A DNA stretch of 18,504 bases from assembly GCA_027053075.1 (NCBI GenBank), contig JALUEE010000016.1, forward strand, positions 1 through 18,504, written 5' to 3'. The translations under genes were made by a program, and so were the position numbers. The notes below the pieces were generated by a model that did no database searches, was not told where the DNA came from, and saw nothing but the letters and a program-made list of their open reading frames with translations. Source of the DNA: a candidate division WOR-3 bacterium (GTDB lineage Bacteria > Hydrothermota > Hydrothermia > B15-G9 > WFZT01). This document shows positions 1 through 18,504 of the stretch, one piece after another. How positions within the stretch are numbered: the stretch's first letter is position 1; each line of letters opens with the position of its first letter.

Positions 1-105
1 GGATTTGGCCAGGTAATTAAAGTTTCGGATGGTAAAGTTGAAGTCAGGTTCCAGAGTGGTTTGAAAAAGATTCGCTCCGATTCAAACAAACTCAGAAAAG
101 TATGA
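1..105 (+). CDS. 3' end of a probable PcrA/UvrD-family helicase (C-terminal Tudor-like domain), truncated by the window edge
   Basis: Frame 1 reads GFGQVIKVSDGKVEVRFQSGLKKIRSDSNKLRKV*, resembling the PcrA/UvrD C-terminus (G-x-V...V-x-F...G-x-K-K...L-x-K-V). The stop overlaps the next ATG (ATGA, 102-105). Only 34 aa are visible. Confidence 0.6.
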   Translation, partial: GFGQVIKVSDGKVEVRFQSGLKKIRSDSNKLRKV

Positions 106-545
106 AAAAGCTGTTTGCGATAACTATAATACTTATTCTCGCCTTCTTCACAATGACGATAACATATTCTTCTTACAATGGTGTGAAATCGCGAAAGGTC
201 GTAAAATTATCACAAAGTGTTTTCCCAGATATGAGAATTGAGATTCTTGATGCAACTGGAGAAAACGGTGATTCAGTATTACAATATATAACAGGATTTT
301 TGAGAAAGTTGAATTTTGATATAGCCTTTGCCGGAAAAGCTATTGATACAATCGGTTTTACCTACGTAGTTGATAGAGTCGATACGAACATGCAGAACGC
401 GAGAGACATAGCCAGGATACTGGGGGTGTCCAGAATCCATTTTAGCAAAGACCCTGATTCCACAGAGGATGTCACTATAATTATTGGCAAAGACTATAAA
501 AAGATCATAAACAAACTGGAGGATGATTATGGATATAAGAGATAA
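102..545 (+). CDS. LytR C-terminal domain (LytR_C) protein with N-terminal membrane anchor
   Basis: Hydrophobic N-terminus; IEILDATGENG...FLRKLNFDI...ARDIARILG...DVTIIIGKDY fits the LytR_C pattern (V-x-V-L-N-G-T-G...D-V-x-V-I-I-G-x-D). Confidence 0.8.
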   Translation: MKKLFAITIILILAFFTMTITYSSYNGVKSRKVVKLSQSVFPDMRIEILDATGENGDSVLQYITGFLRKLNFDIAFAGKAIDTIGFTYVVDRVDTNMQNARDIARILGVSRIHFSKDPDSTEDVTIIIGKDYKKIINKLEDDYGYKR

Positions 546-1500
546 GGTGAAAAACCTCGGGCCAACTGGTGTTAAGGTTTCACCTATCTGTCTAGGGACC
601 ATGCAATTTGGATGGACTGCTGATAAAGAGCAGGCCTTTAAAGTTCTTGATGCGTTTTACGAAGCTGGTGGAAACTTTATTGACACGGCAGATGTTTACT
701 CAAGGTGGGTTGAAGGAAACCCGGGTGGAGTGGCAGAGGAGATCATCGGAGAGTGGATGAGGGACCGTGGCAACAGACGGGAGATTGTGCTTGCCACAAA
801 GGTGAGAGGCAGGATGTGGGATGGCCCCAACGGAGAAGGACTCTCACGTTACCATATTCGGAGAGCTGTGGAGGATAGTCTGAGAAGGTTGAAAACCGAT
901 GTCATTGACCTCTACCAGATGCACTGGCCTGACTATTCGACCCCACTTGAAGAGACTTTGAGAACTCTTGATGACCTCATATCTGAAGGCAAAGTGCTGT
1001 ACATCGGGGTGTCTAACTATCCTGGCTGGCTCATAGAACAGGCTATGCTAATAAGCCAGCTACACAATTTTGAGAGATTTGTGACAGTACAGCCGAAATA
1101 CAACATTGTTGACAGGGAAGAATTTGAGAAGAATGTTCTGCCGCAGGTAAACAAGTATCACCTTGGCGTGATACCATATTCCCCACTTGCTGCAGGATTT
1201 TTGACTGGTAAATACAGAAAAGGGCAGCCCCTTCCGGTGTCTGCAAGAGCGAGTAGTGTCCAGGAGAGGTATTTCAACGATCGCGGGTTTGCAATCCTTG
1301 ATAAGGTAATAGAGATAGCAGAAAAGCTGGATGCAACTCCTGCTCAGGTCTCACTTGCATGGCTTCTCCATAAACCTTTTATAACGAGTCCTATCATTGG
1401 CGCCAACACAGTAGAGCAACTGATGGACAATCTAAAAGCGGCTCTAATCGAGATTCCGCCAGAACTTATGGTGGAGTTAGATGAAGTTAGTAAGTTTTAA
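529..1500 (+). CDS. Aldo/keto reductase (Tas/YajO-like)
   Basis: LGPTGVKVSPICLGTMQFG, FIDTADVY, LATKV, SLRRLKTDVIDLYQMHWPD, IGVSNY, YSPLAAGFLTGKY, PIIGA. Start placed at the second ATG (529), 6 nt after GGAGG at 518-522. Confidence 0.95.
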   Translation: MDIRDKVKNLGPTGVKVSPICLGTMQFGWTADKEQAFKVLDAFYEAGGNFIDTADVYSRWVEGNPGGVAEEIIGEWMRDRGNRREIVLATKVRGRMWDGPNGEGLSRYHIRRAVEDSLRRLKTDVIDLYQMHWPDYSTPLEETLRTLDDLISEGKVLYIGVSNYPGWLIEQAMLISQLHNFERFVTVQPKYNIVDREEFEKNVLPQVNKYHLGVIPYSPLAAGFLTGKYRKGQPLPVSARASSVQERYFNDRGFAILDKVIEIAEKLDATPAQVSLAWLLHKPFITSPIIGANTVEQLMDNLKAALIEIPPELMVELDEVSKF

Positions 1501-1525
1501 AAAGTCAAAAAAGGAGGTAAGAAAA

Positions 1526-1822
1526 ATGCAGCAACAACAGCAGATACAGCTGGATCTTGATGAAAACATGGGCCAGGGGGTGTATTCTAATCTTGTTATG
1601 ATTACACATAGTCCTTCAGAGATCATCCTTGATTTTGCAAGGATGATGCCAGGCCTTCCGAAGGCCAAGATCGTATCAAGAATCATCATGACCCCTCAGC
1701 ATGCCAAACTCCTGCTCAAGGCCCTTGAGGATAATATTAAAAAGTACGAGTCAAGATTCGGAGAGATAAAGCTACATGGAATAGAGCAGAAAAAGCTGGG
1801 ATTTGTTAAAGACGAAGAATAA
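1526..1822 (+). CDS. DUF3467-like small protein
   Basis: GVYSNLVMITHSPSEIILDFARMMPGLPKAKIVSRIIMTPQHAKLLLKALEDNIKKYESRFGEI is typical of this family. AGGAGGT at 1512-1518 supports ATG 1526 over 1481. Confidence 0.85.
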   Translation: MQQQQQIQLDLDENMGQGVYSNLVMITHSPSEIILDFARMMPGLPKAKIVSRIIMTPQHAKLLLKALEDNIKKYESRFGEIKLHGIEQKKLGFVKDEE

Positions 1823-1830
1823 ACCCTTAC

Positions 1831-3249
1831 ATGGAAAGGCTATATCAAAAGCTCATTCTTCCCATTGTAATAGGGTTTATAGCGCTCATTTTATCGTTTC
1901 TTTTCTTTGCTCATCAAGTTCAAAAAAAGGTAACAAATAAAATCAGGATGCGAGAGATTGGCTACATGGAAGAATCTCTCGCATCCTATTTTTCCAGCCA
2001 GAAGGATTTATTATCAAAAATCCTTGTTTTGATGACCTACGAAAACACCGAGCCTTCTAAGTTCCACAGTTCGCCGGCAATGTTTGCTACATTAGATGCA
2101 CTGGGAAAATTTAATATTAACACCAACAAGATCGATATGTCCTTCAAATTTGCCGGCAGATTTGATAGACGCGAAATAGTTAAAATTATCAAGAAAAATT
2201 TCCAGTATAATGCGCCGGTCCCTCATTATTATTTTTTCTACTACGTGGTTGATTCATCAAGTACGCTGTTACCGGATATGTATCTTCTTGGAGTAAAAGT
2301 TAGGAAGGGTAAGGGAGTTCTTATTGGTGAAACTTTATACCCCACCATTTTTATGAACATGCCATCCACTCTCCGAAACAAGGTATATATAACACTTAAT
2401 AAATCCACTTACAAGGGGCCGTATTTCTCGCTTAATCCTGTATTTCCACGAGGTATCCGAATCTACATACTTTACAGGAATCCTTTGAATCTCGAAAGCA
2501 GTTTAAATATATTTAAAAAACTTCTTGGTGGCGCAACGCTTTTATTCATCCTGTTCACCTTTGTGGTGCTATTTGTGACCATCGAATACTTTAAGTATAA
2601 CTTCCAGAAAAAATTGTGGCCTGTTGCAAAACTGATGGATTTCTTATCCGGCTACAAGCTTACGGAGTTTGAACGCACTGCTCAGTCATTCAAAGGAGAT
2701 GAAGACTCTATCTTCAGGGATATGATAGATGCACTCAGCAGGATAAAAAACCTTGTGGTTATTGATCCATTAACAGGTGCATTTACAAGAGAGTATATAG
2801 TGCGGAGAATTGAAGAGGAAATAAATAAATGCCGAAGGGAGCAGTGCACATTTTCTGTTCTCTATCTGGATTTTGATAACTTTAAGGAGATAAACGACAA
2901 TTATGGACATCTTGTAGGGGACAAAGCCCTCGAAGCCTTTGTTGATCTCATGAAGAGAATTACAAGGCCATATGATGTAATTGGAAGAATGGGTGGTGAT
3001 GAATTTGTCCTTCTTCTCCCATCGCAGGGATTGAGCGAGGCCATGCGTGTGGCCCAGAGAATCCTCGAAGTAGTTTCAAAAGAGCTGGCCATCAAGGCCG
3101 GCAAAAAAATGGTAAGACCCAAAATCAGCATTGGAGTTACTGCATTCAGACCTTCTGATAGAAGGCCTGAAGAGGTTATCGAACGGGCAGATATGGCACT
3201 CATGAAGGCTAAGGAAAGCGGAAAGAACAGGGCTCTTGCAATTTATTAA
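1831..3249 (+). CDS. Membrane-anchored diguanylate cyclase (GGDEF) with extracytoplasmic sensor region
   Basis: Two hydrophobic segments flank a ~200-aa region. The C-terminal domain has DPLTG, DFDNFKEINDNYGHLVGD, an RxxD I-site (RPYD), intact GGDEF and RADMALMKAKESGKN. Confidence 0.95.
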   Translation: MERLYQKLILPIVIGFIALILSFLFFAHQVQKKVTNKIRMREIGYMEESLASYFSSQKDLLSKILVLMTYENTEPSKFHSSPAMFATLDALGKFNINTNKIDMSFKFAGRFDRREIVKIIKKNFQYNAPVPHYYFFYYVVDSSSTLLPDMYLLGVKVRKGKGVLIGETLYPTIFMNMPSTLRNKVYITLNKSTYKGPYFSLNPVFPRGIRIYILYRNPLNLESSLNIFKKLLGGATLLFILFTFVVLFVTIEYFKYNFQKKLWPVAKLMDFLSGYKLTEFERTAQSFKGDEDSIFRDMIDALSRIKNLVVIDPLTGAFTREYIVRRIEEEINKCRREQCTFSVLYLDFDNFKEINDNYGHLVGDKALEAFVDLMKRITRPYDVIGRMGGDEFVLLLPSQGLSEAMRVAQRILEVVSKELAIKAGKKMVRPKISIGVTAFRPSDRRPEEVIERADMALMKAKESGKNRALAIY

Positions 3250-4100
3250 AATTTTAAGCTCCATCCTGGCCCTCTGAGGAATCCCGCGATTACAGTCAAA
3301 ATCAAATACCAGGCAAGGATTATCCAAAAGACTATTTTAATCACTTTAGCACGAGGATAGAGAGATAAGACCACGAGACTTATTAATGGGAATACCACAC
3401 CACCAAGCCATGGATAGATCTCGTAAACAAGCTCTTGAATGCCCAGAAAGAACCATGGGCCCTTCACCGGATCAAGAGGATAATCTACAGGTTTTCCTAT
3501 CCCGGGATTGATCACAAGAGAAAGCAAGGTTACCCATAGGAAAACATATCCCAGCTTCTTGAAATCCGGTAAAACAAGCCTAACATGCCAGAAAAACAGG
3601 AAAAAGAAGGGTAATGTAAAGGTAAGCGCATGGTTGGTAAATACGGTGTAAAGACCTGATAAATCTATATTGCCAAACAGGGCCCTCGAAAATCCTGAGC
3701 CAATTAGAGGAATGGTTTTTAACAGGCTGGAAGCTACATCCATTGCAAAAATTCCCTCTTTACTTCCTCTCAAAATATATCCTGTAAAGACAACCACAAA
3801 TGAGAGCGGAAAAAATATCGTAACCTCCCAGAACCAGCGAGAAGCTGGATACTTTATGTTTTTTCTCATGTACTCCCATTTGTGAAGAAATAAAGAAATG
3901 AGGAAAAATTGGGCCGAGAAGTAGTGTATTCTTCTGAAAAACTCACCCCAGGGAACAACCCCGGAAATAATTTCAAGGGATTTGTAGGCGTTGAACGGAT
4001 TGTATTTAAAGGCAATCACAACCCCGCTGATAACTGCAATTAAAAAGGAATGAAAGCTAATATCTCCCCATGAAATTCTATCATTCCACTGCATTGCCAT
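3246..4100 (-). CDS. Cytochrome b/b6-family membrane protein (di-heme)
   Basis: Four heme-ligand His: RRIHY...LFLHK (13 residues between) and TNHAL...FWHVR (14 between). Also FTGYIL, TIPLIG, and PVKGPWFFLGIQEL at the PEWY-equivalent position. Confidence 0.85.
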   Translation of the reverse strand: MAMQWNDRISWGDISFHSFLIAVISGVVIAFKYNPFNAYKSLEIISGVVPWGEFFRRIHYFSAQFFLISLFLHKWEYMRKNIKYPASRWFWEVTIFFPLSFVVVFTGYILRGSKEGIFAMDVASSLLKTIPLIGSGFSRALFGNIDLSGLYTVFTNHALTFTLPFFFLFFWHVRLVLPDFKKLGYVFLWVTLLSLVINPGIGKPVDYPLDPVKGPWFFLGIQELVYEIYPWLGGVVFPLISLVVLSLYPRAKVIKIVFWIILAWYLILTVIAGFLRGPGWSLKF

Positions 4101-4161
4101 ATTTTAAACCATACACACATTCAGCCTGAAGAGAGCTCGTCCGAAAATTACCCCCTTTCTA

Positions 4162-4196
4162 TCCTCTTCCCACGCACAAAGTGCGTGGGAGGAGGA
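4162..4196. repeat. REP-like G/C-rich palindrome (target of MITE copy 1)
   Basis: TCCTCTTCCCACGCAC-AAA-GTGCGTGGGAGGAGGA: 16-bp stem with one T/G pair. Its G-rich tail is interrupted by the MITE. Confidence 0.8.
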
Positions 4197-4203
4197 GTAA
4201 GGT

Positions 4204-4419
4204 CTGACGTCACCCACGAATTTCTGGAAAATAACACCTCATCCCTTACCACAACTACAAAAAGGTGTACTACGCTCAATATTTGAACACTCTCTTTATA
4301 CGGTATAAACGAATATATCCTTCCGGTAAAAATTGTTGATTTAGTGCGAAAAATTGAATTTCCCGCCCAGATTGCGTTGTATAAATATACATGAAAAGCA
4401 AAAACATGGGTGATGTCAG
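4204..4419 (+). mobile_element. 216-bp MITE, copy 1
   Basis: TIRs CTGACGTCACCCACG / CTGACATCACCCATG (13/15); perfect 10-bp TSD GGAGTAAGGT at 4194-4203 and 4420-4429; 215/216 identical to the reverse complement of 18075-18290. Confidence 0.93.
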
Positions 4420-4677
4420 GGAGTAAGGTGGGGGGCAAATTTTTCATTAAAAATTAAAGGTTTTGAAATTTTTCGAACAGGCTCGCCTGAAGAGATTACT
4501 TTTTAAGTTCTTTGTCCAAATTTAGATAAATCCGAAGATGCAACTACCTCACAATTCCCGATACTGGCAGCGACAGGCAGATTCCATCTCCATAATCATT
4601 CTGAAGGTCGAGAACATAGATATACTCACCTGAATTCGTTGTGTTTTGATTGAGGACAACATTAAAATCTACCCACA

Positions 4678-6087
4678 ATGAAGAAAGCCTCTATCATCCT
4701 TTTAATCCTTTCGGTTTTGCTACTAAAAATGAATATCCAGATTTCTGTGAAATTGGCACTTTTTGCAATTTTTTTGCTTGCCCTGTCTGCCGAAGACCTC
4801 TGTTCATCCTGGCCATTAATAACGCTTGTTTTCTTTATTATTTTAACAGGTCTCAAGCTGCTTCAATTCGATTTTTATATATCCACGGGATTTGACCTCG
4901 GCATAAGAGCGAGCATTTTGCATAACCTTGCCTATCATGGAAGACTTTTTGATAGCTTGAATCAAACGGGCGGATTCTCCGGTCACATATGGCCGATTGC
5001 TTACCCTCTCTTCCTGCTCATGTATATCTGGGATGATCCGAGGATTCTGCTCATTACCCAGAGTTTTTTCATCTCCCTTATCATTCCTGCCGCATGCCTT
5101 TTATTCAAGGCCTTAAATCTGGAAAAACGGCATAGAACAATCCTTCTGAGTATTGTCATATTTAACATTTACCTCCACCGTGTAAGTGGATTTGATTTTC
5201 ACCCTGAGGCACTTGGAATCTCTATTTTTATTCTTGGAATTTATGCCCTGGAGAAGAGAACGTATGGAATATTTTATTTATCCCTTCTCCTGACCCTGAT
5301 TTTGAAAGAAGATGTGACCATCGCGTGGATATCTCTGGGATTCTACTACTGGTTTAAAAATAAGAAGGATGCGTTGAGAATATTTATACCCACAGTTATT
5401 TATGGAATACTGGCCGCAATACTCGTGCTCAAATACGTAAATCTTGGAATGATGGCAGGGGCAAATTACTCCGGTAATTTTAGCATAACTTCAAGAATAA
5501 AACCTGTTACCGAATTTTTCCTGAGTTTTGCTTTTCTTCCTATTCTTACCGTAAAAGGCATAGTTTCGTATATTCTCCCTCTTTTTGAGCATATTTTGAG
5601 CTCTAAACCTCTTCATTATCAGCTTAAATGCCAGTACTCAGCTATGTTGATCCCATCTGTACTCCTTGCCTCTATCATTGCACTGAAAAGGGTAAAATTT
5701 AAAAGGAATTTGCTCATGCTCCTTGTTATTGTTGCCGGTCTTTTCTCTGTAGATGAAGGATTAGTGGAAAGGTACATTGCTTATGACCGAATTGATTCAA
5801 AAAGAAAGGCTTATCTTGATGAGATTATTAATGAATTGCCGCAGGATGAAGTGGTAAGTGCCGGGAATCATATAACCCCACACCTTGTTACAACGCACAG
5901 GGTGTATCAATTCCCGTTGATTAAAGATGCAGACCTGATTGTAATAGACACCACATGGCACGATTTTACGCCACTTACAGCAGATTCAGGAATGAAATTT
6001 TTATCTCAGGTGATCAAAAGCGGGAATTTCAAGGTTGTCTCCGATAGTCTTGGCGTTCTCATTTTAAGAAAATCTTCTTATCGATAG
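4678..6087 (+). CDS. DUF2079-like polytopic membrane protein (putative GT-C-fold glycosyltransferase-like)
   Basis: Many TM segments; motifs GFDLGI, GHIWP, LLITQ, DFHPEAL, LKED, HYQ...QYS, and a soluble C-terminus (LPQDEVVSA...PHL). Start uncertain because no clear SD is present. Confidence 0.75.
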   Translation: MKKASIILLILSVLLLKMNIQISVKLALFAIFLLALSAEDLCSSWPLITLVFFIILTGLKLLQFDFYISTGFDLGIRASILHNLAYHGRLFDSLNQTGGFSGHIWPIAYPLFLLMYIWDDPRILLITQSFFISLIIPAACLLFKALNLEKRHRTILLSIVIFNIYLHRVSGFDFHPEALGISIFILGIYALEKRTYGIFYLSLLLTLILKEDVTIAWISLGFYYWFKNKKDALRIFIPTVIYGILAAILVLKYVNLGMMAGANYSGNFSITSRIKPVTEFFLSFAFLPILTVKGIVSYILPLFEHILSSKPLHYQLKCQYSAMLIPSVLLASIIALKRVKFKRNLLMLLVIVAGLFSVDEGLVERYIAYDRIDSKRKAYLDEIINELPQDEVVSAGNHITPHLVTTHRVYQFPLIKDADLIVIDTTWHDFTPLTADSGMKFLSQVIKSGNFKVVSDSLGVLILRKSSYR

Positions 6088-6192
6088 GAGGCACATCTTT
6101 GGCTAATCCAGCAACGCCTGGACTTTTAAATCAATCGAATTTTTTCCGGAATAAGATTAATGAACGTTTTGTTTGTGCGAAAACTTTATTTC

Positions 6193-6221
6193 TTGACGAT
6201 TTTATGCGGTAGATTTATCCT
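6193..6221 (+). promoter_or_regulatory. Sigma70-type promoter of the oxidoreductase-ndk operon
   Basis: TTGACG (6193-6198), 17 nt spacer, TATCCT (6216-6221); AGGAGGT SD at 6244-6250 before TTG 6258. Confidence 0.6.
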
Positions 6222-6257
6222 TTTGAGACCACTACTGAAAAATAGGAGGTATTTAAA

Positions 6258-7268
6258 TTGGCTAAATGGAAGGATTTGAAGATCCATATCCGGGAGGACT
6301 TATGTAAAAAATGCGAAATCTGCGTTAACATCTGTCCTACCGATGTTCTCGCCACCAACGAAGAGGGTTACCCTGAGGTGGTGGCGCTCGAGAGATGTAC
6401 AGGTTGTATGCTCTGTGAAGACCATTGTCCTGATTTTGCAATCTGGGTAGAAAAAGACGGTGACCATCCCGAGCATCCAGGCTGGAAATACCTTAGAATG
6501 AACCACATGCCAAATGTATGGTGTCCGGGCTGTGGAATTGGAGCCATTTTCTATGCGCTTTTGAAAGCAGTGGAAAAGCTTGGAATTCCAAAGGATAAGA
6601 TTGCAATGGTTTCAGGGATCGGTTGTACCGGAAGAATGCCTGGTTATGCAGACTTCAACACACTGCACACCACACACGGTAGGGCCCTTGCCTTCGCAAC
6701 TGGTATAAAACTTGCCAACCCAGATTTGACCGTTATCACCGTGCTTGGTGATGGTGACGGACTCGCCATAGGCGGTAACCATTTTGTTCATGCTGCAAGA
6801 AGAAACATCGACATGCTAACAATTGTTGTAAACAACTTCATCTATGGAATGACAGGTGGACAGGTCTCACCTACTACACCAAGAGATTCCTACGCAACTA
6901 CAGCGCCGTATGGCCAGGCCGAAAAGCCCTTCGACGCGTGTGAGGTGGCAAAGGCTGCGGGAGCAAACTTTGTTGCGAGAAGCACCACTTACCACATTAC
7001 AATGACTCAGAGATTCATGGAGCAGGGATTGAAAAAGAAAGGATTCTCTCTCGTTGAGGTGCTTTCCCAGTGCCCGACATATTACGGAAGGCTCAACGAC
7101 ATGGTCGATCCATATGCAATGCTCGAATGGCAGAAGACACATGTTTACAGAGTGGGTGGAAGAGTGAAAGAGAACGCATTCCCAATGGGCGTTATTTATG
7201 AAGGTGACAGACCTGAATATGTCGAAACCCTTCAGCAGAAATACGCAAAATTGAGAGGGGAGAAATAA
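6258..7268 (+). CDS. Fused 2[4Fe-4S] ferredoxin (delta) and TPP-binding beta subunit of a 2-oxoacid:ferredoxin oxidoreductase
   Basis: N-terminal CKKCEICVNICP and CTGCMLCEDHCP; then WCPGCG, SGIGC, HTTHGRALAFATG, GDGD...NNFIYGMTGGQVSPTT and SQCPT of KorB/PorB-type beta subunits. Confidence 0.93.
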   Translation: MAKWKDLKIHIREDLCKKCEICVNICPTDVLATNEEGYPEVVALERCTGCMLCEDHCPDFAIWVEKDGDHPEHPGWKYLRMNHMPNVWCPGCGIGAIFYALLKAVEKLGIPKDKIAMVSGIGCTGRMPGYADFNTLHTTHGRALAFATGIKLANPDLTVITVLGDGDGLAIGGNHFVHAARRNIDMLTIVVNNFIYGMTGGQVSPTTPRDSYATTAPYGQAEKPFDACEVAKAAGANFVARSTTYHITMTQRFMEQGLKKKGFSLVEVLSQCPTYYGRLNDMVDPYAMLEWQKTHVYRVGGRVKENAFPMGVIYEGDRPEYVETLQQKYAKLRGEK

Positions 7269-7269
7269 A

Positions 7270-7833
7270 ATGGCAAGAATTGAGATTGCTTTAACAGGTG
7301 CAGGTGGTCAGGGACTGCTTCTCGCCGGTTATGTGCTTGCGGAAGCAGCCATACTTGATGGTAAAGATGCCCTTCAGGCATCGATGTATGGTCCCGAGGC
7401 ACGTCTTGGCTCATCCAGGTCAGATGTGGTGATTTCCGATACTGAAATTACATATCCAAGAGCAACCAATCCGGACATTCTCCTTGTTCTTAACCAGGAT
7501 TCTTGTGATAAGTATGTCAAAACTCTCAAAGAGAATGGCATCCTTGTGTGTGACATCAGTGCCGTCAGAAGAATTCCTGACGAGGACAAGATCAAGAACC
7601 TTTACAAGGTACCTCTTGCAAGAATTGCCTCACAGGAATTTGGAACACCACTCGTTACAAATATTCTTTCTCTTGGATTCATTGCTGGGATCACAGGAAT
7701 TGTTTCCAAGAAATCCCTCGAGGAATCCATAAAAAAAGTGGTAAAGAAAAAGTTTGTCGAGCTGAACCTCAAGGCGGTCAACAAGGGGTTTGAGCTTGCA
7801 GAGGAATACAAAACACAGAAGGTCAGTGGATAG
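7270..7833 (+). CDS. 2-oxoacid:ferredoxin oxidoreductase gamma subunit (KorC-like)
   Basis: GAGGQGLLLAG, YGPEARLGSSRSDVVISD, NILSLG, LNLKAVNKG. Confidence 0.93.
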   Translation: MARIEIALTGAGGQGLLLAGYVLAEAAILDGKDALQASMYGPEARLGSSRSDVVISDTEITYPRATNPDILLVLNQDSCDKYVKTLKENGILVCDISAVRRIPDEDKIKNLYKVPLARIASQEFGTPLVTNILSLGFIAGITGIVSKKSLEESIKKVVKKKFVELNLKAVNKGFELAEEYKTQKVSG

Positions 7834-8232
7834 ATGGTTGAGAAAACTTTAATGATAATCAAGCCAGATGCCACGGCGAAACGTGCAATCGGTGATATAA
7901 TTTCTATGGTTGAGGATAAGTTTGAAATAGCCGGGATCATAATGAAAAAGCTCACTGTTGAAGAGGCACGTGAATTCTACGCAGTTCATAAGGGAAAGCC
8001 TTTCTACGATTCACTTGTAGAATTTATGACATCTGGCCCCGTGGTAGGTCTCCTTCTTCAGGGAGAAGATGCCATTAAAAGGCTGAGAGAAGTAGTTGGA
8101 GCCACCGATCCATCAAAGGCACGCCCTGGAACAATAAGAGCGAAGTTTGGAACGGATATACAGAGGAACGCCGTGCACGCGTCTGATTCACCTGAGTCCG
8201 CAGCTTACGAAATTCCGTTTTTCTTTAAATAG
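7834..8232 (+). CDS. ndk: Nucleoside diphosphate kinase
   Basis: TLMIIKPDA, FYAVHKGKPFY, MTSGPV, GATDP...PGTIR, catalytic NAVHASDS. Confidence 0.98.
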   Translation: MVEKTLMIIKPDATAKRAIGDIISMVEDKFEIAGIIMKKLTVEEAREFYAVHKGKPFYDSLVEFMTSGPVVGLLLQGEDAIKRLREVVGATDPSKARPGTIRAKFGTDIQRNAVHASDSPESAAYEIPFFFK

Positions 8233-8237
8233 AAAAT

Positions 8238-8274
8238 GATTTTTGGGGGCGCCCTTCGGGCGCCCCCAAAAATC
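8238..8274. terminator. Perfect 17-bp inverted repeat after ndk (terminator or transcript-stabilising hairpin)
   Basis: GATTTTTGGGGGCGCCC-TTC-GGGCGCCCCCAAAAATC, 5 nt after the stop codon. No 3' U-tract on either strand. Confidence 0.55.
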
Positions 8275-8382
8275 CTCTCCTAAAATTTTCTCCTAAAAAA
8301 CCTAAAAAAATCCAAATTCCTTAACGTGGTTGGAAATTCATTCTTTATATCTACACTTGCGAGATAACTGGATATAACAAGT

Positions 8383-8458
8383 TCCCTCCCCGCTTGCTAA
8401 GCAAGTGGGGGAGGGTCTTGGGAGGGGGTATTCCGCTTGAAAATTAGAAATTTAGGAT
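8383..8458. repeat. REP-like palindrome plus conserved tail, homologous to 17972-18055
   Basis: CCCTCCCCGCTTGC-TAA-GCAAGTGGGGGAGGG followed by GGGAGGGGGTATTCCGCTTGAAAATTAGAAATTTAGGAT, compared with GGGAGGGGGCATTCCGCTTAAAAAATAAAAAAATTTAAGAT at 18015-18055. Confidence 0.8.
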
Positions 8459-8520
8459 AAAGACCCTCTGCAGAGATGAAAAGGGATTAATCATTTTACA
8501 CGAAAAATTTGAAAAATGTT

Positions 8521-8574
8521 GCCCCTCTCCTTTTATCCTCTCCCCGCAAGTATTTGTCCGGGGAGAGGAGGATT
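8521..8574. repeat. REP-like palindrome in the opposite orientation (unoccupied site)
   Basis: GCCCCTCTCC...TCCTCTCCCCG (8536-8546) pairs with CGGGGAGAGGA (8559-8569), then GGATT. Same layout as the reconstructed unit at 18059-18327. Confidence 0.75.
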
Positions 8575-8869
8575 CTGTGTTTGGATATTTTCATACAGGG
8601 TTCAAATTCCTTGACTTCCTGCCACAGATCAACCTGTGCATCTATGTCCTTAATAAAACTTCAAAAATAAAGGAAGTTGCTGGGACGGTCGAAATTCTTT
8701 CTAAGGCAAGTGTGTTTAAGAATTTACGCCCTCCCAACATGTGATAACTCAGAAATTGCGGGGGCGGCAGATACAGGTGGGAATTCCTTTAAAATTCTAA
8801 AAATTTTAGATTTATCGACAAAACCCTCCTAATACAAAAATTTAATTGAGTTTAAAGGGGGTATTTTTG

Positions 8870-8913
8870 AAAAAATTGATGGGGGACTTTCCCTTCGGGA
8901 AAGCCCCCCATCA
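8870..8913 (-). terminator. Intrinsic terminator of the radical SAM gene
   Basis: Minus strand reads TGATGGGGGGCTTTCCC-GAA-GGGAAAGTCCCCCATCA-ATTTTTT. The single mismatch is a G-U pair on this strand only, and the hairpin starts 6 nt after the stop. Confidence 0.85.
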
Positions 8914-8919
8914 TGTTTA

Positions 8920-10368
8920 CTACACTTTTGCCTTTTCTTTCTCCAGGAACATCTCTTCCCAGATTGGCTCTGTGAGTTCTCTCAACTTCTCATCATATTC
9001 TATCAATCCCTGGTGATACTCCTGATCCTTAAGCGCGATAGCTGCATTTTCATCCTCTGGTTTCACATGGGCCTCTACCGCTATTCTCATAAATTCCCTG
9101 TGGTTGTCCCTTATCGAGCAGGGCATAAGCCAGTTTCCGACCTCATCGCCGGACTTCATGTACCCATAGTTAAACTGCCACTCACGACCTTTCTTGAAGA
9201 AGTCAGACATGATGGCATCGGTCAAATTACCGCCCTTGTTGTAAATATCAATAATGTTGTCCACGTAGTAAGGAATAAAGACACAGGGCATAACATTTCC
9301 ATTCCAGTCAATATAAAGATAACCACCGGGACGACCGTAAGCGATACAGCCATCGGAAACCACTCCACTGTTCCAGAAATCCGCTACGAAGTATTTCTTT
9401 TCAATCATTACCTTTCTCCACTGCCAGTACATCTTCATTCTCTGCTCGGGTGTAGGCATTAAATCAAGGGTAAATCCACGGCCTATGGGCATATACTGGA
9501 AGATCCACATGTGAGTAGTGCCAACTTCCTCGAAGTAGAAGTCATAAAATTCATCGGAGCTCAAAAGGTCTGCATTGAGTCGTGTCCCGGTTATACTGAG
9601 TCCAAATGGAACACCGTACTTCTTCAGGCGTTCAATAGCTTCCATCACCTTTTTATAAACACCTTTACCACGTCTCGCATCGGTTTCTTTCTCAAACCCT
9701 TCAACGGATATAGTGGGTGTAATATTTGCCAGGTCAGCCATCCTTTTTGCCACGTCTTCTGTGATAAGCGTTCCATTGGTGAACATGAGGAAGAACATAT
9801 CCCTGTGCTGCTCATAAACATCCAGTATGGTTTTGCCATTGTCCTCGTACACCATGGGCTCTCCGCCAGAGATCACTATAAACCTACCACCCCAGAGCTC
9901 TTTTACCTCATTAACTATCCTGTTGACCACATCGAAGGGGAGTTTCTCATGGAAGGCCTTTCCTGAAGCTGCATAGCAACCGATGCAGTGGAGGTTACAG
10001 GCCTTTGTTGGCGAGATTACGAGGAACGAAGGTGGACCGTAACCGTATTTTTCCTTGAATTGTGCCTCAATATCCTTACCACTGTGCATGAAAGCGCCTT
10101 TAACGAGGTTCTCTATCATCCTTCTTGCAACATCTTTCGAGAAGTAGCCACGCTGAATATTACGCTCAGCGGAGTAGAGGAGTGCACGCAGCAGGTAGAA
10201 CTTGTCTTCCTGTACCTTTCTCGGTCTGCCAAAGGAGTCGTGATTTACTGTGGCATCATAAAGCCAATTTTCAAATTTCCTTATAAAAAATCTTCTCACG
10301 GGGCCACTGCTTAAAATGCCTCTTGCTAACAATGAAGCCCCTTTCTCTTCCCAGCTTGTTAACTTCAT
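8920..10368 (-). CDS. Radical SAM protein with SPASM/twitch-like C-terminal region
   Basis: CNLHCIGC (CxxxCxxC), ISGGEP, FTNGTL, ISVEG, then GCIAYG...GNVMPCVF and PCSIRDNH. AGGAGGTG upstream favours ATG at 10368 over TTG at 10374. Confidence 0.93.
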   Translation of the reverse strand: MKLTSWEEKGASLLARGILSSGPVRRFFIRKFENWLYDATVNHDSFGRPRKVQEDKFYLLRALLYSAERNIQRGYFSKDVARRMIENLVKGAFMHSGKDIEAQFKEKYGYGPPSFLVISPTKACNLHCIGCYAASGKAFHEKLPFDVVNRIVNEVKELWGGRFIVISGGEPMVYEDNGKTILDVYEQHRDMFFLMFTNGTLITEDVAKRMADLANITPTISVEGFEKETDARRGKGVYKKVMEAIERLKKYGVPFGLSITGTRLNADLLSSDEFYDFYFEEVGTTHMWIFQYMPIGRGFTLDLMPTPEQRMKMYWQWRKVMIEKKYFVADFWNSGVVSDGCIAYGRPGGYLYIDWNGNVMPCVFIPYYVDNIIDIYNKGGNLTDAIMSDFFKKGREWQFNYGYMKSGDEVGNWLMPCSIRDNHREFMRIAVEAHVKPEDENAAIALKDQEYHQGLIEYDEKLRELTEPIWEEMFLEKEKAKV

Positions 10369-10392
10369 TTTCAATCACCTCCTATTAATAAT

Positions 10393-10421
10393 TTTCTAAC
10401 AATTTTGTATGGAATTGTCAA
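10393..10421 (-). promoter_or_regulatory. Possible sigma70 promoter of the radical SAM gene
   Basis: Minus strand TTGACA (10421-10416), 17 nt spacer ending TGT, TAGAAA. The -35 is perfect; the -10 is imperfect but has an extended TG. Confidence 0.45.
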
Positions 10422-10799
10422 GGATTATGAAAGTTCAAATAAAGGATAATGCATTAATTCAATATTGACGAAATATATTTGAACTTATCGCGTGAAAGTT
10501 TTAATTCTTTCTGCAATGTGTAAATCATGATGTTTTAGGGGGATAAAGGAATAACGCTATTCTTTGATATACCAAATTTTAATTTATCTGTTAAGTGTGG
10601 TACTGTTAAAAGTGATAGTAACAATGTTTTACTATTAGAAAACAAAAGTATCATTATGGGATTTTTGATATTAAGTTAGATTGTTCCCGGTAATTTGACT
10701 CCTCAAGGGAAGTTATAGTGAACCTGACCAGCATCCGAAATTATCTCTTAATTTTTAGGTTTTCTAAAAGACTGATTATTGGCCGTTTTCAGAAGCTTG

Positions 10800-10828
10800 T
10801 TGAATACCATGGGTGAAGGATATAAGAT
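10800..10828 (+). promoter_or_regulatory. Possible sigma70 promoter of nrdJ
   Basis: TTGAAT (10800-10805), 17 nt spacer, TAAGAT (10823-10828), with an AGGAGG SD before ATG 10856. Confidence 0.5.
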
Positions 10829-10855
10829 TTCCACACTTGAAATAGGAGGAAAAAG

Positions 10856-13162
10856 ATGAAGCTTAAGGACCCTCAGATTAGCAAGAATGCATTGACAATA
10901 CTTGAAAAACGTTATCTCATGAGAGATGAAAATGGAGAAGTAGTTGAAAGTCCGAAGGAAATGTTCATCAGGGTGGCCCGGGTCATTTCAGACGTCGAAA
11001 ATAATTATGGCGCAAGTGAAAAAGAGGTTAAAGACCTGTTCCTCAGATTTTATAACATGATGGCCGAGTTTAGATTCATGCCAAATTCTCCAACACTTAT
11101 GAATGCAGGAGCACCACTTGGGCAGCTCTCTGCCTGCTTCGTGCTTCCAGTGGGGGACTCCATGGAAGAGATTTTTGAAGCGGTAAAAAGAACAGCTATT
11201 ATCCATAAGTCTGGTGGAGGAACAGGATTCTCATTCTCGAGATTAAGGCCAAGAAACGATATTGTCAGGTCTACTGGAGGAGTCGCTTCAGGTCCGGTTT
11301 CATTTATGAAAGTATTTAACGAAGCCACAGAGGCAGTAAAGCAGGGAGGGAAGCGCAGAGGAGCCAATATGGGGATCCTCAGAGTGGACCATCCTGATAT
11401 TTTTGATTTTATTAAAGCAAAGGAAAAAGAGGGCGAGCTTGCCAATTTCAATATTTCTGTGGCAATCACTGATAGGTTTATGGAAGCTCTTGAAAAGGGC
11501 GAAAAGTTTGAACTCGTTAACCCACGCAACAAAGAGGTCGTGAGGAAAATTGATCCAAACGAAGTTTGGGAAAAACTGGTCTATGGCGCATGGAGAAACG
11601 GCGAGCCAGGCGTTATTTTCATTGATACAATCAATAAGTACAATGTTACACCCGGTGTGGGAGAGATTGAAAGTACAAATCCCTGCGGCGAGCAGCCACT
11701 TTTGCCTTATGAATCCTGTAATCTTGGAAGCATCAATCTCGCTAAGTTTGTAAAAGGAAAGCCCCTATTTTTAGAACTTAAACGTGTTGCAACTTATGAT
11801 GAAGCCATCGAAAGAATTGATTGGGATGGTTTGAGAGAGACCGTTCGCGATGCCATACACTTTCTCGACAACGTAATTGATGCTAACAACTTCCCGTTTG
11901 AAGAGATTGCTCAAATGACCCGCGCAAATAGAAAGATTGGACTGGGAATTATGGGATTTGCCGATATGCTTTACCAGCTTGCTATACCCTACAGGAGTGA
12001 GGATGCGCTAAAGATTGCAGAAAAGGTGATGTCTTTTATCCAGAGTGTTGCAGAGGAGAAATCTGTTGAGCTCGGAGAGCAAAAGGGCTCATTTCCAAAT
12101 ATTGATAAGAGCATTCACAAACCTCCAAGAAGAAATGCAACTGTAACCACAATAGCGCCAACGGGCACAATTTCAATGATTTCCGATACCTCATCCGGGA
12201 TCGAGCCTATCTTTACTCTGGTTTATGTAAAGCATGTCCTTGACGGAGAAGACCTGCTTTATGCCAATAAATATTTCGAGCTCGCTGCGAAGGAGCTCGG
12301 ATTTTATTCAAAGGAACTGATGGAGAAACTCGCAAGCGAACGTTCAATCAAAGGATACGATGAAATTCCCGAGTTTATAAGGGAAATATTTGATACTACC
12401 TTTGATGTCTCCCCAGAGCAGCACGTGAGGATGCAGGCTGCATTCCAGAAATATGTTGATAACGCTGTATCTAAGACCATCAATATGCCAAATTCCGCCA
12501 CGGTTGAGGACGTGGATAAGGTTTACAGAATGGCATACAAGCTGGGACTCAAAGGACTGACCGTTTACCGTGACGGCTCGAGGCAGGAGCAGGTTATAAG
12601 TGTTGCGAAGGAAGAGAAGAGAAAGATGCCAGGGTCTCTTGTGCCAAGGCCAAGACCTATAACTGTGACCGGCAAGACCTACAAGATGATGACGGATATG
12701 GGAAGCCTTTATGTAACGGTCAACGAAGATGGATACGGTCCATTTGAGGTATTTGTCCATCTTGGAAAATCCGGCTCCGCTTCAATGGCCTTTACCGAGG
12801 CCATAGGAAGGCTAATATCCCTGTGTCTTAGAACAGGAGTGTCGCCAAAGGCTGTAATCAAGCAGCTAAAGGGTATAAAGAGCTCCACACCCGTGAGACA
12901 GGAAAATGGAGACGTGGTATTTTCTGTTCCCGATGCCATTGCCAAAGTACTCGAAAAGTACCTTGCCGGTGGAGAGCAGCTTGAGCTTTTGAGCTCCAGA
13001 AAACCTCTCTCACAGGTTGGTTTCAAGCTTGAGGTAGGGAAAAAGGTGGAAAGTGAGGATCACCACCACGAGGCTGAGATATGTCCGGAATGTGGTGGGG
13101 TTCTGGTCTATCAAGAAGGTTGTTACGTTTGCCGCGATTGCGGTTATTCAAAGTGTGAATGA
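10856..13162 (+). CDS. nrdJ: Class II (adenosylcobalamin-dependent) ribonucleotide reductase
   Basis: PNSPTLMNAG, QLSACFV, GGGTG, RRGANM, TNPCGEQPL, CNLGSINL, TIAPTGTIS, SKTIN, TVYRDGSR; C-terminal TSCPD-like domain and CPECG...EGCYVCRDCGYSKC. No N-terminal ATP cone and no adjacent nrdB. Confidence 0.96.
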   Translation: MKLKDPQISKNALTILEKRYLMRDENGEVVESPKEMFIRVARVISDVENNYGASEKEVKDLFLRFYNMMAEFRFMPNSPTLMNAGAPLGQLSACFVLPVGDSMEEIFEAVKRTAIIHKSGGGTGFSFSRLRPRNDIVRSTGGVASGPVSFMKVFNEATEAVKQGGKRRGANMGILRVDHPDIFDFIKAKEKEGELANFNISVAITDRFMEALEKGEKFELVNPRNKEVVRKIDPNEVWEKLVYGAWRNGEPGVIFIDTINKYNVTPGVGEIESTNPCGEQPLLPYESCNLGSINLAKFVKGKPLFLELKRVATYDEAIERIDWDGLRETVRDAIHFLDNVIDANNFPFEEIAQMTRANRKIGLGIMGFADMLYQLAIPYRSEDALKIAEKVMSFIQSVAEEKSVELGEQKGSFPNIDKSIHKPPRRNATVTTIAPTGTISMISDTSSGIEPIFTLVYVKHVLDGEDLLYANKYFELAAKELGFYSKELMEKLASERSIKGYDEIPEFIREIFDTTFDVSPEQHVRMQAAFQKYVDNAVSKTINMPNSATVEDVDKVYRMAYKLGLKGLTVYRDGSRQEQVISVAKEEKRKMPGSLVPRPRPITVTGKTYKMMTDMGSLYVTVNEDGYGPFEVFVHLGKSGSASMAFTEAIGRLISLCLRTGVSPKAVIKQLKGIKSSTPVRQENGDVVFSVPDAIAKVLEKYLAGGEQLELLSSRKPLSQVGFKLEVGKKVESEDHHHEAEICPECGGVLVYQEGCYVCRDCGYSKCE

Positions 13163-13168
13163 GAGGTT

Positions 13169-13195
13169 AGGGCGGCGCCCTTTGGGCGCCGCCCT
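13169..13195 (+). terminator. Hairpin after nrdJ
   Basis: AGGGCGGCGCCC-TTT-GGGCGCCGCCCT, a perfect 12-bp stem 6 nt after the stop; weak U-tract. Confidence 0.65.
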
Positions 13196-13255
13196 TACAT
13201 TAATAAAAACATTCTCCCCACACTCTCAACTCATTCCAGATTTCTTACCGTTCTC

Positions 13256-13284
13256 TTGCATAAACATGCGTTGTTTTTTATAAT
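13256..13284 (+). promoter_or_regulatory. Sigma70 promoter of gatCAB-aspS
   Basis: TTGCAT (13256-13261), 17 nt spacer, TATAAT (13279-13284). Confidence 0.75.
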
Positions 13285-13341
13285 TTCAGGGCACGCTCTT
13301 CTGAAACTTCGAAAAATCCTTATTTTCCCGGAGATTTTGCC

Positions 13342-13620
13342 ATGAAAGATATTGAATTGGTGAGGTATGTTGCGAAACTTTCCGCAATTAAACTCACAGA
13401 GGAAGAAGAGATAAAATTCTCGAAACAATTTTCAAAAATAATCGAGTACTTTAACACGCTAAACGAGCTTGACCTCGGTGACGTGGAGCCTGTTTTCTCA
13501 GCATTACCGCTCAAAAATGTTATGAGGGCCGACATCGCTGAGGCTAAGAACCCGGAGAAAATTCTGGATAATGCCCCGGACAGGGAAGAAAATTACTTCA
13601 AAACACCAAAAACGATATGA
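13342..13620 (+). CDS. gatC: Asp-tRNA(Asn)/Glu-tRNA(Gln) amidotransferase subunit C
   Basis: VAKLSAIKL...IIEYFNTLNELD...NVMRAD...ILDNAP...YFKTPK; overlaps the gatA start (ATGA). Confidence 0.93.
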   Translation: MKDIELVRYVAKLSAIKLTEEEEIKFSKQFSKIIEYFNTLNELDLGDVEPVFSALPLKNVMRADIAEAKNPEKILDNAPDREENYFKTPKTI

Positions 13621-15053
13621 AAATAGAAGACTTTAGTATTTTTGAACTCTCATACCTTGTAAAAAAACGACAGATCAGACCCTCAGCAATAGTTGAGCAC
13701 TACCTGAAAAACATCGAAGATAAGAATGACGAGCTAAACGCATTCATATCCATAAATGAAAAGGTCCTTGATGAAGCGAAAGAATTGGACGCGCGGCTTG
13801 ATAGGGGAGAGGAGTTGCCGGTTTATGCAGGTATCCCACTTGCCATCAAAGATAATATCAATATTGAGGGAATGGAAACCACATGTGCCTCTGAAATTCT
13901 GCGCGGTTATGAGGCCACTTATGATGCCACAGTCATTAAAAAGCTGAGGGAAAAGGGATTTTTGTTTATCGGGAAAACAAATCTTGATGAATTTGCTATG
14001 GGTTCGAGTACAGAGTTCTCGGCCTTTGGCCCTTCAAGGAATCCATACAATCCTGAGTACGTTACAGGTGGCAGTAGTGGAGGTTCAGCTGCTGCGGTGG
14101 CTGCAAAGATGGCTCAGGCAGCCCTCGGGTCTGATACCGGTGGTTCAATTAGACTCCCCGCATCCTTCTGCGGTGTATATGGGCTCAAACCGACTTATGG
14201 TAGGGTTTCGAGATTTGGTCTTGTTGCCTATGCCTCTTCTCTTGATCAGATTGGACCTCTGGCCCGGAATGTCGAAGACATCGCAATTCTCCTCTCAGTC
14301 ATTGCAGGATGGGATTCAAAGGATTCCACCACCTCAAACATGCCGGTTTCGGACTATTTTGAATATGTATTCGAAAACAGGAAAAAAGAGGAGTACAGGA
14401 TTGCACTTCCTAAAGAATACTGGGGAGAAGGACTTGATGAGAAGGTTCGCGAGCCTCTTGAGGAATTCATCGGATTCTTAAAGATGAACCGTTTCAAGGT
14501 AGAAAGAGTCTCGCTTCCCCATACCCGTTATGCCATTCCTGCGTATTACATAATTGCAACTGCTGAGGCAAGCTCCAATTTAGGTAGATTCGATGGTGTG
14601 AGATATGGAAGGAGAAAAACGGGCCGAAACTTTAGAGAGATGATAGAAAACACCCGTGGAGAGTTTTTCGGAGAAGAGGTAAAAAGGAGAATTCTTCTTG
14701 GCACATTTGCGCTGTCCACAGGTTACTATGAGGACTATTATCTCAAGGCTCAGAAGGCAAGGACATTGATTATTAACGATTTCAGAAACGTCTTTCATGA
14801 ATTTGACTTTGTGATTGCCCCAACTTCGCCAACTCTTCCTTTTAAAATTGGTGAGAAGATGGATGACCCGCTGAAAATGTACCTTTCGGACATTTACACG
14901 GTGTCACCGAACCTTGCGGGATTGCCTGCGATCAACATCCCTGTGGGCACGAGTGATGGTTTGCCGGTCGGAATTCAGCTTATTGGCAACTATTTTAGCG
15001 AGAACCGTATGCTTAAGTTTGCTTACTTTGTAGAGAAGGAGTACCGGAGGTGA
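13617..15053 (+). CDS. gatA: Amidotransferase subunit A
   Basis: AIKDNI, GKTNLDEFAMGSSTE, GGSSGGSAAAV, GSDTGGSIRLPA, SSNLGRFDGVRYG, EVKRRILLG. Confidence 0.98.
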   Translation: MKIEDFSIFELSYLVKKRQIRPSAIVEHYLKNIEDKNDELNAFISINEKVLDEAKELDARLDRGEELPVYAGIPLAIKDNINIEGMETTCASEILRGYEATYDATVIKKLREKGFLFIGKTNLDEFAMGSSTEFSAFGPSRNPYNPEYVTGGSSGGSAAAVAAKMAQAALGSDTGGSIRLPASFCGVYGLKPTYGRVSRFGLVAYASSLDQIGPLARNVEDIAILLSVIAGWDSKDSTTSNMPVSDYFEYVFENRKKEEYRIALPKEYWGEGLDEKVREPLEEFIGFLKMNRFKVERVSLPHTRYAIPAYYIIATAEASSNLGRFDGVRYGRRKTGRNFREMIENTRGEFFGEEVKRRILLGTFALSTGYYEDYYLKAQKARTLIINDFRNVFHEFDFVIAPTSPTLPFKIGEKMDDPLKMYLSDIYTVSPNLAGLPAINIPVGTSDGLPVGIQLIGNYFSENRMLKFAYFVEKEYRR

Positions 15054-15056
15054 GGA

Positions 15057-16484
15057 ATGGACGTTGTAATCGGCCTTGAGGTTCATGTTCAGCTCAAAAC
15101 GAAATCCAAGATTTTCTGTACCTGCTCGGCTGAATACACGAAAGATGTTCCACCAAATACGCATATTTGTGAGGTTTGCACTGGCCAGCCCGGGGCACTT
15201 CCTGGGTTTAATAGAAAAGTGCTGGAATACGGTATCCTTCTGGCACTTGCAACCAGGGGAAAGATTAATCCGGTTATAAGGTTTGAACGAAAGAACTATT
15301 TTTATCCGGACTTGCCGAAATCTTATCAGATTTCCCAGTACCGTGCACCTCTGTCGCTTGGGGGCTTTATTGAGCTAAAGAGTGGCAAAAAGATTCGTCT
15401 CGAGCGTATTCACATGGAAGAGGATGCAGGGAAGCTTATTCATGTCGCGGGAGAAACATTCATTGATTTTAATAGAGCAGGTGTGCCCCTTTTAGAGATT
15501 GTGACAAAACCCGATATTTCTTCCCCTGAGGAAGCAGTTGAATTTTTGATGTTACTTCGTGAAACCGTCAGATATCTTGGAATTTCAGATGGAGATATGG
15601 AAGAGGGCTCACTCAGGTGCGATGCAAATATCTCCGTAAAGCCCGAGGGTCAGAAGGAACTTGGCACAAAGGTTGAGATTAAAAACATAAACTCCTTCAA
15701 ATTTGTGAAGCGAGCGCTTGAATTTGAGATTGAAAGACAGGCAGAGCTTTTAAGGGAAGGGGGTAAAGTGGTTCAGGAAACGCGTTTGTTTAATGAGTCC
15801 AAGGGGATTACGGAAAGCATGCGAACAAAGGAAGAGGCTCATGATTACCGCTATTTCCCTGACCCTGACCTTGTGCCCATTGAAATTACTGAGGATTTAA
15901 TTGAAGAAGTAAAAAAGGGACTTGTGGAGCTTCCGATTGAGAAATACAGACGATTTATCAGGGATTACGGACTTACAGAGGAACGTGCGAATATTTTGAA
16001 ATCAGACCTGTATTTAGCAAATTTTTTTGAGGAAACTGTAAAAAAGATTGGCCAGCCGGAGAAGGTCGCAAACTGGTTGACAGTGGAGATTACGGGCATT
16101 TCCCGTGAGCTTGGAATTGAGCTTAAGGATTCAAAATTGACACCCGAGAGATTTTCATCATTGCTTGGATTACTTTTCGAGGGCAGAATCTCACGGGCTG
16201 TAGCGAAAAAACTGTTAAAGAGGATATACGAGACTGGAGAGGACCCCCTTGAAATAGTCGAAAAGGAAGGGCTTACCCAGAGTGAGGGTGGGCTTGAACC
16301 AATGGTGCAAAAGATTTTGGAGACACATTCTGAGCAGGTGAAACAGTATTGCAAGGGCAAAGAAAAGCTTATCTCGTTTTTTATAGGTCAGGCAATGAGG
16401 GAGACAAGGGGAACAGCTGACCCTGTGGAGCTTAAAAAATTGTTTGAGGAGAAGCTTAAAGATGCCTGCAAGAGTATGGATTGA
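15057..16484 (+). CDS. gatB: Amidotransferase subunit B
   Basis: IGLEVHVQL, RKNYFYPDLPKSYQISQ, HMEEDAGK, GSLRCDANIS, VEIKNINSF, DYRYFPDPDL. Confidence 0.98.
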   Translation: MDVVIGLEVHVQLKTKSKIFCTCSAEYTKDVPPNTHICEVCTGQPGALPGFNRKVLEYGILLALATRGKINPVIRFERKNYFYPDLPKSYQISQYRAPLSLGGFIELKSGKKIRLERIHMEEDAGKLIHVAGETFIDFNRAGVPLLEIVTKPDISSPEEAVEFLMLLRETVRYLGISDGDMEEGSLRCDANISVKPEGQKELGTKVEIKNINSFKFVKRALEFEIERQAELLREGGKVVQETRLFNESKGITESMRTKEEAHDYRYFPDPDLVPIEITEDLIEEVKKGLVELPIEKYRRFIRDYGLTEERANILKSDLYLANFFEETVKKIGQPEKVANWLTVEITGISRELGIELKDSKLTPERFSSLLGLLFEGRISRAVAKKLLKRIYETGEDPLEIVEKEGLTQSEGGLEPMVQKILETHSEQVKQYCKGKEKLISFFIGQAMRETRGTADPVELKKLFEEKLKDACKSMD

Positions 16485-17760
16485 AGACCTCTGGAACTAC
16501 GTGGATAAAGAGGTTGTTTTGAAGGGGTGGATCCACAGGCTGCGGAAACTCGGTGGAATTAATTTTGCCATTTTAAGAGATAGGAGTGGCATAGTTCAGG
16601 TCGTGGACGAAATGAGATTGCTCCAGCGATTCAAGCACGAAAATGTTGTTGAAATCGTAGGGAAGGTCCAGAGGGAAAAGCGGGCTCCAGGTGGGATTGA
16701 AATCAGGCTCAAGGAAGTGAAGCTTCTTGGTGAGGTCTATTATGAAGGGCATCTGCCTGTGCAGATTTATTCGGACAGGAACGTTGATAGGCTGAAATTG
16801 GATACACTTTTGAAATACAGGGTGCTGACGCTCAGGAATCCCAAGCAAAGGGCTATTTTCAGGGTGCTCAACACTGTGGTTGATGGATTCAGGGAGTTTT
16901 TGAAGAAGGAAAAGTTCACAGAGATTCATACATCAAAGATTGTTGCCTCTTCCACAGAGGGTGGTGCTGACCTTTTCAGGGTTGATTATTTTGGCAGGAA
17001 GGCAAATCTTGCCCAGTCCCCTCAGTTTTACAAGCAAATAATGGTGGGAGTCTATGAAAGGGTCTTTGAGGTTGGATTTGTTTATCGAGCAGAGAAGCAC
17101 GATACTCCGAGGCATTTAAACGAATACCTGAGCCTTGATGTGGAAATGGGATTTATATCTGGTCTTGACGACCTCCTGCAACTCGAGACGCGACTCCTGA
17201 AGTATATCTTTGCAAAAGTCCGCGAGGAAAATGAAGAGGAATTAAAGCTGTTTGGTGCAAGTTTGCCTGATGTTGAGGAGATTCCGCGGATTACGCTGAA
17301 GGAAGCTACATCCATTTTAAAGAAGGAATTCGGGAAAGCTGTTATTGGTCTTGAGCTGGATGCTGAAGGTGAGAGGCTGATAACGGACTATGCGAGGAAT
17401 AAATTGGGCAAAGAGCTTATTTTTGTTACCCATTATCCATTGAGCAAACGTCCCATGTACACTTATCCAGACCCGGAAAATCCAGAGCTATCTCTTAGCT
17501 TTGATCTGATATTCAGGGGACTCGAGATAACAACAGGGGGGCAGAGGATACACGATTTCAAAATGCTTGTGGAGAAAATAAGGGAGCGAGGTTTAAATCC
17601 TGATGATTTTTCATACTATCTTGATGTTTTCAAATTTGGAATGCCACCACATGTGGGATTTGCTATAGGTGCAGAAAGACTCGTATCAAAGATTCTCGGT
17701 CTTCCAAACGTCAGAATGGCATCCCTCTTCCCCCGTGACCGCAACAGACTTGAGCCATAG
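16462..17760 (+). CDS. aspS: Non-discriminating aspartyl-tRNA synthetase (archaeal/AspRS2 type; Asp/Asn)
   Basis: ~432 aa without the bacterial GAD insertion; GWIHRLR, RDRSG, KRAPGGIE, LAQSPQFYKQ, YRAEKH...HLNEY, EITTGGQRIH, FPRDRNRL. Follows gatCAB. ATG 16462 lies downstream of GAGGAG. Confidence 0.93.
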   Translation: MPARVWIEDLWNYVDKEVVLKGWIHRLRKLGGINFAILRDRSGIVQVVDEMRLLQRFKHENVVEIVGKVQREKRAPGGIEIRLKEVKLLGEVYYEGHLPVQIYSDRNVDRLKLDTLLKYRVLTLRNPKQRAIFRVLNTVVDGFREFLKKEKFTEIHTSKIVASSTEGGADLFRVDYFGRKANLAQSPQFYKQIMVGVYERVFEVGFVYRAEKHDTPRHLNEYLSLDVEMGFISGLDDLLQLETRLLKYIFAKVREENEEELKLFGASLPDVEEIPRITLKEATSILKKEFGKAVIGLELDAEGERLITDYARNKLGKELIFVTHYPLSKRPMYTYPDPENPELSLSFDLIFRGLEITTGGQRIHDFKMLVEKIRERGLNPDDFSYYLDVFKFGMPPHVGFAIGAERLVSKILGLPNVRMASLFPRDRNRLEP

Positions 17761-17971
17761 GGGGTTAACGAGTTGCCAATGGGCAAGTTTATTCATTTCA
17801 CCTTTTACAAAATTTAGCAAAGAATTTATGCGGGGGGAGAAGGAAATTTTTGGTTTTGGACCGCAAAAATAAAATCCCACTCCGAAAGTCCAGGCTTTGT
17901 CTGATAGGTAGCTGTAGCCACTTTTTTCCCTACAGGCTCTGCCTGTGAGTCCACAATTACTCTAAAAAACC

Positions 17972-18055
17972 TCCCTCCCCCCCAGGCTTTGCCTGTGGGG
18001 GGGAGGGAATTAAAGGGAGGGGGCATTCCGCTTAAAAAATAAAAAAATTTAAGAT
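17972..18055. repeat. REP-like palindrome plus conserved tail, homologous to 8383-8458
   Basis: TCCCTCCCCCCCAGGC-TTT-GCCTGTGGGGGGGAGGGA followed by GGGAGGGGGCATTCCGCTT. Confidence 0.8.
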
Positions 18056-18074
18056 GTAGCCCTCACCCCACCCC

Positions 18075-18290
18075 CTGACATCACCCATGTTTTTGCTTTT
18101 CATGTATATTTATACAACGCAATCTGGGCGGGAAATTCAATTTTTCGCACTAAATCAACAATTTTTACCGGAAGGATATATTCGTTTATACCGTATAAAG
18201 AGAGTGTTCAAATATTGAGCGTAGTACACCTTTTTGTAGTCGTGGTAAGGGATGAGGTGTTATTTTCCAGAAATTCGTGGGTGACGTCAG
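18075..18290 (-). mobile_element. 216-bp MITE, copy 2 (inverted relative to copy 1)
   Basis: Same TIRs; perfect 10-bp TSD ACCCCACCCC at 18065-18074 and 18291-18300; one difference from copy 1 (18241 versus 4253). Confidence 0.93.
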
Positions 18291-18297
18291 ACCCCAC

Positions 18298-18322
18298 CCC
18301 TTTCCCACTTCGTGGGAGAGGG
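18298..18322. repeat. REP-like palindrome (target of MITE copy 2)
   Basis: CCCTTTCCCAC-TTC-GTGGGAGAGGG. The reconstructed empty site is GCCCTCACCCCACCCCTTTCCCACTTCGTGGGAGAGGGAGATT. Confidence 0.8.
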
Positions 18323-18491
18323 AGATTAGTTGATTTTGGATTAAAAATTTGATAGTTGTGGACATCTCGCTTGAGCCAGCATGAAAACTTTGTCAGAAAG
18401 CCCAAAATCCCCCTCCTCCTATAATGTTTGTTGTTATTTATTATGGTTATCACCCACAATATAGAGAAAAACTTTAGAGGAGGTGGAATGA

Positions 18492-18504
18492 GTGGTTTTT
18501 AGAT
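18492..18504 (+). CDS. Probable start of a gene running off the window
   Basis: Strong SD GGAGGT (18479-18484) 7 nt before GTG GTT TTT AGA. The nearer ATG (18488) stops after 4 codons. Confidence 0.35.

What the first reader, a model, noticed from the sequence alone, without database searches (positions are those of the whole stretch)
4124..4493. Nested structure: MITE inside a hairpin inside a second MITE with a 9-bp TSD
Seen: an outer element (4133-4484) has different inverted ends (GAGCTCGTCCGAAAA / GAGCCTGTTCGAAAA) and a 9-bp direct repeat GCCTGAAGA. Without the nested insert it is 126 bp and consists largely of the G/C palindrome plus AT-rich DNA. Inference: the REP-like hairpins are cargo of a TIR/TSD-type (DDE-mobilised) element. 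This differs from classical REPs, which are linked to HUH/RAYT transposases and lack TIRs. The result is a three-tier hierarchy: unseen autonomous IS, hairpin-carrying MITE, hairpin-targeting MITE.
Basis: partly seen in the sequence, partly recalled or inferred. Interest (0 to 1): 0.7.

Follow-up and report, generated by a model that had tools for sequence, protein, structure and literature searches.

The report
Nested MITEs, promoter-seeking IS5-type outer element
A small non-coding jumping element sits inside a folded DNA repeat carried by a second small jumping element; each has its own likely parent transposon, and the outer family lands almost base-exactly just upstream of promoter-like sequences, likely guided by RNA polymerase, a habit so far described in the papers found only for an unrelated transposase group.

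Summary
The nesting is real. A 216-bp inner MITE (10-bp duplication) sits in the hairpin arm of a 126-bp outer MITE (9-bp duplication). A sister genome has the outer element without the inner one at this site, and 15 of 25 sister-genome outer-family copies have clean empty sites here.

It is not one three-tier chain. The outer ends match a 1,061-bp IS5-like element related to ISAae1; the inner ends match an IS4-family element. The hairpin is a BoxC/triplex-type repeat, mostly found outside MITEs, so it is a passenger, and it is also the inner element's preferred target (16 of 23 copies).

The main result: the outer family inserts with TTGA at the far duplication base on one side only (51 of 74 sites), followed by a -10 box 17 bp on. 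The spacing holds in five other genomes and in ISAae1. This site itself lacks a clear promoter, and its clean empty allele was not found. Polymerase tethering is untested. The scan noted promoter targeting and the BoxC-DUF559 link before, on other DNA.

The parts
4124..4132 (+). Left copy of the outer 9-bp target-site duplication (GCCTGAAGA)
   Evidence: same site occupied in G004
4133..4484 (.). Outer MITE of the ISAae1-like IS5 group; 126 bp without the inner element and one copy of its duplication
4133..4149 (+). Outer terminal inverted repeat, matching the right end of the autonomous IS in G004:C168
4151..4203 (+). BoxC/triplex-like pyrimidine block and hairpin (subfamily E); perfect stem-loop at 4168-4190
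4194..4203 (+). Left copy of the inner 10-bp target-site duplication (GGAGTAAGGT), in the distal hairpin arm
4204..4419 (.). Inner 216-bp MITE of an IS4-family element; 13-bp inverted ends at 4204-4216 and 4407-4419; identical to two stand-alone copies elsewhere in the genome
4420..4429 (+). Right copy of the inner 10-bp duplication
4430..4467 (+). Rest of the outer MITE: G run and AT-rich tract
4468..4484 (-). Outer terminal inverted repeat, matching the left end of the autonomous IS (GAGCCTGTTCGAAAAAT)
4485..4493 (+). Right copy of the outer 9-bp duplication
18075..18290 (.). Second inner-family MITE in the window (99.5% identical, inverted), inserted in a BoxC-like repeat with no outer MITE around it; 10-bp duplication ACCCCACCCC

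Best explanation
The locus is a recent IS4-family MITE inside an older IS5-like MITE that carries a BoxC-type hairpin, and the two were likely moved independently by two different DDE transposases, the outer one likely steered to promoters by RNA polymerase. Shown: both elements are multicopy with duplications and empty alleles; each shares ends with a transposase-bearing IS; the outer family lies 8-11 bp upstream of -35/-10 pairs. Inferred: (1) an ISAae1-like transposase cuts with one nick fixed inside the first bases of the -35 box and the other 9-10 bp upstream, in either orientation, probably by contact with sigma70 holoenzyme; (2) the ends of this IS came to bracket BoxC-like repeats more than once, giving hairpin-carrying MITEs that spread those subfamilies; (3) the IS4 transposase prefers the C-rich linker of BoxC-like repeats wherever they lie, so the outer MITE supplies landing sites; (4) at this site the outer insertion predates the split from G004 and the inner one followed.
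For: Autonomous outer partner: G004:C168:4933-5993, 1,061 bp, identical 15-bp ends, 10-bp duplication, 309-aa DDE protein, empty site in G000. Nearest named relative ISAae1, 38-40% identity, with similar ends and a 9-bp duplication. Two decayed copies in G000. Of 25 G004 elements, 15 have a clean empty site in G000, 3 are empty with other indels, 3 are shared, 4 have no orthologous pair. Inner partner: IS4-family halves on C85 and C40, joined without the interrupting IS630 in a contig of run X1; the MITE shares about 66 and 42 terminal bases with them. Inner-empty allele in G004. Nested copies occupy two slots, both orientations and several branches. Promoter register: TTGA on the left in 24, right in 28, both in 1 of 74 sites (P 1.4e-5); among the 51, T/A/T at -10 positions 1, 2, 6 with a 17-bp spacer in 39/38/38; -10 score >=5 in 43% against 5% of nearby TTGA controls (P 2e-19), and <=8% at other spacers. 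Five other genomes: 23 of 54 ends have a promoter starting at position 9-12, against 4 hits over the other 31 positions. ISAae1 itself: TTTACA-16-TATACT starting at the far duplication base. Orientation 8 vs 7.
Against: This site has no clear promoter at the family register (CTGAAT on the left; the consensus scan found 1 site, inside the inner MITE, against 2.3 expected); 23 of 74 sites lack TTGA. The clean empty allele here was not found: G004 is occupied, G001/G003 cannot be aligned, and four runs show only a 408-bp deletion allele. No paired ends in the other genomes showed a duplication, so anchoring to the duplication is shown only in G000, G004 and ISAae1. No intact outer transposase was found in G000. 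The outer protein scores below the IS5 model cut-off (104 of 140 bits). 7 of 23 inner copies are not in BoxC-like repeats. Promoters are predicted only, with matrices recalled from memory. No evidence bears directly on transposase-polymerase contact.
Confidence: 0.78

Rival explanations
1. Same anatomy, but the outer transposase reads the target DNA itself (TTGAC plus bendable AT-rich DNA). Promoters are hit because they hold that motif, and selection keeps the harmless insertions; RNA polymerase plays no part.
For: TTGAC in 27 and TTGACA in 18 of 51 sites; a weaker T-GA trace on the opposite side at some sites, this one included. No contact data exist.
Against: The -10 signal peaks only at a 16-18 bp spacer and far exceeds nearby TTGA controls. 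The motif is one-sided and independent of element orientation, which fits a bound asymmetric complex better than a symmetric transposase dimer (inference).
Confidence: 0.25
2. The hairpin was not captured by IS ends; BoxC-like repeats are independently mobile (candidate partner: a DUF559 nuclease) and inserted into pre-existing small MITEs.
For: The one DUF559 gene in G000 is flanked by such repeats; 20 of 31 DUF559 loci have one within 200 bp, against 0.04 expected per locus. Outer ends enclose several different interiors, and one 47-bp two-end element exists.
Against: Subfamily E lies at a fixed position next to one end and is rarely free of ends. DUF559 was not found in G004, which has the repeats (89% complete). 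No hairpin-only insertion with a clean empty site was recognised among the rows seen of 34 indel events in 440 kb. Direction cannot be settled from these data.
Confidence: 0.25
3. The 350-bp composite (outer plus inner) transposes as one unit, so the nested copies descend from one or two nesting events.
For: C29 and C50 share slot, orientation and 98.6% inner identity; one G004 composite has a fully empty site in G000 (L048).
Against: For this locus it is excluded: G004 has the outer element without the inner, and the inner copy is identical to two stand-alone copies. The nine nested copies use two slots, both orientations, and pairwise identities of 87-100%.
Confidence: 0.15
4. One reading: one unseen autonomous IS heads a three-tier hierarchy, and MITE carriage is how these REP-like hairpins spread in general.
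For: Subfamilies E, C and D are enriched next to inward-facing ends (33/40, 22/46, 28/49); no RAYT found.
Against: Two unrelated transposases; subfamilies A and B are not tied to the ends; most inner copies lie outside outer MITEs (17 of 23 by strict pairing).
Confidence: 0.07

Closest known systems
ISAae1 (annotated 'IS5-like element', Aquifex aeolicus plasmid ece1, NC_001880.1)
   Same: Transposase 38-40% identical; similar ends; 9-bp duplication; a -35/-10 pair starting at the far duplication base.
   Different: No paper holding the name was found; its target preference and MITEs are not described in what I could search.
TnGBS / ISLre2 (p-MULT 3) and ISKra4 group (p-MULT 4), Guerillot et al. 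2014, PMC3942029 (passages read)
   Same: DDE elements inserting at a fixed distance upstream of sigmaA promoters; symmetric ends give both orientations; polymerase contact proposed.
   Different: Those are Mutator-like transposases inserting 15-17 bp upstream of -35. This one is IS5-like with a YREK-type motif and its end lies 8-11 bp from -35.
BoxC / PIT / TM(ECO) intrastrand triplex repeat, Holder et al. 2015, PMC4666352 (passages read)
   Same: Pyrimidine block plus hairpin plus G-rich block; the genome has 33 matches to the TM(ECO) pattern with a 3-7 nt loop, 6 with the published 3-6.
   Different: The hairpin here is a longer variant that does not match the TM(ECO) consensus. Holder et al. 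found no mobility genes near TM(ECO); here three subfamilies ride in a MITE family with empty alleles.
Coxiella QMITE2 targeted by IS1111; pneumococcal BOX/RUP/SPRITE nesting (PMC10969869, PMC3049150; passages read)
   Same: A MITE holding a REP-like palindrome that another element targets; small repeats inserted into one another.
   Different: Here the invader is an IS4-family DDE MITE with a 10-bp duplication, and the target is the C-rich linker, not a GTAG REP.
MITEAba12 / ISAba12 (PMC6382973; passages read)
   Same: MITE of similar size with a 9-bp duplication and ends shared with a co-resident IS.
   Different: Different ends; AT-rich targets with no sequence trend reported; no hairpin passenger.
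REP / RAYT systems (PMC3733652; passages read)
   Same: Many intergenic GC-rich palindromes; some units begin with a GTAG-containing tag.
   Different: No Y1 transposase found; mobility shown here uses TIRs and duplications.

Membership tests
MITE (outer) | Short, non-coding, terminal inverted repeats, multicopy | tested here: met
MITE (outer) | Target-site duplication and empty alleles | tested here: met
   Family level: 15 of 25 clean empty sites. Not found for this site.
MITE (outer) | Ends shared with an autonomous IS | tested here: met
   17-18 terminal bases at each end, interior unrelated at the ends compared
MITE (outer and inner) | Mobilisation in trans by the partner transposase | not testable with these tools
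   needs an experiment
IS5 family (outer partner) | DDE transposase matching an IS5 model | tested here: inconclusive
   Best model NF033579, E 7e-30, 104 bits, cut-off 140; ISAae1 also scores below it, 97 bits. D112, D188, E246 invariant in 36 relatives.
IS5 family, IS903-type subgroup | About 1 kb, 9-bp duplication, GGC-starting ends (recalled) | tested here: inconclusive
   1,061 bp and 9-10 bp fit; ends start GAG; PF13737 26.3 bits, cut-off 28.1. Not filed to this subgroup.
IS4 family (inner partner) | Transposase matching an IS4 model, with YREK motif | tested here: met
   Both halves best match NF033591 (86 and 52 bits as separate pieces, cut-off 152 for a whole protein); Y-x2-R-x3-E-x6-K visible
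IS4 family (inner) | Short inverted ends and 9-13 bp duplication (recalled) | tested here: met
   13-bp ends; 10-12 bp duplication in 20 of 23 copies
BoxC / TM(ECO) | Published consensus CCCTCNCCC-N3-6-GGGNGAGGG-N3-GGGNGAGGG | tested here: not met
   The hairpin at this site departs from it; other subfamilies in the genome match. BoxC-like, not filed as BoxC.
BoxC / TM(ECO) | Intrastrand triplex formation | not testable with these tools
   Only a hairpin fold was computed: -43.3 kcal/mol, z -9.6, for the G004 copy
REP / RAYT | Associated Y1 (HUH) transposase | tested here: not met
   PF01797 not found in G000, 95% complete
p-MULT 3/4 promoter-targeting elements | Mutator-like transposase | tested here: not met
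   Best family matches are IS5 and DDE_Tnp_1, although the top fold match is the IS256-type ISCth4, TM about 0.45
p-MULT 3/4 promoter-targeting elements | Insertion at a fixed distance upstream of sigma70/sigmaA promoters | tested here: met
   distance differs (8-11 vs 15-17 bp)

The most novel reading that the evidence does not exclude
An IS5-like transposase clade spread over at least four bacterial groups has independently evolved docking on sigma70 RNA polymerase holoenzyme, nicking inside the -35 box; its MITEs carry BoxC/triplex repeats to promoter edges, giving these long-orphaned repeats a DDE route of spread and seeding targets for an IS4 element that reads the triplex linker.
Probability: 0.4. 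Interest if true: 0.72.

Novelty: new variant of a known kind. Interest (0 to 1): 0.52.

Why it matters
Nesting of small repeats is already described and would score low alone. Two things lift it. First, promoter-anchored insertion in prokaryotes is reported, in the papers found, only for Mutator-like transposases; a compact 309-aa IS5-like enzyme with a sharper, closer spacing would be a second origin, easy to test, and a possible tool for mapping promoters or integrating without breaking genes. Second, how BoxC/triplex repeats spread was left open by Holder et al. 2015; here some subfamilies ride in a MITE family with empty alleles, a concrete if partial answer.

Tried and rejected
IS1182 as outer partner: DUF772 not found in G000; PF13751 gave one unrelated fragment in 5 genomes. 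The five DDE_Tnp_1 hits in G000 (by inspection three IS1634-like, one IS1380-like, one IS256 plus fragment) lack these ends. Metagenome scan with the long inner end gave one chance match in a coding sequence. Single-protein scan of genome contigs and alignment scan of viral contigs found no relatives. Empty allele at this site: not found. No RNA holder listed. No Rfam match in the window. Fold search shows only a generic DDE/RNase H fold. Gene-direction test is weak: a gene head follows the TTGA side in 22 of 31 and the other side in 16 of 31. My BoxC pattern missed E. coli ycjD. The recalled precedent of IS186 inserting in BoxC could not be checked: the search listed one unrelated paper. The profile search gave 846 relatives without genomic context.

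Full report
Observation. The coordinates, both pairs of ends, the 9-bp outer duplication and the 126-bp arithmetic are correct. The inner element is 4204-4419 with its own 10-bp duplication. It lies in the distal G-rich arm, not the loop, of a hairpin whose perfect stem-loop is 4168-4190. The locus is between two divergent genes.

Outer family. Ends matching GAGCYYGTTCGAAAA at <=1 mismatch occur 127 times, against 1 after shuffling. Of 95 candidate end pairs, many of them non-cognate, 48 have a 9- or 10-bp duplication with <=2 mismatches; among the 34 pairs of 93-128 bp, 29 do (null 0.6%). Exact ends occur in 3 of 12 genomes of the order: 51 in G000, 71 in G004, 1 in G009. For 25 G004 elements with duplications in the 40 stretches fetched, G000 has a clean single-copy empty site in 15, an empty site with other indels in 3, the same element in 3, and no orthologous pair in 4. 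The partner IS is G004:C168:4933-5993: 1,061 bp, identical 15-bp ends, 10-bp duplication, 309-aa protein, empty site in G000. It matches DDE_Tnp_1 and best the IS5 model NF033579, below cut-off; its nearest named relative is ISAae1. G000 holds only two decayed, internally deleted copies. The short MITE shares 17-18 terminal bases with each IS end.

Inner family. There are 23 full copies of 214-216 bp, 20 with a 10-12 bp duplication; exact ends occur in 2 of 12 genomes of the order. Longer ends at contig breaks lead to an IS4-family transposase in two halves, each cut by an IS630-like element. A contig of run X1, possibly the source sample, joins the halves without it. The MITE aligns with about 66 and 42 terminal bases of the IS. 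Sixteen of 23 copies lie in BoxC-like repeats against 2.3% of random sites; most use the C-rich linker 16-20 bp from the hairpin centre, in several subfamilies. Six of 23 are inside an outer element by strict pairing.

Order of events here. G004 has the outer element at the orthologous site without the inner one. The inner copy is identical to two stand-alone copies. Nine nested copies from the two genomes use two slots, both orientations and different branches (most branches weakly supported). So nesting is repeated, independent targeting; composite movement remains possible for C29/C50. The clean outer-empty allele was not found: G001 and G003 have a short gap between the same two genes that cannot be aligned, and of four runs laid, two show a joint skipping 4136-4543, which keeps the first bases of the end and removes 50 further bases, so it looks like a deletion.

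The hairpin. The genome has 527 strong GC hairpins (291 against 2 after shuffling in contigs under 40 kb). I sorted 247 into six subfamilies by motif; 280 stayed unclassified. They resemble BoxC/TM(ECO) (PMC4666352, passages); 33 sites match that pattern with a 3-7 nt loop. An inward-facing end within 220 bp is seen for E 33/40, D 28/49, C 22/46, F 5/16, but A 7/37 and B 12/55 with similar outward counts. The single DUF559 gene is flanked by A, B and F repeats, and 20 of 31 DUF559 loci examined (the 30 best-scoring loci returned from the 53 positive genomes, plus E. coli ycjD, which missed) have such a repeat within 200 bp. MITEs with related ends in two other genomes lack hairpins (0 of 6). 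The hairpin is therefore a passenger of separate origin.

Promoter anchoring. In 74 non-redundant sites from G000 and G004, TTGA begins at the far base of the duplication on the left in 24, right in 28, both in 1 (P 1.4e-5; background 0.7%). In those 51, a TAnnnT follows at a 17-bp spacer (39, 38, 38 of 51); the score exceeds genome-wide and local TTGA controls (P 3e-26, 2e-19) and falls at other spacers. Without preselecting, 40 of 125 G000 ends have a promoter starting at position 9-11, against 10 hits over the 31 positions outside 9-12. In five other genomes, three reached through records titled Thermotogaceae, Thermotoga and Deltaproteobacteria, 23 of 54 ends have one at 9-12 against 4 elsewhere. 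About half is the ceiling expected if only one side faces a promoter. ISAae1 shows the same register. Orientation is free (8 vs 7). Against: 23 of 74 sites lack TTGA, this site among them; no duplication was seen in paired ends of the other genomes; the scoring matrices were recalled; related genomes are not independent.

Mechanism. Shown: structure, copy number, empty alleles, shared ends, target statistics. Inferred: trans-mobilisation; one nick fixed between the first two bases of -35, because both 9- and 10-bp duplications end there; guidance by sigma70 holoenzyme, because a second hexamer at promoter spacing predicts the site.

Literature. Promoter-upstream insertion is described for p-MULT 3/4 at 15-17 bp (PMC3942029, passages). 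Searches for ISAae1 (0 papers), TnGBS with IS5 (1 unrelated listing), ISLre2, nested MITEs, DUF559, BoxC and MITEAba12 listed nothing describing this for IS5-like elements. Nesting and a palindrome-bearing MITE as another element's target have precedents (PMC3049150, PMC10969869; passages). PMC3733652, PMC6382973 and PMC2267715 were seen as passages. Family tables of duplication lengths and IS186/BoxC are recalled.

Earlier scan notes. After my own I found that the scan had noted promoter-edge landing in this genome and three others and the BoxC-DUF559 link in 122 notes. These are not independent support.

Verdict. Real; first reading partly right. The nesting is a by-product of two target preferences. 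The promoter-anchored IS5-like clade is a new variant of a known kind. Interest 0.52.

Noticed in passing
window 8385-8450, 8530-8575, 17965-18075: BoxC-like hairpin modules with no outer-MITE ends noted; the one near 18065 is the target of the second inner MITE.
   Followed up: partly
L002:1824-1943 (G004:C177) vs window 4151-4435: The orthologous hairpins differ in their outer arms, and the G004 copy is a near-perfect long palindrome, suggesting arm-to-arm conversion or template switching.
   Followed up: no
window 4136-4543: A 408-bp deletion allele in runs X2 and X3 (loose-end hint in X10) removes the element and 50 further bases while keeping its first bases.
   Followed up: partly
G000:C40:264-574: An outer MITE whose hairpin is missing between the two inner target slots, with an inner MITE in its place and mismatched flanks; likely an inner-element-mediated deletion.
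   Followed up: partly
G000:C44:31213-31857 and C67:10366-10793: Two outer-family elements in tandem separated by one copy of the duplication: reuse of one target.
   Followed up: no
L070, L071 (G000:C85:1-903, C40:798-2290): IS4 transposase halves each joined to an IS630-like element at a TA; on C40 the far side continues into an outer-type end, so the contig may be rearranged or misjoined.
   Followed up: partly
L021 (G000:C26:16550-17018): DUF559 (YcjD-like) nuclease gene bracketed by several BoxC-like repeats; found in 1 of 12 genomes of the order.
   Followed up: yes
L130:850-950: In the record titled Thermotogaceae, the IS end abuts a perfect TTGACA-17-TATAAT directly upstream of a tRNA-like sequence.
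   Followed up: partly
L181, L185 (G103): Elements with a predicted promoter on both sides and no duplication; either rearrangements between copies or assembly misjoins.
   Followed up: no
L003/L009 (G009:C180:3-126): One hairpin-type outer MITE, 87-94% identical, at a contig end in a genome of another family: horizontal spread or binning error.
   Followed up: no
window 4494-4677: About 180 bp between the element and the next gene that has no counterpart in G001/G003, where the two genes are only about 45 bp apart.
   Followed up: no

Follow-up and report, generated by a model that had tools for sequence, protein, structure and literature searches.

A MITE probably mobilised in trans by an IS4-family element appears to favour the G-tracts of BoxC-like repeats in a candidate division WOR-3 genome

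How did an 18,504-nt stretch of DNA (the window) from a candidate division WOR-3 bacterium come to hold two nearly identical 216-bp elements, and what kind of site received them? Copy 1 (4204–4419) lies on the + strand, strand being taken from the orientation of the transposase of the partner insertion sequence (IS) described below, and copy 2 (18075–18290) lies on the − strand. Copy 1 and the reverse complement of copy 2 agree at 215/216 nt, the sole difference being A/G at element position 50, and their BLASTN match (E ∼1e-108) is far beyond chance. As the initial annotation claimed, each copy is bordered by its own exact 10-bp target-site duplication: GGAGTAAGGT for copy 1 (4194–4203 and 4420–4429, + strand) and ACCCCACCCC for copy 2 (18065–18074 and 18291–18300, + strand). 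The terminal inverted repeats are complementary at 12/14 and 16/20 positions. Copy 1 is flanked by a divergent cytochrome-b-like gene on one side and a DUF2079 membrane-protein gene on the other, and copy 2 lies downstream of a class II Asp/Asn-type tRNA-synthetase gene. When the G-rich flanks are included, the match between the copies stretches to 256 nt at 95% identity, because both sit in a shared kind of target; homology otherwise ends at the element ends. A segmental duplication was considered and rejected, since the flanks are unrelated outside the target repeat and the duplications of the two copies differ. Six-frame translation of the element reveals no transposase coding capacity, one frame being open by chance over 72 codons. 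The 216-bp element is a prokaryotic MITE: it is short, non-coding and multi-copy, it has terminal inverted repeats, and it has a partner with the same ends.

Searched with BLASTN and scanned for the end motif, the genome from which the window comes (G000; 2.44 Mb in 114 contigs, numbered C) yielded 23 full-length copies of 214–216 bp and four more ends at contig breaks, in line with the high copy number predicted earlier. The duplication is an exact 10 bp in 17 copies, 10 bp with one mismatch in one, 11 bp in one and 12 bp in two; the remaining two have none. Ten of the 23, both window copies included, are mutually 0–2 bases apart, and among the remainder, where differences reach 31 bases, four copies form another tight cluster. 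The MITE appears to have spread in more than one burst, the latest of them recent, and the near-identical copies suggest present-day activity. Among 40 other genomes searched, one of the same genus (G004) contains the MITE, with 11 matches at 87–96% identity, and another (G001) has a 42-nt match to its end. Nine full copies were read in G004, and of these seven have exact 10-bp duplications, one has a duplication with one mismatch and one has none.

In G004 the locus orthologous to site 1 is empty, an outcome for which the initial annotation had proposed looking. Both flanks align there at 92–93%, the copy 1 duplication occurs once, and a surrounding outer MITE (see below) is intact and free of insert. 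The earlier proposal of independent transpositions is supported by this empty site and by the individual 10–12-bp duplications of 21/23 copies (mismatched in one). A contig from one read run (X3) joins 4135 to 4544, which points to a related strain that lacks both the element and the hairpin around it, the join not falling at the exact ends. The region corresponding to copy 2 in G004 has an uninterrupted BoxC-type motif after the tRNA-synthetase gene, in rearranged DNA of uncertain orthology. Contigs from four read runs, with short-sided joints dropped as likely other repeat copies, included none bridging an empty site 2.

A few copies stand in altered surroundings. At C47:83865–84079, five extra bases identical to the last five of the element (GTCAG) stand between the copy and the resumed 10-bp repeat; they may be the footprint of a second copy, excised or tandem. 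At C40:294–509 the copy is flanked by both outer arms of a single hairpin MITE that lacks its central hairpin; loss of the DNA between two insertions, one in each arm, or else an adjacent deletion is the likely cause, and C85:33907 with C65:124 probably represents the same arrangement. Two copies (C11:18483 and C11:19181) lie inside one integrase-type transposase gene, which we take from its motifs to be IS3/IS481-like, and locus L009 of G004 is an independent insertion in a similar gene.

Copy 1 is itself nested in a second MITE, a feature that the initial annotation overlooked along with the non-random targets, which lie in the purine tails of BoxC-like hairpins. This outer, hairpin-carrying element (4133–4484, no strand assigned) measures ∼126 bp without its insert, has ends GAGC..GTTCGAAAA and is bordered by the 9-bp duplication GCCTGAAGA (4124–4132 and 4485–4493, + strand). 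It is unrelated to the 216-bp MITE, its core is the hairpin of site 1, and it has 44 long matches in G000. Outer-MITE-type ends are found on both sides within 330 nt for 9/23 copies, compared to 27/2000 random positions, and the nested size is 350–352 bp in five of the nine. Also present in G000 are elements of 300–370 bp with GAG..TTCGAAAA ends and mostly 9-bp duplications like those of the outer MITE, each carrying two BoxC-like motifs (C21:45931–46283, C33:137358–137710, C102:72–423, C35:12371–12741, C19:461–834, C23:2870–3173, C47:30351–30646 and C67:10366–10661). Many duplications of outer-MITE-type elements are bordered by TCAA/TTGA. BoxC-like motifs in this genome travel as MITE cargo, and in the nested arrangement one MITE uses the cargo of another as a safe site.

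An IS4-like DDE transposase, encoded elsewhere and bounded by the same ends, had been proposed as the source of mobility, and G000 does encode an IS4-family transposase of this kind. An end scan located a longer element with MITE-like termini (seven right ends and four left ends, nearly all in contig-end stubs), and exact 10-bp duplications flank 3/3 insertions whose left and right ends could be paired. The G000 assembly has no uninterrupted copy: an IS630 element splits one, and the remainder exist as stubs at contig ends. The two pieces of the split copy, on C85 and C40, sum to 1186 bp, giving a partner IS of ∼1.19 kb, and the IS630 element sits between them at a duplicated TA. Since the DNA on the far side of IS630 in C40 is unrelated, the C85/C40 junction must be mis-assembled or rearranged. 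The IS630-family element (C40:1227–2315) has two ORFs, is multi-copy and lies at TA, one copy being that inside the partner IS; stubs of it occur in C85, C79, C69, C106, C36, C27, C37 and C97.

The left end of copy 1 (4204–4231, + strand) is identical to that of the partner IS at 23/28 nt, and the right end (4378–4419, − strand), which overlaps a relic of the last codons of the transposase, at 34/42 nt. For the terminal 20 nt, MITE and partner agree at 18–19/20 positions on the left and 20/20 on the right. No alignment to the partner was obtained for the ∼145 nt of the MITE interior (best local score 22–23), and an origin of the MITE by internal deletion of the resident IS was rejected on this ground; it follows that the direct parent was another IS or that the interior has been replaced. 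Mobilisation of the MITE in trans by the partner transposase is likely, judging from the sequence of the ends. A search of G004 (89% complete), which carries the MITE, returned no transposase match, a result that speaks against the pairing.

An intact version of the transposase (P0001, 347 aa) is available in a public collection and shares 99.5% identity with the C85 piece across 211 residues. The IS4 family is characterised by D(60–110)D(100–150)E spacing and a Y(2)R(3)E(6)K signature (PMC2266710, available text), and its members duplicate about one helical turn, as the partner does with its 10 bp. In P0001 the catalytic residues are D89, D153 and E250, with spacers of 63 and 96, the second just below the approximate published range, and the signature is formed by Y243, R246, E250 and K257. 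P0001 and its homologues are encoded by a single ORF without frameshift (346–399 aa). The best-matching family, by far, is NF033591 IS4 (NCBIfam), at 138.8 bits (E 2e-40), and 6/6 clade members score 119–141 bits, all below the 152-bit cut-off, which is a naming threshold and is absent from the family definition in the available text of PMC2266710. A PDB profile search returned nothing significant, and Tn5 transposase was not among the matches listed. Catalytic motifs are altered in a 309-aa homologue in G005 (C39:693–1622, locus L025), and no element ends were recognised around it; its sequence suggests a decayed or possibly domesticated gene.

Placement within the family is less straightforward. 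As tabulated in the available text of PMC2266710, the IS10 subgroup has 5′-CT ends, a length of 1200–1350 bp and a 9-bp direct repeat, and the IS50 subgroup an 8–9-bp repeat, a length of 1350–1550 bp and a Tn5-like transposase. The partner resembles the former in its single-ORF DDE transposase, its YREK signature, its CT- ends (CTGA here) and its length of about 1.2 kb, clade members of 1186–1212 bp falling at or just under the lower edge of the range. Unlike IS10 relatives, however, the MITE makes a 9-bp repeat in 0/23 copies and a 10-bp repeat in 18, and its target is an asymmetric G-tract; the IS50 subgroup is likewise set apart by the 10-bp duplication and ∼1.19-kb length of the partner. 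Of the earlier comparison with IS10 and IS50, then, the CTGA ends hold up and the ∼9-bp duplication does not, as MITE and partner both make 10 bp. Because of this 10-bp duplication, compared to 9 bp in the PMC2266710 table, we keep the partner out of the IS10 subgroup and file it as an IS4-family element that is IS10-like in ends and size, leaving its subgroup unassigned.

Site 1 is a G/C hairpin with a 15-bp stem (4163–4195, + strand), the 3′ arm of which runs into the copy 1 duplication; it is BoxC-like, with 6/24 mismatches to the TM_ECO consensus. Copy 2 splits a BoxC/TM_ECO-type motif (18060–18322, − strand) with 1/24 mismatches and a first loop of 7 nt, compared to 3–6 published, and the duplication at site 2 spans GGG-second loop-GGGN of this motif. 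BoxC/TM_ECO is described as CCCTCNCCC-loop-GGGNGAGGG-N3-GGGNGAGGG (PMC4666352, available text). If the first loop may reach 20 nt and up to four mismatches count as near, the three-block BoxC consensus has 33 exact and 260 near matches in G000, compared to 0 and 0 in a shuffled genome. The BoxC/PIT/TM_ECO intrastrand-triplex motif is the model for the target here and not for the element, and the sites are better called BoxC-like than strict BoxC; the motifs of G000 have longer first loops and variant stems, and many are MITE cargo. Further modules of BoxC-like hairpin plus G-tail, followed by an AT-rich spacer, occur in the window at 17973–18064 and 8385–8450. This hairpin/G-tail/AT-rich mosaic recurs across G000 and in G004, and copy 2 occupies the second module of one pair. 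Elsewhere in the window, strong GC-rich hairpins after or between genes (8230–8282, 13171–13193, 8872–8918 and 1939–1993) are likely terminators or members of a further palindrome family.

Reconstructed empty sites yield a consensus on the purine-rich strand of GGGGA[GG(A/G)(T/A)NN(A/G)GGN]GGGGG, in which the brackets enclose the duplication. A symmetrised target matrix gave no palindromic consensus. The target consensus of IS10 is symmetric and 9 bp long. The available text of PMC10359306 gives no IS10 target consensus. Both orientations of the element relative to the target are used (19 versus 13, p 0.38). At 11/21 reconstructed sites, the best fit to the BoxC consensus is in register (offset −5 to −8, seven or fewer mismatches), and the duplication, which covers GGG-loop-GGGN, has its most frequent start 6 nt inside the first G-stem. 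To describe the hairpin without recourse to a consensus, we scored stems of at least 8 bp whose end falls no more than 8 nt from the start of the duplication. Such a hairpin is present in 18/25 G000 events (22 MITE and 3 IS; C40:294, C47:83865 and unpaired ends left out), compared to 12% of 4000 non-ORF positions (binomial p 6e-12), figures to be read with the caveats that the background comes from a crude ORF mask, that the hairpin rule and the target profile were devised after the G000 sites had been viewed, and that surviving insertions have already been filtered by selection. The stem ends 1–3 nt inside the duplication in 14/18 hairpin-linked events, and 6/7 events in G004 show the hairpin register. 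The seven exceptions in G000 include two insertions within hairpins, one in a G-tract without a 5′ arm and two in the integrase-type IS gene.

Given that 84–94% of high-scoring G-rich non-ORF sites in G000 are hairpin-linked, sequence and structure are inseparable within this genome, and relatives of the transposase in other genomes become informative. A scan of GTDB genomes with an alignment of the transposase (A2) identified such relatives; the same scan with its N-terminal fragment found nothing. The clade is small, with 8 clusters at E ≤ 1e-30 among 1021 matches. Relatives at 47–50% identity, in records titled Balneolaceae, Chitinophagaceae, Thermoanaerobaculaceae and Hyphomicrobiales, have ends CTGACAT(T/C)ACCC and lengths of 1187–1212 bp, and short elements with clade-type ends are present in G001, G005, G274, G275 and G276. 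Relatives at ∼25% identity have different ends, flanks that are not G-tracts and 9-bp duplications in the three cases where a duplication was found. Annotated IS4-family genes among plasmid matches show only ∼25% tblastn identity to the transposase, and matches at this level include an IS4-family element of an E. coli plasmid with CTGA ends, a length of 1325 bp and a 9-bp duplication. An end-motif scan of metagenomes gave mostly chance matches (6 junctions passed the filter among 80 matches listed), and its junctions are excluded from every count.

A target profile trained only on G000 was then compared with the 95th percentile of flank controls. In other phyla (seven genomes), 20/27 junctions exceed this value, as do 19/33 in the same-genus genomes G001, G002, G003 and G005; all pattern matches were kept, probable chance ones too, and both ends of an insertion were counted separately. 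Where the upstream side is readable, a stem is present at 6/13 junctions in other phyla compared to 14/270 controls, and at 5/12 in same-genus genomes compared to 8/320, with the qualification that the genomes are non-independent (five of the seven are related) and that controls include coding DNA. The G-tract tracks the clade more consistently than the hairpin does. This favours a readout of sequence, with the tails of BoxC motifs as its best and commonest match, and an asymmetric G-tract preference appears more likely than recognition of a triplex.

We therefore regard as probable a reading in which a MITE present in at least 23 copies is mobilised in trans by an IS4-family partner, whose preference for G-tracts draws landings to BoxC-like repeats. 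The transposases of IS10 and IS50 move their elements by cut-and-paste, and cut-and-paste transposition is given for the IS4 family as a whole (PMC2266710, available text). By analogy, the partner transposase would bind the shared 28–42-nt ends and move the MITE in trans by cut-and-paste. A symmetric transposase dimer would make a 10-bp staggered cut, so that either orientation could be used, and target choice would read the purine tract of the consensus above, with the hairpin helpful and not required. Landing in abundant non-coding repeats may spare genes and let copies build up, a low-cost strategy.

The same MITE and transposase could instead depend on DNA shape, the enzyme recognising a non-B structure of BoxC (a cruciform, an intrastrand triplex or a distorted hairpin-base junction) and cutting across the second loop. 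The register of 11/21 reconstructed sites described above would fit this, as would the use of both orientations in spite of an asymmetric target, and stems are found at 11/25 testable junctions of other genomes compared to 22/590 controls. Three sites (C21:10743, C27:35946 and C17) lie at or near a hairpin tip and not in the tail, and TM_ECO oligonucleotides form triplexes in vitro; the same source, as far as its available text goes, found a stable triplex neither within duplex DNA nor in vivo (PMC4666352). Site 1 departs from the triplex consensus at 6/24 positions, 14/25 testable junctions in other genomes have no 8-bp stem and yet many of these keep a G-tract, and C50:13976 is a G-tract insertion without a 5′ arm. 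On balance we consider structure readout unlikely. Unlikely too is a broader proposal, that of an undescribed cross-phylum IS10-like clade with CTGACRTYACCC ends, 10-bp duplications and repeated spawning of MITEs, whose transposase would read the BoxC hairpin-triplex and cut across its second loop.

Selection might also have produced the pattern, if the element has little target preference and purifying selection has removed all insertions but those in dispensable repeats and other IS elements. The non-ORF fraction of the genome is small (∼9%, crude mask) and rich in hairpin repeats, as the 12% background attests, and at least three non-hairpin insertions lie in the neutral DNA of transposase-like genes (C11:18483, C11:19181 and L009 of G004). 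The enrichment nonetheless persists against a background of non-ORF positions (18/25 versus 12%), the 14/18 stems ending 1–3 nt into the duplication make a tight register, and selection explains neither the G-rich profile carried to other phyla nor its absence in the ∼25% relatives; we consider this account very improbable. Least credible of all are the ideas that the element works as a structured RNA or a regulatory cassette and reached its sites by another route, or that its copies are assembly artefacts. Its folding does beat that of shuffled sequences (z −3.5 on the minus strand, −2.6 on the plus strand), but the terminal stem is merely the inverted repeat, the covariation term among nine copies is only −0.66 kcal/mol, and change on both sides of a pair is seen in 3/66 pairs. 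An Rfam scan of the window gave no family at the gathering threshold, so the match to a known ncRNA that the initial annotation had named as a counterargument did not materialise, and a promoter and terminator scan of 4050–4700 gave a single weak 9-of-12 promoter-like match, no more than in shuffles. Artefact is excluded by the distinct duplications of the copies, by the second genome that carries the element and by the empty orthologous site.

The preferred reading, a G-tract preference of a trans-acting IS4-family transposase, may be set beside other elements that target extragenic repeats. Targeting of REP sequences has been published for five IS families, and reported cases are ISRm22 (IS4), IS1397, ISKpn1 and ISPsy8 (IS3), and IS621, ISPa11 and ISPpu9 (IS110) (PMC1525189, Tobes & Pareja 2006, available text). 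Shared with these are a fixed insertion point in an abundant extragenic palindromic repeat and the occurrence of hybrid copies without matching duplications. ISRm22, according to the same text, has a symmetric target consensus, enters it at the palindrome axis and makes 6-bp repeats, in contrast to the MITE, which inserts off-axis in the purine tail, duplicates 10 bp, uses a BoxC-type and not a classical REP sequence, and consists mostly of non-autonomous copies. In E. coli, BoxC has no link to transposons in the available text of PMC4666352 (Holder et al. 2015), where instability around the motif is left unexplained; our literature search, which reached few subscription journals, found no published report of IS insertion into BoxC. 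What the case adds is the clade-wide asymmetric target preference, the MITEs and IS4 transposases being ordinary in themselves. It delineates a small clade, spread across phyla, in which ends like those of IS10 go with a 10-bp stagger and an asymmetric target, and for which more than 80 junctions have been mapped; it also ties a DDE transposase to the BoxC/triplex-motif repeats that the available part of that source reports as unlinked to mobile elements (PMC4666352). If structure readout were true, BoxC repeats would be general transposon landing pads, there would be a mechanism for instability in their vicinity, and the enzyme could serve in vivo as a probe of triplex or cruciform DNA. The question of sequence versus structure is within reach of one transposase and a few synthetic targets.

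Two other repeats were seen in passing. At C13:126, C40:28285, C58:3807 and C88:2707 of G000, a short palindrome, a ribosome-binding site and a near-identical gene start recur together, probably as part of a multi-copy gene or mobile element. Summed read depth is very high at the right end of the window (18410–18480), which suggests another high-copy repeat there.
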